Below, in pieces: positions 1-64,000 of a stretch of DNA of 64,000 nucleotides. Positions within the stretch are counted from its first letter, which is position 1. Each line of letters starts with the position of its first letter. Location: positions 64,001 to 128,000 of the forward strand of contig CAWISW010000001.1 of assembly GCA_963838925.1 (NCBI GenBank), in the 5' to 3' direction. This stretch comes from an uncultured Nitrososphaerota archaeon (GTDB lineage Archaea; Thermoproteota; Nitrososphaeria; Nitrososphaerales; Gagatemarchaeaceae). A model generated the notes under the pieces. It was not told where the DNA came from. It searched no databases and saw only the letters and a list, made by a program, of their open reading frames with translations. The position numbers were made by a program, and so were the translations under genes.

Positions 1-383
1 CTCCGCCCCGGGAACATGGCGGCAGCGACCCCGTACGACGGCGTGATCATCAGGCCGCTCCCGAACGCGGCCACAAGGAACGGGATGGAGAATGAGAGCA
101 GACCAGAGGAGACCGCCACCACCCCCATCGAGACCGAGAAGAGCAGGAAGCCTGCGAGGATGGTCTTGAGGTCCCCGAACCGCGACGCCAGGTACCCCGA
201 CCCTATCACGCCCAGGCCCACCATCCCGACGGAGGCCGAGACCACCCCGCCCGCTGTCGCGTCGCTCACGGCGTAGACGCTCTCGAGGCCTGGGACGAGG
301 ACGCCCAGCGAGAACCTGTAGAGGCCGTACAGGAACGCGGGGAGGACCAGCGCGACCAGTGTCGCCAGCCGCCGCGGGTTCAT
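1..383 (-). CDS. MFS transporter (5' part; runs off window edge)
   Basis: ATG at 383; MNPRRLATLVALVLPAFLYGLYRFSLGVLVPGLE...GYLASRFGDLK: hydrophobic helices with MFS motif-A-like G-x-L-x-x-R-F-G. Confidence 0.8.
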   Translation of the reverse strand, partial: MNPRRLATLVALVLPAFLYGLYRFSLGVLVPGLESVYAVSDATAGGVVSASVGMVGLGVIGSGYLASRFGDLKTILAGFLLFSVSMGVVAVSSGLLSFSIPFLVAAFGSGLMITPSYGVAAAMFPGR

Positions 384-475
384 GCTACCTCGTCCACCTG
401 GCCAGTTATTGTGCGTGCGCCCGAGGCGCCCCTCGGGAACCTATTTGTGCCGGTCGCGGAGCCCCGTGATGCAAG

Positions 476-560
476 GCCGGCGTATGGGTAACCTGGTAAC
501 CCAGCAGCCTGGAAAGCTGCCGTCCGAAAGGGCTTGCAAGTTCAAATCTTGCCGCCGGCG
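476..560 (+). tRNA. tRNA-Ser(GGA)
   Basis: Acceptor stem GCCGGCG/CGCCGGC, discriminator G, anticodon arm GCAGC-CTGGAAA-GCTGC, long variable arm GTCCGAAAGGGC, T arm GCAAG-TTCAAAT-CTTGC. Confidence 0.93.
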
Positions 561-610
561 CCTCAAACCTCTCACGGTTAATCAGGTCACGATGGGGGCT
601 CCCCTATCGG

Positions 611-1075
611 TCATAGGCTTCCCGAAATATGCTTGAAATCGCAAATCAAGAATTCCGCCTTTGTCATCCTAACCAATTTGATGATTTCACGGCTTCGGAG
701 CAACAGCTCGTCCTCCGTGACTAGAATCTCGCAAGTCAATACCGCGGATGCCAAAATCACACAGTCTATGAAGTCAGGATTATGTCGCCTGAGAGCAATC
801 GCAAGTGGAATGACCCCCTTCTCATACGGGCCAACTTTCCAAAGTGTCTCGTCTCTGACGATTGATTGAATTGCCTGCTCAAGACGTTGAGCATCGGCAG
901 AGCCATCGCCAACAAGCTTTGCTCCTTTGGCCGCAAGTTCGAAGAGAGACATCTCTGATATGAACAGATGGTGTCCGACTCCTGATGCCCTCTCAAGTGC
1001 ATCCCTCTCGATGCCTCGGACTTTGATTCCAGCAATGGGAAAAAGGTACGTGGTGTCCAGTAAGATCTTCGCCAT
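611..1075 (-). CDS. vapC: VapC PIN-domain toxin
   Basis: ILLDTTYL, SLFEL, DFIDCVILASA, LVTED PIN motifs. Confidence 0.9.
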   Translation of the reverse strand: MAKILLDTTYLFPIAGIKVRGIERDALERASGVGHHLFISEMSLFELAAKGAKLVGDGSADAQRLEQAIQSIVRDETLWKVGPYEKGVIPLAIALRRHNPDFIDCVILASAVLTCEILVTEDELLLRSREIIKLVRMTKAEFLICDFKHISGSL

Positions 1076-1091
1076 GGGGATTCAATCAGAC

Positions 1092-1340
1092 TCAAGTCTT
1101 GCCTTCAAGTCTCGCAGAAAGCTCTCTCCGGTGGTCGTGGACTTCTCTTAGTGAAATTTCCACCGTGGGCTCCATCTTTAGCAAGTCAGCAACGCTTGGA
1201 ATCGGCTCGACGACCAGTTTTCTCCCTTCCAGTGTATATTTGACCTTCATGCCGGGTTTCAAGCCAAGGGCACGGCGCATTTTCTTGGGTGGGTAAAGCT
1301 CTTCCTTTGAACCCACGGTGCTCTCCATCTCGGTAGCCAT
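1092..1340 (-). CDS. vapB: AbrB/MazE-family antitoxin
   Basis: VGSKEELYPPKKMRRALGLKPG swapped-hairpin signature, directly upstream of vapC. Confidence 0.88.
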   Translation of the reverse strand: MATEMESTVGSKEELYPPKKMRRALGLKPGMKVKYTLEGRKLVVEPIPSVADLLKMEPTVEISLREVHDHRRELSARLEGKT

Positions 1341-1420
1341 CCGGAATAACCAAGGTTGCCGGCTATTTAATTTTTACCCAGTAATTCTCCTTGCGCCGGA
1401 ATCGTAGTGTTTTCCTGAAA

Positions 1421-1480
1421 CAGCCTGGGAAAGCTGCCGTCCGAAAGGGCTTGCAAGTTCAAATCTTGCCGCCGGCGCCA
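1421..1480 (+). repeat. Duplicated 3' part of tRNA-Ser (att-like direct repeat)
   Basis: Matches 505-562 except one extra G in the anticodon loop (CTGGGAAA); ends in CCA; no 5' half. Confidence 0.92.
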
Positions 1481-1518
1481 CCAATCCCGCTCCAGCTCCC
1501 GACTCGGTGAGGGCCCGC

Positions 1519-2628
1519 CTACTTCTCCGGCTCCTGCTCTTTCTTTGGGCGCTGGGGGTTCCCCGTCAATCGCTCGATGATGCCGGAGACCTTTGACTCG
1601 CTCAAGGTCGCCGAGGACTTCTCTCCCAGGAGCCCCTGAGGCCTCAGCAGCAGTATGAGGATGAGGGCCGATCCGAACACCAGATACTCCAGCCAGTTCA
1701 CGTCGAACGGGATGAAGCTCTGAAGCGCGAACTTCTCCGCGTCGATGAACTTGGTGAGGAAGACGAAGACGAACGAGCCCAAGGCCACGCCGAAGTTGTT
1801 CGCCACCCCTCCCATTATCACTATCAGCCAGGGCCAGAAAGTCCACGACACCCTGTCGTATATGCCGGGGTTCGTGTCGCCGGAGTATATCGTGAAGAGG
1901 GCCCCGGCGATGCCCGTGATCACCGCCGCGATTATGAGCACGTTCCTCCTTATCGCGACGGTGTCCTTCCCCAGGGCCTCCGACGCCGCCTCGTTGTCCC
2001 TCATCGCCCTGAGCGTCCTGCCCAGAGGCGACCTCACGAGCCTCTCCGCGTACACATAGACTATCACGGCGAAGGCCGTGATGAGAAGCGTGGCAGCGAG
2101 CGTCGAGTAACCCCCGGCCCACGCGAAGAGGTCGGGTATCCCGATGCCGAACGTCCCGTTGATGACCGGGGTGTAGTTGTTCAGGAAGATCTGGAAGAAG
2201 GCCGCGGCCCCGAGGAGCAGCATCGCCAGGTAGTCCTCCCGGAGCCTCATCGCGGGGAAGATGGAGATGTACCCCAGGAACGCCCCGACCAGGCCACCGA
2301 CGAGGAGCGTGACCCCGATCAGCGCGACCGAGACGGGGACGTTGTGCTGGAGCATCGTCGTCATGTTGTTCGCGATGATGAAGTTGTCGATCCCGACCGG
2401 GTTCCCGCCCACCTTGAGGAGGAGCGCGGCCACCCTGATCGCGACCGACCCTGAGAAGGCGGCGCCCCCCGCGAAATAGAGCACCTTGCCGAAGTTGGGT
2501 ATCCCCGCGTAGCCCATCTCGAGGTTGAGGCTGATGCTGATGGCGAGGTAGATCGCGAAGAAGGCGAGCAGGTCGGTGAGGAAGGAGCCCCAGTTGGCTA
2601 TCCCGAGGATCGCTAGGGGCGGGAGCAT
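1519..2628 (-). CDS. livM: Branched-chain amino acid ABC transporter permease
   Basis: SLNLEMGYAGIPNFG, RLREDYLAM, SPLGRTLRAMRDNE. Confidence 0.92.
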   Translation of the reverse strand: MLPPLAILGIANWGSFLTDLLAFFAIYLAISISLNLEMGYAGIPNFGKVLYFAGGAAFSGSVAIRVAALLLKVGGNPVGIDNFIIANNMTTMLQHNVPVSVALIGVTLLVGGLVGAFLGYISIFPAMRLREDYLAMLLLGAAAFFQIFLNNYTPVINGTFGIGIPDLFAWAGGYSTLAATLLITAFAVIVYVYAERLVRSPLGRTLRAMRDNEAASEALGKDTVAIRRNVLIIAAVITGIAGALFTIYSGDTNPGIYDRVSWTFWPWLIVIMGGVANNFGVALGSFVFVFLTKFIDAEKFALQSFIPFDVNWLEYLVFGSALILILLLRPQGLLGEKSSATLSESKVSGIIERLTGNPQRPKKEQEPEK

Positions 2629-2632
2629 CTGC

Positions 2633-3565
2633 CTAGCCTCCTCTCCTCGAGAGGAAGCCCCTCCAGTCCAAAGAAGTTATCCCGCCGGGGAACACCAGGA
2701 GCGCGACCACCATTATGAGGAGAGGAATGCCGCTCTCGTACGCGATGACCCACGAACCCAGGTATGCGGCGCCGAACGTGGTGATGAGTATCTCCCCGGC
2801 GCCCACCAGCAGGCCGCCTACGACAGCTCCGTAGATGTTCTTGAGCCCCCCGAGGATGCTCCCCGCAAACATCGCGATGAGGAGCTGGGAGCCCACGTCA
2901 GGCTCCCCGGGCTGCCACAGCACGTAGAAATTCCCGGCGACGCCCGCCAAGCCTCCGGCCGCGAACCAGGAGATCAGGTATACCGCCTCCGTGTTGACGC
3001 CGATGGTCCTCGCGAGGTTGGGGTTCTCTACCGTCGCCCTCATCGCTATCCCGAAGGTCGTCCTCGTAAGGAGGAGGTAGAGGCCGACAGTTATGGCCGC
3101 TAGGGCAATCGGGGCGACGTAGACCACGCCGTCGACTCCAAGGAACGTGAAATCGGCCGAGGTGAGGGCGTAGAAGAGCTTCGCGTCTGGGATGCGGAAC
3201 GCCGAGCTGAGGTAGTCGGTGTAGATCCCGAAGATCCCGATGAACACGATGTCGACCGCGAGCGTGGCTATCATGAGCGAGATCACCGACGCCCCCCTCC
3301 TCGAGAGAGGCCTCAGCACCACGAGGTACATCACCAGCGCCACGGCTCCCCCCGCGATGAACGAAAGCGGGAGCGACGCGTACGGCCCCAAGTGGTAGAT
3401 CCTTAGCAGAGAGAAGCAAGTGTACGCGCCCACGGTCACGAACGCCCCCTGTGCGAAGTTGGGAACCTTGGTAGTGAGGTAGGTTAGCGTCAGCCCGAGG
3501 CTCATGAGCGCGAAGAGAGAACCGTAGATGACGGCGCTGATGACGTACGGCGGTAGAGCGAAGAT
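2633..3565 (-). CDS. livH: Branched-chain amino acid ABC transporter permease (probable ATC start at 3565; first ATG at 3505)
   Basis: VISAVIYGSLFALMSLGLTLTY..VPNFAQG, FGIAMRATVEN; conserved first helix extends upstream of the ATG. Confidence 0.9.
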   Translation of the reverse strand: MFALPPYVISAVIYGSLFALMSLGLTLTYLTTKVPNFAQGAFVTVGAYTCFSLLRIYHLGPYASLPLSFIAGGAVALVMYLVVLRPLSRRGASVISLMIATLAVDIVFIGIFGIYTDYLSSAFRIPDAKLFYALTSADFTFLGVDGVVYVAPIALAAITVGLYLLLTRTTFGIAMRATVENPNLARTIGVNTEAVYLISWFAAGGLAGVAGNFYVLWQPGEPDVGSQLLIAMFAGSILGGLKNIYGAVVGGLLVGAGEILITTFGAAYLGSWVIAYESGIPLLIMVVALLVFPGGITSLDWRGFLSRRGG

Positions 3566-3630
3566 CGCCTACACCTTTCAAACTCAAAGTCGTTGCAAGT
3601 CTTAAATAGTTTCCGAAGTATTGTGGCGCT

Positions 3631-4971
3631 ATGAGACTATTGAGAAGGAAGGGGGCCTCTAGCGCTATGGCGGCAGCTCTGCTCGTTGTAGGATTGCTCG
3701 TAGGCGCGGGGCTGACATACGCCTTGACCTCCTCCTCTAGCTCCTCGGCGACCTCGACGGTCACCAGCACTAGCACCGTCAGCGGGACCGCCGCGGCGAG
3801 CGGCCTCTCAGGCACGATAACCATCGGAGACCTGACCGACCTCTCCGGCGCGCTTTCCGCCATCGGCACGCAGCAGAAGACTGCGGTCGACCTGGCGATT
3901 ACCGATATCAACGCTTACATGGTAAAGGCGGGCATGAGCAACGTGAAGTTCGCAGCCCAAGACGATGACACGGGCCTCGTCCCGGCGACGGCGCTCTCCG
4001 ACCTCCAGAGCATGCACGCCAGCGGGATCCAGGCGGTAGTGGGTCCGCTGACCAGCGGAGAGGCGAGCACAATCCTCCAGTACGCCGACCAGAACCACAT
4101 GGTCCTGATCAGCGCGTCCTCCACCGCGATCAGCCTGGCAATCCCCAACGACTACCTCTTCAGGCTAGTCCCGAACGACGCGGCACAGAGCTTCGCGATA
4201 GCGAGGGAGCTGGTGAACGAGAACATCAAGGACATCGTCCTCGTCGACCAGAACACCGTCTACGGAATCGGCTTGGCCAACGCCACCGCGGTCAGGTTCC
4301 AGGCCCTGGGAGGCAACGTCCAGGACAACATCCAGTACGTCTCCACAGCCACTGACTTCACTCCGACGCTCACGACCGCCCAGAGTGACTACAACGCAGC
4401 CGTCGCCAAGTACGGCGCCAGCTCGGTAGCCGTAGTAGCGATTGGTTACCAGGAGGTCGGGCAGATGCTCGTGCAGGCAAAGAGCAGCTTCCCCACCCTT
4501 CTGAAGACGACGTGGTTCGGTTCCGACGGCGAGTCCCAGAACACCGACTTCACCAACTCGACCGGCGGGGTAGGCTCGATAGCGTCGCAGGTCAGGCTCA
4601 TCAGCACCATCGGTGAGTCTGCGGCCGCGACGGACAAGACGAACGCGTTCGTGACCGAGTTCACCGCGGCGTTCCACTCTGCCCCCGACTCGTACGCGAT
4701 AAGCGCCTACGACGCGACTTGGGTGGCGGCGCTCTCCATCCTGGCCGCGGGACAGAACAACGGGGCGGCGATCCAGGCAGTCCTGCCATCGGTCGCTTAC
4801 AACTACTTCGGCGCGTCCGGTTGGACTGAGCTGCAGCCCTCAGGAGACCTAGCCCCGGTGGGCTACTCCATCTATGAGGTGCAGGCCTCCAGCTCGGGAG
4901 ACAACTGGGTGCTCGCGGGAACGTACACGGCGGCTAGCGACACGATCGCCTGGCAGCCCGGAATGCCTTAG
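3631..4971 (+). CDS. livK: Branched-chain amino acid ABC transporter substrate-binding protein
   Basis: RKG/ASS class III-like signal, S/T linker, IGDLTDLSG, VVGPLTS, YLFRLVPND, AYDA. Confidence 0.9.
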   Translation: MRLLRRKGASSAMAAALLVVGLLVGAGLTYALTSSSSSSATSTVTSTSTVSGTAAASGLSGTITIGDLTDLSGALSAIGTQQKTAVDLAITDINAYMVKAGMSNVKFAAQDDDTGLVPATALSDLQSMHASGIQAVVGPLTSGEASTILQYADQNHMVLISASSTAISLAIPNDYLFRLVPNDAAQSFAIARELVNENIKDIVLVDQNTVYGIGLANATAVRFQALGGNVQDNIQYVSTATDFTPTLTTAQSDYNAAVAKYGASSVAVVAIGYQEVGQMLVQAKSSFPTLLKTTWFGSDGESQNTDFTNSTGGVGSIASQVRLISTIGESAAATDKTNAFVTEFTAAFHSAPDSYAISAYDATWVAALSILAAGQNNGAAIQAVLPSVAYNYFGASGWTELQPSGDLAPVGYSIYEVQASSSGDNWVLAGTYTAASDTIAWQPGMP

Positions 4972-4997
4972 TAGCCCCCGTCCCCCGTTCTTCTCCA

Positions 4998-5765
4998 TTG
5001 GCCTCCGAGGGAGAAGTCCTTAGGGTCAGCGATGTCCGCAAGTCTTTCGGGAGGCTCCAGGCCATCGACGGGGTTTCGTTCTCGCTCGCCCCCGAGAAGA
5101 TCACCATCCTGATCGGCCCGAACGGGTCGGGCAAGACCACGCTCGTCAACGTCATCTCGGGATACTACAAGCCGGACGAGGGCGACGTCTTCTACAGGGG
5201 GACGAAGATAACGGGATGGCCGCCTCACAGGATCTATCACGCCGGTATCGCCAGGACGTTCCAGATACCCTCGCTCTTCCTGAAGCTGAACGTCCTCGAG
5301 AACGTGCTCGCCGCGGAGAGGGTGAACCCGGGCGAGAGCTTCCTCAGGGCGCCCTTCAGGGGGATGTGGATGAAGCCGGAGGAGAACTCGACGGAGAAGG
5401 CGGCCAGGATCCTCGACCTGCTGGGGCTCTCAGGCTTGTGGAACAAGCAGGCGAGCACGCTGAGCGGAGGGCAGATGAAGCTCCTCGAGATGGGCAGGGC
5501 CCTCATGAGCGGCGCCAAGGTGCTCCTCCTGGACGAGCCCATCTCGGGGGTAAACCCGACGCTCGCCCACGAGATATTCGCCGCCCTGGTCAGGTCTCGC
5601 GAGGAGATGGGCGTCACCTTCCTCATCATCGAGCACCGACTGGACATTGCCCTCGGCTACGTCGACCACGCGATCGCGATGGCCTTCGGCAAGATCATCG
5701 CCTCAGGAACCTCCGAGGAAGTGATCAGCGACCCCGGGGTCATCGAGGCATACCTGGGTGGTTGA
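4998..5765 (+). CDS. livG: ABC transporter ATP-binding protein
   Basis: GPNGSGKT, GIARTFQ, LSGGQ, LLLDEP; TTG start. Confidence 0.93.
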   Translation: MASEGEVLRVSDVRKSFGRLQAIDGVSFSLAPEKITILIGPNGSGKTTLVNVISGYYKPDEGDVFYRGTKITGWPPHRIYHAGIARTFQIPSLFLKLNVLENVLAAERVNPGESFLRAPFRGMWMKPEENSTEKAARILDLLGLSGLWNKQASTLSGGQMKLLEMGRALMSGAKVLLLDEPISGVNPTLAHEIFAALVRSREEMGVTFLIIEHRLDIALGYVDHAIAMAFGKIIASGTSEEVISDPGVIEAYLGG

Positions 5766-5768
5766 GGA

Positions 5769-6482
5769 TTGCTCCGAGTCACGGACATCTCCTCAGGTTA
5801 CGGGAAGCTGCAGATACTCGACGGTGTGTCGTTGGAGGCCGAGCCCGGCAAGATCACGGTGATAGTCGGGCCGAACGGCTCGGGGAAGAGCACCCTCCTA
5901 AAGTCGATCTCGGGCATCGCCACGACGTTCCGGGGAACGGTGGAGCTGGACGGCAAGTCCCTCACCAACAAGTCGCCCACCGAGGTCGCCCGGGCGGGTG
6001 TGGCCTACCTCCCCCAGACAGAGAACGTCTTCACCAACCTATCGGTCGCCGAGAACCTCCGGCTCTCGGGCTACACGCTGAAGGCGGGCGACTACCCGGA
6101 GCGGCTCCGCAACTCCCTCGAGCTCTTCCCCCAGCTCTCCAAGTACCTCGGGACGAAGGCGTCGAACTTGAGCGGCGGGGAGAGGCAGATGGTCGCCATG
6201 GCCATGGCTCTCGTGAGGAGGCCCACCGTGATAATGTTCGACGAGCCCACGGCGAACCTCGCGCCGAAGATCGCCACCCAGGTGCTGGACACCGTCGCGA
6301 CGGTCACCAACGACATGAACCTGACGACCCTCCTGGTGGAGCAGAACGCGAGGCGGGCGCTGGAGATGGGCGACTACGCGTACCTGCTCGTCTCAGGAAA
6401 GACCGTTTTCTCGGGGACGTGCCGGGAGCTCCTCGACCACAAGGAGCTCGGGCGACTGTACCTGGGCCTCCAAGTCTCGTAG
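5769..6482 (+). CDS. livF: ABC transporter ATP-binding protein
   Basis: GPNGSGKS, LSGGERQM, DEPTANLAP, LLVEQN; TTG start. Confidence 0.93.
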   Translation: MLRVTDISSGYGKLQILDGVSLEAEPGKITVIVGPNGSGKSTLLKSISGIATTFRGTVELDGKSLTNKSPTEVARAGVAYLPQTENVFTNLSVAENLRLSGYTLKAGDYPERLRNSLELFPQLSKYLGTKASNLSGGERQMVAMAMALVRRPTVIMFDEPTANLAPKIATQVLDTVATVTNDMNLTTLLVEQNARRALEMGDYAYLLVSGKTVFSGTCRELLDHKELGRLYLGLQVS

Positions 6483-6545
6483 CCCCCGCGTGAGCGACTT
6501 TTCCCCCGAATACAGTTAAATGCCTCTCGGCGAAGATGCGGCGGT

Positions 6546-7778
6546 TTGCGGAACCTTTGCATCGTGGGCCTCCAGTGGGGAGACGAAGGCAAAGGGAAGA
6601 TTGTAGACTACTACGCTGACAGGTTCCACTCCGTGGTCCGCTACAACGGCGGTAGCAACGCGGGCCACACCATCGTGATAGGGAAGCGGACCTACGTCTT
6701 CCACCTCCTTCCCTCGGGCCTCCTGAAGGGGAAGCGGCTCCTCATCGGGCCGGGCGTTGCAGTCGACCCCCAGACGCTGAAGGAGGAGGTCGAGATGATC
6801 AAGCGCGAGGGGCACAAGGCGAACCTCGTGGTCGACGGGAGGTGCACCATCGTCACCCCGCTCGAGAAGGAGATGGACTCGCTCATCGAGAAGCTCAGGG
6901 GGGACCGCGCCATAGGGACGACGAAGCGGGGCATAGGCCCATCATACGCTATGCGCGCGCTCCGACTGACTCCCAGGGCGGGTGACCTCGAGAGGGGCAC
7001 GTTCGACCTGACCTCCGCGCTCGCTTTCTACCGCACGTTCATGAAGAAGATCCCCGCGATGGAGGGCTGGACCGCCTCGGCGAAGTCGTCGCTGAAGGGC
7101 CTCGTCGGAGACGTGGGCGAGGAGATTATGGAGACGAACGAGGCCGGCCACTCCGTCCTCTTCGAGGGCGCCCAGGGGGTGCTCCTCGACCTCATTCACG
7201 GGACCTACCCGTACGTCACGGGAACGCACACCCTCGCCAGCTACGTGCCCGCCAGCCTCGGGATACCGACGACGTCCCTAGGGGACGTCATGGGGGTGGC
7301 CAAGGCCTACGCCACGCGCGTGGGCGAAGGGCCCTTCCCCACGGAGATACACGGGAAGCTGGAGACGCTCATCAGGGAGACCGGGAGGGAGTACGGCGCC
7401 ACGACCGGGAGGCCGAGGAGGGTGGGGTGGCTCGACCTCGTCGCCCTCAAGTACGCCGTCAAGATGAACGGGGTGACGACGCTCGCTCTCACCAAGCTGG
7501 ACATCCTGACGAAGCTCAAGGAGTTCAAGGTCTGCACCCACTACAACGTGCGCGGCACCGAGACCGACGAGTTCTCCCGCGCCCTCCCGGAGCTCGACTC
7601 TGTGAAGCCGGTCTACCTCGACCTCCCTCCGCTCTACGGCGCCGAGCTCACGACGGCGCGGCTGCACAGGCCGATGGAGAAGTTCGTCGAGTACCTCGAG
7701 GACGAGATGAAGGTGAGCGTAAGCATCGTCTCGATGGGAGAGGAGAGGACCGCCACGCACCAGCGCGCGGCCAACTAG
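6546..7778 (+). CDS. purA: Adenylosuccinate synthetase
   Basis: QWGDEGKGK, GIGPSY, FEGAQG, GATTGRPRRVGWLD, LTKLD. Confidence 0.97.
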   Translation: MRNLCIVGLQWGDEGKGKIVDYYADRFHSVVRYNGGSNAGHTIVIGKRTYVFHLLPSGLLKGKRLLIGPGVAVDPQTLKEEVEMIKREGHKANLVVDGRCTIVTPLEKEMDSLIEKLRGDRAIGTTKRGIGPSYAMRALRLTPRAGDLERGTFDLTSALAFYRTFMKKIPAMEGWTASAKSSLKGLVGDVGEEIMETNEAGHSVLFEGAQGVLLDLIHGTYPYVTGTHTLASYVPASLGIPTTSLGDVMGVAKAYATRVGEGPFPTEIHGKLETLIRETGREYGATTGRPRRVGWLDLVALKYAVKMNGVTTLALTKLDILTKLKEFKVCTHYNVRGTETDEFSRALPELDSVKPVYLDLPPLYGAELTTARLHRPMEKFVEYLEDEMKVSVSIVSMGEERTATHQRAAN

Positions 7779-7822
7779 CGCCGAAGGAAACTCTCTTAAC
7801 GGCCGGCTCTTCAAATCTCGGC

Positions 7823-10192
7823 GTGTCAAAGCGACCACGCCCACAGCGCGCGGCCACCCGAGAAGCATACAAGCCCGCGCTCCTCGTCGGCCAGCCTGTC
7901 AAGAGGGTCGAGGACAGGAAGTTCCTGACGGGCAAGGCGAACTACGCCGACGACATCAGGCTCGAAGGCATGCTGCACGCCATCTTTGTGCGGAGCCCGC
8001 ACGCCCACGCTCGCATCCTCCGGATCGACACCTCCGAGGCGCTCAAGCTCCCCGGCGTGGTCGCGGTCTTCACGGGCGCCGACCTCGAAGGCAAGGTGCG
8101 CCCGCTCTCCGAACCGGCTTCTCCGGGTGAATCCGAGGAGTGGGGCGCGAACACCTCGGGCACGGTGATGAAGGCCCTCGCCGTCGGGACTGCCAACTTC
8201 CCTGGGGAGGCAGTCGCCGTGGTGGTCGCCGAAGACCCCTACCTCGCAGAGGACGGGGCGGAGTCGGTCCAGGTCGAATACGAGGCCTTACCCGCCGTAA
8301 TGGACCCAGAGGCGGCGCTCGAGCGGGGCTCGCCCAAAGTCCACGACTACCTCGAGAGCAACCTCGCGTCCCACGACTCCGTGGAAGCCGGTGACGTCGT
8401 GAAGGCGTTCAAGAGGGCCGACGAGGTTGTGAAGGTCAAGCTGGTCAACCAGCGCCTGGCGCCCTCCCCGATGGAGACGAGGGGCGTGGTGGCGAGCTTC
8501 GACCAAGGCACCGAGGTGCTTACCGTGCACCTCTCCACCCAGGACCCTCACGGGGTGAGGGACGAGCTCGCCCGCCTCCTCTCTCTTGGCACGGAGAAGG
8601 TCAGAGTGATCGCGCCAGACGTCGGCGGAGCGTTCGGCGGGAAGGGCGGCCTCTATCCCGAAGATCCGGTGATCTCCCACGCCGCGCGGGTCCTCAATCG
8701 CCCGGTGAAGTGGGTCGAGTCGAGGAGAGAGAACCTCCTGTCGATGAGGCAGGGGAGAGGGCAGGTCCAACACGTGGAGCTCGCGATGTCGAGGGAGGGC
8801 AGGATACTCGGCCTCAAGGTCAGGCTCGTCGTGGACGGCGGCGCCTACGGCGGGGAGGCTGCCCTCGCGAAGATAACGATGGAGATGGGAACGGGAGTCT
8901 ATGACATCCCGAACTACCACGCCGAGGCGGACGTGGTGATGACCAACAAGGTCCCCATGGGGCCGTACCGCGGCGCGGGAAGGCCGGAGGCCGCTTATCT
9001 CATCGAGCGGTCGATCAACATCGCCTCTGCGAAGATGAAGCTCGACCCGGTAAAGGTGAGGCGGCTGAACTTCATCAAGAAGGAGAAGTTCCCCTTCACC
9101 ACCTCTGGCGGGAACACCTACGACAGCGGCGACTACCTCGCCAACCTGCAAAAGGCTCTCAAAGTCTCGGACTATGACGGGCTCCTGGCAGAGCGGGCAA
9201 AGGCGCGCAGCGAGGGGCGGCTGGTCGGGGTCGGGCTGGCGACGTGGGTGGAGATCTCCTCCTTCGGGCCAAGCTGGCCACAGTCGGCCTCGATGCTCGT
9301 CACCGAGGGAGGCAAGGTCGTCCTCAACCTTGGAGGGCACGTCCACGGGCAGGGGCACGAGACGACCTTCGCCCAGGTGGTGGCCGACGAGCTGGGCATC
9401 TCGATGGACGACGTCACAGTGAACGACGGGGACACAGCGATGCTCCCGTGGAGCAGCATCACCGCGGGGAGCAGGTCAGCCGCCCTCTCAGGGGGCGCCG
9501 CCGTCATGTGCGCCCGGAAGATCCGCGACAAGATGTCCTCGATCGCCGCCCGAAGGCTGGGCGCGCGCTCAAACTCGAAGATCGTGTTCAGCAAGGGGGC
9601 GATCTTCCGCGAGGACCAGCCGTCCAAGAAGCTCAGGTTCGCCGAGGTCGCGGAGATGGCCTACGGGATGTGGTCTCTCCCTCCCGGCATGGAGATGACC
9701 CTCTTCGCTTACTCCGTCTACGCTCCGAAGACGGACGCCTTCCCCTTCGGCACCCACGTCGCGATGGTCGAGGTCGACAGAGAAACGGGCGCGGTAAGGC
9801 TGCTAAAGTACTTCGCCGTCGATGACGCGGCGAAGATCATCAACCCTCTGGTGGTGCAAGGGCAGATCCACGGAGGCGTCGTCCAAGGGATCGGCCAGGC
9901 CCTGACGGAGTCGACCGTGTACGACGAAGAAGGGCAGCCCCTGGCAACCACTCTGGCAGACTACCTCCTGCCCTCCGCCGACATGCTCGTTGACGTCGTC
10001 TGGGACACCACCATGACGCCCACGGACGCGAACGTGCTGGGGGTCAAGGGGGTGGGGGAGGCAGGGACTACCGCCGCGACGCCGACGGTCGTGAACGCCG
10101 TTGAAGACGCCCTCTCTACGTTCGGGGTCGTGGTGGACAGGATGCCGGTCTCGCCGGCCTACGTGAAGGGCTTGATGGACGGGAGCGGCTAA
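7823..10192 (+). CDS. Xanthine dehydrogenase-family molybdopterin subunit (form II CoxL-like)
   Basis: GTG start inferred at 7823; VRSPHAHARI, VGGAFGGK, PYRGAGRPEA, GQGHETTFAQ, QGQIHGG, KGVGEAG. Confidence 0.9.
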   Translation: MSKRPRPQRAATREAYKPALLVGQPVKRVEDRKFLTGKANYADDIRLEGMLHAIFVRSPHAHARILRIDTSEALKLPGVVAVFTGADLEGKVRPLSEPASPGESEEWGANTSGTVMKALAVGTANFPGEAVAVVVAEDPYLAEDGAESVQVEYEALPAVMDPEAALERGSPKVHDYLESNLASHDSVEAGDVVKAFKRADEVVKVKLVNQRLAPSPMETRGVVASFDQGTEVLTVHLSTQDPHGVRDELARLLSLGTEKVRVIAPDVGGAFGGKGGLYPEDPVISHAARVLNRPVKWVESRRENLLSMRQGRGQVQHVELAMSREGRILGLKVRLVVDGGAYGGEAALAKITMEMGTGVYDIPNYHAEADVVMTNKVPMGPYRGAGRPEAAYLIERSINIASAKMKLDPVKVRRLNFIKKEKFPFTTSGGNTYDSGDYLANLQKALKVSDYDGLLAERAKARSEGRLVGVGLATWVEISSFGPSWPQSASMLVTEGGKVVLNLGGHVHGQGHETTFAQVVADELGISMDDVTVNDGDTAMLPWSSITAGSRSAALSGGAAVMCARKIRDKMSSIAARRLGARSNSKIVFSKGAIFREDQPSKKLRFAEVAEMAYGMWSLPPGMEMTLFAYSVYAPKTDAFPFGTHVAMVEVDRETGAVRLLKYFAVDDAAKIINPLVVQGQIHGGVVQGIGQALTESTVYDEEGQPLATTLADYLLPSADMLVDVVWDTTMTPTDANVLGVKGVGEAGTTAATPTVVNAVEDALSTFGVVVDRMPVSPAYVKGLMDGSG

Positions 10193-10635
10193 GAAGAGGC
10201 TAGCTTCTCCTTCAGGGAACCGATTATCTCTGCGACGTATTTCTGCGCCGCGGCGTCGATGAGCCTTGAGCCCACGCTGGCCATCAGGCCGGCGATCTTC
10301 GCGTCCGCGGCCCACTTGACGAGAGTCCCGGCGCCCCCGGGGGCGTCCTCTATCGTGAACGTGTTCTCGAGCTCGACGGAGCTGCTCAACCCGTTCCCCT
10401 TCGCCTTCATCCTGGCGAAACTCGGCGGGGTCCTCTCGACTATCGTCATCTTGACGTCCATCATCCCCCTGATGAAGGAAATTCCGACCTTCGCCTTGAG
10501 CGTGAAGTTGCTTTCGTCGAGCACCTTGACGTCTTGGACGTCCGGGAAGATGGAGGTGATCCTCGCGGGGTCCATAACAAAGTCGTAGACCTTCTGCCTC
10601 GGAACGGGGACCTCGAAGGAGCCGTCGTAGTGCAT
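10189..10635 (-). CDS. coxG: CoxG/SRPBCC-family protein
   Basis: MHYDGSFEVPVPRQKVYDFVMDP...GLMASVGSRLIDAAA; convergent with the CoxL-like gene. Confidence 0.85.
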   Translation of the reverse strand: MHYDGSFEVPVPRQKVYDFVMDPARITSIFPDVQDVKVLDESNFTLKAKVGISFIRGMMDVKMTIVERTPPSFARMKAKGNGLSSSVELENTFTIEDAPGGAGTLVKWAADAKIAGLMASVGSRLIDAAAQKYVAEIIGSLKEKLASS

Positions 10636-10730
10636 GCTCTCGAACCTGGTCGAGCCCGACGCACACGGGGTTAAATCCTTTGGCGGCTCCGGGGCATGGC
10701 CGGCTAAATACGGCGTCCGACTCAACTCCT

Positions 10731-12383
10731 GTGAAGCTAGCGCGGTTCTCCGGGCCGGCCGAGCGGAGGAGGCGCGCCGGTCTCAGCTCCGTCTACGGGT
10801 TCATAATGATCTACCTCCTCGTGATCGCCTCGCTCCAGGCGATCTCGCTCTCCGTCTCGTCCAGCCAGGGCGCCGAGGCGGCGGCACAGCAGGCTGGGCA
10901 GGTGGAACAGATGAGGTCCCTCGAGCACCTCCGGGTAGGAATGGCGCGAGGCGGGAACGTCACCATCACCAACGACGGCCTGATACCCTCGAGCCTCTCG
11001 CTCCTCCTCCTCCAGAATTCCACGGCATCGAGGGAGCTGCCCATCGAGGACTCCCTCCCCGTCGGCGCGTCCATAGTCGTGGACTCCGGGTCGTTCCCGT
11101 CCACCGTCGCCGTGGTCACCGACCTCGAGGACGTCTTCGAATCAACCCAAGCCGGCGCCTCTCCGCCTGTCGGGGGCTTGAAGACCCTCGCCCCGGCGGT
11201 GGGCGGCCCCGGGGTGGACGCTCAGGTCTACCAGAACCCGAGCGACCCAACGCGCTTCTTCCTCGCGGCCGGCCCCTCCGCATTCGCGTACTCGGCAACG
11301 ACCGGAAATCAGCTCTGGTCCTTCGACGCCGGCGAGGGCGAGGTCACCGACGTCCTCCCTCTATCGGACGGCGGGGTCTACGTCTCTGACGGCTACTACG
11401 GCGACCAGTTCACGTCGAGCCTGTTCAGGCTCACGTCGTCCGGGACCTCGACCATGGCGTACTCCATGAGGCTCCTTCGCCTTTACACGACCGTCGAGGT
11501 CCAGTATCCCGACAACGACCAGGCGCCGTACCCTCTTGGCTCGCAGCCCGTCCAGAAGGGGGCTGACTCCCTCTACGCCTACTACGACGGATGGTTCTTC
11601 TCCTCTAGCGGCCCCTCGCAAGCGACAGTCCCGGCCGACACCTTCAACCTGGCCACCTCAGACGCCAGCCACCTCTTCCTGTACACGACCGGCGCCAACC
11701 CCGGCGGGTTCGGGTGCTCTCAGCCGCGCGGCAACGAGGCGACCATCTACGAGTACTCCGCTACGTCGCAGGGCGTGCAGCAGTCGTGGGGCACGCCCGT
11801 CTTCTTCAACGTGTGCGACCTCTACCCCGACGAGCTGATCGCTTCGTACGCGGGCTCGGGCCTGGTCGCCTCAATCTTCTCGGGGACCTACTGGTCCCAG
11901 CCGAGCTACTACGGGGGGCCATACCAAGGCTCAAACCCGTTCCTGGCCGTCCTCTCTTCCGCCTCGGGGGCCGTCATGAGGAGCGGGAACCTCGACTCGA
12001 GCGGCTACACGAGCGTCGCCACCGACGGCACGCGCGTCTTCCTCTCCATCCCCTCCTCCGACGAGGTGGAGGTGGTCAGCGCCTCGGGGAGCGGCGCAGG
12101 CACGTTCTACGACATAGGCATCCCTGCCTCGAGCCTCCTCTGGGCAGGAGGCTCGCTCTTCGCGGTCTCCGCGAGCCAGGTCAACGTCTACGACTCCTCG
12201 ATGGACCTCAAGAAGACGATCGACTTCTCCCCCCTGACGCTCTACTCGCTGACCAACTCGAAGCCACTCGAGACGCAGTTGGTCCAGCCCTCGTTCCTGG
12301 TGCTGAACTCCACGAGCTACGTCGCGCTCCTGAGGAACTCGACGGGCTACGGCACCCTCGCCGTGGGCGCCTACTCGCCCTGA
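10731..12383 (+). CDS. Large surface protein with pilin-like (class III) N-terminus and probable beta-propeller
   Basis: RRRRAG/LSSVYGFIMIYLLVI, VTITNDG, QLWSFDAG, beta-rich S/T/G/Y composition; GTG start inferred. Confidence 0.6.
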   Translation: MKLARFSGPAERRRRAGLSSVYGFIMIYLLVIASLQAISLSVSSSQGAEAAAQQAGQVEQMRSLEHLRVGMARGGNVTITNDGLIPSSLSLLLLQNSTASRELPIEDSLPVGASIVVDSGSFPSTVAVVTDLEDVFESTQAGASPPVGGLKTLAPAVGGPGVDAQVYQNPSDPTRFFLAAGPSAFAYSATTGNQLWSFDAGEGEVTDVLPLSDGGVYVSDGYYGDQFTSSLFRLTSSGTSTMAYSMRLLRLYTTVEVQYPDNDQAPYPLGSQPVQKGADSLYAYYDGWFFSSSGPSQATVPADTFNLATSDASHLFLYTTGANPGGFGCSQPRGNEATIYEYSATSQGVQQSWGTPVFFNVCDLYPDELIASYAGSGLVASIFSGTYWSQPSYYGGPYQGSNPFLAVLSSASGAVMRSGNLDSSGYTSVATDGTRVFLSIPSSDEVEVVSASGSGAGTFYDIGIPASSLLWAGGSLFAVSASQVNVYDSSMDLKKTIDFSPLTLYSLTNSKPLETQLVQPSFLVLNSTSYVALLRNSTGYGTLAVGAYSP

Positions 12384-12397
12384 GCTCTCGGCCCGGT

Positions 12398-13471
12398 CTA
12401 CTTCTTGAAGACCCAGCTCAGGTTGGGCGGGTCCTTCCTGGAGCTGACCTTCTCGTTCATCGCGTGGACTATGAGCGGGAGCGCGAGCGTGGCGTCGCAA
12501 TACACGACGCTCCTCTTCGAGTCCGCCGCGATCTTCCCCCAGCTTATCGCCTCCTCGAGGGTGCACCCCGAGAGCCCTCCCCACTGGGGTGAGTCGGTCG
12601 TTATCTGGATGGCGTAGTCGTGGGGCGTCTCCTCGTCCCCTCCCTCCGCCAGGGACTTTATGATCGTGGCCAGCTGGATCGTGTCCTTGGGCACGCCTCC
12701 CCCGATGTAGACGACGCCCGTCCTCTTCGTCCTCTCGGCGATCTGCCCCAGCTCCTCCATGTCCTTGGTCTGGTCGAGCCTGATGAGCTTCCCCTCGCGC
12801 TTGAGGAGGCTGAGCGCCACGCCGTAGCCGCTGTCGATCAGCCCCGGAGAGTAGATCGGGACCTTGTTCCTCCAGGCCGCCGCGGTGATGCTCCTTATCC
12901 CCCTCTCGAACTGGTACTTGCCGAAGAGGTTCAGGAACTCCCTGGTGGAGTAGACCTCGCTCGCGTCGAGGGTGCCCGCGAACTTCTTGATCAGCCCCTC
13001 CAGCTCGCGGTAGTCGTACTCGTCCGCGTAGATGTCGTAGAACCTATCTATCTTGGCGTCGAGCAGCTCCTCGTCGTTCGCCATCCATGTCCCCTGGTAG
13101 TACTCGTGCCCCATCGCCTCGAAGATGTCCTCCGAGATGTTCGCGCCCGTGCTCACGAGGACGTCGATGTACCTGTTCTCGATGAGCCACCTGACTATCT
13201 TCCACTGCCCCGTGGTGCTCATCGAGCCCGCGTAGCCCATGAATATCGTGAGCCCCTTCTGCTGGACCATCTCCGCCCATATCCTCGCTGCCTCACCGAG
13301 CCTCTTCCCCTGGAAGCCCGTCTGGCTCATCGCGTCCAAGAGCTCGGAGACGCTCTTGGGGGTGACCTCGATAGCCTTCTCGGGGTTCCTGAGGTACTTC
13401 TTCGCCTTCTTGTCCCTAACGGCCCTGGCCGCCTCTCTTTGTCCCACGACGTCCCGTCGGGGCGACGGCAC
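12398..13471 (-). CDS. dys: Deoxyhypusine synthase
   Basis: STGAN, YIGGGVPKD, QITTDSPQWGGLSGCTLEEAISWGK, DATLALPL. Confidence 0.95.
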   Translation of the reverse strand: MPSPRRDVVGQREAARAVRDKKAKKYLRNPEKAIEVTPKSVSELLDAMSQTGFQGKRLGEAARIWAEMVQQKGLTIFMGYAGSMSTTGQWKIVRWLIENRYIDVLVSTGANISEDIFEAMGHEYYQGTWMANDEELLDAKIDRFYDIYADEYDYRELEGLIKKFAGTLDASEVYSTREFLNLFGKYQFERGIRSITAAAWRNKVPIYSPGLIDSGYGVALSLLKREGKLIRLDQTKDMEELGQIAERTKRTGVVYIGGGVPKDTIQLATIIKSLAEGGDEETPHDYAIQITTDSPQWGGLSGCTLEEAISWGKIAADSKRSVVYCDATLALPLIVHAMNEKVSSRKDPPNLSWVFKK

Positions 13472-13479
13472 TTAAATTA

Positions 13480-15264
13480 TCATTTCACAGTGACCGACTT
13501 CGCCAGGTTCCGGGGGTAGTCCGGGTCGTTCTTCCTCTCCGTGGCCATCGAGTACGCGAGCAACTGGAGGGGCACGACCTCGAGGACCGGCGCGATGCTC
13601 CCGTTGGAGGCCGGGATCTTCACGGTGTGCTTGAAGACTGGGTGGGGCTTCTGCGCGACCCCTATGATCTCGGCGCCCCTGGCCGCGAGCTCCTGGGCGT
13701 TCGAGATCGTGTCGTCGTACCCCGGGCCGTTGGGCGAGATGACCACAACCGGCGTCCCCTTCTCTATGAGCGCGAGCGTCCCGTGCTTCAGCTCGCTCGC
13801 GGGCATCCCCTCCGCGTGGATGTAGGACAGCTCCTTCAGCTTGAGCGCGCCCTCCTGCGCCACGGGGTAGTTCCCTCCCCTCGCGATGAAGTAAAAGTCC
13901 GGCCTGTCGCGGTAGATCTTGGCGAGCCTCTTCATCAGGGGCTCGGTGTCCAGCGCCCTCTCGACGAGCGTGCCCAGCCTCCGGGGGTCGCCGAGGGTGT
14001 CCCTCCCCGTCACCTTGTCGATTATCAGGTTCCCTACCATCACCTGGGCCGTGAAGCTCTTCGTCGCCGCCACCCCGACCTCAGGGCCGCAGTTCAGGAG
14101 TAGCACCTGGTCGCTCTGCCGCGCGAGCGAAGACCCCGCGGCGTTCACGATCGAGACTATCCCGCCGACCTTCTTCCTCCTCGCCATCTTCACCGCCTCC
14201 ATCACGTCCGCGGTCTCCCCGCTCTGGCTCAGCGCCACGACCACGGTCCCGTCGTCAATGAACGGCAGCTCCCTCTCAAAGTCCCCCGAGACGATGACCT
14301 CGCACCTCATCTTCGCCTCGGCGGCGAGCCTGATCCTCATGAGAAGCGCCGCGTGATAGGACGAGCCCGCCCCGGTCAGCACGACGGACCTCGCCTTCCT
14401 GAGCCTCTCCGCGATCGCGCCGACCTTGACGGGGTCCTGTGAGAGCGCGCTCTGGACCGTGGTCGGCTGCTCGTGGATCTCCTTCAGGGTATAGTGGGCG
14501 TAGTTCGCCTTCGAGAGGCTCCCCAGCTCCCACGCGAGCTGCGTCTCCTTCCTGCTCCTCGCAGGCATCTCCTTCCCCCTGAGGCTGAAGACCCGGAGCC
14601 CCTTCGCGGTCAGCTCGACCACCTCCTTGTTGTCGAGGAAGACGGCCCTGTCCGTTTGGGCGAGGAAGGCGAGCACGTCGCTCGCGAGGAACTTTGTGCG
14701 CTCGCCCATCCCGACCACCAGGGGTGCGTCGCACCTCGCCCCGATGAGGAGGTCTGGCCGGTCCTTGAAGAGCGCGACGAAGGCGTACTGCCCCCGCATG
14801 AGCTTGGCCGCGCCCAGGGTCGCCTTCACCGGGTCCTTGTTCTTCGCGTACTCCTCCTCAAGCACGTGCGCGATCACCTCGCTGTCCGTCTCGCTGGTGA
14901 ACGCGTGCCCCCTGGACTCGAGCTCCTTCTTCAGCTCCAGGTAGTTCTCGATTATCCCGTTGTGAACGATGGCGACCTCCCCCCCGCATGAGACCTGGGG
15001 GTGGGCGTTCCTCTGGGAGACCCCGCCGTGGGTCGCCCACCTCGTGTGGGCGATGCCGACCCGACCCCGAAGGCTCGCGACGTCGTACCTCTCGTCCAGG
15101 TGCTTCACCCTCCCGACGTCCTTCCTGACGACTATGGTGCCGTTGCCGTTGAGGACCGCGACGCCCGCAGAGTCGTACCCCCTGTACTCCTCGCGCTTGA
15201 GCCCCTCGAGCAAGAGAGGTGCTACCTCCTCCTCCGAGGAGACGGCCGCAATGATCCCGCACAT
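13480..15264 (-). CDS. glmS: Glutamine-fructose-6-phosphate aminotransferase
   Basis: MCGI, EYRGYDSAG, HTRWATHG, SQSGETAD, PRNLAKSVTV. Confidence 0.98.
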   Translation of the reverse strand: MCGIIAAVSSEEEVAPLLLEGLKREEYRGYDSAGVAVLNGNGTIVVRKDVGRVKHLDERYDVASLRGRVGIAHTRWATHGGVSQRNAHPQVSCGGEVAIVHNGIIENYLELKKELESRGHAFTSETDSEVIAHVLEEEYAKNKDPVKATLGAAKLMRGQYAFVALFKDRPDLLIGARCDAPLVVGMGERTKFLASDVLAFLAQTDRAVFLDNKEVVELTAKGLRVFSLRGKEMPARSRKETQLAWELGSLSKANYAHYTLKEIHEQPTTVQSALSQDPVKVGAIAERLRKARSVVLTGAGSSYHAALLMRIRLAAEAKMRCEVIVSGDFERELPFIDDGTVVVALSQSGETADVMEAVKMARRKKVGGIVSIVNAAGSSLARQSDQVLLLNCGPEVGVAATKSFTAQVMVGNLIIDKVTGRDTLGDPRRLGTLVERALDTEPLMKRLAKIYRDRPDFYFIARGGNYPVAQEGALKLKELSYIHAEGMPASELKHGTLALIEKGTPVVVISPNGPGYDDTISNAQELAARGAEIIGVAQKPHPVFKHTVKIPASNGSIAPVLEVVPLQLLAYSMATERKNDPDYPRNLAKSVTVK

Positions 15265-15425
15265 GTTGTGTTAAATGACCGGCGCTGCGCCGACTCGTAA
15301 TAAGCAGCACCCACTCCCCGGCACGAGTATGCAAGATCCGTTGTGCAGGCATCCCGAGGGCAGGACCGGCCTTTCGGCCCCACCATGCACATTTCTTTAA
15401 TAGTAGTGCAGAGGAGGAAACGCCC

Positions 15426-16376
15426 ATGCGGAAAGAGAAGGTCCTGGTCGACCCACAGCAGCGCGACGGCAGGGCGAAGAGGGTCATCGCGGACACGGAC
15501 CCCTCAGACTTCTTCCCCGCAGCCTCCGGGCTGGGCCACAAGATACTCCGCCTGCTCGCGAAGGGGCCAAACTATCCCTCCATGATCGCGCGCGACCTCA
15601 AGCTGTACCACCAGGCGGTGTACTACCACATGAAGAAGCTCGAGAGGGCGGGACTCGTCGTCCGCGTCTCCCAGCGGACCGTGAGGGGAGGCAAGGCGCA
15701 GCTCTACGCGCTCGCCTCCGACGGCTACGCCATAGAGTTCGACGTGAAGGGCGAGGAGTTCGGCCCTTCGACCAGCCTCTCGAGGTCGGGCAGGCTCGGC
15801 AGGTTCCTCAAGGAGTTCATCTCCGACGACCGGCAGCTCGACGGATGGATAGTGGTCGGCTCCCCCGAAGCGCACGGGCCCAACCGCACGCAGGGGAGGG
15901 ACGGTCACTACGCGATACAGATCGGGTTCGCCCTGGGGCAGTTCGTCAGCCTCCCCAAGACCTTCCCAGTGAAGCTCGACGTCGACCTCAAGGCCGAGAA
16001 GCTCCAGGGCTCGAACCTGCTGGTCGTGGGAGGGCCCAGGACAAACGTCATATCGGCCGAGCTCAACAGGCACATGCCCATCCGCTTCTCAGAGGAGAGC
16101 TTCTTCGGGTCGATCGTGGACGCCTCCGGGAGGAGGTACCTCTCCGAGTTCGACTCCGTCCTCACGAAGATCAGGAACCCCTGGGACCCCTCGAAGGTGT
16201 GCGTCGTCGCCGCGGGCCTCTCGGGGGCAGCGACCAAGGCCGCCGTGATCGGCCTCACGAACATGGCGGAGCGCGTGCTGCAGGGCTACAGCGAGGAGGG
16301 AGGGGACTTCGCTGTGGTGCTCCACGGCCTCGACATGGACGGGGACGGGAAGGTCGACAGCGTGGAAATCCTCTAG
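15426..16376 (+). CDS. ArsR-like winged-HTH protein with uncharacterised C-terminal alpha/beta domain
   Basis: ILRLL..GP.YPSMIARDLKL..QAVYYHMKKLERAGLV; C-terminal LLVVGGPRTN and DMDGDGKVD. Confidence 0.8.
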   Translation: MRKEKVLVDPQQRDGRAKRVIADTDPSDFFPAASGLGHKILRLLAKGPNYPSMIARDLKLYHQAVYYHMKKLERAGLVVRVSQRTVRGGKAQLYALASDGYAIEFDVKGEEFGPSTSLSRSGRLGRFLKEFISDDRQLDGWIVVGSPEAHGPNRTQGRDGHYAIQIGFALGQFVSLPKTFPVKLDVDLKAEKLQGSNLLVVGGPRTNVISAELNRHMPIRFSEESFFGSIVDASGRRYLSEFDSVLTKIRNPWDPSKVCVVAAGLSGAATKAAVIGLTNMAERVLQGYSEEGGDFAVVLHGLDMDGDGKVDSVEIL

Positions 16377-16423
16377 CGTGACCAAAATCTTATAATGTCA
16401 GCCCTAGGGGCTGAAATCAGCAT

Positions 16424-16927
16424 TTGTCGAACCCTCAGGCATCCGAGTTCAGGTACCTTGTCAGGCTGAAGGGGAAGGACCTGGACGGGCGAAAGAAGGC
16501 AGTAGCCGCCCTAGCGGACCTGAAGGGAGTGGGTTACAACTTCGCGCAGGCCGTCGTGAGCGGCGCTGGCATCGACCCAAAGATGAGGTTTGGACAGTTA
16601 TCAGAGTCGCAGATCAAGGACATCGAGAGGGTCCTCGCGGACACCTCCTCGCTCAACGTCCCCCAGTGGGCGTTCAACCGGAAGAGAGACCCAGAGTCGG
16701 GGGAGACCAAGCAGCTCGTGGGGACCGACCTCGACCTCGCGCTGAAGAGCGACCTTGACAGGGAGAGGAACATCCAGAGCTGGAGGGGAGTAAGGCACGG
16801 CCTGGGGCTCAAGGTCAGGGGCCAGCGCACGCGCACCACGGGAAGGAAGGGCAAGACGGTGGGCGTCAGGAAGGCCACCCTGCAGCAGGCCGCGCAGGCA
16901 GCAAAGACTGCCGAAGAGAAGAAGTAG
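16424..16927 (+). CDS. rps13: 30S ribosomal protein S13
   Basis: SWRGVRHGLGLKVRGQRTRTTGR; TTG start. Confidence 0.97.
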   Translation: MSNPQASEFRYLVRLKGKDLDGRKKAVAALADLKGVGYNFAQAVVSGAGIDPKMRFGQLSESQIKDIERVLADTSSLNVPQWAFNRKRDPESGETKQLVGTDLDLALKSDLDRERNIQSWRGVRHGLGLKVRGQRTRTTGRKGKTVGVRKATLQQAAQAAKTAEEKK

Positions 16928-16939
16928 AGAAGTGAGCTA

Positions 16940-17512
16940 ATGGGCGATCCAAAGAAGCCAAGGAAGACATTCTCGCGGCCCAAGAACCCGTGGCGGAGCG
17001 AGCAGCTGGCGCAGGAGCTTTACCTCGTCGGAACCTACGGCCTACGGAACAAGAGGGAGCTTTGGAAGACCCAGGGCGACCTGAGCAACGTCAGGAAGCA
17101 GGCCAGGCACCTCCTCGCGGCGTCCGCGGAAGTGAGGGCCAAGGACGGCAAGAAGCTCCTCGACAGCCTCACAAGAAGGGGCCTGGTCAGCGAAGGGGTC
17201 GCCCTCGACGACGTGCTCAACCTGAGCGTCGAGGACTTTCTGGGAAGGCGGCTTCAGACCCTCATCTACAAGAAGGGGGCGGCGGTCTCGCCCCTGCAGG
17301 CTAGGCAGCTGATAGTGCACGGGCACGTGAAGCTGGGGAAGCGCTTCATCGACATTCCAGGTTATCAGGTCACCGCCGAGGAGGAGGGCACCATACAGCT
17401 CGTGGGCGGGGTAGGGACCCCCAAGCCGGCAGCACCCGCCGCTCCCGCGGCAGCCGCCCCGGCAGCACCAGAGGCAGTCACAGCGCAGCCAGCGGTGGCC
17501 GCCCCAGCTTGA
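16940..17512 (+). CDS. rps4: 30S ribosomal protein S4
   Basis: MGDPKKPRK, YGLRNKRELWK, RRLQT, ARQLIVHGH. Confidence 0.97.
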   Translation: MGDPKKPRKTFSRPKNPWRSEQLAQELYLVGTYGLRNKRELWKTQGDLSNVRKQARHLLAASAEVRAKDGKKLLDSLTRRGLVSEGVALDDVLNLSVEDFLGRRLQTLIYKKGAAVSPLQARQLIVHGHVKLGKRFIDIPGYQVTAEEEGTIQLVGGVGTPKPAAPAAPAAAAPAAPEAVTAQPAVAAPA

Positions 17513-17528
17513 GGTAGTGGTGTAGAGA

Positions 17529-18056
17529 ATGGCAGCGCCCGAAGAACTCGAAGAGGTCGACGAGGCAGAGGTGGAGGAGGAGTCTGCCGAAGGCGCGACC
17601 GAGGTGGAGGGCAGGACGGAGCCCGTCACCACGGGACAGATCACGCCGTCCATGGAGGAGGACGAGTCCCTGAAGGAGAAGTGGGCCGTCGTCCACATCT
17701 ACAGCAGCTACAACAACACAATCGTCCACATAACCGACCTGACCGGGGCGGAGACTATCTCCTTCTCCTCGGGCGGCAGGCACGTGAAGGCTGACAGGTT
17801 CGAGGCGTCGCCGTACGCGGCGATGCGCTCGGCATCGGCTGCGTCCGAGGTCGCGAAGGGCAAGGGCATCACGGCCGTCCACATCAAGGTGCGGGCGGTA
17901 GGCGGCACAGGACCGAGGACCCCGGGCCCGGGAGCACAGGCCGCGATCAGGGCGATCGCGAGGTCTGGCTTCAGGATAGGCAGGATCGAAGACGCGACCC
18001 CGATCCCTCACGACACGACGAGGAAGAAGGGCGGAAGAAGGGGCCGCAGAGCGTAG
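17529..18056 (+). CDS. rps11: 30S ribosomal protein S11
   Basis: [32 protein letters not shown]. Confidence 0.97.
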
Positions 18057-18102
18057 CCTCCTAGTCGGCTCCTGAGAAACGCAACACTGAGTTCTGGGTC
18101 TT

Positions 18103-18528
18103 CTACTTCTTCGACCGCGCGGACTTTCGGGCAGCCCTCTTCGCCTTGTGGGCCTGCCTCCTGGGCATCGACTGGTACAAGCCGATGAGGTTGCCTTCGG
18201 GGTCCGTTCCCATGTATGACCAGCCCATCGCGGGTACCTCCTGCTTCCCCACGACCTCCTTCCCTCCGGCGGCAAGGAAGGCGGTGATCGCAGCGTCAAT
18301 CTCGGGGACTGCCACGTAGTTGCGGAGCGTCTCGTGCTCAGTCTGCTTCTTGTACATCCCGCCCCCGACGCTCCTCCTCCTCGGACCAGTCGTGATGGTC
18401 CAATAGTCCATCCCGCCACCCATCGGCATCTTCGCAAACTTCCAGCCGAACACCATCGTGTAGAACTTGCTCAGCTTGTCGACGTCGTTCGCAGGTATCT
18501 CGAAATGTACTACGGTCTTGATGACCAT
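18103..18528 (-). CDS. VOC/glyoxalase-family protein
   Basis: VVHFEIPA, FY..VFGW, GGGM, DPEGNLIGLYQ; basic C-terminal tail. Confidence 0.88.
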   Translation of the reverse strand: MVIKTVVHFEIPANDVDKLSKFYTMVFGWKFAKMPMGGGMDYWTITTGPRRRSVGGGMYKKQTEHETLRNYVAVPEIDAAITAFLAAGGKEVVGKQEVPAMGWSYMGTDPEGNLIGLYQSMPRRQAHKAKRAARKSARSKK

Positions 18529-18718
18529 GCCCTCGTCAAGGGTCTCCCCGATATTTAGCGGTTGAATACGGATTCTAATGTGGCCTACGGAGCCTACTGT
18601 TCCTCTATTCCGCCCGAAGGTCGCCCGTTTCCCTCAAAGGCTCTCAAAGGCTTTTAAACCCCACGAATCGAAACGTGAATTCCCTGTTTCCCACGGTGAG
18701 TGATAGCAAGTTTTGGTA

Positions 18719-19360
18719 ATGCCGAAGGTGAAGGTGCTTCAAGAGACTGAGGACACCATAGCGCTCCAGCTCGAGGGCGTCGACCGCAGCTACGCGAACG
18801 CGGTGAGGCGCTTCTGCATCTCTGAGGTCCCCTCGATGGCGATCGACGACATCGTCATCCTCGAGAACTCCTCGGTGCTCTACGACGAGATACTCGCCCA
18901 CAGGCTGGGCATGATCCCGCTCAAGACCGACCTCGAGAGGTACGTCCTCCCCGAGAAGTGCGACTGCGGCAGCCCCCTCGGCTGCCAAAAGTGCAGGGTC
19001 CTCCTGGTGCTCGACGCGAGCGCGAAGGACAAGCCACGCACCGTGGTCTCCGGCGACCTCGTCTCAGAGGACAGGGACATTTGCCCCACGAGCACGAACA
19101 TCCCGATAGTCAAGCTCGCGGTCGGACAGTCCGTCAAGCTCGAGGCCTACGCGAGGCTGGGCAGGGGGAAGGAGCACGCGAAGTGGCAGCCCGCCACCGC
19201 GGCCATCCTTACCGAGGGCAAGGGCGAGGGGGTCTTCGTGCTCAAGGTCGAGACGAGCGGTGGCATGCCCGCGAAGGAGATAGTCATCCGGTCGATAGAG
19301 AAGCTCGAGGAGAAGCTGAAGGAGCTCCACAAGGAAGTCGAGGAGAAGGCAGCCCAATGA
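18719..19360 (+). CDS. rpoD: RNA polymerase subunit D (Rpo3)
   Basis: ANAVRR..ISEVP, NSSVLYDEILAHRLGMIP, GKEHAKWQP. Confidence 0.97.
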   Translation: MPKVKVLQETEDTIALQLEGVDRSYANAVRRFCISEVPSMAIDDIVILENSSVLYDEILAHRLGMIPLKTDLERYVLPEKCDCGSPLGCQKCRVLLVLDASAKDKPRTVVSGDLVSEDRDICPTSTNIPIVKLAVGQSVKLEAYARLGRGKEHAKWQPATAAILTEGKGEGVFVLKVETSGGMPAKEIVIRSIEKLEEKLKELHKEVEEKAAQ

Positions 19361-19722
19361 CCGCGCTCAAGGTCGCTAAGGACAACAAGCTCCTGCGGAG
19401 CGCCATAGTCCTCCTCGAGAGGAAGGCCCGCAGCGAGAAGATAGGGATCTGGAGGGAGGCCGCAAGGTACCTCTCCTCAGGGACCATGATGTGGCCCGAG
19501 GTCAACGTCGGGCGCCTCGCTCGCTTGGGCGACGCGTCGGCCGTCTTCGTCCCGGGCAAGGTCCTGGGAACGGGCAACATCGAGAAGAAGCTCAACGTCG
19601 GCGCGTTCTCCTTCTCCGCCTCCGCGAGGTCGAAGATCGAGAAGGCGGGCGGCAAGACGTTCTCCGTGGAGGAGTTCGTCAAGAAGTATCCCGAAGGGAG
19701 CGGGGTCGCGCTTGTCAAGTAG
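19357..19722 (+). CDS. rpl18e: 50S ribosomal protein L18e
   Basis: EVNVGRL, VPGKVLGTG, AFSFS..ARSKIEKAGG; ATG overlaps rpoD stop. Confidence 0.94.
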   Translation: MTALKVAKDNKLLRSAIVLLERKARSEKIGIWREAARYLSSGTMMWPEVNVGRLARLGDASAVFVPGKVLGTGNIEKKLNVGAFSFSASARSKIEKAGGKTFSVEEFVKKYPEGSGVALVK

Positions 19723-20269
19723 CAAGGCCAAGGCCAAGGCCAAGAAGGCGGAGGCCCCGGCACCCAAGGCAGAGCCGACGCAGGCAGCGAAGCCGGCGCC
19801 CATGGCGGAGGTAAAGGAAGCGGCGAAGCCCACGGGAGACGGCGTGCTCTACATTGACGCCACAGGCCACGTCGCCGGCAGGCTGTGTTCGAAGGTCGCC
19901 TCAGAGATACTCAGGGGGAAGAGGATCGTCGTGCTCAACTCGGAGATGGCCGTCCTTTCAGGCAAGAGGGCCACGGTCATCGAGGCGTGGAAGCAGAAGC
20001 TCGAGCTGGGCAGCAAGGTCAACCCGATCTACGGGCCGCTGCACCCCAGGCGGCCTGACAACATCATGTGGAGGATGGTCCGCGGAATGGTCCCGAAGGA
20101 GAAGGCCAAGGGGACGCAGGGACTGAAGAGGGTGCGCTTCTACATGGGGGTCCCAGCGAAGTACTCCGGCGTGAAGCTCACGAAGATCGACGAGGCGCTT
20201 GCCACCAGGCCGCTCCCCATGTACACCACCATCGCCGACCTCGCGCACAACATAGGATGGAACGGTTGA
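19712..20269 (+). CDS. rpl13: 50S ribosomal protein L13
   Basis: IDATGHVAGRL, YGPLHPRRPD, VRGMVP. Confidence 0.95.
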   Translation: MSSSKAKAKAKKAEAPAPKAEPTQAAKPAPMAEVKEAAKPTGDGVLYIDATGHVAGRLCSKVASEILRGKRIVVLNSEMAVLSGKRATVIEAWKQKLELGSKVNPIYGPLHPRRPDNIMWRMVRGMVPKEKAKGTQGLKRVRFYMGVPAKYSGVKLTKIDEALATRPLPMYTTIADLAHNIGWNG

Positions 20270-20275
20270 GCTAGC

Positions 20276-20701
20276 ATGGTAACAGAGAAAGCAAAGCCGG
20301 CGGCGAAGCCCAAGCTCTACCCGGGCGCAAGGAAGACGTCGAGGGCCACCGCGGCCCTCAGCCTCGGAAAGGGAAGGATCAGGGTGAACGGCGTCCCGCT
20401 CGAGGTGTGGCAGCCAGAGGTGGCGAGGCTCCACATGATGGCCCCGGTGGCGATAGTCGGCGAGCTCAGGGAGAAGTACGACGTCGACGTGAGCGTGGCT
20501 GGAGGAGGCTTCATGAGCCAGGCGGACGCCTCGGCGATGGCGATAGCGCGCGCGTACCTCGACCAGGTGAAGGGCGCGAGCCTGAGGGAAAGGATGGGCG
20601 CCTACAATAAATACCTCCTGGCCGGCGATCCGAGACAGACCGAGCCCAAGAAGTTCGGCGGACCAGGAGCGAGAAGAAGACGACAAAAGTCATACAGGTG
20701 A
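20276..20701 (+). CDS. rps9: 30S ribosomal protein S9
   Basis: [29 protein letters not shown]. Confidence 0.97.
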
Positions 20702-20711
20702 CCAGATTACA

Positions 20712-20924
20712 ATGATGATTCCCATCCGGTGCTTTACCTGCGGCAAGCTCATCGGCGACAAGTTTGCCGACTTCGAGGGCAGGGTGAAGGCCGGGGAGGA
20801 CCCAGGGAAGGTCCTCGACGACCTCAAGATCAAGAGATACTGCTGCAGGAGGATGCTCATCTCCTCGGTCGACCTGATCGACCAGGTCCTGCCCTACTAC
20901 GCTCAGAAGAACCCTCCCACCTAA
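20712..20924 (+). CDS. rpoN: RNA polymerase subunit N (Rpo10)
   Basis: [16 protein letters not shown]. Confidence 0.97.
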
Positions 20925-20998
20925 ACGGACGGGCGAGCTAAGAAGGGGGATTGGAAAGATGGCCTCTACCGCACGGCAGCCAGGGTGAGCGTGCCCGC

Positions 20999-22237
20999 AT
21001 GAGAATCAAGGAAGTCAAGGTGAGGGTCTGCTTCAACGGGAGGGGCGACCACGGCATCGAGGCCGACGTCACAGTGGAGCGGTCGCTCGGGAGGGCGATG
21101 TCCCCCTCGGGGGCCAGCCGCGGGACCAACGAGGCCGTCCCCTTCTTCGACAACGACCCCGACAAGACCGTGTCGCAGTTCAACAAGAACTTCGCCGCGA
21201 AGATAAGGGGATTGGACGCCGCCGACCCGGCGGGCATCACCTGGGCACTGCGTAACATCGACAGGACCAAGAACTACGCCAGGATCGGCGGCTCGCTCGC
21301 CTACGCCGTGAGCGTCGCAGCGTCCGAGGCCGAGGCGAAGGCCAGCGGCGTGCCGATGTGCCGGGTGATCGACCCGAAGTCGGGCACCCTCCCGTTCCCC
21401 CTGGGCAACACCATCGGGGGAGGGAAGCACGCGAGCGACCTCTCTCCTGCGTTCCAGGAGATCCTCGTCGCCCCGCTGGGGGCGCGCAACATCCGGGAGG
21501 CAATCGAGCTCAACCTCAAGGTCCACAAGGGCGTGGGCAAGAAGCTCTCGAAGGCGCTGAACTACCCCGTTGGCAAGGGCGACGAGGGAGGCTGGTCTCC
21601 CGGCCTCACCGACATCGAGGCCATGGGGGTCGTCTCCGAGGTCGTCGCCGCGGTCCAGGACGAGACCGGGAGGAGGATAAGGATGGGCGTGGACGTCGCC
21701 GCCGACAGCCTCTACGACCCGAAGAAGGGGGGCTACCACTACAGGACCACCAAGAAGACCCTCTCGCGCGAGGAGCAGATGGTCTTCGTCTCCGAGCTCT
21801 GCGACAGGTACGACCTGCTCTACGTGGAGGACCCGCTCTACGAGGACGACTTCGAAGGCTACGCGCAGCTCCACGCGGGCCTGAAGGACACGCTCGTGAC
21901 CGGCGACGACCTCTACACCACCGACGTCGAGAGGCTGAAGATCGGCGTCTCGAAGAAGAGCACGAACGGCGTCATAACGAAGGTCAACCAGATAGGCACC
22001 CTCTGGGAGGCGCAGCAGTTCTCGAACCTCGCCAAGAAGACGGGGCACGTGGTGGTCGCGTCCCACCGCTCGGGGGACAACGAGGGCGGGCACCTCGCCC
22101 ACTTCGCGGTGGGGTTCAGGTGCGGCCTCATGAAGTCGGGCGTCGTGGGCGGCGAGAGGACCTCCAAGCTCAACGAGCTCATCAGGATAGGGGAGCAGCT
22201 CGGCACCTCGGCAAAGATGGCCTCCGTCCAGCCGTGA
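20999..22237 (+). CDS. eno: Enolase
   Basis: PSGASRG, GDEGG, VEDPL, GDDL, KVNQIG, SHRSG. Confidence 0.95.
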   Translation: MRIKEVKVRVCFNGRGDHGIEADVTVERSLGRAMSPSGASRGTNEAVPFFDNDPDKTVSQFNKNFAAKIRGLDAADPAGITWALRNIDRTKNYARIGGSLAYAVSVAASEAEAKASGVPMCRVIDPKSGTLPFPLGNTIGGGKHASDLSPAFQEILVAPLGARNIREAIELNLKVHKGVGKKLSKALNYPVGKGDEGGWSPGLTDIEAMGVVSEVVAAVQDETGRRIRMGVDVAADSLYDPKKGGYHYRTTKKTLSREEQMVFVSELCDRYDLLYVEDPLYEDDFEGYAQLHAGLKDTLVTGDDLYTTDVERLKIGVSKKSTNGVITKVNQIGTLWEAQQFSNLAKKTGHVVVASHRSGDNEGGHLAHFAVGFRCGLMKSGVVGGERTSKLNELIRIGEQLGTSAKMASVQP

Positions 22238-22296
22238 GCGCTGCAAAGGTTAAATGAGGTTCCCAAAGATGGCGAGAGGCTCGGCTTGACAGCGAA

Positions 22297-23001
22297 GTGG
22301 CAAGTATGATGTCCGAAGAGGGGGACGACGCCGGATCTGAGGAGAAGATGCTCTTCCCCCAACTCTCGGAGAAGGCGCTGCTCGCCACCGGGATCAGGAT
22401 CGGCACCCAGGTCAGGACCAAGTCCATGGAGCAGTTCACCACAAAGCCGAGACCCGACGGACTGCACCTTCTTGATTACGCAAAGACCCTCCACAGGATA
22501 GACGTGGCGGGCAAGTTCATCTCCTTCGTGGGGCCGCAGAACGTCGTGGTCTACACGAGCCGCGACTATGGCAAGGTCCCCGTGGAGAAGTTCTGCGAGG
22601 TGACGAAGGCCATCGCCGTCACCGGGCGGTTCATGCCCGGGACCCTCACCAACCCGCTCTTCCCCGGGCACCTTGACGTCGAGCTGATAGTCGTCGCGGA
22701 CCCCGCCTCGGACACTCAGGCCATCATCGAGGGCGCGAAGATGGGGACCCCCGTCATCGCAGTCTGCGACACGGACAACATCACCGACGACATCGACCTT
22801 GTGATACCGGGCAACAACCGCGGAAGGCGCTCCCTGGCGACGATATTCTACCTCCTCGCGAGGTCGGTCCTCACCCACTCCTCCCTCCTCACCGGCGACC
22901 AGCCCCTGAAGTACACCATCGACGACTTTGAGACCAAGGTGACAGAGTCGGACATGGAAGAAGAGGAAGAGGAACGGCCAAGGCGCCGCGACAGGTTCTG
23001 A
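22297..23001 (+). CDS. rps2: 30S ribosomal protein S2
   Basis: GIRIGT, GRFMPGTLTNP, IPGNNRGRRSL. Confidence 0.96.
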   Translation: MASMMSEEGDDAGSEEKMLFPQLSEKALLATGIRIGTQVRTKSMEQFTTKPRPDGLHLLDYAKTLHRIDVAGKFISFVGPQNVVVYTSRDYGKVPVEKFCEVTKAIAVTGRFMPGTLTNPLFPGHLDVELIVVADPASDTQAIIEGAKMGTPVIAVCDTDNITDDIDLVIPGNNRGRRSLATIFYLLARSVLTHSSLLTGDQPLKYTIDDFETKVTESDMEEEEEERPRRRDRF

Positions 23002-23085
23002 CGCCAGTCGCACCCAAATCACCGTCTTCGTCATCCTTATTTTCGCGACCAAGGAAGGAAGCGGCGTGTCCCGTGGTGAGCCCTC

Positions 23086-24009
23086 CTGAAGGCCGTCGCT
23101 GAAGCCCCGGGGAAGGTCATAATCTCCGGCGAGCACTTCGTCGTCCACGGCGCGACCGCGTTAGCAGCCGCGATCGAGAGGAAGGTCAGGGTCGAGGCGA
23201 CCCGGGGCGACCGCCTCGCCATCGACTCCCAGCTGCGCGACCCCAAGGACCTGCTGCCCGCGAGGAAGGTCGCTGAGTCGCTCTACAAGGCGCACAAGGC
23301 GGAGCCTCGCGTCTCCATCTCGATAACCTCCACGCTCGCGGACGGCGCCGGCCTCGGCTCCTCCGCCGCGACGATGATCGCGATAGCCGCCGCCACGAGC
23401 GCCCTCGAGGGCTGGGGCCTCGACCAGGCCGCGCTGGTCAGCGCCGGGGACGCCGGCGAGAGGCTGGTCCACGGCAACCCCTCGGGGATTGACGCGACGA
23501 CCTCCGCCATGGGGGGCGTGATACTCTTCAAGAGGGGCGAGGCGCCGCGCCGAGTCGAGCTCCGCACGCCGGTCACCCTGATGGTCGCCTATTCGGGGAG
23601 GAGGAGGAACACTGGGAGGCTGATCAGGAGGGTAGCCGGCATGAAGGAGACGTACCCGTCGCTCTTCTCGAGCCTGTGCGAGAGCGCCACGATGGTCTCC
23701 GGCCTGTGCGCCGAGGCGCTGGTGAGGGGCGACGCGCTCGCCCTCGGCAGGCTCATGACGTACAGCCACGCCGTCCTCGCTCGAGCGGGCGCCTCCAACA
23801 GGAGGCTCGACCAGCTCGTCGACCTCTGCCTGAGCTCAGGGTGCCTCGGCGCCAAGCTCACGGGCGCCGGGGGAGGGGGTAGCGTCCTGGCGGTCCCGCC
23901 TTCTGACGAGGAGGAGGCCGGGGCGGTGGCGGCACAGCTGAGGAAGAAGGGGTACGACACCTTCTTCACGAAGATCCCGACCGCGGGAGCGAGGGCGTGG
24001 ACGGAGTGA
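23086..24009 (+). CDS. mvk: Mevalonate kinase (probable CTG start)
   Basis: APGKVIISGEHFVVHG, GAGLGSSAA, HGNPSGID, GAKLTGAGGGG; in-frame TGA at 23077 limits the start. Confidence 0.93.
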   Translation: MKAVAEAPGKVIISGEHFVVHGATALAAAIERKVRVEATRGDRLAIDSQLRDPKDLLPARKVAESLYKAHKAEPRVSISITSTLADGAGLGSSAATMIAIAAATSALEGWGLDQAALVSAGDAGERLVHGNPSGIDATTSAMGGVILFKRGEAPRRVELRTPVTLMVAYSGRRRNTGRLIRRVAGMKETYPSLFSSLCESATMVSGLCAEALVRGDALALGRLMTYSHAVLARAGASNRRLDQLVDLCLSSGCLGAKLTGAGGGGSVLAVPPSDEEEAGAVAAQLRKKGYDTFFTKIPTAGARAWTE

Positions 24010-24788
24010 CCCGCGGTCCCAACGCCCCGGTGACCATAGTCAAGCTGGGCGGGTCGGTCATCACCGACAAGAAGGTCGCCTTCTCCTACAGGGAAAGGGC
24101 GGTCCGGGCGCTGGGCAAGGCCATGGTCTCATACGGGCTGCCACTGGTGGTGGTCCACGGCGGCGGGTCCTTCGGCCACACCGTCGCGAAGGAATACGGC
24201 CTCTCGTCCAGCAGGTCGTCGCGCTCCCCCGAAGGGGTCAGCGAGACGAGGGAGGCGATGCTGAGGCTCGACTCGAAGGTCTGCGCCTCGCTCTCGGCCG
24301 CGGGGCTCCACCCGTACCCCTTCTCGCCGTTCACCCTGCTCGACAGGGATGGAGGCCCCTCGTTCATCTCCAGGCTCATCCACGGGGGGACGACCCCTGT
24401 CACGTTCGGCGACGTCGTGCACGACGGCAGGGGGTTCAGGATCCTTTCGGGTGACACCATGTGCGTGGAGCTCGCGGAGATGCTTGGCGCCGACCGGTGC
24501 GTCATGGCCATCGACGTGGCGGGCATCTTGGACAAAAAGGGAGTTGTCATCAAGGTCCTCGGCGAGGACAACTCCGCAAGCTTTCTCCCGTCACGCCGGG
24601 GCAGAAGGGGGGCGGACGCCACCGGGGGAATAGCGTTCAAGGTAGCGGAGGCACTGAGGATGGCATCGTCGGGGACCGAGGTCAGGCTCGTTTCGGGGCT
24701 CAGACCTGCGGAATTCTCCAAAGCCTTAAACGCCGTTGACTTCCGTGGGACTACCGTAAAGGTACTCCGCGGTGTCTCCAGCAGATAG
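23997..24788 (+). CDS. ipk: Isopentenyl phosphate kinase
   Basis: VKLGGSVITDK, VHGGGSFGH, ILSGD, DATGGI..K. Confidence 0.93.
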   Translation: MDGVTRGPNAPVTIVKLGGSVITDKKVAFSYRERAVRALGKAMVSYGLPLVVVHGGGSFGHTVAKEYGLSSSRSSRSPEGVSETREAMLRLDSKVCASLSAAGLHPYPFSPFTLLDRDGGPSFISRLIHGGTTPVTFGDVVHDGRGFRILSGDTMCVELAEMLGADRCVMAIDVAGILDKKGVVIKVLGEDNSASFLPSRRGRRGADATGGIAFKVAEALRMASSGTEVRLVSGLRPAEFSKALNAVDFRGTTVKVLRGVSSR

Positions 24789-24845
24789 GGAACCATCCTT
24801 AATCACTTGCGCCACTCAGCGGGGCAAGAGGAAACTGACCAGACC

Positions 24846-25895
24846 ATGACCATGCAGACACAGAAGATGCTCACCGAGATGGTGAGGGTAAAGTCCGCCG
24901 TGGACAAGATGATACTCGACGACTTCCTCCCGAAGCACAGCCCGATCCCGGAGGTCGACCTCCTCTACAGGATGCTGCGCGACTACCCGGCGAGGCCCGC
25001 GAAGGGGATGAGGGCGCTGATGTGCGTGAGCGCGTGCAAGGCCTTCGGAGGGAAGGAGGAGGACATCCTCTCCACGGCGGCGGGCATCGAGGTCTTCCAG
25101 CACTGGATCCTCATCCACGACGACATCGAGGACGGCTCGGAGATGCGGAGGGGCTCGCCCGCCCTCCACAAGAAGTACGACTGGAGGCTCGCCCTCAACG
25201 CGGGCGACGCCCTCCACGCGATAATGTGGGGCGCCCTCCTCAGGAACAGGAAGAGGCTGAGCGACGAGAAGACGCTGAGGGTGATGGAGGAGTTCTACAC
25301 CATGGTCAGCAAGACCACGGAGGGGCAGCACATCGAGCTCGGGTGGGTCGTCAACGGCAGGTGGGACCTCACCGAGGAGGACTACTTCACGATGTGCACC
25401 AACAAGACCTCCTGGTACACGGTCATCGGCCCGCTCAGGCTGGGCGGGGTCGTGGGGGGCGCGGACAACGCCTCGCTGAAGCTGATGGTGGAGGCGGGCA
25501 AGAAGCTGGGAATAGGCTTCCAGATACACGACGACATACTCAACCTCTCCGGCGACCAGTCGAAGTACGGGAAGGAGATCGGGGACGACCTCCTCGAGGG
25601 GAAGAGGACGCTCATGCTCATCAGGCTCCTGTCGCTCTGCACCGAGGCCGAGAGGGAGAAGGTGAGGTCGGTCTTCAAGCTCCCCCGCGACCACAGGAGG
25701 AAGGAGGCAGGCCGAGTGATGGACCTGATCCAAAAGTACGACACCATCGACTACGCGAGGCTGATGTCCTCGAGGCTGGTCAGCGAGGCCAGGACGATGC
25801 TGGGCGAGGCGAAGTGGAAGGACGATGCCGCGTCCGCGGAAGCCGTGGGCTGCCTCGACGCCATCGCGAAGTTCGCCGTCGAGCGGGACTGGTAG
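24846..25895 (+). CDS. idsA: Geranylgeranyl diphosphate synthase (polyprenyl synthetase)
   Basis: LIHDDIEDGSEMRRG, EGQ, FQIHDDIL, DLLEGK. Confidence 0.93.
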   Translation: MTMQTQKMLTEMVRVKSAVDKMILDDFLPKHSPIPEVDLLYRMLRDYPARPAKGMRALMCVSACKAFGGKEEDILSTAAGIEVFQHWILIHDDIEDGSEMRRGSPALHKKYDWRLALNAGDALHAIMWGALLRNRKRLSDEKTLRVMEEFYTMVSKTTEGQHIELGWVVNGRWDLTEEDYFTMCTNKTSWYTVIGPLRLGGVVGGADNASLKLMVEAGKKLGIGFQIHDDILNLSGDQSKYGKEIGDDLLEGKRTLMLIRLLSLCTEAEREKVRSVFKLPRDHRRKEAGRVMDLIQKYDTIDYARLMSSRLVSEARTMLGEAKWKDDAASAEAVGCLDAIAKFAVERDW

Positions 25896-25954
25896 CCGCC
25901 GCCACAACGATATATGCACACCCTGACGACCGTAGCGAACCAGCAACAAGGACC

Positions 25955-27715
25955 ATGTCGTCCCAGCTAACGCCGGACCAGCTACAGGCCATGGAGAGGA
26001 ACGCCCTCCTAAACGCGGTCAGCCACCAGGGCAGCGCGGAGGTGGGCGCGGTCGTGAGCAAGAGCCTCGGAGAGACCCCCGCGCTCAGGACGATGGCGAA
26101 GGACGTCGCAAGGGCGGCCGCAGAGGTAGTCAAGCGCGTCAACTCGCTCTCGCCCACGGAGCAGCAGAAGCTCCTCGAGGAGAGGTATCCCGACGCGCTG
26201 CAGGCCAGGGACCAGCGAAAGGCCGCCCAGATCGCCGATGAGAAGGCCCACACCACCCAGCTCCCGCCGCTCAGGGACGCCGTCAAGGGCAAGGTCGTCC
26301 TCCGTCTCCCTCCCGAGCCCTCGGGCTTCATGACCATCGGCCACGCGATGGCCGGGGTCATCAACGCCACCTACAGGGACATGTACGAGGGGGAGCTCTG
26401 GCTCAGGTTCGAGGACACCAACCCGAGGAAGGTCCACAAGGCCTACTACCAGTCGTTCCGGGACGGCTACAAGTGGGTAGGGATCCGATGGGACCACGAG
26501 AAGGACGTCTCCACGGACATGGAGGTCCTCTACTTCCACGCGAGGAGGCTCATCGAGATGGGCGCCGCCTACGCCTGCGCGTGCCCCGCGGACCGCGTCA
26601 AGGAGCTCCGGACCGAGGGGAAGGCCTGCGAGCACAGGGGAAGCTCGGTCGAGGGCAACCTCAAGGTCTGGGAGAGGATGCTCGCCCGCAAGTGCAAGGA
26701 GGGCGAGTGGGTCATAAGGTTCAAGGGCGAGCTCGACAGCCTCGACCTCTCCCTCAGGGACCCGAACATCCTGAGGGTGATCGAGTCGTCGCACCCCGTC
26801 GTCGGGACGAAGTACGTCGTCTGGCCGGTCTACGACTTCGAGGTCGTCGTCGAGGACAAGCTCTGCGGCGTCACCCACGTCCTTCGAAGCTCCGAGTTCC
26901 ACATCGCGCTCCAAGACCGCGTGAGGGAGCTTCTCGGCTTCCCTCCCGTCGTCGTCGAGCAGTTCTCTCGCTTCAACTTCAAGGGCACCCCGGTGTCCAA
27001 GAGGCTCCTTCGCCCCCTCGTCGAGGAGAAGGTCGTCACGGGGTGGGACGACCCGAGGATGCCCACCATAGAGGGGGTGAGGCGCAGAGGGATCGTCCCC
27101 GAAGCCATCCGCCAGTTCACCCTGCAGGTGGGGTACGGCAAGACCGAGCACACCTACGACTGGAGCCTCCTCTTCGCGGTCAACAGGAAGATACTCGACC
27201 CCGTCTCGATAAGGGTCTTCTTCGTGCCCGACCCCCTCCTCCTGAAGGTGAAGGGGGCGCCCCCGCGCCACCTCTCCCTCTCCTTCCACCCTTCATACGA
27301 CAGCCTCGGGAGCAGGGACGTCGAGGTCCCCTCGGACCCAAGCCTGTGGGTGCCGAGCGCGGACCTCGCGACGCTGAAGGAGGGCGAGGTCTTCCGTCTC
27401 ATGGACCTCTACAACGTCCGCCTCGCGAAGAAGGGCAAGGCGTCTCAGGCCGAGTTCGTCGGAGAAGAGAGGATCCAGGAGGTGCGGAAGGTCCAGTGGG
27501 TGGTCGACGGCGCGGAGAAGAAGCAGGTGAAGGTCCTCGAGCCGTCGGAGCTCTACCTGGATGACGAGACGCTGAACCCGCACAGCCTGAACGTGCGCAA
27601 GGGGTTCGCGGAGAACGCCTTTGGGAAGCTCGGCCCGGGGGACATCGTGCAGTTCCCCCGCTACGGCTTCGTGAGGGTCGACGCCCCGGGGCAGTGCATC
27701 CTGACGCACCCTTGA
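25955..27715 (+). CDS. gltX: Glutamyl-tRNA synthetase
   Basis: PPEPSGFMTIGH, LRFEDTNP, VTHVLR, GWDDPRMPT, VQFPRYGF. Confidence 0.96.
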   Translation: MSSQLTPDQLQAMERNALLNAVSHQGSAEVGAVVSKSLGETPALRTMAKDVARAAAEVVKRVNSLSPTEQQKLLEERYPDALQARDQRKAAQIADEKAHTTQLPPLRDAVKGKVVLRLPPEPSGFMTIGHAMAGVINATYRDMYEGELWLRFEDTNPRKVHKAYYQSFRDGYKWVGIRWDHEKDVSTDMEVLYFHARRLIEMGAAYACACPADRVKELRTEGKACEHRGSSVEGNLKVWERMLARKCKEGEWVIRFKGELDSLDLSLRDPNILRVIESSHPVVGTKYVVWPVYDFEVVVEDKLCGVTHVLRSSEFHIALQDRVRELLGFPPVVVEQFSRFNFKGTPVSKRLLRPLVEEKVVTGWDDPRMPTIEGVRRRGIVPEAIRQFTLQVGYGKTEHTYDWSLLFAVNRKILDPVSIRVFFVPDPLLLKVKGAPPRHLSLSFHPSYDSLGSRDVEVPSDPSLWVPSADLATLKEGEVFRLMDLYNVRLAKKGKASQAEFVGEERIQEVRKVQWVVDGAEKKQVKVLEPSELYLDDETLNPHSLNVRKGFAENAFGKLGPGDIVQFPRYGFVRVDAPGQCILTHP

Positions 27716-27752
27716 AGCACGTCATCGCCCTCTGCATTCAGGTGAACGGCCG

Positions 27753-27941
27753 CTAATGACGTACAAACCCCACCGCTTTGGCCTTTTCAAGCATCCTCCG
27801 GTCCGCTGTGAACACCTCCAAGTGGTTGGCCGCTCCTAGCGCTAAACAGGACGAATCGTAGACGGTCGACCCATGGTCAGCCGTTATATCCAAAGCCGAC
27901 CCCCACACGCTTCGGTCGGGGGAGATCTCGATGAAACGTTG
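27753..27941 (-). pseudogene. VapC (PIN) C-terminal fragment
   Basis: SALDITADHGSTVYDSSCLALG..VFTADRRMLEKA then stop; no intact N-terminus in frame. Confidence 0.65.
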
Positions 27942-28425
27942 GCTATCGCGTACCCTGCGATTTGTCGACTCGTCTCTCTGCCAGCTTCGTTAGCTTCGCA
28001 TCCACCGCCAACGTGGCTTCGAAGGTCATGTCCGCGATGAGTCGAATCTCCGCTCTCTTCTGCTCGCTTAGTTCCTTCAGGCTCATCCACTTTGCAACCT
28101 CTCTTCCGCTCGTATATGCTTTTCAAACAACTCGTCGTAGAGAAGCTTCGCCTCCAACGAGCTGCTGAACATGATTTGGTCTGTCGAGCATGAACTCCAG
28201 GGCCCCACCAATGGAGAAGACGTCCTTGGCTATCTCAATAGCTAATGGTCGTCTATCTGCTTTGACATTCGCAGGTGCCTGCTGGTCCGGATTCTCTATT
28301 CACATCGGCACCGTCAGCACACTAGGTTGAAGGTGGGTGTCTTGCCGAAGTGTTCTCGCACCATGGCCTCTCCCGCAGGCAAGCTGACCATCATTCCCCC
28401 ATTTCGGACGAGTCCAGTCGAGGGC

Positions 28426-30228
28426 TCAACCGACTTGAAAGACACGCACTTCGCTATTCTCGTAGACCGTGCAGTTATCTTGGCACCCGAGTGTTTGGGG
28501 GGAGAAAGTCAACCAGGGTCGCAATAGGTAAGTGCAGTCAGCCAGCGTTGAATTGTCTGTGACCACGATGAGGGTTGAGTTAACTTGGGAGGCATATTGG
28601 AGCACCACGGATGGTCCAGACGGCGCACAGATTGAGCTAGCGTTCACGTTTTCGAATGAGTGAAACACTGCAGGACCGCCCAACGTCTGCACGAACGCGA
28701 ATCGCCAGTCGCTCACGCTGATTATCGTATCGTTACTCGGGGTGTTCTGGTCAATCCAGACCATTGCTTGGTAGTCAGATTGTTGTTGCAGGTTAGAGGC
28801 TGTCCCTCCGGCAATGAATTGGGCGACGACCTGTCCTGATTGCGAACCCGCCAGAGAGAGAGCGAGAAACAATAGGGCAACCGTCTTGTAAACTGCTGGG
28901 ACCTGTCGCTTGACCTTCTTGTATAACCTGTACGAACGCTGTCTTGTTGCTAGCGCCAGAACGTACGCGGTCATCAGCGTGATAGGCATCAGTGCGACAA
29001 AGGAGAACCGCCACGCAGCCGAAGAGAAGGGGGCGGCCACCAAGATTGGAAGCAACCAGACAAGGAGAAGGGCTGGGCGCCCGCGGTCCCGGACTGCGAG
29101 CACGACGAAGGCGATTACGGAGGCTATTGTCGTGAGAGCGTACGCACTGCCATATACTCCGTTGGCTGCAATCGAGGAGGCGATGTAGCCGAGCACCGGC
29201 CAGAACGATAAATCCTGAGAAACAGGAGCAAGCCCATTGATGGGCCCTCCACTTCCGAGGAAGTTGAGAAGCGAAATAAACGTGCCTTCGAATACTAAAG
29301 CAATCGCAGCGAGAGATATCGAAACGAGAAGGAGCGCTCCAATTCTCTTGATGAAACCAAAGTAGAGCAGGACGGCCGGCATGACAAAGAGAACTGAATA
29401 GTGTGAGAAGAGAGAATTGGCAAATGCTATGCCCAGAATCGCGTATCTTGACGAGGCAGAGGCGCTAAAATTCGACTCCGAAACGTCTATTGATACTCCA
29501 AGGAGCAGCAGCGACGATAGCAGGCCGTAAAAGTTGGGATAAAGGCCTGATCCCAAGACCAGGTTCAGCCAGACGAACCCGGATAGGACGTATATTGCGC
29601 AACCCCAAAGCGGCGCGTTCTTCATTGTCTTGTCTGCAGTCCGGAATATCCTCGAACAGAAGTAGTACAGAATGAAATCACTAATGACTATTAATATCGC
29701 CATCGCAGCACGGACTGCAAACAACATCTGAAGCTCAGAGTCGCCTAAGACGGCAATGGACAGAAGAAAGTGAATTCCATTATAGAATAGCGCGGTGCCG
29801 AAGGCTGGGACGCCGCCGGTGGCAAATTGCGACACATATTGAAGATGGGCTGGAAAGTCAATTGAGTCCAACTGGGGGAAGAACGGATACTGCCAAAAGT
29901 ACAGCGAGAGCACCACTGTCTGAAATGCAACGAGAAGGAGAATTACGGCGTCAGATCTGTCAAACTTCGGGATGCTTGGATTGAACTCACCTCGTAGCAG
30001 CGCATACGCCGCTGGTAAAGATGTCGCCAAAATGAGACAGAGATAGAGGTTGATTGGAAAGAAGCTTCTTAGTGAGTCAATTACGACCCAGTAGGAAAGC
30101 CCCATCCCGAACGCCCTCCCAAGGAAGATGCCCAAGTTGTCATCTTCATCGACAAACCCCAAGATAGAACATACGAGCCAACCCCACAAGAGAATGACCA
30201 AAGGAAAGATGATAAGTTGAATCAGCAA
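28426..30228 (-). CDS. Multi-pass GT-C-like membrane protein (lower-GC paralog of 57225-59024)
   Basis: Many TM segments; DFPAH, GLYPNFYGLLS, SHYS, AWRF, AMVWIDQNTP; TTG start at 30228 inferred from the paralog. Confidence 0.7.
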   Translation of the reverse strand: MLIQLIIFPLVILLWGWLVCSILGFVDEDDNLGIFLGRAFGMGLSYWVVIDSLRSFFPINLYLCLILATSLPAAYALLRGEFNPSIPKFDRSDAVILLLVAFQTVVLSLYFWQYPFFPQLDSIDFPAHLQYVSQFATGGVPAFGTALFYNGIHFLLSIAVLGDSELQMLFAVRAAMAILIVISDFILYYFCSRIFRTADKTMKNAPLWGCAIYVLSGFVWLNLVLGSGLYPNFYGLLSSLLLLGVSIDVSESNFSASASSRYAILGIAFANSLFSHYSVLFVMPAVLLYFGFIKRIGALLLVSISLAAIALVFEGTFISLLNFLGSGGPINGLAPVSQDLSFWPVLGYIASSIAANGVYGSAYALTTIASVIAFVVLAVRDRGRPALLLVWLLPILVAAPFSSAAWRFSFVALMPITLMTAYVLALATRQRSYRLYKKVKRQVPAVYKTVALLFLALSLAGSQSGQVVAQFIAGGTASNLQQQSDYQAMVWIDQNTPSNDTIISVSDWRFAFVQTLGGPAVFHSFENVNASSICAPSGPSVVLQYASQVNSTLIVVTDNSTLADCTYLLRPWLTFSPQTLGCQDNCTVYENSEVRVFQVG

Positions 30229-30811
30229 CCCAAGCCAAGACCCTTTTCGGCGTCTATCACGAATGTGACCCCGGGCGATAAACAACCATGACCTATATTT
30301 CCCTGTATTTCCCTGTATTTCCGCTTTGCAAATGGCCAAAACGGCGACTGCCTCAGTGACCAGTCCATCAAATTCCCTCTACTTCTAGCTCCTTGGCCTC
30401 GCACAACGTCCAATTGCAAGAGGCGAAATCAAGACTGAGTGCCTTCTAAGATAGTTTTTGAATTCGGAATTCGTATCGGTAGTCGAGGAAGTTCTTCCAC
30501 GACATTGATGGCAGGGGAAGAGGAGGATGCGGTTCAAGCTTGAACGAGTATGCGAGGGGGCGGAGAGAAGATTGCTGGACTTGCTGTAGAAGGAAACCTA
30601 TTTCAGTGCAAGTTAGCAGCAATGCCTATCGTGCTTGGTAACCGACGGCCGGTTGCTCAGCCTTTGCCGCCTTCCTGATTGCCTCAGCTGCCTCGACCTT
30701 CGAGATGGCGGGGGCGTGGATTCTTTTGGCAGGTCTCAACTCGCTAATCGCTTCATTGCGACTAAGCCTTAAGTATCCGCCGAAAAGGGCTGGCTTGGGA
30801 GATTTTAACAG

Positions 30812-31213
30812 ATGACCCCGAAGCCATACTTTGTAAAGTTCGAGACCCCGAAAGAGGTCGAGGAAGCAGCCTACGAGGTCCTTAGACAGGCGTCGAGGAC
30901 AGGGAAGGTCAGGAAGGGCACCAACGAGACCACGAAGGCGGTGGAGCGAGGCCTCGCCAAGCTCGTGATAATCGCCGTAGACGTGCAGCCACCGGAGGTC
31001 GTCGCGCACCTGCCGATAATCTGCGACGAGAGGAAGATCCCGTACGTCTTCGTGTCGTCGAAGGACCAGATCGGCCCCGCGATAGGCATCGACGTCTCCA
31101 CGGCAGCGGCCGCGGTGACCGAGGCGGGCGAGGGGCAGGCAATCCTAGACCAAGTGACGCAGGAGCTGGCCAGGGTGAGGGGCGCAGCCCAGACAGCGGC
31201 AGCGAAGGCGTAA
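30812..31213 (+). CDS. rpl7ae: 50S ribosomal protein L7Ae
   Basis: GKVRKGTNETTKAVERG, DVQPPEVVAHLP. Confidence 0.97.
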   Translation: MTPKPYFVKFETPKEVEEAAYEVLRQASRTGKVRKGTNETTKAVERGLAKLVIIAVDVQPPEVVAHLPIICDERKIPYVFVSSKDQIGPAIGIDVSTAAAAVTEAGEGQAILDQVTQELARVRGAAQTAAAKA

Positions 31214-31219
31214 CGATAA

Positions 31220-31447
31220 TTGAGCAGCGGCGGAAGCAGGCAGAGCGCAGAGTCGATAACACCGGCGGAAGTAGTCCAGATAGTCGGCCGCACCGGCGTC
31301 GCAGGCGAGATCACCCAGGTGAGGGTCAAGATCCTCGAAGGCAAGGAGAAGGGGCGCATCCTCACGAGGAACGTCAAGGGGCCGATAAGGATCGCCGACA
31401 TCCTCCTCCTGAGAGACACCGAGCGCGAGGCAAGAAAAATCCGCTAA
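31220..31447 (+). CDS. rps28e: 30S ribosomal protein S28e
   Basis: [25 protein letters not shown]. Confidence 0.97.
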
Positions 31448-31471
31448 AATATCGTAACTTTCTGCCTTATT

Positions 31472-32746
31472 TTATGCGATATTTGCGTCAGTATAATTCG
31501 ACGCGGCTCTTGGACTATACGCGCCGCTTCTTTTCGCCCACCGTTGAGCCGCTTCAAATGAAACAAGCAGCTTCTTCGTTCTAGCGATTTCGACAACAAT
31601 CTTGGGTACAGACATTCGTTCTCCCGCGAGTCTCATGATCTCGGATCTAACATCGGGCGGGAGTCTTTCCTTCTTCTCCAGTCTTGGTGTTGTAGCCATG
31701 AGCTCCAGAAGGCTGTATCTAACGGTTCGGATGTGCGGCGAGAAGACCGGGACTCTAAACGAGTTTATCGCCTGAGACTTTACCAAGGAAACAGCTTCTC
31801 TATTTCGAAATCCCTTAAGGCCGAACGTTGCCAGAAGTTTGATAACGAAATCCCAATCTGGGATGACCCAGAATTCGACGGTTTGACTCGCCACGCTTAC
31901 CGATCCGTCCGACTCGGCGATGCCATGAAGCAATCCCAAACGAAACTCGAGGGGAGCATCTAGAGCCCAATTCATCTGCACCGGGTCGTAGGTCGTGTGC
32001 TGACCATCCTTTAGGGCTAGGACCACGTTGAATGTCCAGTCTACGAATGGAGAGGATTGGGAGACCCATTCATAGAAGCCAAAAGGCTTGTCAGCCGGCT
32101 TTGGGACGTCTCTCTTCCGTCCCATGCGTAATCCGAGTTGGTTCGCACAAAGGCTTGTGAAATCCCCAATCTTCACATTTGTTTCGTATCTCTTGCTTAG
32201 GACGACATGAACATTTCTGTGGCCGCGTCCTGGCTTTGGTTTGTGCGCGTCCCCTATGATCATCCCAACGAAGAAGCCGAACAAGTACTCCCGGCTGATT
32301 CCAACAACCGGGGGCCCTGGAGGGACGAGCTTACTCAAGACGTGATCAACGTCACTCCAGGAGGAAATAGCTTCGGGGACTTCAACGAAAGAGCCAATTG
32401 GGTTCGCATACCCATGAGAACATTCCATCGTTAGCCACACGAACCCCTCCCGGGGTTGGCCAAATTCAAGTAGGGCCTTAAGATAGAGACCAAGCTTTGG
32501 CGGCCTAGTCAGCTCCGACCACTCTGTAGCAAGATCTTTCTTGATGTCAATCTTCTCTAGGACGTTCGGCGGAGCACGACTGTTGCGGGAGAGGTTCAGG
32601 ACGTCTACGAACTCGGAGAATAGTCTCACGTCACGAGGAAGCGGTTCGCAACCTTTCCAGAAGAATTTCGTAAAGCCGAGGTCGTCACCGTGCGCAACGA
32701 CGTGGTCAATCATGCGTTGCTCTAGCTCCGCGCCCGCGACGCCCAT
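31472..32746 (-). CDS. Free-standing double-motif LAGLIDADG endonuclease-like protein with HTH-like C-terminus
   Basis: FFVGMIIGDAH and LLHGIAESDGSV motifs; C-terminal EIMRL...MSVPKIVVEI...VSFEAAQRW; lower GC than flanks. Confidence 0.8.
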   Translation of the reverse strand: MGVAGAELEQRMIDHVVAHGDDLGFTKFFWKGCEPLPRDVRLFSEFVDVLNLSRNSRAPPNVLEKIDIKKDLATEWSELTRPPKLGLYLKALLEFGQPREGFVWLTMECSHGYANPIGSFVEVPEAISSWSDVDHVLSKLVPPGPPVVGISREYLFGFFVGMIIGDAHKPKPGRGHRNVHVVLSKRYETNVKIGDFTSLCANQLGLRMGRKRDVPKPADKPFGFYEWVSQSSPFVDWTFNVVLALKDGQHTTYDPVQMNWALDAPLEFRLGLLHGIAESDGSVSVASQTVEFWVIPDWDFVIKLLATFGLKGFRNREAVSLVKSQAINSFRVPVFSPHIRTVRYSLLELMATTPRLEKKERLPPDVRSEIMRLAGERMSVPKIVVEIARTKKLLVSFEAAQRWAKRSGAYSPRAASNYTDANIA

Positions 32747-33049
32747 GCCTTTGACCGTGCGGATTCTATTTAGACACCCACGCGCTTAATCGGCCGACTC
32801 TTCCTTCGTCGCCTCCAAAATCGAATCCCCCGCCCGCCCTCCTTGTCTGACCCCTGACCCAAGCATCCTCGGCCTAGGCAAGGGGACTGGAAGCCACTTT
32901 TTCGATAGAATCACCGCCTCTCTTTGACGCACGTGGAATCCCGCCGTCGGGAGGTGACCCAGCCGACTTTGGTCTCCATCGCTCTCTATATTTATATGCA
33001 CATTCGTCAAGGCTCCGATTCCAAGTCGAGTCACCGGTGATTCATTGAA

Positions 33050-33235
33050 TTGTACACGCCCAAGCGCTGCCACTTTTGCGGGAAGGACGTCCACCTCGGG
33101 ACCGGCATACTCCTCGTGATGAACGACGGGACCTCGAAGAGCTTCTGCTCCAACAAGTGCAAGACGAACGACCTCAAGCTGAAGCGGGACCCGCGCAAGC
33201 TAAAGTGGGCTCGCAGAAACCGGACCACCCGCTAA
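33050..33235 (+). CDS. rpl24e: 50S ribosomal protein L24e
   Basis: CHFCG...GTG...FCSNKC...RDPRKLKW. Confidence 0.96.
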   Translation: MYTPKRCHFCGKDVHLGTGILLVMNDGTSKSFCSNKCKTNDLKLKRDPRKLKWARRNRTTR

Positions 33236-33247
33236 GTGACCGTCACC

Positions 33248-33664
33248 ATGTCGCAGCCAGACCCCAACGAGAAGACCCTCATCGTCGTGAAGCCCGGAGC
33301 GGTCGCCCGAGGGTTCGTGGGCGAGATTCTCGGGAGGTTCGAGAAGCGGGGCATGAAGATACTGCAGCTAAAGTCCCAGACCATGACCAAGGCCAAGGCG
33401 GAGGAGTTCTACAGCGTCCACAAGGAGCGGCCCTTCTTCGGCGAGCTCGTCGCGTCCTTCTCGGGCGGGATGACCGTCGGCGCGGTGATCCAGGGGATGG
33501 ACGCCGTCGCCACCGTCAGGAGGATGGTCGGCGCGACGAAGAGCTGGGAGGCTGCCCCCGGGACGATCCGAGCGGACCTGGCCATCGGGCTGACCGACAA
33601 CGCAATCCACGCCTCCGACTCGAAAGAGTCCTTCGAAAGAGAGAGCAAGGCCTACTTCTCCTGA
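33248..33664 (+). CDS. ndk: Nucleoside diphosphate kinase
   Basis: EKTLIVVKP, PGTIRAD, NAIHASDS. Confidence 0.96.
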   Translation: MSQPDPNEKTLIVVKPGAVARGFVGEILGRFEKRGMKILQLKSQTMTKAKAEEFYSVHKERPFFGELVASFSGGMTVGAVIQGMDAVATVRRMVGATKSWEAAPGTIRADLAIGLTDNAIHASDSKESFERESKAYFS

Positions 33665-33759
33665 CCCGCCAGCCGCTTTCTGCGCGATGACTTTTTTCTA
33701 ACCGCTCGCTAGAAAATAGTTGACGCGCGGCATCTTAGACGTGCGCGGGCAATTGTCCA

Positions 33760-34131
33760 ATGTTCATGGGTCAAATCTCGCGAGCCCTCGCGCTGGAGCA
33801 GGCGGGCGACTACCGGAGTGCGGTCAAATCGTTGATGAGCGTCCTCGATGACATCGAGGCGTCCTCGGAGTGGGACAGCGTCTGCGAATGGATAGCAAGC
33901 TGTTTCGAGAAGATCGGCGAGCACGCCGAGGCAGGGTTCTGGTACGAGACCGCGGGCCAGCTCACCCTCGCAGGCGACTCCTCGCCGGTCCCCCGGAAGA
34001 TATCCTCGGCGCTCTTCTTCGTCCAGAGGGCGTCGGACTGCTACTCGAGGTGTGGAACGGAGGGCGAGATGGCGACCGCCCGGACCAGGGCGATAAGCGT
34101 GGTGTTGGAGAGAGCATGTCCTCCCGCGTGA
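33760..34131 (+). CDS. Small helical TPR/SNAP-like hypothetical protein
   Basis: EQAGDY..A, ASCFEKIGEHAEAGFWYETAG, RASDCY helical-repeat pattern; host-like codon usage. Confidence 0.6.
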   Translation: MFMGQISRALALEQAGDYRSAVKSLMSVLDDIEASSEWDSVCEWIASCFEKIGEHAEAGFWYETAGQLTLAGDSSPVPRKISSALFFVQRASDCYSRCGTEGEMATARTRAISVVLERACPPA

Positions 34132-34231
34132 TGTTCTTCCGCTCGATCGCTCTGCGGCCGAGGCCGAAGCGCCGCAAGACCGGCAACTAGTCCTCACCAG
34201 CCGGTCCCCCCCTCAGCGGGGCTCGGGCGCT

Positions 34232-34801
34232 CTAGTTCTTGGGCTCAGACCCGCTACCGAGGAAGAAGTTGCCGATCTTGGTTATCCTCTCCCTGATGGT
34301 GGTCGCGGTCGTGTCTATCTGGAAGTAGAGGTCGAGCGATTTCAGGGACTGGGGGAAGTTGGGCCCGCGTCCCACCCTCAGGAGGGGTCTCTCGGTGCAG
34401 ACGGCAAGGACGGAGTCGATGAACTTCTTCCCGTCCTCTGGCGACTTGCTAACTGAGCACCGGATGGACAGAATCTCCCCGGTGTCGACGTCCCTGGCCA
34501 TCCAGAGGACTCCCTGGGTTTCACTGTTAAGATAAGCGACGTTCTCCTCGATCGTCACCAGGCGCCTCTTCTTCTCGGGCGTCGGGAGGGCGGCCATGAC
34601 CGCCTTCTGCGCGTCGTGGACCGCGACGTGGGATATCCCACCCAGGAGCTTGGACGCATCTCGTGAAGTGTACCCTGAAGCGCACAGGACCGCTGCCATG
34701 ACCTTCTTTTCCGTGGGAATCCTGCTCCTTTTGATGACGTTCTGGTCCTTCGCCCACGCAGAGAGGAACTCGATTATGGTGGGAGGAGGGGGGCTCGTCA
34801 A
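34232..34801 (-). CDS. Catalytically degenerate IS6-family transposase derivative (HTH retained, DDE lost)
   Basis: RSRIPTEKKV...GYTSRDASKLL..ISHVAVH (IS6-type HTH); LVTIEEN (typically IAVDET), LWMARDVDTGEIL, LLRVGRGP (typically LVD.GPW); third acidic motif and C-terminus absent. Confidence 0.78.
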   Translation of the reverse strand: MTSPPPPTIIEFLSAWAKDQNVIKRSRIPTEKKVMAAVLCASGYTSRDASKLLGGISHVAVHDAQKAVMAALPTPEKKRRLVTIEENVAYLNSETQGVLWMARDVDTGEILSIRCSVSKSPEDGKKFIDSVLAVCTERPLLRVGRGPNFPQSLKSLDLYFQIDTTATTIRERITKIGNFFLGSGSEPKN

Positions 34802-34958
34802 GACCTGTTAAGATAAGGCGCTCCACACTCATTAATGAGCTTTGCGAAATTATTCTCAAAAAAGGGTCCACGAACAGCGTTAAGTTAGCGTTCGGAGGCT
34901 GTTAACTTATCAGAATTCATAACGGTTATCTAGAAATTCCTACCCTAACAGAGACAAG
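34802..34958. promoter_or_regulatory. Divergent promoter region with inverted IS-end-like 13-mers
   Basis: CTGTTAAGATAAG at 34805-34817 (+); CTGTTAGGGTAGG on - strand at 34939-34951; related CTGTTAACTTATCAG 34899-34913; palindrome CTCATTAATGAG 34828-34839. Confidence 0.65.
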
Positions 34959-36014
34959 ATGGAAGTAAGTAACGAAGGAATGGACTTCATAGAAGCCGAA
35001 AAAATCGCAGCAGTCATGCGGATGGCCAAACCTAACGTGACCGTAATTGGTCTCGGAGGAGCCGGAAGCAACATCATCTCCTGGATCAAGGAGAGAGGCA
35101 TCGCCGGCGGCAAACTCATCGCCGCCAACACAGACGCAGCACACCTGAGCATCACCAAGGCGGATCGCAGGATCCTCATTGGAGAGAAGCTCACGCACGG
35201 CCAGGGCGCCGGAGGGTACCCACAGCGCGGTGCGGCAGCAACAAAGGAGTCGATCGACGACTTCCAAAAGGAAACACAAAACAGCAACATCATCTTCCTG
35301 TGCGCGGGCCTCGGAGGAGGCACCGGAACAGGTGCGATCGAGGTCCTCTCAAAGGAACTCGCAAGGCAGGGCCGCCTAGTGATAGGGGTCGTGACTTTGC
35401 CGTTCTCTGTCGAGAGGTTCAGGTACGACAACGCGAAGAACGCTCTCAAGGTTCTCCGCCAGTACTGTGACACCGTCGTCGCAATCGACAACACCAAACT
35501 GTCCAAAGTCGCAGGCGACCTGCCGTTACAGCAGGCGCTGGGCGTTGCCAACGAGCTGGTAGGCCAGTTCGTGAAGGGCATCACCGAGACCATCACCACG
35601 GCCAGTCTCATCAACATCGACTACGCTGACCTCCGCGCCATATGCGAGCGCAAGGGTCTAGCCGCGATCGGTGTCGGAGAGGCAAAGGGCTCTGACAGGG
35701 TTGAGGTCGCGATCAGGCAGGCCATCGAAGGGCAGCTGCTCGACATCAGAGACGTTACCAAGTCGCAAGGGGTACTCGTCCACGTGACAGGCGGCTCGGA
35801 CGTGACGCTGGAGGAGGTCACAAGGGCAGGCGAACTCGTAACAAAGTCGCTACCTCCGAAGGTCAGGATCGTCTGGGGCGCACGCGTAGACCCGTCTCTG
35901 GAAGGCCGTGTAAAGTGCATGGTCATGCTCACTGGCGTGGAGAGCACTTTCCTCGCTCAGCAGCAAGAGTACAGCTTCTCGTTCGGTCCTCTGAAGATCG
36001 GTCCAAAGAGCTAA
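34959..36014 (+). CDS. ftsZ: Cell division protein FtsZ (canonical, FtsZ2-like)
   Basis: IGLGGAGSN, NTD, GQGAGG, GLGGGTGTG, PF..E, LINIDYAD, WGAR, LTGV. Confidence 0.96.
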   Translation: MEVSNEGMDFIEAEKIAAVMRMAKPNVTVIGLGGAGSNIISWIKERGIAGGKLIAANTDAAHLSITKADRRILIGEKLTHGQGAGGYPQRGAAATKESIDDFQKETQNSNIIFLCAGLGGGTGTGAIEVLSKELARQGRLVIGVVTLPFSVERFRYDNAKNALKVLRQYCDTVVAIDNTKLSKVAGDLPLQQALGVANELVGQFVKGITETITTASLINIDYADLRAICERKGLAAIGVGEAKGSDRVEVAIRQAIEGQLLDIRDVTKSQGVLVHVTGGSDVTLEEVTRAGELVTKSLPPKVRIVWGARVDPSLEGRVKCMVMLTGVESTFLAQQQEYSFSFGPLKIGPKS

Positions 36015-36040
36015 AGAGCAAGGGCTGCGAGCCTTTCGCT

Positions 36041-36060
36041 CTCCTTTCCTTTTTATTTTT
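36041..36060 (+). terminator. Oligo-T archaeal terminator after ftsZ
   Basis: CTCCTTTCCTTTTTATTTTT just downstream of the stop. Confidence 0.6.
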
Positions 36061-36148
36061 CACAACCCAGCGGGAGCTGTGGCCGCGTATTCGGCAAGCC
36101 GATCCGACCGCGCAAGGCATAAGTCGGGCCTGCGTCGGCGGGAATTTC

Positions 36149-36562
36149 GTGAGGAGCAGGTCCCTCTCTGCGGCCGCGGCCCTCTCGCTGGCCATCGTCC
36201 TAGCGTCGAGCTTCGCCCAGGCGGCCTCAGCCTCTGTCTTCGTGGGGGGAACGGGCGACTGGACGCTGGTCGGCGATCCTACCGTGCAGACCTTAGGGGC
36301 GTCCCAGGCGGCTGAGCTCACCTACGAGAACCACCTGGCAACTCCCGTGTTGGGGGTGGTCATCATGGTCCTGCACAACAACATCGGCCAGACCGTGTAC
36401 TACACCACGGCGACGATCAATCTCAACTCCAGCTCCTACGGGACGGTCTTCCTCGTCGAGTATGGGGTGAATCCCGGTGTCTACAACGCGACCTTCTTCG
36501 CGTTCAGTGTCGCTGGGATTGCGATCTCCAATTGTGCGGAGACGTCCTTCCCGGCTCGGTGA
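36149..36562 (+). CDS. Small secreted protein = stand-alone homolog of the S-layer protein C-terminal domain
   Basis: Signal peptide; LHNNIGQTVYYTTATI...YGVNPGVYNATFF...GIAIS aligns with VHNAAGQTVDISTATI...YGLPSGTYSVTLF...GTAIS at the end of 59228-62635. Confidence 0.78.
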   Translation: MRSRSLSAAAALSLAIVLASSFAQAASASVFVGGTGDWTLVGDPTVQTLGASQAAELTYENHLATPVLGVVIMVLHNNIGQTVYYTTATINLNSSSYGTVFLVEYGVNPGVYNATFFAFSVAGIAISNCAETSFPAR

Positions 36563-36629
36563 CGCTGAAAAAAGCGAAGCAAGGGATAATTAGTAGTGGG
36601 TTCCCCATAACCCTGAATGCTGATTTCGC

Positions 36630-38444
36630 ATGTCCCAGTCAGAACAAAAACTCCGACAACCAGTCGTAGTCGTGCTGGGGCATGTTGACAGCGGAAAAAC
36701 TTCACTTTTGGATCGGATTAGGGGGACGGGCGTCCAGGCCCGCGAGGCTGGCGGGATCACCCAGGAGATCGGCGCCAGCTTCTTCCCGATGGAGACGCTC
36801 GAGGCAATCTGCGGCCCGCTGCTCTCGAAGACCGGCGGGCAGCTGAAGATACCCGGGCTCCTCGTCATCGACACACCCGGTCACGAGATATTCTCTAACC
36901 TGAGGATGCGGGGCGGCTCCGCGGCGGACATCGCGATCCTGCTCGTCGACGTCCTGAAGGGCCTTGAGAACCAGACCATCGAGAGCATAGAGATTCTCAA
37001 GGAGAGGCACGTCCCGTTCCTAGTGGCGCTCAACAAGGTCGACATGATCAGGGGCTGGAGGAAGGACACCAACAGCGGGAAGGGGGGCATCTCCCTCGCC
37101 GCCGCCCTCAAGCTGCAGCCCCCGGAGTGGAACGACGAGCTCGAGGAGCGCCTCTACAACGTGGTCGGCGGGCTCTCGAGGGCCGGCTTCCAGGCCGAGG
37201 CGTTCTACCGCATCCAGGACTTCCGCAAGCAGGTCGCGATCATCCCAGTCTCCGCGAGGACCGGCGTCGGCATACCGGAGCTCCTCGCGGTGCTCATCGG
37301 GCTCGCCCAGCAGTTCCTGACCACCAAGCTCTCCCAGGGGTCGGCCGACGTCTCCGGCAAGACCAAGGGGATCGTCCTAGAGCTCCAGGAGGAGGTGGGG
37401 ATGGGGCAGACCGCCAACATCATCCTCACCGACGGGACCCTCCACGTGGGGGACAAGATAGTGATCGTGAAGCGGGACGGGGCGGCGCAGTCCAAGGTGA
37501 AGGCCCTCTTCATGCCCAAGCCCCTCGACGAGATGCGGGACCCTCGCGACAAGTTCACCGCGGTGAACGAGGTGTACGCGGCCGCGGGCGTGAAGCTGGT
37601 CAGCCCCGACCTCGAGGGGGTAATCCCGGGGACAGCCGTGACGACCTTCCAGGACGAGGCGGAGTTCGAGAGCCTGAAGGCAGAGCTCGAGAAGGACCTC
37701 GGCACCCTGAGGCGCAGGAGCGACAACGTCGGGGTGGTGGTGAAGGCGGGGAGCATCGGCGGCTTGGAGGCTCTCATCAAGATGCTCGAGGACCGCGCCA
37801 TCCCCGTGCGCTCGGCCGACATCGGCGACATCTCAAAGGCCGAGATAATCGAGGCGGAGGCCGTGGCTGAGCGCGACCCCTACCTCGGCGCCATCATCGG
37901 GTTCGACGTCAAGGTCCTCCCAGAGGCAAAGGAGAGCCAGGAGCGCGTCAAGATCATCGCCTCCGAGGTCATCTACGACTCGGTCGAGGGCTACGTCCAG
38001 TGGGTGGCGTCGAAGAAGGAGGAGGACGAGAGGACGGCCCTCCAGAACGTCACCATGCCCGCGAAGATAAAGGCGCTGAAGGGGAACTTCTTCAGAAGGA
38101 ACGACCCCGCGGTCTTCGGCGTCGAGGTCCTCGCAGGCAGGCTAAAGCCCAAGGTCAGGCTGATGAACCAGAAGGGCGAGGAGGTCGGGATCGTCGAGCA
38201 GATCCAGGAAAACGGGAAGAACATCCCCGAGGCCGGCAAGGGGATGCAGGTCGCGATCTCCGTGAAGGGCCCCACCCTTGGGAGGACCATCAAGGAGGAC
38301 GAGGACCTCTTCACGTTCCCCACGAGCCACGACGCGAAGATACTGAAGGGCAAGTACGCCTCCACCCTGAGCCCTGACGACCAGCAGGCGTTCGAGGAGA
38401 TAATCGCCATAAGGTCCGCGAAGGACATGCTCTACGGGTTCTAG
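36630..38444 (+). CDS. infB: Translation initiation factor aIF5B (IF-2)
   Basis: RQPVVVVLGHVDSGKT, EAGGITQ, DTPGHE, NKVD. Confidence 0.97.
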   Translation: MSQSEQKLRQPVVVVLGHVDSGKTSLLDRIRGTGVQAREAGGITQEIGASFFPMETLEAICGPLLSKTGGQLKIPGLLVIDTPGHEIFSNLRMRGGSAADIAILLVDVLKGLENQTIESIEILKERHVPFLVALNKVDMIRGWRKDTNSGKGGISLAAALKLQPPEWNDELEERLYNVVGGLSRAGFQAEAFYRIQDFRKQVAIIPVSARTGVGIPELLAVLIGLAQQFLTTKLSQGSADVSGKTKGIVLELQEEVGMGQTANIILTDGTLHVGDKIVIVKRDGAAQSKVKALFMPKPLDEMRDPRDKFTAVNEVYAAAGVKLVSPDLEGVIPGTAVTTFQDEAEFESLKAELEKDLGTLRRRSDNVGVVVKAGSIGGLEALIKMLEDRAIPVRSADIGDISKAEIIEAEAVAERDPYLGAIIGFDVKVLPEAKESQERVKIIASEVIYDSVEGYVQWVASKKEEDERTALQNVTMPAKIKALKGNFFRRNDPAVFGVEVLAGRLKPKVRLMNQKGEEVGIVEQIQENGKNIPEAGKGMQVAISVKGPTLGRTIKEDEDLFTFPTSHDAKILKGKYASTLSPDDQQAFEEIIAIRSAKDMLYGF

Positions 38445-38450
38445 CGCCGA

Positions 38451-38744
38451 CTACTTGCGCGCCTCGAGGGTGGCGACCCTGCCCTCAACGCTCGAGATCC
38501 TGTCGACCAGGGCCAGTCTCTGGTCAAGGCCGCCCATCCTCTCGTCCAGGCGCTTGATCTCGGAATGGACCGCGGCGAACTGTCCCTCCATCCTGTTCTG
38601 TAGGCCGTCTATCTTGCCTTCCAACCCACCTATCTTGCCTTCCAGCCCGTTGACCCTACCGCCGAGAGCCTTAATCTCGCCCTTAATCTCACCCAGCTGG
38701 GGAAGGAGGATCCGCTCTATCCAAACGGGAGTCTTCTCCGCCAT
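38451..38744 (-). CDS. Small heptad-repeat coiled-coil protein
   Basis: IKGEIKAL, GLEGKI x2; 21-bp tandem unit at 38609-38650; upstream TTAAATA. Confidence 0.7.
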   Translation of the reverse strand: MAEKTPVWIERILLPQLGEIKGEIKALGGRVNGLEGKIGGLEGKIDGLQNRMEGQFAAVHSEIKRLDERMGGLDQRLALVDRISSVEGRVATLEARK

Positions 38745-38863
38745 CCCGACCTCCCAATAATGACTTGGAGATATTTAAGCCCCCTCCCAGATGACTCCCT
38801 CTTCCGTTGTGGCTCTCTCCTACAATTCGCTTAATAACCGAGCCTTGGGGTAGGGTTTGAAAA

Positions 38864-39205
38864 TTGGCGCAGTTCAAGATCGTCATCTCGGATAAAAAAA
38901 CGGGCAAGTCCGAGGTCCTCGAGGCGAAGGACTCCACCGCCCAGCTCTTCGTGGGCAGGAGGCTCGGGGACACGGTCGACCTCAGCGCCGTAGGCCAGAA
39001 CTACAAGGTCAAGATCACCGGGGGCAGCGACAAGGCCGGCTTCCCTATGCGCGCCGACATCCTCGGAGGCGGCAAGAGGTACGTCCTCCTCACCGAGGGG
39101 GTGGGCTTCAGGAACGCCGTCGAGGGCGAGAAGCGGAGGAAGCTCGTCCGCGGGGGCCTCGTCACCGACGAGGTCTACCAGCTCAACGCGGTCAAGGTCG
39201 AATAG
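38864..39205 (+). CDS. rps6e: 30S ribosomal protein S6e
   Basis: FKIVISD, KITGGSDKAGFPM, GEKRRKLVRG. Confidence 0.96.
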   Translation: MAQFKIVISDKKTGKSEVLEAKDSTAQLFVGRRLGDTVDLSAVGQNYKVKITGGSDKAGFPMRADILGGGKRYVLLTEGVGFRNAVEGEKRRKLVRGGLVTDEVYQLNAVKVE

Positions 39206-39264
39206 GCCGGTACGTCAATCACCTTAAAATACACGCGCGGCCGCCGCCAGCCCAACCGTTCCTA

Positions 39265-42200
39265 ATGGCCCAGCAACAGCAGTCCACTTCCACGCCGCCC
39301 CCGGAGGCGCAGCGTCTGATCCCCAAACAGCCGGAGTGCAACATCGGGACGTCGGGCCATGTAGATAGTGGCAAGTGTCTCGAGTGGGGAACCCACGTCC
39401 TCCTGGACGGGGTCCCGATGACGGGACAGCAAATCCTCGACAGAGTGAAGCTCACGGGTGCATTGATTAGCAGAATCGATGGCGGCGAAGTCTATTCGTT
39501 TGCAGACAACGAGATAGTCAGCGTCAACAATAGCTTCGAACCTGTAAAGGCGGCTTCGTCCTTCTACGTCCAACGATACGCGGGTCCGATGTATACTATC
39601 AGAGGCAAGACGGGGCGGGAGTTGAGTGTCACCCCTGAACATCCCCTGCTGATCAATAGAAAGGGGCTTGTGCAGTGGGTCAAGGCAAAAGACATCCGCG
39701 AGGGTGATTACGCCGCCTTCCTTGGAAAGGTACCGCTACACGAGGACGCTGTCATTCCTGACGCTCTTCCAGCACTGGGGGAACGATACAAGATAGTCAC
39801 GGCACAGGAGTATGATGCAATCAGGACACTGAGCTCCGAGTTCAAGGATTTCACGTCGCTCTCCACTGACCAGTTGGAATCCGTTCGAATCTTGAGACGT
39901 CTCTCGAGAAGCGAGCTAGAGAAGCGTGCGAACGTCGACGCTGCGCGTTACGCGCGTGCGGTTCGTGAGGGGAAGCCCCACCCGGCCGGAGAAAGACAGA
40001 GAATTGTCGAAGTTCTGCAAGAGTCCCTTCCCAGAGAACTCAAACCCGACGAATTCTTGGTTGAGCAGAAGCTGGTGGCTGGAAGAAGAATCCGACTGCT
40101 GAGGAGGTTCGAGTCCTTTGACGAGGACATCATCAAGTGGTTCGCTTTCGTTTGGTCTGAGGGGAACAGCAGCAACGGGTCGGTGACGGTTACCCAGACA
40201 GTCCAGGAAAGAATGCTTCAGGAGTACCTTAGGATCACAGGGGAGAAGTTTGGCCTCGAAGTTAGGTCTTATGGGGAAGGGAGGTACTCGATCTACAACA
40301 CCGCTTTTGTCGACTACATCCGCTTCAGCTTTGGCTTTAACCCAGGCAACGAATCCGTCTGCGGAATCGCAGACTGGGTGTGTGGGCTCCCCCGAGGCCT
40401 CAAAGCCATTTTCCTCAGATGGTTCCTCACGCTGGACGGGGAGTTCAACAAGAAAGGGGAAATCGCGATCAGCCAACTCAACGGAAGAAACATCGTCATA
40501 ATGAGCTACCTGCTTCACTCGTTTGGCATAGTCCCGAAGTTCGGCGTGAAGAACAGCCCGACGAAGAAAGGGATGAAGGGTTACAGTAGATTGAGGATAT
40601 CGGGCCGCAGAGACCTTCAGCTCTTTGCCGACCTAATCGGTTTCGAGGATTCAGGGATACAAGGGAAGCTCCTCCACTACCTTTCGAAGATTGAAAAGGA
40701 AAGCAAAGAGACGGATAGAAGCATCCCGATCGACCAGCGGTCCTTGAGGTTGCTTCTGAAGCGGAGCGGGATCACGCGGGAGGGGTTCGACCGCCTGGAG
40801 GTCGAGACCATAATCAAGGCGACCGCGTGGTACCACGCCTATTCTGATGCAATGAGGAGCGGGCGAATGTCTCGAACCAAGCTTCTCTTGGTCGTTGGGA
40901 GAATCGATGAGCAACTTCGCGCGCTCGAGCACTCGGCTCACTCAATGCACCATGACGGCGGTCGTCTAAGGCATCACGCGGCGCTGCTTGGGATCTCATT
41001 GCAGGCACTCTCGGCCGAGCTGGGATTCAGCCGAAGGAAGCTGGTGAGAATTCTTAGGAAAGGTTCCGATGCCGAGCTGCGAGCAATCGCGCTCTACCTT
41101 AGGGCTGAAACCCGAGGAGTTCTGCGCTATTCCACTGGCAGACTCGAGCAGCTTCGAAAGCTCGCGAGTTCATCAGTGGAGTTCGATAGAATCGTTCGCG
41201 TAAGGAAGGTCGACTACGACGGCCTTGTCTTCGACCTCACTGTCCCGGAGTACGCGAATTTCGTTGCGGGGAGCGGGGCGACGATATGCCACAACACGTC
41301 CATCGTCCAGGCAATCACAGGCGTATGGGCCAGCGCCCACAGCGAGGAGCTGAAGCGGGGAATCACGATAAAGGTCGGTTACGCCGACGCAGCCTTCTAC
41401 AAGTGCCACGTCACCCCTCCGCCGGAGGCATACTCCACCTCTCCGGTCTGCCCTGTCTGCGGGAACAAGACCGACTTCCTCAGGGCAGTCAGCTTCGTCG
41501 ACGCGCCTGGGCACGAGAGCCTCATGACGAACATGCTGGCAGGCGCCGCGCTCATGGACGGCGTGATACTGGTCATAACCGCGAACGAGCCCGTCCCCAT
41601 GCCCCAGACGAGGGAGCACCTCCTCGCGCTCCAGATGCTGGGGATGAAGAAGATGGTCGTCGTCCAGAACAAGATCGACAGGGTAGACATGGAGGGGGCG
41701 AAGAAGAACTACGAGGCGATCAAGCAGTTCCTCGCCAACACCGTGGGCGCCGACGCGCCGATAATCCCGGTCTCTGCCCAGAACAAGATAAACATCGACG
41801 CGCTGATAGAGGCCCTCGAGGAGAACATACCCACTCCGAAGCACGACCTGAGCGCCGCCTCGCGGATGCTCATCCTGAGGAGCTTCGACGTGAACAGGCC
41901 TGGGACGGACGTGAAGACCCTCGTGGGGGGCGTCCTGGGGGGCACACTCGTCAGCGGCGAAATCAGCGTGGGCGACGAGATCGAGATCTCCCCCGGCATC
42001 GCCGAGGAGAGGACCGGCAACTACACGCCCATCCTGACCAAGGTGGCGAGCCTCGGGACTGGCGCGGGGATGACCGACAAGGTCGGACCAGGTGGGCTCA
42101 TCGCGCTCGGGACGTCTCTCGACCCTCGCCTTACCAAGGGCGACGTGCTGGTGGGGAACCTGGTGGGCAAGCCCGGAACCCTCCCTCCGATAATGTCTCA

Positions 42201-42459
42201 CATCACGGTCGACCTCCAGCTCTTCGACCAGGCGGTCGGCTCATCCGCTCTCATCAAGGTGGACAAGGTGAAGGCGACAGAGACGCTCAGGCTCAACATC
42301 GGGACCGCCTCGACGCTCGGGACTGTGACCTCCGCCAGGGACACGGTGGCGGAGCTCGACCTGAAGAAGCCCGTGGTCACGGAGGCTGGAGGCCGCGTCG
42401 CGATAAGCAGAAGGATAGCCGAGAGGTGGCGCCTGATTGGCTCCGGCCTCGTCCGCTAG
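39265..42459 (+). CDS. eif2g: Translation initiation factor aIF2 gamma subunit, intein-containing
   Basis: QPECNIGTSGHVDSGK/intein/TSIVQAITG, HSEELKRGITIKVGY, DAPGHE, QNKID, RSFDVN, RWRLIG. Confidence 0.96.
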   Translation: MAQQQQSTSTPPPEAQRLIPKQPECNIGTSGHVDSGKCLEWGTHVLLDGVPMTGQQILDRVKLTGALISRIDGGEVYSFADNEIVSVNNSFEPVKAASSFYVQRYAGPMYTIRGKTGRELSVTPEHPLLINRKGLVQWVKAKDIREGDYAAFLGKVPLHEDAVIPDALPALGERYKIVTAQEYDAIRTLSSEFKDFTSLSTDQLESVRILRRLSRSELEKRANVDAARYARAVREGKPHPAGERQRIVEVLQESLPRELKPDEFLVEQKLVAGRRIRLLRRFESFDEDIIKWFAFVWSEGNSSNGSVTVTQTVQERMLQEYLRITGEKFGLEVRSYGEGRYSIYNTAFVDYIRFSFGFNPGNESVCGIADWVCGLPRGLKAIFLRWFLTLDGEFNKKGEIAISQLNGRNIVIMSYLLHSFGIVPKFGVKNSPTKKGMKGYSRLRISGRRDLQLFADLIGFEDSGIQGKLLHYLSKIEKESKETDRSIPIDQRSLRLLLKRSGITREGFDRLEVETIIKATAWYHAYSDAMRSGRMSRTKLLLVVGRIDEQLRALEHSAHSMHHDGGRLRHHAALLGISLQALSAELGFSRRKLVRILRKGSDAELRAIALYLRAETRGVLRYSTGRLEQLRKLASSSVEFDRIVRVRKVDYDGLVFDLTVPEYANFVAGSGATICHNTSIVQAITGVWASAHSEELKRGITIKVGYADAAFYKCHVTPPPEAYSTSPVCPVCGNKTDFLRAVSFVDAPGHESLMTNMLAGAALMDGVILVITANEPVPMPQTREHLLALQMLGMKKMVVVQNKIDRVDMEGAKKNYEAIKQFLANTVGADAPIIPVSAQNKINIDALIEALEENIPTPKHDLSAASRMLILRSFDVNRPGTDVKTLVGGVLGGTLVSGEISVGDEIEISPGIAEERTGNYTPILTKVASLGTGAGMTDKVGPGGLIALGTSLDPRLTKGDVLVGNLVGKPGTLPPIMSHITVDLQLFDQAVGSSALIKVDKVKATETLRLNIGTASTLGTVTSARDTVAELDLKKPVVTEAGGRVAISRRIAERWRLIGSGLVR
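39376..41295 (+). mobile_element. 640-aa intein with LAGLIDADG endonuclease and HTH inserts
   Basis: Starts CLEWGT, block B VTPEHPLL, WFAFVWSEG and FLRWFLTLDG motifs, VFDLTVP..NFVAG...CHN followed by Thr+1; lower GC. Confidence 0.95.
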
Positions 42460-42877
42460 GCCCGGCCGCCAACCGACAGCGACGTCGGGCAAGGCCCGCG
42501 AGAGGAGGGCGGTTGTCTTCGACACCAGCTTCCTCATGGCGGTCATGGAGCGACCCACTTCCTGGAGCCAGGACATCTCCGAGAGCATAGGGGCGTTCAC
42601 TCCCGTCATCCTGATGTCCGTGCGCGACGAGCTCGCCCGCCTCGCGGCCAAGGGCGACAAGCGGGGGAAGCTCGCATCTCTGGCGCTCGAGCTCCTCCAC
42701 AGCGGGGCGTTCACGCTCAAGCCCGACGGCAAGGGGAAGCCGGACGACGAGATAATCTCCTTCGCGCTGCGCGAGGGCGCCGCGGTCGCCACAATCGACT
42801 CGGAGCTCGCCAAGAGCCTCCGGGCGTCCCACGTCCAGACCGTGATAACGCTCCGAGGCGGGAGAGTCTCGACCTAG
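42437..42877 (+). CDS. PIN-domain protein (Fcf1/Utp24-like, conserved after eif2g)
   Basis: VFDTSFLM, SVRDEL, PDDEII, VATID. Confidence 0.85.
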   Translation: MAPASSARPGRQPTATSGKARERRAVVFDTSFLMAVMERPTSWSQDISESIGAFTPVILMSVRDELARLAAKGDKRGKLASLALELLHSGAFTLKPDGKGKPDDEIISFALREGAAVATIDSELAKSLRASHVQTVITLRGGRVST

Positions 42878-43217
42878 GATCCAAGGTTTCCTCGCGGCGT
42901 TTTCAGGGAGAAAACTCGGGCCTACCGGAACGGTGCGCACCCCGCACACTCTTTCACATGGGGCGGTCGAGAATTTGTAAAGCCCGTTGGGATTCGGCCT
43001 TTTTTTGTGGATAACCCCTACCGGCAGCACTAAGCCTGTCCCGTTGAAGCTCCACATCTAAGGGCGGGCTAAGGGGATTGAGAATGCCGATGTTCTCTTC
43101 GACCCACACTTCGTAGGTTCGGCCCGCTCGAACTACATCTAGCATGCAGGCTAACACTGCATAAAGAGGACAGAACCCGAACTTTGGCGGAGTGGCGCTT
43201 ATTAGACAGGACAAAAC

Positions 43218-43530
43218 ATGATGGCGTGCGAAATGGCTGGAACACGAAGCAGGTACAAAGAAATCTCGAAAAAGTTCAATTCATTGACTCAGGAGGAAAG
43301 GCAGATTCGGGCGCGAGAGGCCGCCAAGGAGTTTGGTAGGCTCGTCCGACAAAGACCTCGAGCTAGCGTGCAAAAACCTTCGCAAGATTGAGAAGGACCT
43401 CGCCTTCGAGGTCGTAGAGTCATACCAAAACAGACGTATGGAGGCTTTCGCGGATGCGCTCCTGACCTTGCAAACCCTGGTTCAGACAGTTAACTTGCTC
43501 TGCGAGAGTTCAGATACAAGCCAAAGTTAG
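43218..43530 (+). pseudogene. Frameshifted hypothetical helical protein
   Basis: MAGTRSRYKEISKKF...AAKE joins LVGSSDKDLE... if one T is removed at GAGTTTGGT (about 43332); lower-GC tract. Confidence 0.4.
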
Positions 43531-43674
43531 ACCAACCCTCTCTCGAGGTTGCGATTTGGACCTAAAGTTCGGTGCTCATCGCCCCCACGCCTCAGGGGAG
43601 CGAACAGAAAACCGTCAAATAGCGAAATCTTTTTGTAGGGTTGGAAAAGGCGGAAACCTTCCCTAGGGTATATC

Positions 43675-44256
43675 ATGTTTCAGCTCGTAGAACTTGAAGA
43701 TGTGGTCAGGGTCCCCCCAGACAAATTCGGCAACTCGCTAGAGAACGTCGCGCTCGACCTGCTCAAGCAAAAGTACGAGAGCACAATCAGCCCCGAGAAC
43801 GGCTACCTGGTGCTTGTCAACAACGTGAAGGTCGACAAGATCGGGAAGATAATCCCCGGAGACGGCGCCACCTACCACAAGGTCAGGTTCCAGGTACTCT
43901 CATTCTTCCCGCTCAAGCAGGAGATAGTCGAGGGCGAGATAGTCGAGATCACGGACTTCGGGGCGTTCGTCAGGATAGGCCCCACCGACGCGCTTCTCCA
44001 CCTCAGCCAGATAATGGACGACTACCTCACCAGCGACGTAAAGTCAGGAGTGATAACCGCCTCCCAGAGCAAGAGGACGCTCAAGGTCGGGAGCAAGGTG
44101 AGGGTCAGGATCACCGCGGTCAGCCTAGGGCACGGGATCTCGATGGGCAAGATAGGCGTGACCTGCCGCCAGCCATTCCTCGGCGCCCTCGAGTGGGTCG
44201 AGGAAGAGGTCTCCAAGGTCCAGAAGCAGGCGAAGGCGGCCGCACGGGCGGCATAG
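43675..44256 (+). CDS. rpoE1: RNA polymerase subunit E' (Rpo7)
   Basis: DVVRVPP, PGDGATY, FGAFVRIGPTDALLHLSQ, RQPFLG. Confidence 0.97.
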   Translation: MFQLVELEDVVRVPPDKFGNSLENVALDLLKQKYESTISPENGYLVLVNNVKVDKIGKIIPGDGATYHKVRFQVLSFFPLKQEIVEGEIVEITDFGAFVRIGPTDALLHLSQIMDDYLTSDVKSGVITASQSKRTLKVGSKVRVRITAVSLGHGISMGKIGVTCRQPFLGALEWVEEEVSKVQKQAKAAARAA

Positions 44257-44271
44257 CGCGAGGAGAACAGC

Positions 44272-44460
44272 TTGGCGCGAGAGCAAGCATGCAGAAAGTG
44301 CCACATGCTCACCCACGACAAGACTTGCCCCAACGACAAGTCCAACGAGTTGAGCAGCGAGTGGTCAGGCCTCATAATTGTGCTGGACGTGGGCCATTCC
44401 AACGTCGCGCAGACGCTGGGAATCACGGTCCCCGGTCGATACGCTCTCAAGGTAAGCTAG
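44272..44460 (+). CDS. spt4: Transcription elongation factor Spt4 (RpoE'')
   Basis: ACRKC...CP...SEWSGLII...PGRYALKV. Confidence 0.95.
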   Translation: MAREQACRKCHMLTHDKTCPNDKSNELSSEWSGLIIVLDVGHSNVAQTLGITVPGRYALKVS

Positions 44461-44464
44461 GTCC

Positions 44465-45004
44465 TTGAAGGCGGGCTCCTCCTCGAGGCGGTCCGCGGGC
44501 GACTACGTCCTGACACCCGAACTCAGACGGAAGCTCAAGAGGCCCCTCGGCCAGCTCTTCCCAGCCGTGGACGTGCGCGGCGAGGACTTCCTCGCGACCG
44601 TGGCCGGCGCTTCGATGGTGGTCACCGTGGGAGACCGTGTCACCGAGACCCTCCAGGGGACCATGGGCAAGTCCCCCGACGTCTTCGTGGTCGACGGCAT
44701 GGAGAGGAGGGTCGCGCGCGAGGTCCCGCGGGTCGCCCACGGCTCCACCATCAGGGCGAAGAACCCGGCGGGGTCGATAACCAAGGCCGCACGGAGCGCG
44801 ATTAGGAGGGCGTTCGCCGGGGAGAAGCCCGTGATGGTGCTGATCGACGGGGAGGAGGACCTCCTCACCATCCCCGCGGTGATCGACGCGCCTCTCGGCG
44901 CGGTCGTGTTCTACGGCCAGCCTCTCGAGGGGGTCGTCGCCATCAAGGTGGACGAAAAGTCCAAAGCGAGCGCCAGGGACGTGCTGCAGAAGATGTCGGC
45001 ATGA
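44465..45004 (+). CDS. GTP-dependent dephospho-CoA kinase (DUF359)
   Basis: LKRPLG, VTVGD, NPAGSIT, DGEEDLL, YGQP.EG. Confidence 0.92.
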   Translation: MKAGSSSRRSAGDYVLTPELRRKLKRPLGQLFPAVDVRGEDFLATVAGASMVVTVGDRVTETLQGTMGKSPDVFVVDGMERRVAREVPRVAHGSTIRAKNPAGSITKAARSAIRRAFAGEKPVMVLIDGEEDLLTIPAVIDAPLGAVVFYGQPLEGVVAIKVDEKSKASARDVLQKMSA

Positions 45005-46371
45005 TCTCCGGCCTCTCGCTCGCGGTCAACGTCGCCGGCTACGTCGTCGCTCTCGCGATCACGCTCCTCTCGGGCTACTACACCTACAGACAGCGCCTCA
45101 CCGCCTACCAGCTGATTCGCGACTTCCTCGCTCTCGTCTACGGCGTCATCGTCGTGCTCATGGTCGTCGACCTGACGAGGGTCCTCACCGGCAACCAGGC
45201 GCTCCTCTCGGTCTACCCGCTCTTCAGCTTCGGCTTGGGCTTCGTGGAGGCCATCCTCCTCCTCACGGCTGCGGTGGGTGCCTACCTCAGGCCCAACGGG
45301 TCGACGTACCGGCTCCTCTTCAAGGACCTCCTCTCCCACGTGGGGCACCTCCTCATGCTCGGCCTCTTCATCGCAGGCACGGTCGCCGCAGAGGTATACC
45401 TCGCCCTGCTCAAGCCATACACGACGGTGGCGGCCACCGACTTCTCGGGAGGGACCGTCGAGGCGGTCGCGTATTCCAACACCTTCTCCATCGGAATCGG
45501 CGTCCTATTCCTGCTCTTCCTCGCGTATCCCGTCGCGCTCCTCATCATCGGGGCGCTACGCGTCCAGAACCCGCAGATGAGGCGCGCCCAGTTCGGGCTG
45601 GCCGTGGGCTGGGCGGGGAGCTCCGCCATCTACCTCGTCTCATCCCTCTCGCTCTTCAACTACGCCCTCGACGTCACCGCCATAGCGTACGTCATCCTCA
45701 GCGTCTTCTTCGGGCTCATCGCGCGGAACTTCCGCAGGGCCGCGACCTTCGCGGGCTTCGTCGCACCGGTGGCCATCGAGATACCCGAGTCGCGCCAAGG
45801 TTGGGCCTTGAGGACCCGGACGAGGGACGGGGAGCCAGTCCTCTTCGAGGAGGGCGAGCTCAGCCTCGTCGAGGTGGACACGTCGGTGAGGTACGAGGAG
45901 AGCCTCGACGAGCTGGTGAAGGACTTCCGGGCGGAGAAGAGGGCGGTATTCGTCATCTCCGCCAAGGGGAGCAGGCTCCACGCCTACTTCTCGGGCGTCC
46001 CCGGCATCAGGCTCTACACGATGACCGAGTCGACGAGGTACATCGCGCCGTCCACGACGAGGACCGACGAGGTGAACATCCCGCTCTTCGACTCCAGCGT
46101 CCTCCTCGAGGTCCTGGACAGGACGCTGAGCACCCCCGGGGAGCAGACAGCCATAATCTTCGACAGCGTCTCGGACATGATGATCTACTCGGGGTTCCAG
46201 CCCTGCTACAAGTTCCTCAGGGAGGCCGGCGCCATCATCAGCGGGAAGAAGGCGGTGGGGATCTTCATTGTCTTCGTGGGGGCGCACGACGACAAGGACG
46301 TGACCGCGATCCGGAGCATCTTCCCGTCTCAGCTGAAAGTAGGCCCCGAGGGCTTCCAAGTCGTCCGGTAG
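45001..46371 (+). CDS. Multi-TM membrane protein with C-terminal inactive RecA/KaiC-like (DUF835-like) domain
   Basis: About 7 hydrophobic segments then AIIFDSVSDM...YKFL...AHDDKDV..IRSIF; no Walker A. Confidence 0.65.
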   Translation: MISGLSLAVNVAGYVVALAITLLSGYYTYRQRLTAYQLIRDFLALVYGVIVVLMVVDLTRVLTGNQALLSVYPLFSFGLGFVEAILLLTAAVGAYLRPNGSTYRLLFKDLLSHVGHLLMLGLFIAGTVAAEVYLALLKPYTTVAATDFSGGTVEAVAYSNTFSIGIGVLFLLFLAYPVALLIIGALRVQNPQMRRAQFGLAVGWAGSSAIYLVSSLSLFNYALDVTAIAYVILSVFFGLIARNFRRAATFAGFVAPVAIEIPESRQGWALRTRTRDGEPVLFEEGELSLVEVDTSVRYEESLDELVKDFRAEKRAVFVISAKGSRLHAYFSGVPGIRLYTMTESTRYIAPSTTRTDEVNIPLFDSSVLLEVLDRTLSTPGEQTAIIFDSVSDMMIYSGFQPCYKFLREAGAIISGKKAVGIFIVFVGAHDDKDVTAIRSIFPSQLKVGPEGFQVVR

Positions 46372-46423
46372 AGGCCGAAACGCCTTTAATCTCCCCGCCG
46401 CGCGGGGTGGCTGGAAATCCCGT

Positions 46424-46783
46424 TTGCAGATCCTAGAGAAGAAGGAGTCCAAGCTCCTCGGGCGGACCGACCTCGACGTGCTCTTCAGCGAGAAGGCCGG
46501 CGCGCTCACGAGGAAGGACGCCGTGAAGGAGGTCGCCCAGTCGATGAAGGTGCAAGAGAACCAGGTGGCCCTCCTCAAGCTCGCGTCGGGCTCGGGCTCG
46601 CGCGACCTCATCGGCACCTTCAGGGTCTACGACTCGGAGGCCGCCCTCAAGGACGTCTCCCCCGGATACCTCAAGGTCAGGCTGATGACAAAGGAGGAGA
46701 GGCAGGCCGCGAAGGAGGCGAAGAAGAAGGCAGAGCAGGCGGCAGCGGTGGCCAAGCAGACAAAGGCAGGCAAGAAGAAGTAG
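46424..46783 (+). CDS. rps24e: 30S ribosomal protein S24e
   Basis: MQILEKKESKLLGR, LTRK, VYDS; conserved position before rps27ae. Confidence 0.9.
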   Translation: MQILEKKESKLLGRTDLDVLFSEKAGALTRKDAVKEVAQSMKVQENQVALLKLASGSGSRDLIGTFRVYDSEAALKDVSPGYLKVRLMTKEERQAAKEAKKKAEQAAAVAKQTKAGKKK

Positions 46784-47077
46784 ATGTCACAAAAGGCAAA
46801 GGCCCCTCCTCCAGCGCCCGCAGCGGCAGCGCCCGCCCCAGCGGCACCCGGCGCAGAAGCGCCAGCGGTGGAGGCGCCGAAGGTACGCAAGGTACGGAAG
46901 GAGCGCAAGCCGCGTGCGAACGTCCAGGTCTGGAAGCTCTACAAGGTGAAGGGCGAGAGCCTCGAGAGGCTCAAGAAGGAGTGCCCCCGCTGCGGCAAGG
47001 GATACTTCATGGCCGAGCACAAGGACAGGCTCTCATGCGGGAACTGCGGATACACCACCTTCACGCCGAAGAACTGA
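46784..47077 (+). CDS. rps27ae: 30S ribosomal protein S27ae
   Basis: [25 protein letters not shown]. Confidence 0.96.
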
Positions 47078-47183
47078 AGAACTGTTCTAGTCGATTGCTC
47101 GGTCACTGCATCGACTTTTCAGATTGTTCGACCTAGTCTTAGTAGTCTGACTGACAACTTTTGGGCTCCACTAGAAGCCATGG

Positions 47184-47200
47184 GGGTATACCGTATACCC
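47184..47200. promoter_or_regulatory. Palindromic operator upstream of TA pair
   Basis: GGGTATAC-C-GTATACCC directly before TTAAATA. Confidence 0.55.
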
Positions 47201-47228
47201 TTAAATACAAATCCATTCATCTTTCTCG

Positions 47229-47465
47229 TTGTTGCCCAGGTCAAAGGTCACCTCGAAGTATCAGGTTACGATTCCGTTGGCGGTGAGAGAGAAGGTGGAG
47301 GTACGGCCAGGAGAAGTCGTCTCAGTCGAGGCCATATCAAAAGACGAGATTGTGGTTAGACGCTATCCTGGGGTGGGTGACCCGTTGCTCACGCTCATTG
47401 GCAAGAAGGCATCGATCCGTGCCATCCCGATTGAGAAGGTAGAGGAACTGGCCGAGTCTAGATAA
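47229..47465 (+). CDS. vapB: AbrB/MazE-family antitoxin
   Basis: SKVTSKYQVTIP..VR. Confidence 0.9.
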   Translation: MLPRSKVTSKYQVTIPLAVREKVEVRPGEVVSVEAISKDEIVVRRYPGVGDPLLTLIGKKASIRAIPIEKVEELAESR

Positions 47466-47475
47466 GACGGTTAGG

Positions 47476-47913
47476 ATGCTTTTGCCCAGGGTCTTCATCG
47501 ACAGTAACGTCTTCTTCTACGCCAAGATTATGGACCGGACATTTGGCGACTCGTGCGCCCGAGTCGTCCGCCAGATTGCTTCTGGTCAACTCAAGGCCTC
47601 GACGTCGGCGCTGGTTCCGATTGAGGTCGCGAACACAATGCGAAAGTACGGGCTCAGCAAGGACGCCCCCGCAGAAGTCCATGCAATCTTCTCCATGGGG
47701 ATCGAAGTCCACCCGATTGGGGAGCCGGAGGCCAGGGAAGCAGCTGAGATATTCAAGAAGGTCGACATCAGCCCCTACGACTGCCTCCACGCCGCGGTGA
47801 TGAAGAACAACGGCCTGGAAGAGATCGTTTCTGCAGACAAAGACTTTGACAAGCTTCGTTGGTTGAGACGCAAGGACCCCCGATCCTTCCAGAAGGCCGC
47901 CGCTCTCGCGTGA
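47476..47913 (+). CDS. vapC: VapC PIN-domain toxin
   Basis: VFIDSNVF, IEV, PYDCLHAA, SADKDFD. Confidence 0.92.
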   Translation: MLLPRVFIDSNVFFYAKIMDRTFGDSCARVVRQIASGQLKASTSALVPIEVANTMRKYGLSKDAPAEVHAIFSMGIEVHPIGEPEAREAAEIFKKVDISPYDCLHAAVMKNNGLEEIVSADKDFDKLRWLRRKDPRSFQKAAALA

Positions 47914-49569
47914 CTAGGCGGAACTCGCTTCTATGGTCTCTCTGACAGTCTTGAGCACCTGGGGCGCGGTGAGGGGCCTGAACGGCGCGACGTACTTCGG
48001 GCTCTTCGCCTTTACGATGTTCTCCACGCCGTTCGACTTCTTGTAGCCCCTCAGGAAGGCCTCAGCGACCTTCCTCGTCCCGGACTCCTTGAAGGAGAGC
48101 TTGGCCTGGTAGTAGACGAAAGCCGCGATGTCCCACGCCTGGTCGCCGCCCTCCTCGGCCTGCTCGAGGTCGGTGAAGCAGAGGCCTCCATCCCCTCTTA
48201 CGATGACGTTGGTGGCTTTCGAGTCGCCGAGCGAGTATCCCGCCTTGTGGATCGCGCCCACGGCTTCGCCGAACCTCTCCACGATGGCCGTCTCCTCAGA
48301 CCTACCGGTCAGGACCTCCTGGACGATGTCGGAGAGCCTCTCTCCCTCGATGTACTCCTTGACCAAGACCTTGTCGTCGAGCACCGCCCCTATGATGCGG
48401 GGAGTCGACACGCCCCTCTTCCTCAGCTCGATGGAGGCGCTGTACTCCCTGTGCATCCTCGCCTGAGGAGAGGTGCTGAACTTGCGCGACGGCGACCAGA
48501 CGTTGAGGAGCGCCCACTTGACCGACCTGATGTCGGCGAAGTGCTTGAGGACGAAGTTCGCCTCCTTCCCAGTCCCCCCCTTCAGCGTGAGGAGCCTTGC
48601 CGTCGCATAGATCTCCCCGAGGTTCTTCTCCCTCTTCGTGTAGGCCACCATCCCGGAGAGGGTCGCGAGCCTCTGGACCATCTGCTCCGTCTTCGGGAGC
48701 ACCACGCCCTCCTCAAGTTGGATGAGGCGCTTTGGCTCTTCGAGCTCCAGGGGCGGGTCGACCTTGACCTGCATCCTCTTGACCTTCGAGAGGGCCTCGT
48801 CCTTGAAGACGTTGAACCCCACCCTTCCCGCGTAGCCGTGGACGGCGTACTGCCTCACGCCCCTCTTCGTGAGGTTGAAGATGGAGAGGGTCCTCGCGAA
48901 GGCCCTCCCCCTCAGGCCCTCCCCCAGTATCCTCACGTGGGGGACGTCCCCCCTGGTCTCGAGCCTGAGGATCCCGCCAGACTGGAGCGAGAGCGCCCCC
49001 TCCGCGAAGGCCTCCAGGGTGAACGCCTTGTTCTCGTCGGCTGAAGGGCAGGTGTAGGTCTTGATGTAGCTGTACAGCGCGGGCGGGTAGATGAGCGCCC
49101 TCTTGTGGAGCTTGTCGAAGAGGAAGTACTCCAACGGCAGGAGGAGGTCCTGCGCGAACTCCCCGTGCTGCGAGCCGATCTCGAGTATCTCCTCGGCGAG
49201 GACCCTCTTCTTGGACTCGACCTCCGCCTTCCTCAGCAGGTCGTCATTGAGCAGGGGCTCGTAGACGTTGAGGAGCCTGCCGGAGACGAACTCCCCCAGG
49301 TACGCCTTGACCGCGTCGCTCTCGAGCAACTCGGCCTCGACGACGAGCGCCGCCGCTGTGACCGGGGAGTGGACGTACTGGTACCTTATCCTGCCCCTGA
49401 ACTTCTTCGCCACGACTATGAGGTCGTAGTCGGAGTCGGGCCTCGCGTACCCCGCGACCTTCGAGCCGTACGCCGCGACAGCGAGCGCCTTTCCCCCGTC
49501 GCCCACGACGTCGTCGGCGACCTCGAGGAGCTGCCTCCTCTCCTCGTCCCCCAGCCTGTTGAGGTCCAT
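47914..49569 (-). CDS. Nucleotidyltransferase-protein kinase-like fusion protein
   Basis: N-terminal YGSKVAGYARPDSDYDLIVV; C-terminal VLKHF, EYIEG, LGDSKATN, FTDLEQ, WDIA. Confidence 0.82.
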   Translation of the reverse strand: MDLNRLGDEERRQLLEVADDVVGDGGKALAVAAYGSKVAGYARPDSDYDLIVVAKKFRGRIRYQYVHSPVTAAALVVEAELLESDAVKAYLGEFVSGRLLNVYEPLLNDDLLRKAEVESKKRVLAEEILEIGSQHGEFAQDLLLPLEYFLFDKLHKRALIYPPALYSYIKTYTCPSADENKAFTLEAFAEGALSLQSGGILRLETRGDVPHVRILGEGLRGRAFARTLSIFNLTKRGVRQYAVHGYAGRVGFNVFKDEALSKVKRMQVKVDPPLELEEPKRLIQLEEGVVLPKTEQMVQRLATLSGMVAYTKREKNLGEIYATARLLTLKGGTGKEANFVLKHFADIRSVKWALLNVWSPSRKFSTSPQARMHREYSASIELRKRGVSTPRIIGAVLDDKVLVKEYIEGERLSDIVQEVLTGRSEETAIVERFGEAVGAIHKAGYSLGDSKATNVIVRGDGGLCFTDLEQAEEGGDQAWDIAAFVYYQAKLSFKESGTRKVAEAFLRGYKKSNGVENIVKAKSPKYVAPFRPLTAPQVLKTVRETIEASSA

Positions 49570-49582
49570 CCTGGCGCCACGC

Positions 49583-50281
49583 TCACTTCCGCGCCGTCTG
49601 CGCGGACTCCATCGCCCTGATCCTCTCGAGGAGGGCTGGGTCGAACCTCGTCCTCGCCACCATTGTCATGTCCAGCCTCACGTTGTTCTCCTCCGTGGTG
49701 ACCCGCCGCGTAGGGAGCCCCTTCGCGACCCACGCCTTGCTCACCTTGTCGTCGAGCTTCGGGTCGGTGAGGTTGGGTGTGAACCTCTTGTCGACGAGCC
49801 TCGCGAGAGGCTTGTCCTTTGCGAAGACCTTCGACGGGCTGACCACCCTCTCCTCGTCCGCGTACCCCGCCTCGAAGAGCGTGCTGACCCTCTCCTCGCT
49901 GATGATGCTCGTGCCGCTCAGCCTCCTGACGAGGTCGACGTAGTGCGTGAACTCGTGGGCCGCCACCGCCGTCACCGTCAGCTTCGTACCAAAGAGGAGG
50001 AGAGGCGCGGTGAACTGGACGATTATCGAGACCTTCCCCTCGAACGGGGTAGGGATCACCCGCGCGAAGAAGGCGCCGACGCTCCCGTATTCGACCGACG
50101 TGACGGCGAGCGGCAGGGTCGGCTCGACGTAGTACGGGGGGTACCTCAGACCGGTGGCCTTCTCGACCCGGGCTATCGCCCCCGAGAGGTTCCCCGCCTT
50201 CGCCTTTACCTTCGCAGCGAGCGCGGGCTTTAGCTTCCCCTGGGCCGCGAACTGGTCCATAAGGACGAAGGGGTCTGCCAC
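49583..50281 (-). CDS. Hypothetical protein with HExxH metallopeptidase-like motif
   Basis: AVAAHEFTHY; host-like codon usage; 13 bp from the downstream fusion gene. Confidence 0.7.
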   Translation of the reverse strand: MADPFVLMDQFAAQGKLKPALAAKVKAKAGNLSGAIARVEKATGLRYPPYYVEPTLPLAVTSVEYGSVGAFFARVIPTPFEGKVSIIVQFTAPLLLFGTKLTVTAVAAHEFTHYVDLVRRLSGTSIISEERVSTLFEAGYADEERVVSPSKVFAKDKPLARLVDKRFTPNLTDPKLDDKVSKAWVAKGLPTRRVTTEENNVRLDMTMVARTRFDPALLERIRAMESAQTARK

Positions 50282-50317
50282 GATGGCTCGTTTCCGCCCC
50301 GAGCCTATAAATCGTTC

Positions 50318-50518
50318 TTAGAGCTCTTCGTCTTTCTTCCTTCGCAAACGGGACCAAATTGCGGTGACCAGGGCGAAGAGCCCGACCGCGATCAGCACCA
50401 GACCCCTGCCCATCTGCCCCGGGCTGTAGAACCCTGACGCGGCCCATATGCCAAGCGCAAGGGCGACGCAGAGGCCGAACGTGACTTCGACCGAGGAGAC
50501 CGCGTTTCTACCCATCAA
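50318..50518 (-). CDS. Small two-TM membrane protein
   Basis: Two hydrophobic segments, basic C-terminus. Confidence 0.5.
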   Translation of the reverse strand: MMGRNAVSSVEVTFGLCVALALGIWAASGFYSPGQMGRGLVLIAVGLFALVTAIWSRLRRKKDEEL

Positions 50519-50598
50519 AACACGCTCCTTTTGGGGTCAGTCTTAAGCTGTAGCTTCTTGCCTCTAGTACAGGAAGAAACAGACCCAGAAAGCTTAAA

Positions 50599-50620
50599 GA
50601 CATATACATATGCATATGTC
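50599..50620. promoter_or_regulatory. Inverted repeat operator upstream of TA pair
   Basis: GACATAT-N8-ATATGTC between CTTAAA and the antitoxin start. Confidence 0.55.
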
Positions 50621-50631
50621 GCGATAACGGC

Positions 50632-50856
50632 TTGGCGCGTACCATCGCTATATCGGACGAGGTCTATGAGCTACTCAAGCGAGCGAAGCTTCCGGGCGAG
50701 AGCTTCTCGACAGTCATCAAGAGAAACCTGCGAAGAGGCAGGCTGTCCGAGCTCGCAGGCACATCGATTCTGAGCCTGGAGGAGTGGGCCGCCATAAAGA
50801 AGGAGCTCGCAGCTTCGGAAGAGATTACGGCAAAGAAGCTCGTGGGGAAGGCTTGA
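50632..50856 (+). CDS. vapB: VapB antitoxin (DUF217-like)
   Basis: RTIAISDEVYELL...GESFS.VI. Confidence 0.88.
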   Translation: MARTIAISDEVYELLKRAKLPGESFSTVIKRNLRRGRLSELAGTSILSLEEWAAIKKELAASEEITAKKLVGKA

Positions 50857-50857
50857 G

Positions 50858-51271
50858 TTGCCGCTATTCGACACCACGTTCATCGTGGATCTTACCAGGT
50901 CGGAGCCCGGCGCCTTGCGGAGGGCTGAGAGGACCGACGAGGAAAACATTCCCGCGGCGTTATCGGTTTTGAGCGTCCACGAATACCTCGTCGGAGTCCA
51001 TCGGAAGTACGGGACCCACTCACGCGACGCGCTTCAGGAGAAGCTCGCGACAGCCCACGTCCAACTATCGAGGTTCGAGGTCATCCCGCTGACGACCGAG
51101 ATAGCGGAAGTCAGCTCGGGCCTCCAGGCCGACCTCATGCGGCTCGGAACGCCGATTGGAATCAATGACCTTTACATCGCGGCTACGGCGCTGAAGCTCG
51201 AATTTACCCTTGTAACGAGAAATATCGCCGAGTTCAAGCGAGTCCCCAAGCTGAAGGTCGAGAGCTACTGA
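50858..51271 (+). CDS. vapC: VapC PIN-domain toxin
   Basis: LFDTTFIVD, SVHE, NDLYIAATA, LVTRN..EF. Confidence 0.92.
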   Translation: MPLFDTTFIVDLTRSEPGALRRAERTDEENIPAALSVLSVHEYLVGVHRKYGTHSRDALQEKLATAHVQLSRFEVIPLTTEIAEVSSGLQADLMRLGTPIGINDLYIAATALKLEFTLVTRNIAEFKRVPKLKVESY

Positions 51272-51275
51272 CAGG

Positions 51276-51752
51276 TCATGCCTGGATAGCAGGCGCGGAG
51301 GCGAGGTTGTAGTTTACCTCGGGCTCTCTCTCAGAGACCTCCACGAACGTCTCCGAGTGCGTGACGCCCGGGACCCTCCCGATGACGTCCGAGATCGTCT
51401 TGTGGAGCTCCTCGATGGTGCGACCCCTCATCGTCAGGAAGGCATCGAACCTCCCCGTCACCTCTGTGAGGTCCCTGGCCTGCGGCAGCTTCATCAGCTC
51501 GCCGATGGCCTGCTCCCTCTGCTTGGGGTCGAGGTTCAGCCCCACCACCACTCCCGCCGGCAGCCCGAGCTTCGACTCGTTGATCTCCAGCGTGTAGCGC
51601 TGTATGATGCCCCTCCTTATGAGCCGCTTTATCCTGCTGTAGGTGACCGAAAGGTTCAGGCCGAGGTCGGTGCTGAGCTTTGGGATCGATATCGAGGCGT
51701 CCCGGTGGAGAGCCCCCAGAATCTTCATGTCTATCTCGTCTAGTTTGCCCAT
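51276..51752 (-). CDS. Lrp/AsnC-family transcriptional regulator
   Basis: LDEIDMKIL, RIKRL..GII, VTGRFD, GV..SET. Confidence 0.92.
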   Translation of the reverse strand: MGKLDEIDMKILGALHRDASISIPKLSTDLGLNLSVTYSRIKRLIRRGIIQRYTLEINESKLGLPAGVVVGLNLDPKQREQAIGELMKLPQARDLTEVTGRFDAFLTMRGRTIEELHKTISDVIGRVPGVTHSETFVEVSEREPEVNYNLASAPAIQA

Positions 51753-51937
51753 ATTCTCCCCGCTTTCTTGTCTCTGTGAAATAATTTCACACTATATTTA
51801 TGTCTGATGGAAATCTGATACTAATTTTTTGGCCTTTTCTCTCGTGGCGCTGATATACTAAGGGTGTTTCGCCCTTTCCTAGGCCGAGAAGTGGCCTCAG
51901 ACAATAAATAGACGCGGAGGCGTCCGAGAGGCCGGTT

Positions 51938-53278
51938 TTGAAAGCGGGAAGGCGCCTCGTGCCTCTGCTTCTGCTCGGGCTCCTACTCGTCTCGCCGTTC
52001 GCCCCGGTGGTCGCCGCGACCGCAACCGCGCCCAGCACCACCCCGCTCAAGCACATCTTCATCATAGTGCAGGAGAACCACAGCTTCGACAACTACTTCG
52101 GGTTCTACCCAGGAGTTAACGGCCTTGGGAACGCGGTGCCTCAGCTCAGCCCCAACTCGTCGGCCCTCGTCTCGCCCTTCGAGATCAACAAGGCGACGAT
52201 ACCGGAGGACCTCTGCCACATGGCGCCCTGCGCGCAGGCCGACTTCAACGGCGGCAAGATGGACGGTTTCCTCACGAAGAACGGCGAGAACAACGGCGAG
52301 ACCATGGGCTACTTCAACCCAGACCTCATCCCGTACTACTGGGACTACGCCTACCAATACACCCTCATGGACAACTGGTACACCCCGTTCATGGGCCCCA
52401 GCCTCCCGAACCACATCTACCTCCTCGCGGGGCAGGCAGGGGGCCTCACCGGCAACAACGACCAGTTCAACTTCACCTTCCCCACGATCACAACGCTGTT
52501 GGACGCCGCCAACGTCTCCTGGGCATACTACGCGGGGGGACACACCCGCACCAACGGGTGGAACCCGCTCCCCTCCGACCTCCCATACATGAAGGCCCAC
52601 CCGACCCTCCAGGGGCTCTATGAGACGAGCGCCTTCCCCTCTGCAATCCAAAAGCCCAACTTCCCCTCCGTGGCGTGGCTGATGCCCGAGACCGACCAGG
52701 TCAGCGAGCACCCCCCATACAACGTCACGACCGGCGAGCTGACGACGGTGGGCGAGATCAACGACATCATGCAGAGCAGGTACTGGAACTCGAGTGCGAT
52801 AGTCCTCACCTGGGACGACTACGGCGGCTGGTATGACAACGCGTCCCCGCCGCAGGTGGACCAGTACGGGTATGGATTCCGCGTCCCCACGATCATAATC
52901 TCCCCGTTCGCAAAGCACGGCTTCGTCGACAACACGGTCTCCGAGGACGCCTCGACCCTCAAGCTCATCGAGGCCGTCTTCCACCTGCCCTCGCTCGGTA
53001 CGCGCGACATGAAGGCGAGCGACCTCCTCGATGCGTTCAACTTCGACCAGAACCCGCGCGCCCCCCTCGTCCTCCCCGGCCCGTACCTGCCGAACCACTA
53101 CCCGCTCGCTCTGCCTAACGGCTCGATCCTAGGCCCCCTCCCTCAGGGCTCGCCCGGCAAGCTCACCTCCGACCCGGTCGCTCCCGACTACGACGACGTG
53201 GGCTTCCTTGTCGCGACGGTCTCTTTGCTCGTGATTGTGATGGCCGCGTTCTCGGTCAGGATGAGGCCGCAGTACTAG
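51938..53278 (+). CDS. Membrane-anchored phosphoesterase (AcpA/phospholipase C family)
   Basis: Signal peptide, QENHSFDNYFG, GPSLPNH, SEHP, TWDDYGG, GFRVP.IIISP, C-terminal TM. Confidence 0.9.
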   Translation: MKAGRRLVPLLLLGLLLVSPFAPVVAATATAPSTTPLKHIFIIVQENHSFDNYFGFYPGVNGLGNAVPQLSPNSSALVSPFEINKATIPEDLCHMAPCAQADFNGGKMDGFLTKNGENNGETMGYFNPDLIPYYWDYAYQYTLMDNWYTPFMGPSLPNHIYLLAGQAGGLTGNNDQFNFTFPTITTLLDAANVSWAYYAGGHTRTNGWNPLPSDLPYMKAHPTLQGLYETSAFPSAIQKPNFPSVAWLMPETDQVSEHPPYNVTTGELTTVGEINDIMQSRYWNSSAIVLTWDDYGGWYDNASPPQVDQYGYGFRVPTIIISPFAKHGFVDNTVSEDASTLKLIEAVFHLPSLGTRDMKASDLLDAFNFDQNPRAPLVLPGPYLPNHYPLALPNGSILGPLPQGSPGKLTSDPVAPDYDDVGFLVATVSLLVIVMAAFSVRMRPQY

Positions 53279-53325
53279 CAGCCATGGCGTGCGAAGGTCA
53301 GATAAGTTCCATGACGTTCTGTCGT

Positions 53326-53733
53326 TCAGCCCAGAGCCAAAACTCCCGCGGCCTTCGCTTCCCTCTTCAGCCCTCTGTCGTATGTCGCGATTGGGATTCC
53401 TAGCTTCAGAGCCGTACCGAGTATCACCTTGTCATCGAAGTCCGTGAGTGCCGCCTTCTCTTCGACCACCATCCTGATAGCACGCACGGAGAGCTCTCCG
53501 GCGTCTACTTCAACCAACGACCTCGGGTTTCCAACGAGGGCCGTGACGACCTCCTCGACCTTTTCGGGGGTGACCCCGAGCTTCCTCAAGACCCAGACGA
53601 CCTCGTAGATCACGATGCTCGGCACATGCATCTTCTTCATCGACGCCAAAAGCTCCCTCGCCTTTGCGTGCCCTTCAGCCTCAGCCACCAGCGCGTCTAC
53701 CAGCACGCTGGTATCGATCACTGCCTCGTTCAA
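53326..53733 (-). CDS. vapC: VapC PIN-domain toxin
   Basis: VIDTSVLV, IYEVVWVL, FDDKVIL, ATYD. Confidence 0.9.
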   Translation of the reverse strand: MNEAVIDTSVLVDALVAEAEGHAKARELLASMKKMHVPSIVIYEVVWVLRKLGVTPEKVEEVVTALVGNPRSLVEVDAGELSVRAIRMVVEEKAALTDFDDKVILGTALKLGIPIATYDRGLKREAKAAGVLALG

Positions 53734-53957
53734 CCGGAGATCTCCTCAGCCGACTCGGCGATGAGCCTCTCAACCTCTTTGTTGCTGATTCTCCTGCCTA
53801 TCCTCAAGACTGGAAGTTCGTCGCTCGCCTTTTCAAACACCACGCCCTTTCCCATTATCTTCACCTCCAGGACGTCGCCTTCGCTTATGTGCGCCTCCCT
53901 GGCGATCTCTGCGGGGATGGTCACTTGGCGATTCCTGGTGACTTTTGTCCGTGGCAC
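53730..53957 (-). CDS. vapB: AbrB/MazE-family antitoxin
   Basis: TKVTRNRQVTIP, EGD; overlaps vapC start. Confidence 0.9.
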   Translation of the reverse strand: MPRTKVTRNRQVTIPAEIAREAHISEGDVLEVKIMGKGVVFEKASDELPVLRIGRRISNKEVERLIAESAEEISG

Positions 53958-54044
53958 GACTTACTAAGCACGTTAGATGCTTATAAGGCTAACTAGTAAA
54001 CTCCCCTACTCGCGATGCGCGAGCAACTTGTTAAATACGTGTCA

Positions 54045-54061
54045 TACATGCATCACATGTA
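54045..54061. promoter_or_regulatory. Inverted repeat operator before relBE
   Basis: TACATG-N5-CATGTA between TTAAATA and the ATG. Confidence 0.55.
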
Positions 54062-54280
54062 ATGAGCGAAGCCGTCTCGGTCAGGCTGCCTGAGGACATC
54101 GCAAAGAAGCTGGACGCCCTCGCGAAGACCCTCGACCGGTCGAAGACATACATCGTCACTAAGGCCGTCCAAGAGTACCTCGAAGAGTATGAAGACTACC
54201 TCGTCGCGCTTCACAGGCTCAAGGACAAGGACGACGGAATAGTCTCGGAGAAGGAACTGGTCAAGTCGCTTGGCCCGTAG
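54062..54280 (+). CDS. relB: Ribbon-helix-helix antitoxin (RelB-like)
   Basis: VSVRLP...LDALA...RSK.YI..AV.EYL..YED. Confidence 0.88.
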   Translation: MSEAVSVRLPEDIAKKLDALAKTLDRSKTYIVTKAVQEYLEEYEDYLVALHRLKDKDDGIVSEKELVKSLGP

Positions 54281-54527
54281 GGTGCTCTACAAGTCCTCCG
54301 TGGGCCGCGACCTCAAGCACCTCGATCCTGGGAGCGCGCGAAAGATCCTATCGAAGATTGCGAGCGGTCTCGCAGATGCTTCCATCGAGGGAGAGCCACT
54401 CCAAGGCGAGTTCAAGGGCCTCTTCAGGATCCGGATAGGGGAGTATCGCGTCATCTACACATTGACCGGCGAGGATGTCTTGGTCTTGAGGATCGGGCAC
54501 AGGAGCAAGGTCTGCTCGCCTAGATGA
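54270..54527 (+). CDS. relE: RelE/ParE-family toxin
   Basis: LQG..KGLFRIRIGEYRVIY...VLRIGHR. Confidence 0.9.
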   Translation: MARRVLYKSSVGRDLKHLDPGSARKILSKIASGLADASIEGEPLQGEFKGLFRIRIGEYRVIYTLTGEDVLVLRIGHRSKVCSPR

Positions 54528-54575
54528 GCTTCCCGCCCCAGCGCTTATTACTCCCATTCGAATGATGCAACCGAC

Positions 54576-57200
54576 ATGCGTGGCCGCTTGCCTGCAAGAA
54601 GATGGCTGCCTCTCGCGACCCTCGCCCTCCTCGCGTTGAGCCTCTTCCCTCCTGGCCTGCGGTCTGCTTTCAGCTTCACCAACAACCAGGGCGCTTCCGT
54701 TGCCGTTGGGGAGCCCGACTTCGTCTCGAGCGTCTACCCCACGAGCGCCCTTAAGATCCCGAGCAACTTCGCGTTCGGCCCCTCGGGGGCGATGTGGATA
54801 GCCGACTCGGGGAACAACAGGATCCTCGAGGAGCCGAACCCCGCCCCCGGGTCGAGCCTCACCTTCCAGACCGTGCTCGGCCAGTTCGCCTTGAACGGGG
54901 CACTCCCGACCGTGACGCAGAACGGCATCGACAACCCCTCCGGGATGTCCACCGACCCCTCAGGGAACCTCTGGGTCGCCGACACCAACAACAACAGGGT
55001 GCTCGAGTTCGGCGCTCCCTTCACGCCCGGGGAGGCGGCCTCGTTGGTGCTAGGGCAGGCCAACTTCACCGCGTATGCATCCTCATCCGCGCCGACCGGC
55101 ATGTACCTGCCCGCCGACGTCACCTTCGACTCCAAGGGTAACCTCTGGGTGACAGACGCCGGGAACAACCGCATCCTCGAGTTCCAGCCCCCGTTTAGCG
55201 GCGACATGTCTGCCTCTCTCGCGATAGGCCAGCCCAGTCTCAACTCCACGACGAGCGGAGACTCTACGAGCACCCTCAACTATCCGACCGACGCCACCTT
55301 CGACTCGTCGGGGAACCTCTTGGTCGCCGATGCCAGCAACAACAGGATCGTGGAATACAAGGCTCCGCTTACCACGGGGATGGCGGCCTCTCTCGTGATC
55401 GGCCAGCAGGGCTTCAACTCGGCGACCTCTGCGGCCTCTCAGAGCGGCCTGAACTTCCCCGGGAGCCTAGCCTTCGACTCGACCGGGAACCTCTGGGTAG
55501 CGGACGCCTCCAACAACAGGGTCGTCGAGTTCAAGGCCCCCTTCGCCACGGGGATGTCCGCCTCCGTCGTGCTCGGGCAGGCTGGCTTCACGACCAACTC
55601 CACCGCGACGTCGCCCACAGGGATGTACAACCCCTCGGAGGTGGGGTTCAACCCTAGCGGAGACCTGTGGGTGGCAGACTCCTACAACAACAGGCTCCTC
55701 GAGTTCGCCCCTCCGTTCGCCAGCGGGGCCTCGGCGAGCTTCCAGCTGGGGCAGTCCGACTACACCTCGAGCGTCTTTCAGGGGCAGCTGAGCCTCTTCG
55801 ACCCTGAGTCGGTCGCGTTCGACCATTCGGGCGACCTCTGGGCGGTGGACACCCAGAACAACCGTGTGCTCGAGTACCCGCCCCCGCTCGCGACCGGGAT
55901 GAGCGCCTCACTCGCGATAGGCCAGACGAGCCTCATGCGGAGCCTCGCGGGGGCCACGAGGAGCAACCTCTCCAACCCCTTCGCAGCGGCGTTCGACAGC
56001 TCTGGGGACCTGTGGGTGAGCGACTCCAGCAACAACAGGGTCCTCGAGTTCGTGCCCCCGTTCACCACCGGAATGAACGCCAGCGTGGTCATCGGCCAGC
56101 TCACGTTCGGGACCTCGTCGCCGTCCCTCTCGCCTTCGGGCTTGAACTACCCAACGGGCGTCGCGTTCGACCCGAGCGGCAACCTGTGGGTCGCGGACAC
56201 CCTCAACAGCAGGGTCCTCGAGTTCAAACCTCCGTTCACAAGCGGCATGTCGGCCTCCCTCGTCATCGGGCAGGTCTCCTTCGGCTCCTCCAACCCCGGG
56301 ACGTCCTCGGGGCAGCTCGCCTACCCGATAGGGCTGACGTTCGACTCCTTCGGCAACCTGTGGGTCGCCGACTCCTTCAACAGCCGCGTGCTCGGGTTCG
56401 CCTCTCCCCTCTCTTCCGGCGAGCGCGCCTCCCTCGTAATCGGCCAGCCGCTCTTCACCTCGGGCCTTCCCGAGACGACGCAGAGCGGCCTCTACCTGCC
56501 CGAGTCCGTCGCTTTCGACCAGTCTGGCAACCTGTGGGTGTCGGACAGGGGCAACAACAGGGTGCTGGAGTTCTCCTCCCACCTCTCCTCAGGAATGTCC
56601 GCCGAGACCGTCATAGGGCAGGCTGGGTACTTCTCCAGGACGGGAACGACCAGCCAGACGGGCCTGAGCGGACCCGTGGGGCTATCGTTCGACGCCTCTG
56701 GGAACCTATGGCTGGCGGACAGCAGCAACAACAGGCTGCTCGAGTTCCAAGGGCCAGGCGTCACGACCAGCAGCTCGACCAGCACATCAACATCAATTTC
56801 TACATCGACCACCAACACCTCTTCGGTCTCGTCGACATCATCGACCACGTCGAGCACTTCGACTTCCTCAACTACGTCGACAACTTCGTCCACGACCACA
56901 TCCTCGACCTCCACAAGCTCGACCACGACGACATCGTCGTCTTCCACAAGCAGCAACTCCTTCGTCACGGTCAGCGTCACCACCTACTCGACGTCCCTGC
57001 CGACCCTCCCAACGACGACAGCCACCTCAACGGCATCGAGCGCAGCGTCCTCTTCCTCCACGGCGACAACGACATCCACGGTCCCGGAGTTCCCATTGGG
57101 CGCGCCGATCGTGCTCATCACGGTCGTCTTCGCAGTCGCGATTGTTGCCTCAAGCCTGAGGCGTCGGAATCAGGAACTCGCCTCCTCTTCGGATTTATAG
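54576..57200 (+). CDS. NHL-repeat surface protein with S/T stalk and PEF-CTERM anchor
   Basis: 12 W(V)AD..NNR.LE repeats, about 100-aa S/T tract, VPEFP + TM + RRR. Confidence 0.9.
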   Translation: MRGRLPARRWLPLATLALLALSLFPPGLRSAFSFTNNQGASVAVGEPDFVSSVYPTSALKIPSNFAFGPSGAMWIADSGNNRILEEPNPAPGSSLTFQTVLGQFALNGALPTVTQNGIDNPSGMSTDPSGNLWVADTNNNRVLEFGAPFTPGEAASLVLGQANFTAYASSSAPTGMYLPADVTFDSKGNLWVTDAGNNRILEFQPPFSGDMSASLAIGQPSLNSTTSGDSTSTLNYPTDATFDSSGNLLVADASNNRIVEYKAPLTTGMAASLVIGQQGFNSATSAASQSGLNFPGSLAFDSTGNLWVADASNNRVVEFKAPFATGMSASVVLGQAGFTTNSTATSPTGMYNPSEVGFNPSGDLWVADSYNNRLLEFAPPFASGASASFQLGQSDYTSSVFQGQLSLFDPESVAFDHSGDLWAVDTQNNRVLEYPPPLATGMSASLAIGQTSLMRSLAGATRSNLSNPFAAAFDSSGDLWVSDSSNNRVLEFVPPFTTGMNASVVIGQLTFGTSSPSLSPSGLNYPTGVAFDPSGNLWVADTLNSRVLEFKPPFTSGMSASLVIGQVSFGSSNPGTSSGQLAYPIGLTFDSFGNLWVADSFNSRVLGFASPLSSGERASLVIGQPLFTSGLPETTQSGLYLPESVAFDQSGNLWVSDRGNNRVLEFSSHLSSGMSAETVIGQAGYFSRTGTTSQTGLSGPVGLSFDASGNLWLADSSNNRLLEFQGPGVTTSSSTSTSTSISTSTTNTSSVSSTSSTTSSTSTSSTTSTTSSTTTSSTSTSSTTTTSSSSTSSNSFVTVSVTTYSTSLPTLPTTTATSTASSAASSSSTATTTSTVPEFPLGAPIVLITVVFAVAIVASSLRRRNQELASSSDL

Positions 57201-57224
57201 GCGCCCGGACAAGGCACTCGCAGG

Positions 57225-59024
57225 TTGCTCCTCGGGTATCTCGAGTTCGTCGCCCTCCTCTTTCTCCCGGGCGCCGCGTTCATCGAAATCTTCAAGCTCG
57301 GTGGCGAATTCTCATTCGCGGAGCGGCTCGGCCTCGCGTTCGGTCTGAGCATGGCGGTAGACGTACTGGTCCTCGCCTTTCGGACTAGCGGGCTCCTCAT
57401 CGGAGGGCAGCTGATGGTCGGGATTTTCCCGGGGACTCTTGAGCTGATGCTGGGGGCGGCCCTCGTCGCGTTTATCGCGCCCGTCGCGCTAAGGCGGAAG
57501 TTGACCTTCTACGTCCAGCCCACTCGAACAGACCTCTGTGTTCTGGGGCTAGTCGCCGCGCAGGCGCTCCTTGTGTACGCGCATTTTTCGAAGTACCCGA
57601 TATTCCCGGAGTACCAGAGCGCTGATTTTCTGCAACACGTGCAGATTACGGCAGACTTGCAGGCAGGCAGGCTCACCATGTTTCCAGGCGGGATTCTGTA
57701 TTATGGCGCGCACCTACTCATGGGCTCGCTGGTCTCGCTCTCTGGGGACTTGGTCTTGGTGGCCACCCAATACGCGATGTGGATCCTCACCGCGTTCTCG
57801 CCCCTGCTGGTCTTCGTGGCCGTGAACTCCGTGACCCAGTCAAGGCGCGTAGGCCTCCTCGCATCGCTCCTCTACGTCTCCACGGGCTTTGTGTGGTATG
57901 GGAGCGTCTTCGACGCTGGTCTCTACGCGAACTTCTACGGGCTCCTCTCGATGTTGTTGCTATTCGGGCTCGTTCCGGCGGTGCTAAGGCAACCGCGGAG
58001 CCCAGGCGTCTGGGTGGCGTTCTTGTTGGCCTTGGGGAGCGGGTACCTCTCTCACTACTCGTTCGTCACGGTCGTTCCCGCCCTGATTGCGCTGCCCCTC
58101 GCCTTCCTGTTCCTTGAAAAAAGGTTCAGCCTCGTCAGCATGGCTGTACCCGCCATCGCGGTCCTCCCCGGGGTGACCGCGGCAATCCTGAGGCCTGACC
58201 TAGTCACACTCCTTCTCCAGTTTGTCCAGGCGCAGGGCGGGGGGAGCATCACAGGCAACACCGCCCTGTCCCAGTACATGGCCGGATGGCCGGTCTTGCG
58301 GTATACGGTCGTAGAGATAACGAACGACCTCGCGTCCGTCGTGGTGCTGGTGCTCGCTGCTGCGGGAACGTACTTGGCGATTCGGGGCAAGAACCCGCTC
58401 ACATGGATGGCCGTTATCTGGCTCGTTGCACTCCTAGTGGTCGCGCCCTTCTCGGAGGCCGCTTGGCGCTTCTCGTACATGGCGCTCGTTCCGCTCCTGA
58501 TTGTCGCTTCGGTCGCCTTGGACAAGATTATACCACAGTGGAGCCCAACCATGGTCAAGAGGAGCAAGATGCGCGCGAAGCGGGGCACCCCTCCCTACCG
58601 CTTGGCGCTACTCGGGGTCGTCTTTCTACTGTTGGTCGTCAACTCGTGGAGCTGGTCGCTCGTCGCTGATGCTGCCACCAACAACGGGGCAACGAACCAA
58701 GTCCAGCACGGGATTCTGGTCTCCATGCAGTGGATGAACTCGACCCTCCCGCGGCCCAGCAACATCGTTTCTGTGACGAGCTTCGATTATAACTACTTCT
58801 TCCTGCTTTTTGGCAGGGGCTCCGGATACGCGCCCCTCGCCACGCCCGATGAGATCGCGTTCGCTTCCAACGGGAGCGCCACCCCCACGTATGTCGTCCT
58901 GACCAAGATCGCCACGGTCACGGTCCCTCCCGACCAGAACCCCTTCAGCCTGTACCCTTCAGACTCTAGATTCCAGCTTGTCTACAATTCCAGTGGTGTC
59001 TTTATCTACAAATTGGCTCCCTAA
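57225..59024 (+). CDS. Multi-pass GT-C-like membrane protein
   Basis: DFLQH, GLYANFYGLLS, SHYS, AWRFSY, SMQWMNSTLP; paralog of 28426-30228. Confidence 0.72.
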   Translation: MLLGYLEFVALLFLPGAAFIEIFKLGGEFSFAERLGLAFGLSMAVDVLVLAFRTSGLLIGGQLMVGIFPGTLELMLGAALVAFIAPVALRRKLTFYVQPTRTDLCVLGLVAAQALLVYAHFSKYPIFPEYQSADFLQHVQITADLQAGRLTMFPGGILYYGAHLLMGSLVSLSGDLVLVATQYAMWILTAFSPLLVFVAVNSVTQSRRVGLLASLLYVSTGFVWYGSVFDAGLYANFYGLLSMLLLFGLVPAVLRQPRSPGVWVAFLLALGSGYLSHYSFVTVVPALIALPLAFLFLEKRFSLVSMAVPAIAVLPGVTAAILRPDLVTLLLQFVQAQGGGSITGNTALSQYMAGWPVLRYTVVEITNDLASVVVLVLAAAGTYLAIRGKNPLTWMAVIWLVALLVVAPFSEAAWRFSYMALVPLLIVASVALDKIIPQWSPTMVKRSKMRAKRGTPPYRLALLGVVFLLLVVNSWSWSLVADAATNNGATNQVQHGILVSMQWMNSTLPRPSNIVSVTSFDYNYFFLLFGRGSGYAPLATPDEIAFASNGSATPTYVVLTKIATVTVPPDQNPFSLYPSDSRFQLVYNSSGVFIYKLAP

Positions 59025-59227
59025 GAGTGCAAGACAGAGCCGAAATTCGGGTTCGGAATCACGAACCGAAACAGATGGTAATAATCAGGCGGAAGTCTTC
59101 TTTTTCAGGAAAACAAGGCAAGTTTGCGCTTCTACTCGTCAATTCGAGCCCAAATCTGCCTATAAATAGACGAATCATCCACAAGCGTTATATACAATAA
59201 TTTGGAAGCTCAAAGTTACGAAAATAA

Positions 59228-62200
59228 GTGAATAGTATGCAAATGCATATCTCACAGAACAACAAACTAGCTTCAATAGGAACTGTCGGACTGTTATTCC
59301 TCGCAGGGATAGCAGGTATCGTCTTTCTGCTGCCGGTCTCACCGGCTCATGCAGCGAGCGCATCTGTTACCCTGTCGGCTTCGTCCGGCACGGTGGGCTC
59401 TTTCGTTACCATCACTGGTAAGGGATTCAGCCCGAGTGCCGACGTCGGAATAGAGTTCGGCACGACTCTAATCAATACATTCGGCACATCCGCAAGCTAC
59501 CCAACCGTAGCAAGCATCATAGACACTGGAGTCACCAACCAGGCCAGTCCGACCCCACTTGGCATGCAAGCATGCTCCGCTACCAACCCATGCATCAGGA
59601 CTGATGCAAACGGATGGTTCGAGGCGATCATTGCTGTGCCACCCACAGTGAACGGGGCTCAGACTGTGACTGTGTCTGACGGTTCAGTGACAGCAACAAC
59701 CACTTTCACGACCAACGCAAACGTCCTGATCTCCACCTCCAGCACCAGCGTGAGCGCACTCACCTCTGGCCTTCCAGACGAGTCGTTCCCGGTGACCATC
59801 GTCGCAACCGGCTTCGCAGCATCTGACACTGTCGCATTCAGTGCAGCAGTGTTCGGTGGTGTGAACGGAGCGACTACGCCAGGAATAGCAACAACACCCG
59901 CAGCACTTACGGCCTACCTGACGTCGACAACAGTGACGCCAGCGGGCGAATCCACCAGCGGCGTGATGTACACTAGCGGGCCCGGCATCGCACAATCGGC
60001 CACCACAGCGGTGGTCCCAAGCGATGTCCTTGGAGGAAAGCAGAACATTGTTGCCACCGGAACCTCCGGTGTGACATCGACAACCAGCTTCACCATCAAC
60101 CCCGTGATCGCATTGTACCAGACCCAGACGGGAACAACTGTATTCTCGATGGGCGGTGCCCCCAACCAAGCCATATTCCTTGAAGGGTATGGCTTCGCAG
60201 CGGGAACGATCGCGGCTAGCTCAATCACTGCAGGAGGGGTTGCACTCAGCAATCCAGTAGTCACCGTCGGATCGACGGGGACCGTCGGTGCTGGGGCGGG
60301 CAATCACTTGCTCATGACCTCCGGCAGCGCCGGGCTCTCACAGGGCCAGACGAGCATCGTCGTAGTAGACGGAACAAACACATACACCTTCAGCTATGCT
60401 AACCACAACATCATCAACCCATTCGGCACAGGCGGCAAGGGGCAAGACAGCTTTGGAAACTATCTGCCGAAGAGCTACGCCATTCCTGGCTGGAGCTCTA
60501 GCGTGGCAGTGACCATTGCCACCGGCGCCGTTGCAGCGAACGGATACGGTGCTCCATTCGTCGTATCGACGCCAGGAGGCTCCGGGACCGTCGCCACAAT
60601 CACAACCAGTGCGTCCGCCTACAAGGGCGGGTCGACCAGCTTGGTGACCTTCTTCGGAAGCGGCTTCGCCGCTTCTACCCCTCCAACGATTCCAGCAACA
60701 TGGACGCCCGCCACAGGGGGTGCGACCATCACGTTCGGCGGCACAACCGCCGTTGACGCGTATGGCGCCTTCTGGGACGTCGCTTCCGGCGGAAGCTCCT
60801 CATCCACAACCAACACGAACGTTGCAACAATCGCCTACCTAGGCGACATTCCAGCGCCTGTCTCGCCTGCAACGTACTCCTTCACCGCAACAGGCGGCGG
60901 AGTCGCTGCAATCCAGACGCCAACGCTGGGCATCACATCGTGGCTGAGCCCATCCACACAGACACTATCATACGGCAGCACATGGCCATCAGTAGTCTTC
61001 CACGGCTTTGCTTCAGGGAACACATGCTCCTTGAGCACACCGACGGGTTCCATAGCCATCACAGGAACCTGCACGATAGCAACGAATGGTGCCTACACGG
61101 CAACCATTACCGCCGCTGACCTACCTGGCGGCGCGAACCTCGTGACGGGATCCGATGGCGTGAACACGGGAACGTCTACCTTGACCGTCCTGGCCGTGAA
61201 CCTCTATGGAGGTTCGAGCACCACACAGGGGTTGTCCCTGAACAACGGAGCTGCTGGATCGACAACGATCCTCAGAACCAGCTCAGGTTCAACTCTCTTT
61301 GGAGTGCACGGACTTTCAGCAAGCACAACCTACTCCGTAGTGTGGGACCCAACTCAGGGTACTGAAACCACCCTCGGATCCTTCACATCCACTGCAACCG
61401 GCGGGATTCCGGCACCTGGAGTACAGGTGACCATTCCAGTCGGTGCGGCGGGCATCCACATCATCGGGCTCAAGACAGCCTCCGGAACCTACGTGTTCTG
61501 GAACGCAATAGGGACTTCGACGACCACTGCAGGCACATCTGTTGACAAGTCGAACAACGTCGTAGGCTCCGTAGGCACTGGCCAATGGGGAGACGGCCTG
61601 TTCACTCTCGGCGCTAGCCTCATCGCTACGCCAACAGTCGCCAACGTCGGCGGCACCGTAGCAATCGGCGGATCCGGACTACCGGCGGGCACGACCTTCG
61701 ACCTAGGAATGTCGATGGCCGGAACCAACGGCGGCTCGAGTCCGTCCATTTGCACAATCGGAGCCACACCCGACGATGCAGCGGCACCGAGCGTAGTCCT
61801 CGGAGCCTTCACCACAACAGCCTCAGGCACCATCCCCAGCCCAACTTCAGTCTCAGTGACTGACATGCCAACATATTCAGGTCTCGAGCAGGGCACGCTT
61901 TACTGCGTGTTCGCACAGACCGCATCAGGCTTCGGTTCGACCAGTGCAACAGGAACCGCTCAGTTCGAACTGCAGGCCTCCGCATCACTCAACATGACCT
62001 CAGCGCCGTCCGGGCACAACGTCCAGGTCTCGGCGCACGCACTCAACGCGGGCAAGGGCTACAACGTCCTCTTCGCGCCATACACCGTATCTGGCACCAG
62101 CAACGTAGCTGGAACTGTCGTAGGTGCAGTCCTCTCCAACGCAGTTGGAGCAGGAATTGGAACCTTCACGGTCCCAAGCACCATCCAGACGCCGACCGGC

Positions 62201-62635
62201 AGCCAACCCGTCTCAAGCGGAGTTGCCTACCAAGTCGAACTCCAGCCAATTGGCGCCAATACAGCAGCCCTCGCTTCAGCACCCTCAATCACAGTCGGCT
62301 CTGTCTCGACATCGTCGTGCAGTAGCACGACATGCGTCACAGTATCCGGCACCCCAACAACGACGACAATCAGCGGCAACAAGGCCGTGCAGTCGTCATT
62401 CACCAACAACTCCAATGCACCAGTGACGGCAATCGTCTTTGCTACCGTGCACAACGCAGCAGGACAGACCGTCGACATCTCAACAGCGACGATCACCGTA
62501 GCAGCAGGAGCGAGCGCCACAGCGTACAACGTACTCTATGGGCTTCCATCCGGCACATACTCGGTGACCTTGTTCGTAACATCGACCAGCGGAACCGCAA
62601 TATCTGGCACGACAACCGTCTCGGTGACTATCTAG
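59228..62635 (+). CDS. slaA: S-layer protein (SlaA-like)
   Basis: Signal peptide, 1135 aa T/S/G/A-rich beta/Ig-like repeats, distinct codon usage, AT-rich promoter, adjacent anchor protein; start may be ATG 59237. Confidence 0.8.
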   Translation: MNSMQMHISQNNKLASIGTVGLLFLAGIAGIVFLLPVSPAHAASASVTLSASSGTVGSFVTITGKGFSPSADVGIEFGTTLINTFGTSASYPTVASIIDTGVTNQASPTPLGMQACSATNPCIRTDANGWFEAIIAVPPTVNGAQTVTVSDGSVTATTTFTTNANVLISTSSTSVSALTSGLPDESFPVTIVATGFAASDTVAFSAAVFGGVNGATTPGIATTPAALTAYLTSTTVTPAGESTSGVMYTSGPGIAQSATTAVVPSDVLGGKQNIVATGTSGVTSTTSFTINPVIALYQTQTGTTVFSMGGAPNQAIFLEGYGFAAGTIAASSITAGGVALSNPVVTVGSTGTVGAGAGNHLLMTSGSAGLSQGQTSIVVVDGTNTYTFSYANHNIINPFGTGGKGQDSFGNYLPKSYAIPGWSSSVAVTIATGAVAANGYGAPFVVSTPGGSGTVATITTSASAYKGGSTSLVTFFGSGFAASTPPTIPATWTPATGGATITFGGTTAVDAYGAFWDVASGGSSSSTTNTNVATIAYLGDIPAPVSPATYSFTATGGGVAAIQTPTLGITSWLSPSTQTLSYGSTWPSVVFHGFASGNTCSLSTPTGSIAITGTCTIATNGAYTATITAADLPGGANLVTGSDGVNTGTSTLTVLAVNLYGGSSTTQGLSLNNGAAGSTTILRTSSGSTLFGVHGLSASTTYSVVWDPTQGTETTLGSFTSTATGGIPAPGVQVTIPVGAAGIHIIGLKTASGTYVFWNAIGTSTTTAGTSVDKSNNVVGSVGTGQWGDGLFTLGASLIATPTVANVGGTVAIGGSGLPAGTTFDLGMSMAGTNGGSSPSICTIGATPDDAAAPSVVLGAFTTTASGTIPSPTSVSVTDMPTYSGLEQGTLYCVFAQTASGFGSTSATGTAQFELQASASLNMTSAPSGHNVQVSAHALNAGKGYNVLFAPYTVSGTSNVAGTVVGAVLSNAVGAGIGTFTVPSTIQTPTGSQPVSSGVAYQVELQPIGANTAALASAPSITVGSVSTSSCSSTTCVTVSGTPTTTTISGNKAVQSSFTNNSNAPVTAIVFATVHNAAGQTVDISTATITVAAGASATAYNVLYGLPSGTYSVTLFVTSTSGTAISGTTTVSVTI

Positions 62636-62642
62636 TCACCAG

Positions 62643-63797
62643 GTGATTGACATGAAGACACTCAGAACCATCGCAGCAGTCGTAGTGGCCTTCGTGTTGG
62701 TCTTCGGACCAACCGTCGCCTTCGCAGCAACCACAATTACCGCGTCACCTAACGCAACAACGTACACTGGAGTGGCAACCGTCCAGATCACGGGTGCCGT
62801 TACTCCCGCGCCGTCCAGCTCGTCTTCATCCGTCGTCGTAACGACGAAGGGTCCAGCGGGCATAGTCGACGTAGGACCGGCACAAGTGGCTACAGGGACG
62901 GGAGCCTACACCTACACGTATGTGACTGGTGGCTCCACAGGCTGGGTCAGCGGGACCTACACGGTCAACGCGACCTGGGGCTTTGGAGGCGTCGTAGCCT
63001 CAACTACGACCTCATACACCTACACAGCGGCAACTGGCGGCGGCGGTTATGCACAGATGACCGTCAACATCCAAGCAGCAGCGTTAACAACGAGTACAGG
63101 CAGCAATGTCTACGTCTCGGTGCTGACTTCGTCTCCAACGGGAACGTTGGACGACGTCGCGACTTGGTCGCCGTTCCATGTCCACTATCCAGACGGGACA
63201 CTCCACAACATCTGCACAGGACCGAGCACGCCAGCAGGTTGCATAGGGACGTTCACCAGAGTCCACACCGGATTCTACTACGTGAACTTCACCCTACCGA
63301 CAACAGCGCTTGCGGGCTTATACGCCGTCCACGCCGGAACCACTGACGCCAACGGCGTCACTGGCGAAGGAATGGGCACGTTCGTCGTGCAGTCAGCAAC
63401 CAGCTCATCTAGCCCCGACGCAGCAGCACTGGCACAGATTTCGACCTCGCTAACGGGTCTGACAACGAGCGTCAGTGGAATTCAGGGTAGCCTCACTACT
63501 CTGACGGGCAGCATCAACGCAATCAACTCTGGCATCTCGACACTCACAACAGACGTCACTGGTCTGCAAACAAGCATGACCGGGTCACTCAACACAATAT
63601 CCACCGGAGTAACTGGGATAACCAACACTCTGAGCGGACTCTCCACAAACCTCACAACAGTCAACGGGATCGGAAACCAGCTGACTTCACTCAACAACGC
63701 TGTCAACAACAACCAGACATACGTTCTGGTAGTTGCAGCACTCGCAGCAATCACTCTAGTCCTCGAACTAGCAATATTAGTAAGGAAGCTGTCTTAA
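62643..63797 (+). CDS. slaB: S-layer membrane anchor (SlaB-like)
   Basis: Signal peptide, beta domains, long heptad coiled-coil stalk, C-terminal TM ending RKLS. Confidence 0.78.
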   Translation: MIDMKTLRTIAAVVVAFVLVFGPTVAFAATTITASPNATTYTGVATVQITGAVTPAPSSSSSSVVVTTKGPAGIVDVGPAQVATGTGAYTYTYVTGGSTGWVSGTYTVNATWGFGGVVASTTTSYTYTAATGGGGYAQMTVNIQAAALTTSTGSNVYVSVLTSSPTGTLDDVATWSPFHVHYPDGTLHNICTGPSTPAGCIGTFTRVHTGFYYVNFTLPTTALAGLYAVHAGTTDANGVTGEGMGTFVVQSATSSSSPDAAALAQISTSLTGLTTSVSGIQGSLTTLTGSINAINSGISTLTTDVTGLQTSMTGSLNTISTGVTGITNTLSGLSTNLTTVNGIGNQLTSLNNAVNNNQTYVLVVAALAAITLVLELAILVRKLS

Positions 63798-63807
63798 GCT
63801 AGGGCAG

Positions 63808-63830
63808 CTTCTTTCCTTCTTTATTTTTCC
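63808..63830 (+). terminator. Oligo-T terminator after slaB
   Basis: CTTCTTTCCTTCTTTATTTTTCC. Confidence 0.6.
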
Positions 63831-64000
63831 AGACCTAGCGTGAGCTCTAGTTTTGCAAACGAAGGCGTCTTCCAGTTCCAACGGCCGCGAAGTATGACTC
63901 ATGTGCTAAGGGAATTCTTGCCGGTCGTCCGACGAGATTTCAGTGTGGGTTCCTTCGAGCAATGCTCCGCACGTGGATTGCGAAGTCGAGATACGAACCC

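Follow-up and report, generated by a model that had tools for sequence, protein, structure and literature searches.

Between ndk and infB (aIF5B) of the window, that is, the whole 64,000-nt stretch of DNA analysed here, lies an inserted block of four genes that includes orf189 and a canonical ftsZ (Table 1). An earlier note on this DNA, made from the letters alone, had placed the module correctly; in four of five relatives without the block, infB follows ndk directly. The note was also right that orf189 and an intact ftsZ stand head-to-head across a divergent spacer of 157 bp (34802-34958, with the ftsZ ATG at 34959). The ftsZ product scored 317.8 bits against TIGR00065 (cut-off 295.2).

Table 1. 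Genes and candidate operator sites at the orf189-ftsZ locus (coordinates are those of the window)
Feature	Coordinates	Strand	Description	Evidence or remarks
ndk	33236..33664	+	left flank of block	PF00334 at 5e-44
TPR-like gene	33760..34131	+	small TPR-like protein, 123 aa	sub-threshold Pfam TPR matches and predicted fold
orf189	34232..34801	-	dead, C-terminally truncated derivative of IS6 (IS240-type DDE) transposase	
Intragenic copy of site 1	34524..34536	+	13-nt site 1 repeated exactly	within orf189 coding sequence, codons for AYLNS
Site 1 (CTGTTAAGATAAG)	34805..34817	+	IR-derived	4-16 nt upstream of orf189 start
Site 2 (GCGTTAAGTTAGC)	34877..34889	+	near-palindrome CGTTAA-s-TTAACG	conserved in 9/10 aligned genomes
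Site 3 (CTGTTAACTTATC)	34899..34911	+	followed by conserved AGAATTCATAA	48-60 nt upstream of ftsZ ATG
Site 4 (CTGTTAGGGTAGG, minus strand)	34939..34951	-	weaker site	8-20 nt upstream of ftsZ ATG
ftsZ	34959..36014	+	canonical ftsZ	TIGR00065, Tubulin and FtsZ_C
Small ORF	36149..36562	+	small fast-evolving ORF	signal-peptide-like N-terminus
infB (aIF5B)	36630..38444	+	right flank of block	

The two outer genes of the block code for small proteins. The TPR-like gene probably starts at the ATG at 33766 (MGQISR...); its product is 75-97% identical among orthologues in 10 syntenic genomes (dN/dS 0.14), and a homologue with 43% identity is encoded just downstream of an orf189 homologue in another genus (L103/L144). 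AF2 predicted six helices, with pLDDT 84 for the best model and ∼50 for the other four; PDB matches of the model were TPR proteins, at E ≥ 7e-3. The name given in the earlier note has behind it only these sub-threshold Pfam matches and a predicted fold that is TPR-like. The start of the ORF downstream of ftsZ is uncertain (its longest frame begins at 35915, overlapping ftsZ). This ORF matched no Pfam family, including the S-layer domain that had been ascribed to it, and its product appears to be a small protein with a signal-peptide-like start; homologues 38-50% identical to it occupy the equivalent position in relatives.

The orf189 reading frame, from a TTG start codon, is free of stops over 189 aa, and its host-like composition (GC 0.60, GC3 0.82, with GC3 of the neighbours in the range 0.72-0.91) agrees with what had been read by eye. 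A single copy of the gene was found in the 1.84-Mb genome examined here. No match to orf189 was found in Pfam or NCBIfam at E ≤ 1, and a PF13610 scan of the whole genome did not recover it; its PF13610-type homology is visible only in profile-to-profile comparison. When 33 short forms were compared by hhalign with 28 full-length relatives, all of which match PF13610, the two families aligned at 99.9% (E 9.8e-35), with IS6-type homology spanning orf189 residues 10-180; the protein is 33% identical to a PF13610-positive transposase (E 1.7e-15). The IS6 descent first proposed on the pattern of residues is hereby established, along with the loss of the DDE triad.

Aligned with relatives that keep the triad, orf189 has E85 (TIEEN) in place of the first Asp and G144 (RVGRGP) in place of the second, the same two substitutions that had been noticed in the sequence, and T174 in place of the catalytic Glu. 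These three positions are invariant in the full-length set (D82, D141 and E169; n = 28); the short forms have E/D/Q, G/E/S and S/T/G there, respectively. Beyond the Glu position orf189 has just 15 residues, versus 41-74 in full-length relatives, so that the last ∼45 residues of the transposase, including the K/R after the triad, are absent. Thus, the C-terminus is indeed missing, as claimed; the region of the third acidic motif, thought to be missing as well, is still present in degenerate form (IRERIT..NFF). A search for IS ends around orf189 gave no convincing inverted pair and none after the stop codon; the absence of an end noted earlier holds for that side, but IR-derived sequence does exist upstream of the start. 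Neither a target-site duplication nor the flanking pair of inverted repeats (IRs) expected of a functional IS is present at the locus. Altogether, orf189 lacks a PF13610 match, the DDE triad with K/R, paired IRs with a duplication, and mobile or multiple copies; an intact relative has 14-bp IRs and an 8-bp target duplication.

The AF2 model of orf189 (pLDDT 88.6) places four helices at the N-terminus, ahead of an RNase H-like core. A PDB sequence search with the family profile returned nothing below E 0.49. The PDB fold search gave weak matches only, to Mu transposase and retroviral integrases (best E 1.2e-3, TM ∼0.3), which are compatible with a predicted RNase H-like fold but do not prove it. 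Pfam found no HTH in orf189 itself, and among the full-length relatives just 4 of 28 matched an HTH family; the putative HTH of orf189 is deduced from homology of its four N-terminal helices to the HTH region of the transposases.

Syntenic orthologues of orf189 are present in 10 genomes of the same genus; in one of these (G022) the gene carries a frameshift. Dead short forms were found in 47 of 97 genomes of the family, and ∼185-aa proteins of this kind form 114 database clusters. In the tree a branch with SH-aLRT of 99 sets every short form apart from the full-length relatives, hence the dead forms, which have a long stem, make up one well-supported clade. The median dN/dS of orf189 (28 pairs, 8 of the 10 genomes) was 0.16, well under 1, with a range of 0.09-0.31 at dS ∼1.2. 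The lowest value, 0.11, was observed for residues 9-75, which align with the N-terminal HTH region of the transposase; for the core it was 0.18. Within the block orf189 is the fastest-evolving gene (for ftsZ dN/dS is 0.08). With transposase descent, single-copy orthologues at conserved positions and purifying selection all observed, orf189 has the features of a domesticated transposase. The domestication reading of the earlier note therefore came through the computational checks; however, it needs revising, as the dead family is older and wider than its pairing with ftsZ, and 27 of the 47 genomes with the dead gene have no match to canonical FtsZ.

The dead gene occurs in two main contexts. 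It is adjacent and divergent to ftsZ in 12 genomes from three genera (10 genomes of the window's genus and two further genera), so that the conserved linkage looked for was found, and in 15 of 16 genomes with both genes on one contig ftsZ lies within 5 kb. The window's ftsZ groups with the copy from G056 (SH-aLRT 98), and the linked copies cluster in the tree; judged by this phylogeny, it is orthologous to those ftsZ genes of other genera that lie near an orf189 homologue. No remnant of orf189 was found at the locus of the ftsZ paralogue on contig 2. In the second context (12 loci) the dead gene is two genes upstream of cdvA, in the order AN1/M50 protease, dead transposase, DCC1-like, cdvA, FtsX-like/ABC; this is the arrangement in most genomes.

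The spacer between orf189 and ftsZ carries three to four conserved copies of YGTTAAGWTAAG, a sequence that matches the inner portion of the terminal repeats found in active, related elements of IS6-like type. Site 1 is conserved in the 10-genome alignment and is identical at 12 of 12 positions to the inner IR of L015, a related IS; its intragenic copy is also present in three related loci. At locus L147, from another genus, an equivalent of site 3 precedes ftsZ by 57-69 nt, and site 4 fits the loose pattern in 7 of the 10 aligned genomes. The candidate sites resemble IS6-family IRs, including the cTGTt core named in PMC7986276. The motif YGTTAASWTA occurs four times in the window, always within 34525-34909, versus 0.12 expected; genome-wide, this locus accounts for four of six strict and 5 of 66 loose matches. 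Elsewhere the genome has isolated matches, which lie at junctions between genes, within a gene or past its end and nowhere form another such cluster; no wider regulon emerged from them.

Among 33 unique regions upstream of homologues, 20 (clade B and two genus-g25 loci; homologues aligned directly are 38-58% identical to orf189) contain a pair of inverted sites, 44-47 nt apart, and 28 have a reverse-oriented proximal site, at -5 to -20. Conserved operator-like sites are thus present in the upstream regions of both orf189 and ftsZ, and their conservation in the promoter region lends indirect support to retained DNA binding by orf189. Genomes with the cdvA context showed no site ahead of either cdvA or the DCC1-like gene, and loci where ftsZ is 1-4 kb away showed no clear site upstream of it; because of these absences, the argument for regulation of a division gene is confined to shared spacers. 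A structured RNA in the spacer was considered and rejected (no Rfam match at E ≤ 1 over 33600-36700; unremarkable folding z of -0.57). Among contigs from RNA libraries, ftsZ-like sequence was seen in four of four, and orf189 in one small contig (X12) and as a trace (X11); these contigs, which leave the spacer and most of orf189 uncovered, cannot show starts or levels and may include contaminating DNA.

How could a dead transposase have come to be kept at such a locus? It descends from a transposase that was encoded by a small insertion sequence of the IS6 family. The right end of that element is gone, as are the final ∼45 residues of the protein and all three catalytic residues; the RNase H-like core and, ahead of it, the putative DNA-binding region have been retained. 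Inheritance has since been vertical, with the gene present in single copy as part of the host genome, in one soil/peat family of Nitrososphaerales. The protein, we infer, has kept its recognition of the ancestral terminal inverted repeat, at the inner stretch where binding takes place. Copies of the IR flanking the orf189 core promoter would then provide negative autoregulation and, with two further copies just upstream of the divergent ftsZ in the window's lineage, one repressor-like protein would set the level of both genes. That the domesticated dead transposase is such an IR-binding autoregulator, which also controls ftsZ, is the explanation we favour, though by a modest degree of belief; that orf189 now acts as a gene switch of some kind seems probable from the sequence comparisons. 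The comparisons show where orf189 came from, that it lost catalysis, that it is under selection and in synteny, and that the sites are conserved and specific to this locus; binding to DNA, which way the regulation runs and whether division is affected are what we infer. Exaptation as a transcription factor, suggested in the earlier note, gains from the IS6 descent, the DDE loss and the conserved linkage to ftsZ; however, most genomes place the gene near cdvA instead. Constraint on the RNase H-like core is a feature that a plain repressor model leaves unexplained.

The same sites could be read as those of a transposition inhibitor: the dead protein would bind IRs of incoming or resident IS6-like elements of its own group and block their transposase, the sites at its own promoter would serve autoregulation only, and ftsZ would be a bystander. 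Truncated transposase-derived inhibitors exist in bacteria, the sites are the same as the cores of the IRs in related elements, degraded multi-copy relatives are present in other families of the order, and in one genome (G018) the dead gene coexists with an intact element that has an 8-bp target duplication. Yet the window's genome has no element of this subgroup (the best match to the transposase of a related element, L020, was orf189 itself), and the fixed positions beside division genes across genera and the extra sites just upstream of ftsZ speak against an inhibitor; we consider this role unlikely. An improbable alternative is that orf189 is a protein partner rather than a DNA binder, its core forming a complex with the TPR-like protein that acts on FtsZ or Cdv, and the sites being relics. 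Purifying selection on the core, the proximity of division genes and the TPR-like gene adjoining orf189 in two different arrangements would fit; however, relic sites would not persist at a fixed spacing of 44-47 nt across such divergence, and constraint on the protein is strongest in its HTH-homologous region.

Several sites in both orientations, and the fact that a DDE transposase core normally mediates synapsis, could also point to a site-specific DNA organiser that synapses or bridges the IR-like sites, marking or folding the ftsZ locus or coupling the chromosome to division. Since the motif is confined to one locus, a nucleoid-wide role is unlikely; this confinement argues against the chromosome-binding partner that had been proposed, and we give the organiser as little credence as the protein partner. 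One could still regard orf189 as a functionless, decaying IS remnant kept by descent alone, given the frameshifted copy in G022 and its rate of evolution, the highest in the block. This reading is already close to refuted by dN/dS values far below 1 at such dS, by open frames of constant length across the 114 clusters and 47 genomes, and by a single clade of dead forms on a long stem.

Some mobile elements are repressed by truncated forms of their own transposase that bind the IRs: the Tn5 inhibitor, IS1 InsA and IS911 OrfA. They share with the autoregulator proposed for orf189 a non-catalytic N-terminal IR binder, IR sites overlapping the promoter, and autoregulation, but their genes belong to elements that are active and mobile, while orf189 does not move and has orthologues in several genera as a gene of the host. 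In eukaryotes, cases where a DDE transposase and its terminal repeats were jointly co-opted for host regulation are well documented. For a prokaryotic IS6-type enzyme we found no description of this in the literature searched, the supplements of which may hold gene lists for these lineages; the string 'domesticat' is absent from the text of the IS6 review and of a 2026 survey of archaeal ISs.

The IS6/IS26-family transposases (PF13610, DDE_Tnp_IS240) combine an N-terminal HTH-type region, of which orf189 has a putative counterpart, with an RNase H-like core like that of orf189; in contrast to these elements, the orf189 locus has no DDE triad, C-terminal ∼45 residues, right end or target duplication, and the gene is single-copy, syntenic and under purifying selection. 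TldR, a nuclease-dead bacterial repressor derived from TnpB, is likewise a transposon enzyme minus its catalysis and, on our reading (10.1101/2023.11.30.569447), came to repress a structural gene of its host. TldR is RNA-guided, has a RuvC fold and is bacterial or phage-borne; orf189 is an archaeal protein of the DDE/RNase H-fold type that would read DNA via its own HTH and IR-derived operators. Another DNA-binding protein derived from a DDE transposase is SETMAR/Hsmar1 (PMC6326780), a domesticated transposase that, as we read it, retains specific recognition of the old terminal repeats. It is eukaryotic, has many dispersed TIR sites and is fused to other domains, unlike orf189 with its one locus, two to four candidate sites and no fusion.

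A broader possibility, which we put forward tentatively and rate below even the modest standing of the autoregulator itself, is that a dead IS6 transposase, along with operators derived from the repeats that once bounded it, became a resident regulator of a division-gene neighbourhood that takes in ftsZ as well as the genes of the cdvA context, setting FtsZ dosage in the few lineages with canonical FtsZ of a class that uses Cdv. If true, it would be a prokaryotic case of a DDE transposase and its TIRs co-opted jointly into a cell-cycle circuit, in a soil family of Thaumarchaeota. As the dead protein, the ancestral type of element with intact repeats and the derived candidate operators are all visible, the proposal can be tested with one protein and 157 bp of DNA. 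The carriers of both canonical FtsZ and CdvA bear on the coexistence of FtsZ- and Cdv-based division: the FtsZ family cut-off was reached by 9 of 301 sampled genomes of the class, and a group within Nitrososphaerales has canonical FtsZ, in up to three copies, alongside CdvA.

The product of orf189 matched nothing in Pfam or NCBIfam at E<=1; we saw its ancestry through its relatives. Searching related genomes, we found in a same-genus genome a 224-aa ORF (locus L020), 33-34% identical to orf189, that matches PF13610 (DDE_Tnp_IS240; 43.7 bits, cut-off 27). Searched against the window's genome, this transposase had orf189 as its best hit (E 1.7e-15), above four real PF13610 genes. Profile-profile comparison of 33 short forms (dead, truncated homologues of orf189) with 28 full-length relatives, all 28 matching PF13610, gave 99.9% probability and E 9.8e-35 over 166 columns. 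An ESM Atlas look-up with orf189 placed two unnamed Nitrososphaerota clusters on top and IS6-transposase clusters next.

Residues D82, E83, T84, D141 and E169 are invariant in the full-length set. At the first Asp position orf189 reads E85 (E, D or Q in the short-form family), at the second G144 (G, E or S), and at the Glu position T174 (S, T or G); 15 residues follow the latter in orf189 and 6-18 in the family, versus 41-74 in full-length relatives. IS6/IS240 homology with DDE loss, the first catalytic Asp being replaced by Glu and the second by Gly, held as the earlier note had proposed. The AlphaFold2 model of orf189 (64 aligned sequences; pLDDT 88.6, pTM 0.80) opens at the N-terminus with four helices (residues 9-71), continues with three strands, one helix and two short strands, and closes with a last helix, a predicted order that is RNase H-like; the best PDB fold matches, all weak (E >= 1.2e-3, TM about 0.3), were to the Mu transpososome, retroviral integrases and mariner-type transposases.

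The local gene order is L7Ae, S28e, 424-aa ORF, L24e, ndk, 123-aa ORF (TPR-like), orf189 (reverse), ftsZ, small ORF, infB. The window's ftsZ is canonical; the spacer from which it and orf189 diverge is 157 bp long, with 41% GC vs 61% in the window, and GC3 of orf189 (0.82) is similar to that of neighbour genes. In four of five relatives without the block ndk directly adjoins infB (the fifth has other content there), so the four genes have been inserted into a conserved cluster of translation genes; these relatives have no canonical FtsZ, their best match being only 22-23% identical. The TPR-like protein was modelled with six helices and had TPR proteins as best matches, but only one of five models was confident. 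Its paralogues (∼125-131 aa, ∼30% identical) occur in all 22 other genomes that carry the label of this genus, at places outside the ndk and ftsZ neighbourhood.

Coordinates of features in the window, its genome (G000; C2 and C3, contigs) and related genomes and loci
Feature	Position	Strand	Remarks
orf189	34232-34801	-	open frame, 189 codons, TTG start
ftsZ	ATG at 34959	+	TIGR00065 317.8 bits (cut-off 295.2); Tubulin and FtsZ_C matches
Site 1	34805-34817		4-16 nt before orf189 start; CTGTTAAGATAAG
Site 2	34877-34889		near-palindrome
Site 3	34899-34911		48-60 nt before ftsZ ATG
Site 4	34939-34951		8-20 nt before ftsZ ATG; weaker inverted copy; pattern matched in 7/10 genomes
Intragenic site 1 copy	34524-34536		exact, 13 nt; codons for AYLNS
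424-aa ORF	31472-32746	-	between S28e and L24e genes; no Pfam family
aIF2-gamma gene	39265-42459	+	1064 aa; intein (Intein_splicing 2e-18), LAGLIDADG-like domain (2.6e-6)
TPR-like paralogue (example)	G000:C3:788094-788378
Two other FtsZ paralogues, tubulin-family gene, CdvA gene	G000:C2:557274-558320, C2:138062-139057, C2:203365-204270, C3:136463-137038
IS6-like element	L020:1386-2152		apparently intact, 767 bp; encodes the 224-aa DDE-intact transposase
FtsX-like and ABC ATPase genes	L105:7448-9380		after cdvA; also in homologous loci
Extra ftsZ copy	G009:C3:1909434-1910873		one 487-aa open frame

Two further observations concern this neighbourhood. The 424-aa ORF has counterparts of 56-63% identity in some relatives; other relatives have part of it, and still others lack it at this spot, so it is a variable insertion in the conserved ribosomal cluster. 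In three related loci (L101, L102, L104) infB is broken after about residue 24 by ∼1.5 kb, the match restarting at residue 23, and the interruption looks intein-like; the window's infB is, unlike these, uninterrupted.

As the earlier note had expected of a domesticated gene, orf189 is single-copy in the window's genome (1.84-Mb, three-contig assembly, 87% complete), is divergently linked to ftsZ in relatives and has dN/dS well below 1. Among 41 related genomes searched, nine further genomes of the genus carry one orthologue each, 68-84% identical; the order ndk, TPR-like gene, orf189 (reverse), ftsZ was kept in all syntenic same-genus genomes, 10 with the window's, and in an eleventh the contig stops inside ftsZ. 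Two assemblies have frame breaks: in G012 ndk and the TPR-like gene are broken besides orf189, suggesting assembly error; in G022 the break is in orf189 only. With these two left out (8 of 10 genomes, 28 pairs), and with dS near saturation (about 1.2 for orf189), median dN/dS was 0.16 for orf189 (range 0.09-0.31), 0.14 for the TPR-like gene, 0.10 for ndk and 0.08 for ftsZ. Within orf189 it was lowest in residues 9-75 (0.11), with 0.18 in residues 76-165 and 0.23 in the tail.

A large protein database contained 114 clusters of the orf189 family, mostly 180-195 aa; a representative library yielded 538 relatives at the E<=1e-3 level, of which 17 also passed E<=1e-30. In a quick, unrooted transposase tree (LG+G4, SH-aLRT support only; 65 rows, left from 80 after removal of one mis-started row and of 14 fragments shorter than 195 aa) all short dead forms lie on one side of a branch (support 99, length 0.59), with 39 DDE-intact proteins opposite. 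The short forms have in common both the truncation and a G at the second Asp position, which fits one origin. Many of the genomes surveyed are incomplete metagenome bins, so that an absence stands for 'not found'. In a family sample of 97 genomes, orf189 had a strong match (E<=1e-40) in 47, and a match at E<=1e-5 in 52.

The spacer alignment of 10 genomes contains repeated blocks of the form YGTTAASTTAWC. The L020 element, whose genome also holds a dead homologue, ends in perfect 14-bp terminal repeats GATACCGTTAAGAT with identical 8-bp flanks GCTTCTAG; terminal repeats at other related loci are GATGATGTTAAGATAAG (L015), GGGATTGTCAAGATAA (L013), CGATACCGTTACGATAA (L133) and GATGTTGTCACGATAAG (L016). 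A conserved cTGTt core of IS6 repeats is described in a review of the family (PMC7986276). Site 1 and the L015 repeat agree exactly over the 12 inner bases of the latter; the outer repeat tip is absent from the spacer sites, a loss that may fit retained binding without cleavage.

The pattern YGTTAASWTA has four matches in the 64-kb window (0.12 expected from shuffles), all in the locus, within 34525-34909. The whole genome has six, four of them in the orf189 locus; a looser pattern has 66, five of them there. The site 1 copy inside the orf189 coding sequence, also present in three related loci, may have arisen by chance through codon choice, or may be an internal site.

From 45 loci of homologues, 33 unique upstream regions were left after removal of identical ones, start codons being assigned by a simple rule. 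A reverse-oriented site lies 5-20 nt before the start in 28; in three of the remaining five the script missed the start codon. In 20 regions, which belong to the distant clade and to one more genus, a forward site at -51 to -62 is followed by the reverse one 44-47 nt further down. Those homologues from the loci that were aligned directly have 38-58% identity to orf189, a divergence at which neutral DNA would have lost such sites.

All functions of orf189 and its sites are ones we infer. In the simplest reading, the protein would still bind the inner repeat sequence. The sites would then bracket the core promoter of orf189 itself: about 26-38 nt ahead of its start there is an AT-rich block that is conserved, CATTAATGAGCTT (plus strand), at the place where the TATA element of a leaderless archaeal gene would be expected. 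Sites 3 and 4 would extend the same regulation to ftsZ where the two genes share a spacer. One could also speculate that the dead protein inhibits related elements by binding their repeats, that it is a protein partner acting through its conserved core, or that it organises DNA locally; a genome-wide role is opposed by the motif being confined to a single locus. As for orf189 being a neutral remnant, the selection data argue against it.

Outside the genus, ftsZ is adjacent and divergent to the dead transposase in two other genera, in genomes G056 (contig 79; spacer of 166 bp, three sites) and G053 (spacer about 310 bp). The distance between the two genes is 1.2 kb in G061, 3.0 kb in G079, 4.4 kb in G044 and 78 kb in G074. 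FtsZ was found at E<=1e-50 in 26 of the 97 family genomes, 20 of which have both genes; they share a contig in 16 and are <=5 kb apart in 15 of these, counts that, the genomes being related, describe a pattern and are no statistical test. In a quick FtsZ tree (22 rows, without bootstraps, unrooted) the window copy groups with that of G056 (SH-aLRT 98) and more weakly (87) with those of G053, G061 and G079; the other two FtsZ paralogues of the window's genome (76% and 65% identical) group elsewhere. In all, this genome encodes three canonical FtsZ paralogues, and also CdvA and a distant tubulin-family protein.

Distant homologues have a second conserved context: AN1-zinc-finger/M50 peptidase, dead transposase, DCC1-like, CdvA (PF18822, 4e-21), FtsX-like, ABC ATPase. 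In 12 loci the peptidase is next to the dead transposase, and in eight CdvA comes after it; Pfam was run on members from L105 and L112 only, the others being assigned by BLAST clustering. G079 has the order ftsZ, two ORFs, peptidase, dead transposase, DCC1-like, cdvA. In the window's genome, one of the two other FtsZ paralogues is close to the peptidase gene, separated from it by a cyclophilin gene. The FtsX-like membrane protein has a weak Pfam match (4e-4); an FtsEX-like pair adjoining CdvA could be relevant to Cdv-based division.

Full-text literature searches turned up no report of a prokaryotic IS6-type transposase that has been domesticated, nor any on orf189. The string 'domesticat' is absent from PMC7986276 and PMC13343696, and 'FtsZ' has 0 occurrences in PMC10640624, on a soil thaumarchaeal family. 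Canonical FtsZ is rare in the class: of 301 genomes sampled, only nine had a match that reached the family cut-off, and 0 of 191 genomes of the largest family match FtsZ at E<=1e-20. The extra ftsZ copy of G009, 85-90% identical, is split by ∼390 nt, an in-frame insertion.

What the first reader, a model, noticed from the sequence alone, without database searches (positions are those of the whole stretch)
34524..34958. IS-end-like 13-mers placed symmetrically at the starts of the dead transposase and ftsZ
Seen: CTGTTAAGATAAG occurs exactly twice nearby, at 34805-34817 (3 nt from the transposase TTG) and at 34524-34536 inside the GC-rich transposase ORF. An inverted 10/13 match lies at 34939-34951, 7 nt before the ftsZ ATG, and a two-way variant CTGTTAACTTATCAG at 34899-34913. 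Each gene is thus preceded by CYTAYCYTAACAG on its own strand. From memory (unverified), Pyrococcus IS6-family ends resemble GATACTGTTAGGATAA. Inference: terminal-repeat-derived operators for autoregulation and ftsZ control, or a MITE-like or invertible promoter segment.
Basis: partly seen in the sequence, partly recalled or inferred. Interest (0 to 1): 0.85.

Follow-up and report, generated by a model that had tools for sequence, protein, structure and literature searches.

The report
Dead transposase, transposon-end sites, beside ftsZ
A soil archaeon keeps a catalytically dead relative of an IS6 jumping-gene enzyme next to a cell-division gene, and the DNA between them holds conserved copies of the jumping gene's end sequence that most likely serve as its control sites.

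Summary
CTGTTAAGATAAG occurs twice, at the stated places. Its 10-nt core GTTAAGATAA occurs nowhere else in the 1.84 Mb genome.

ORF 34232-34801(-) is a single-copy, 189-aa homologue of short archaeal IS6-family transposases (31% identity, E 5e-20, to a PF13610 transposase of a same-genus genome). Its DDE positions read E/G/T, its C-terminus is cut short, and it is under purifying selection (median dN/dS 0.17).

IS copies measured in related genomes have terminal repeats such as GATGATGTTAAGATAAG. TGTTAAGATAAGG of site S1 matches positions 6-18 of one such end exactly.

Every orthologous locus with enough flank (20 of 20 metagenome, 10 of 10 genome loci) has the ORF divergent from the same ftsZ paralogue.

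The intragenic copy is held by rare codons in 20 of 30 versions. A 40%-identical sister clade, not next to ftsZ, still carries an inverted pair of these sites at its own start.

Best reading: an exapted transposase acting as a local DNA-binding regulator on end-derived operators. Binding and regulation are inferred. MITE and inversion readings have no support.

The parts
34232..34801 (-). ORF189: single-copy, catalytically dead IS6-family transposase derivative (N-terminal helix + HTH, degenerate RNase-H-like core, truncated C-terminus). TTG start; ATG at the same place in some orthologues.
   Evidence: BLASTP to an intact PF13610 transposase of a same-genus genome: 31% identity, E 5e-20. DDE positions read E(or D)/G/T-S-G in the alignment. 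Only a self-match in the genome. dN/dS median 0.167 over 28 pairs. AF2 pLDDT 84.6, with top fold hits DDE transposases and integrases. 114 homologue clusters, none with a Pfam domain.
34524..34536 (+). S0: intragenic copy of the end-like site. It encodes A-Y-L-N on the minus strand with rare codons GCT TAT CTT.
   Evidence: Exact 13-mer. TATCTTAAC is kept in 20 of 30 distinct orthologue versions. TAT is used in 20 of 21 Tyr codons and CTT in 24 of 28 Leu codons, against genome usage of 19% and 14% and dS of 0.9-1.8.
34805..34818 (+). S1: end-like site 3 nt from the ORF189 start codon, lying between the TATA-like block and the start. TGTTAAGATAAGG is identical to positions 6-18 of an IS end in a same-order genome.
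   Evidence: 0 of 200 shuffles reach the score for 4 of 22 IS ends. The pattern GTTA[AG]NNTA is present at this place in 23 of 25 distinct orthologous sequences. Block conservation is 0.85 against 0.49-0.61 in spacers.
34829..34842 (-). TATA/BRE-like block for ORF189 (minus strand AAGCTCATTAATGA; AAGCTTATAT/AAGCTTATAA in orthologues). Its centre is about 33 nt from the start codon.
   Evidence: Conservation 0.77; alignments. Its role as a promoter element is inferred from position and from recalled archaeal TATA/BRE consensus. No transcript start data.
34877..34893 (.). S2: central quasi-palindromic site CGTTAAGTTAGCG (core 34879-34889). Perfect GTTAACTTAAC in several orthologues.
   Evidence: 1 mismatch to GTTAANTTAAC; only 5 such sites in the genome, 2 of them here. 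Present in 24 of 25 sequences. Conservation 0.86.
34899..34913 (+). S3: CTGTTAACTTATCAG, 22 bp from S2 (two helical turns).
   Evidence: Present in 23 of 25 sequences. Conservation 0.85.
34914..34922 (+). AATTCATAA: the most conserved block of the intergenic region, directly after S3. Candidate BRE/TATA of ftsZ or another factor's site.
   Evidence: Conservation 0.99 in 25 sequences. Function inferred.
34923..34937 (+). A+T-rich tract (GGTTATCTAGAAATT), A+T-rich but variable in orthologues. Alternative TATA for a leaderless ftsZ mRNA.
   Evidence: conservation 0.75.
34938..34951 (-). S4: degenerate inverted site (minus strand CTGTTAGGGTAGG), 7 nt before the ftsZ ATG. It has the orientation an IS left end would have for ORF189.
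   Evidence: 10/13. Pattern present in 18 of 25 sequences. Conservation 0.78.
34959..36014 (+). ftsZ paralogue (one of three canonical FtsZ genes in this genome), 93-98% identical in protein over full-length matches among the linked orthologues (86-100% where the match is cut by a contig end).
   Evidence: PF00091 and PF12327. Paralogues at 76% and 65% identity elsewhere in the genome. Divergently linked to ORF189 in 10 of 10 genome loci and 20 of 20 informative metagenome loci.

Best explanation
ORF189 is an exapted (domesticated) transposase of the short archaeal IS6-type family. It has lost its catalytic residues and its C-terminus. It keeps the N-terminal helix-plus-HTH DNA-binding domain and is maintained by purifying selection as a single-copy chromosomal gene.

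Its cognate DNA is the inner 12-13 bp of the ancestral terminal inverted repeat (consensus YGTTAAGWTAAG). The outer, cleavage-proximal 5 bp are not kept. Copies of this site now serve as operators, as follows.
- S1 lies between the TATA-like block and the ORF189 start, which would give autorepression by blocking the pre-initiation complex.
- S2 and S3, 22 bp apart, abut the ftsZ promoter block AATTCATAA.
- S4 lies between the ftsZ A+T-rich promoter region and its ATG.
- S0 lies inside the ORF, possibly as a looping partner or roadblock.

The protein thus regulates itself and the divergently transcribed ftsZ paralogue, whose whole promoter region lies among these sites.

Shown here: homology, dead catalytic positions, selection, identity of the sites with measured IS ends, their uniqueness in the genome, their conservation in sequence and spacing, and their co-occurrence with the ORF. 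Inferred: binding, the sign of regulation, and the effect on ftsZ.
For: 1. Homology. ORF189 versus an intact 224-aa PF13610 transposase of a same-genus genome gives 31% identity, E 5e-20. Multi-copy, stop-ridden relatives occur in same-order genomes. The AF2 model (pLDDT 84.6) shows four N-terminal helices plus a beta-alpha core. Its best Foldseek hits are the ISCth4 transposase (E 1.5e-4), the Mu transpososome and retroviral integrases.

2. Dead but selected. The DDE columns read E(or D)/G/T-S-G, and about 45 C-terminal residues are missing. dN/dS has median 0.167 and maximum 0.31 in 28 pairs with dS 0.9-1.8. There are 114 clusters of about 180-195 aa.

3. Sites equal IS ends.
- Measured terminal repeats of related elements (670-794 bp; perfect 8-bp flanking duplications in 3 of 12) include GATGATGTTAAGATAAG and GATGTTGTTAAGATAAGG.
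- Local alignment of the intergenic region to 22 IS ends puts the best match at the terminal repeat and at S1.
- That match beats all 200 shuffles for 4 ends.

4. Uniqueness. The core 10-mer occurs only at S0 and S1 in 1.84 Mb. There is no other cluster of such sites, and no other short IS6-type protein in the genome.

5. Footprint. In 25 distinct orthologous sequences S1, S2, S3 and S4 are present in 23, 24, 23 and 18. Spacing is about 72/22/38 bp. Block conservation is 0.78-0.86 against 0.49-0.61 in spacers.

6. The sites follow the ORF, not ftsZ.
- Upstream regions of the 76% ftsZ paralogue (4 loci), of a second copy of this ftsZ in G009 (similarity stops at the start codon) and of ftsZ in two genomes without the ORF lack them.
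- The 40%-identity sister clade, not next to ftsZ, has GTTAAG 4-8 nt from its start in 11 of 11 loci.
- It also has an inverted CTTAAC partner about 40 bp away in the same 11 loci.

7. S0 is held by rare codons.

8. The putative recognition-helix residues S57-H58-V59 are invariant or near-invariant between the ORF189 orthologues and the intact transposase.
Against: - No binding, footprint or transcript-start data exist.
- Public RNA contigs cover only ftsZ from 34970 onward and come from relatives.
- Pfam and NCBIfam do not recognise ORF189 itself.
- Full-length matches to some terminal repeats are weak. A 13/18 match to the G015 or G002 ends occurs 113 and 96 times in the genome. Only 4 of 22 IS ends align better than shuffles.
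- S1 has the orientation of an end whose interior faces ftsZ, so it is not simply the ancestral left end left in place.
- S4 is degenerate: 4 mismatches to the palindrome, and present in 18 of 25 sequences.
- The most conserved block, AATTCATAA, is not an end-like site, so another factor may dominate ftsZ control.
- Two of 10 genome orthologues (L003, L010) carry frameshifts. These could be assembly errors or decay.
Confidence: 0.6

Rival explanations
1. Fossil promoter only. The intergenic region descends from the end region of an IS6-type element. It is conserved because it supplies the TATA/BRE and initiator elements of the two genes, or sites for a host factor encoded elsewhere. ORF189 has some other role and does not bind these sites.
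For: IS6-family ends are known to supply outward or hybrid promoters for neighbouring genes in bacteria (PMC7986276, passages read). The most conserved block, AATTCATAA, is not end-like. S1 and S4 lie where initiator or leader elements would lie.
Against: The same site recurs four to five times with fixed spacing, including once inside the ORF held by rare codons. Basal elements would not do that. The sites occur nowhere else in the genome, so a general factor is unlikely. The sister clade keeps an inverted pair around its own promoter in a different gene neighbourhood.
Confidence: 0.17
2. ORF189 binds the sites, but for a non-transcriptional DNA transaction. Examples are pairing of sites into a transpososome-like complex for local DNA architecture, or recombination or inversion of the 34802-34955 segment carried out with a catalytic partner.
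For: S1 and S4 are inverted relative to each other, and an intragenic copy exists. Four long PF13610 proteins with intact-looking domains are in the genome and could in principle supply catalysis.
Against: The orientation is the same in all 27 distinct orthologous intergenic sequences. The outer 5 bp of the ends, next to the cleavage point, are not conserved in the sites. The long IS6-type elements have different ends, GGTTCTGTTC.... No joints were seen in the contigs laid, although cover of the segment was lacking.
Confidence: 0.08
3. A MITE-like non-autonomous IS6 derivative sits between the two genes, and the dead ORF beside it is coincidental.
For: Inverted end-like sites 134 bp apart. IS6-family MITEs of 227 and 336 bp are on record (PMC7986276, passage read).
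Against: No other copy exists in the genome, and there is no flanking duplication. The outer end bases are not kept. The segment is syntenic and conserved with the ORF in every locus with enough flank to judge (30 of 30). The only length variant is a local tandem triplication (L101).
Confidence: 0.03
4. Chance repeat in an A+T-rich intergenic region.
For: Nearby 13-mer repeats are common (119 in the genome). The 3-mismatch count is not above shuffles.
Against: Conservation in 25 distinct sequences, fixed spacing, identity with measured IS ends, and rare-codon maintenance.
Confidence: 0.02

Closest known systems
Short archaeal IS6/IS26-family insertion sequences (PF13610 DDE_Tnp_IS240 transposases; about 700-800 bp, 14-18+ bp terminal repeats, 8-bp target duplications)
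   Same: Protein homology, including the N-terminal helix-HTH and an RNase-H-like core. The site core TGTTAAGATAAG(G) is identical to the terminal repeats of elements measured in related genomes. The family features are as described by Harmer & Hall (PMC6807381, abstract and passages) and Varani et al. (PMC7986276, passages).
   Different: Single copy with fixed synteny. The DDE positions are replaced and the C-terminus truncated. No pair of flanking ends and no target duplication. The outer 5 bp of the end are not kept. Under purifying selection across more than 100 sequence clusters.
Transposase autoregulation at the left end, and IS6-family outward or hybrid promoters
   Same: The IS6 transposase gene is transcribed from a promoter in the left end, and IS26/IS257 ends drive neighbouring genes (PMC7986276, passages). 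Here end-like sites overlap the ORF's own promoter region, and the ftsZ promoter lies among them.
   Different: Those cases are bacterial sigma-70 promoters of mobile copies. Here the element is immobile, the promoters are archaeal (TATA/BRE type, inferred), and the sites are multiplied to four or five with fixed phasing.
Eukaryotic domesticated DDE transposases that bind the ends of their ancestral transposon (for example SETMAR with Hsmar1 ends; Kat1)
   Same: A transposase-derived protein kept for sequence-specific binding to end-derived DNA. The SETMAR transposase domain appears among the fold hits (3f2k, rank 19). Kat1 was seen in a search listing and abstract only (PMC4763223). The SETMAR/Hsmar1 comparison is recalled, not tested.
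   Different: Different superfamilies (mariner, hAT) and a different domain of life. Those proteins keep some catalytic activity, whereas ORF189 lacks the triad.
Prokaryotic exaptations of transposon proteins (TnpB-derived TldR regulators; RAYT/REP systems)
   Same: Transposon-encoded DNA-targeting proteins turned into host factors together with their cognate repeats (recalled from the literature; not retrieved by my searches).
   Different: Unrelated protein folds and mechanisms (RNA-guided; HUH tyrosine transposase). None involves IS6-type DDE proteins or ftsZ.

Membership tests
IS6/IS26-family insertion sequence (active element) | Transposase with the DDE_Tnp_IS240 domain | tested here: inconclusive
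   Pfam gives no hit for ORF189 at E <= 0.1, and the genome-wide PF13610 search does not pick it up. BLASTP to a PF13610-positive transposase gives E 5e-20 over 175 residues.
IS6/IS26-family insertion sequence (active element) | Intact DDE catalytic triad | tested here: not met
   The aligned columns read E (D in some)/G/T, S or G in ORF189 and its orthologues. The archaeal E--F---K-R signature present in the intact relative is absent (signature from PMC6807381).
IS6/IS26-family insertion sequence (active element) | Pair of terminal inverted repeats flanking the gene | tested here: not met
   End-like sites all lie upstream of or inside the ORF. No conserved right-end remnant exists 3' of the stop in 8 aligned orthologues.
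IS6/IS26-family insertion sequence (active element) | 8-bp target-site duplication | tested here: not met
   With no flanking end pair there is nothing to duplicate around. By contrast, 3 of 12 intact or decayed relatives show perfect 8-bp duplications.
IS6/IS26-family insertion sequence (active element) | Mobility: several copies, variable location | tested here: not met
   One copy in the genome. Same neighbours in 10 of 10 genome loci and 20 of 20 informative metagenome loci.
Domesticated (exapted) transposase | Transposase ancestry, loss of mobility, long-term purifying selection, orthologous position | tested here: met
Local transcription regulator with operators in its own/divergent promoter | DNA-binding domain present | tested here: met
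   The AF2 model has helices 9-19, 30-41, 46-52 and 58-71 at pLDDT above 88. This matches the helix-HTH layout described for the family (PMC6807381). S57-H58-V59 are conserved with the intact transposase.
Local transcription regulator with operators in its own/divergent promoter | Repeated conserved sites placed at or next to promoter elements | tested here: met
   The promoter elements themselves are inferred, not mapped.
Local transcription regulator with operators in its own/divergent promoter | Specific binding of the protein to the sites, and an effect on transcription | not testable with these tools
   No protein-DNA prediction or expression data on hand. RNA contigs were uninformative.
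MITE / invertible DNA segment | Multiple copies with target duplications, or both orientations observed | tested here: not met
   Core unique to this locus. One orientation in 27 distinct sequences. Read-level inversion is not testable, since there is no cover.

The most novel reading that the evidence does not exclude
An IS6-type element that landed beside a duplicated ftsZ was turned whole into a regulatory module. Its transposase became a dedicated, self-regulating repressor. Copies of its end became the operators, and its end region became the promoter of the ftsZ paralogue. In a clade of soil Nitrososphaerales, a canonical FtsZ gene would then be wired to a transposon-derived switch. This clade is unusual in its genus in having canonical FtsZ at all.
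Probability: 0.35. Interest if true: 0.8.

Novelty: new variant of a known kind. Interest (0 to 1): 0.66.

Why it matters
Exaptation of DDE transposases into DNA-binding host factors, together with their end sequences, is well documented in eukaryotes. It is rarely documented in bacteria and archaea. My literature searches found no description of an IS6-type case or of one linked to ftsZ.

This case is unusually complete on sequence evidence alone. The ancestor family, its measured ends, the dead catalytic site, the selection and the multiplied operators can all be read from sequence. It gives a directly testable candidate regulator, with defined 12-bp sites, for a cell-division gene in an uncultured archaeal lineage. 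It is also a natural example of how a transposon insertion can become a promoter-plus-repressor module.

Tried and rejected
Fossil IS with a right end. I considered whether 34222-34955 (734 bp) is a whole fossil element, with GGCGCT at 34223-34228 as a right-end remnant. That hexamer is not conserved in 8 aligned orthologues, so I rejected this.

Extended similarity between the intergenic region and IS left-end regions beyond the terminal repeat. None was found. Only the repeat core aligns: 4 of 22 ends beat all shuffles, one further hit (L084) at 0.02 lies outside the sites, and the rest score p > 0.02.

Full-length 18-mer end matches as evidence. A 13/18 match is common in the genome (113 and 96 sites). 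I therefore rely on the exact 12-13-nt core and on conservation.

A regulon. No other cluster of sites exists in the genome.

RNA element. No Rfam match at E <= 1 in 34100-35100. Variation in S2 does not covary (read).

Public reads.
- One search gave 20 runs.
- Contigs of 2 DNA and 2 RNA runs were laid.
- No cover of 34755-34900 and no joints.
- The RNA contigs are of relatives and begin at 34970.
- Nothing can be said about inversion or transcript starts.

Homodimer prediction of ORF189. One search submitted the job and collected it. The tool returned no answer (score 0.00, mark 0.42, controls not run). This is no evidence either way.

Snf7/ESCRT-III family search in the own genome. There was no match, but the control rang weakly in only one genome, so it is uninformative.

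The Gagatemarchaeaceae paper (PMC10640624; term search of the main text only) does not mention FtsZ, cell division or transposases. Assigning this genome to that family is my guess from G+C content and habitat labels, not a result.
Full report
**Observation**

- CTGTTAAGATAAG stands at 34524-34536 and 34805-34817.
- The inverted 10/13 match stands at 34939-34951(-), 7 nt before the ftsZ ATG (34959).
- CTGTTAACTTATCAG stands at 34899-34913.
- The 189-aa ORF runs 34232-34801(-) with a TTG start 3 nt from the second copy.

As a bare repeat this is not unusual. The genome (1.84 Mb, 61% G+C, 3 contigs) has 119 exact direct repeats of at least 13 nt within 400 bp, about 4 per 64 kb. The count of matches with up to 3 mismatches in the window (8) is reached by 13 of 100 shuffles.

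Even so, the 13-mer and even its 10-nt core GTTAAGATAA occur nowhere else in the genome. No other locus has three GTTAANTTAAC-like sites within 100 bp.

**The ORF is a dead transposase relative**

Pfam and NCBIfam do not recognise ORF189. It does align over 175 residues (31% identity, E 5e-20) with an intact 224-aa protein of a same-genus genome. That protein carries PF13610 (DDE_Tnp_IS240) and sits in a 767-bp element with 14-bp terminal repeats and an 8-bp duplication.

In the alignment:
- the first D is E (D in a few orthologues);
- the second D is G;
- the E is T, S or G;
- about 45 C-terminal residues are missing.

An AlphaFold model from 64 sequences (pLDDT 84.6) shows four N-terminal helices and a beta-alpha core. 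Its best PDB matches are the ISCth4 transposase (E 1.5e-4), the Mu transpososome and retroviral integrases. The scores are weak but the set is coherent.

ORF189 has no paralogue in its genome. The four PF13610 hits there are long 308-404-aa proteins with different ends.

It is not decaying.
- Eight intact orthologues give a median dN/dS of 0.167 (maximum 0.31; 28 pairs) at dS 0.9-1.8.
- A database search finds 114 clusters at E <= 1e-5. Most are about 180-195 aa and 55-86% identical. About two dozen are shorter or more distant (42-47%). Where named, they are called 'transposase-like' or 'hypothetical'.
- Two of ten genome orthologues (L003, L010) carry frameshifts.

**Synteny**

Among 41 related genomes, 9 of 22 same-genus genomes have an orthologue at 69-84% identity. 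In all of them and in the window the ORF is divergent from the same ftsZ.

Among 37 metagenome loci, 23 are at least 64% identical. Of these, 20 have the divergent ftsZ. The other three have at most 205 bp of upstream sequence.

NCBI titles of four matching contigs read Nitrososphaeria or Nitrososphaerales archaeon, or simply archaeon.

**The sites are conserved**

The 30 loci give 27 distinct intergenic sequences. 25 are of standard length (about 157 bp). One has a tandem triplication and one is longer.

The pattern GTTA[AG]NNTA stands at four fixed places.

| Site | Present in (of 25) | Block conservation |
|---|---|---|
| S1 | 23 | 0.85 |
| S2 | 24 | 0.86 |
| S3 | 23 | 0.85 |
| S4 (inverted) | 18 | 0.78 |

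The spacing is about 72, 22 and 38 bp. Spacers score 0.49-0.61.

Two further blocks are conserved and are not end-like.
- A TATA/BRE-like AAGCTYATWWAT on the ORF's strand (34829-34842; 0.77).
- AATTCATAA directly after S3 (34914-34922; 0.99).

So the sites are not simply the TATA/BRE elements. S1 lies between the TATA-like block and the ORF's start. S4 lies between the ftsZ A+T-rich region and its ATG. No transcript starts are known.

**The intragenic copy**

S0 encodes A-Y-L-N as GCT TAT CTT AAC. Those codons make up 15%, 19% and 14% of their families in long ORFs of the genome.

Among 30 distinct orthologue versions:
- TATCTTAAC is kept in 20;
- AATCTTAAC is kept in 3;
- Tyr is TAT in 20 of 21;
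- Leu is CTT in 24 of 28.

The four CTC versions have also lost the neighbouring bases, so the site is either whole or gone. With synonymous sites saturated, this points to selection on the DNA. By plain nucleotide identity the site is not among the most conserved windows of the ORF. The argument rests on the codons being rare ones.

**The sites are IS ends**

I measured terminal repeats of related elements in other genomes.

| Genome | Terminal repeat |
|---|---|
| G036 | GATGATGTTAAGATAAG (717 bp element) |
| G032 | GATGTTGTTAAGATAAGG |
| G028 | GATGTTGTCACGATAAG |
| G029 | GGGATTGTCAAGATAA |
| G018 | GATACCGTTAAGAT |
| G015, G002 | GGCGCTGTCAAGTTAAGG and GGCTCTGTCAAGTTAAGG |
| G038 | GGCTCTGTTCAGTTAAC |

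These elements are 670-794 bp long, and 3 of 12 have perfect 8-bp duplications. That fits the IS6 family as described in PMC6807381 (abstract and passages) and PMC7986276 (passages).

TGTTAAGATAAGG of S1 is identical to positions 6-18 of the G036 and G032 ends. Local alignment of the intergenic region against 22 ends puts the best hit on the terminal repeat and on S1. That hit beats all 200 shuffles for 4 ends. The others do not beat shuffles.

Full 18-mer matches are weak evidence: 13/18 occurs about 100 times in the genome. The outer five bases next to the cleavage point are not kept in the sites, whereas the inner 12-13 are.

**The sites go with the ORF, not with ftsZ**

The following upstream regions lack the sites:
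- the 76%-identical ftsZ paralogue (4 loci);
- ftsZ genes of two same-order genomes without the ORF;
- a second, split copy of this very ftsZ in G009, where similarity ends exactly at the start codon.

A sister clade about 40% identical to ORF189 is never next to ftsZ. It has GTTAAG 4-8 nt from its start codon in 11 of 11 loci (9 distinct). An inverted CTTAAC partner lies about 40 bp further, bracketing an AATAGG-like block.

**Mechanism**

The most economical reading is that ORF189 is an exapted transposase. It binds the inner part of its ancestral end and acts as a local regulator.
- It would repress itself at S1.
- It would act on the divergent ftsZ paralogue through S2/S3 (two helical turns apart, abutting AATTCATAA) and S4.
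- S0 may serve as a distal partner.

Conservation of S57-H58-V59 in the putative recognition helix between ORF189 and the intact transposase fits a retained specificity. Binding, the sign of regulation and any effect on cell division are inferred. I put this reading at 0.6.

**Rivals**

- A fossil promoter bound by other factors: 0.17.
- A non-transcriptional DNA transaction: 0.08.
- A MITE: 0.03.
- Chance: 0.02.

The same orientation in all 27 sequences, the lack of other copies and the lack of a right-end remnant argue against MITE and inversion. Read-level inversion could not be tested.

**Comparison and novelty**

ORF189 fails four of five defining features of an active IS6 element: triad, flanking ends, duplication and mobility. 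It should be filed as IS6-derived, not as an IS.

It works like eukaryotic domesticated transposases that still bind their transposon's ends, and like transposase autoregulation at IS ends. Both comparisons are partly recalled from memory.

Three literature searches found no IS6-type or ftsZ-linked case in prokaryotes. Supplements were closed and subscription journals are not covered. I rate it a new variant of a known kind, with interest 0.66.

Noticed in passing
window 34959-36014; G000:C2:557274-558320; G000:C2:138062-139057: The genome has three canonical FtsZ genes (100%, 76% and 65% identity to the window copy). 12 of 22 same-genus genomes gave no FtsZ match at E <= 1e-60. Five of those 12 were then searched at a laxer threshold. 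Four of them, including a single-contig, 95%-complete genome, have only a 22-23%-identical tubulin-family match, and one has none. A sharp presence/absence split of FtsZ within one GTDB genus is odd.
   Followed up: partly
window 34116-34190 (+): A conserved 24-codon ORF (MSSRVMFFRSIALRPRPKRRKTGN) overlaps the stop of the TPR-like gene 33760-34131 in another frame. Orthologues differ mostly by synonymous changes in this frame. It may be a small protein or a frameshift extension.
   Followed up: no
L101 (metagenome locus), intergenic region: The ORF189-ftsZ intergenic region is 388 bp here. It contains a tandem triplication of a roughly 115-bp unit, including a partial copy of the ftsZ start.
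   Followed up: no
L045/L046 (G009:C3:1909434-1910873): A second copy of this ftsZ paralogue (85-90% identity) is split into two pieces about 400 bp apart, with a TTG start and unrelated upstream DNA. A contig of run X2 shows the same upstream junction.
   Followed up: no
G000:C2:411696-412109, C2:509294-509710, C3:179458-179889, C3:395451-395786: Four PF13610 matches lie in long open frames (308-404 aa). Three of them have GGTTCTGTTC... end-like strings nearby (C2:509147, C3:179310, C3:395264/398021). This is a different, long IS6-type group in the same genome.
   Followed up: partly
G000:C2:546823-546840 (-): A solitary 16/18 match (GGCTCTGTCAAATTAAAG) to the terminal repeat of the G002 element, with no partner within 3 kb. 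Possibly a solo IS end.
   Followed up: partly
window 31472-32746 (-): A 424-aa ORF without a Pfam or NCBIfam hit. It holds two glycine/aspartate-rich motifs (FFVGMIIGDAHK, LLHGIAESDGSV) that recall LAGLIDADG homing endonucleases. The resemblance is from memory only.
   Followed up: no
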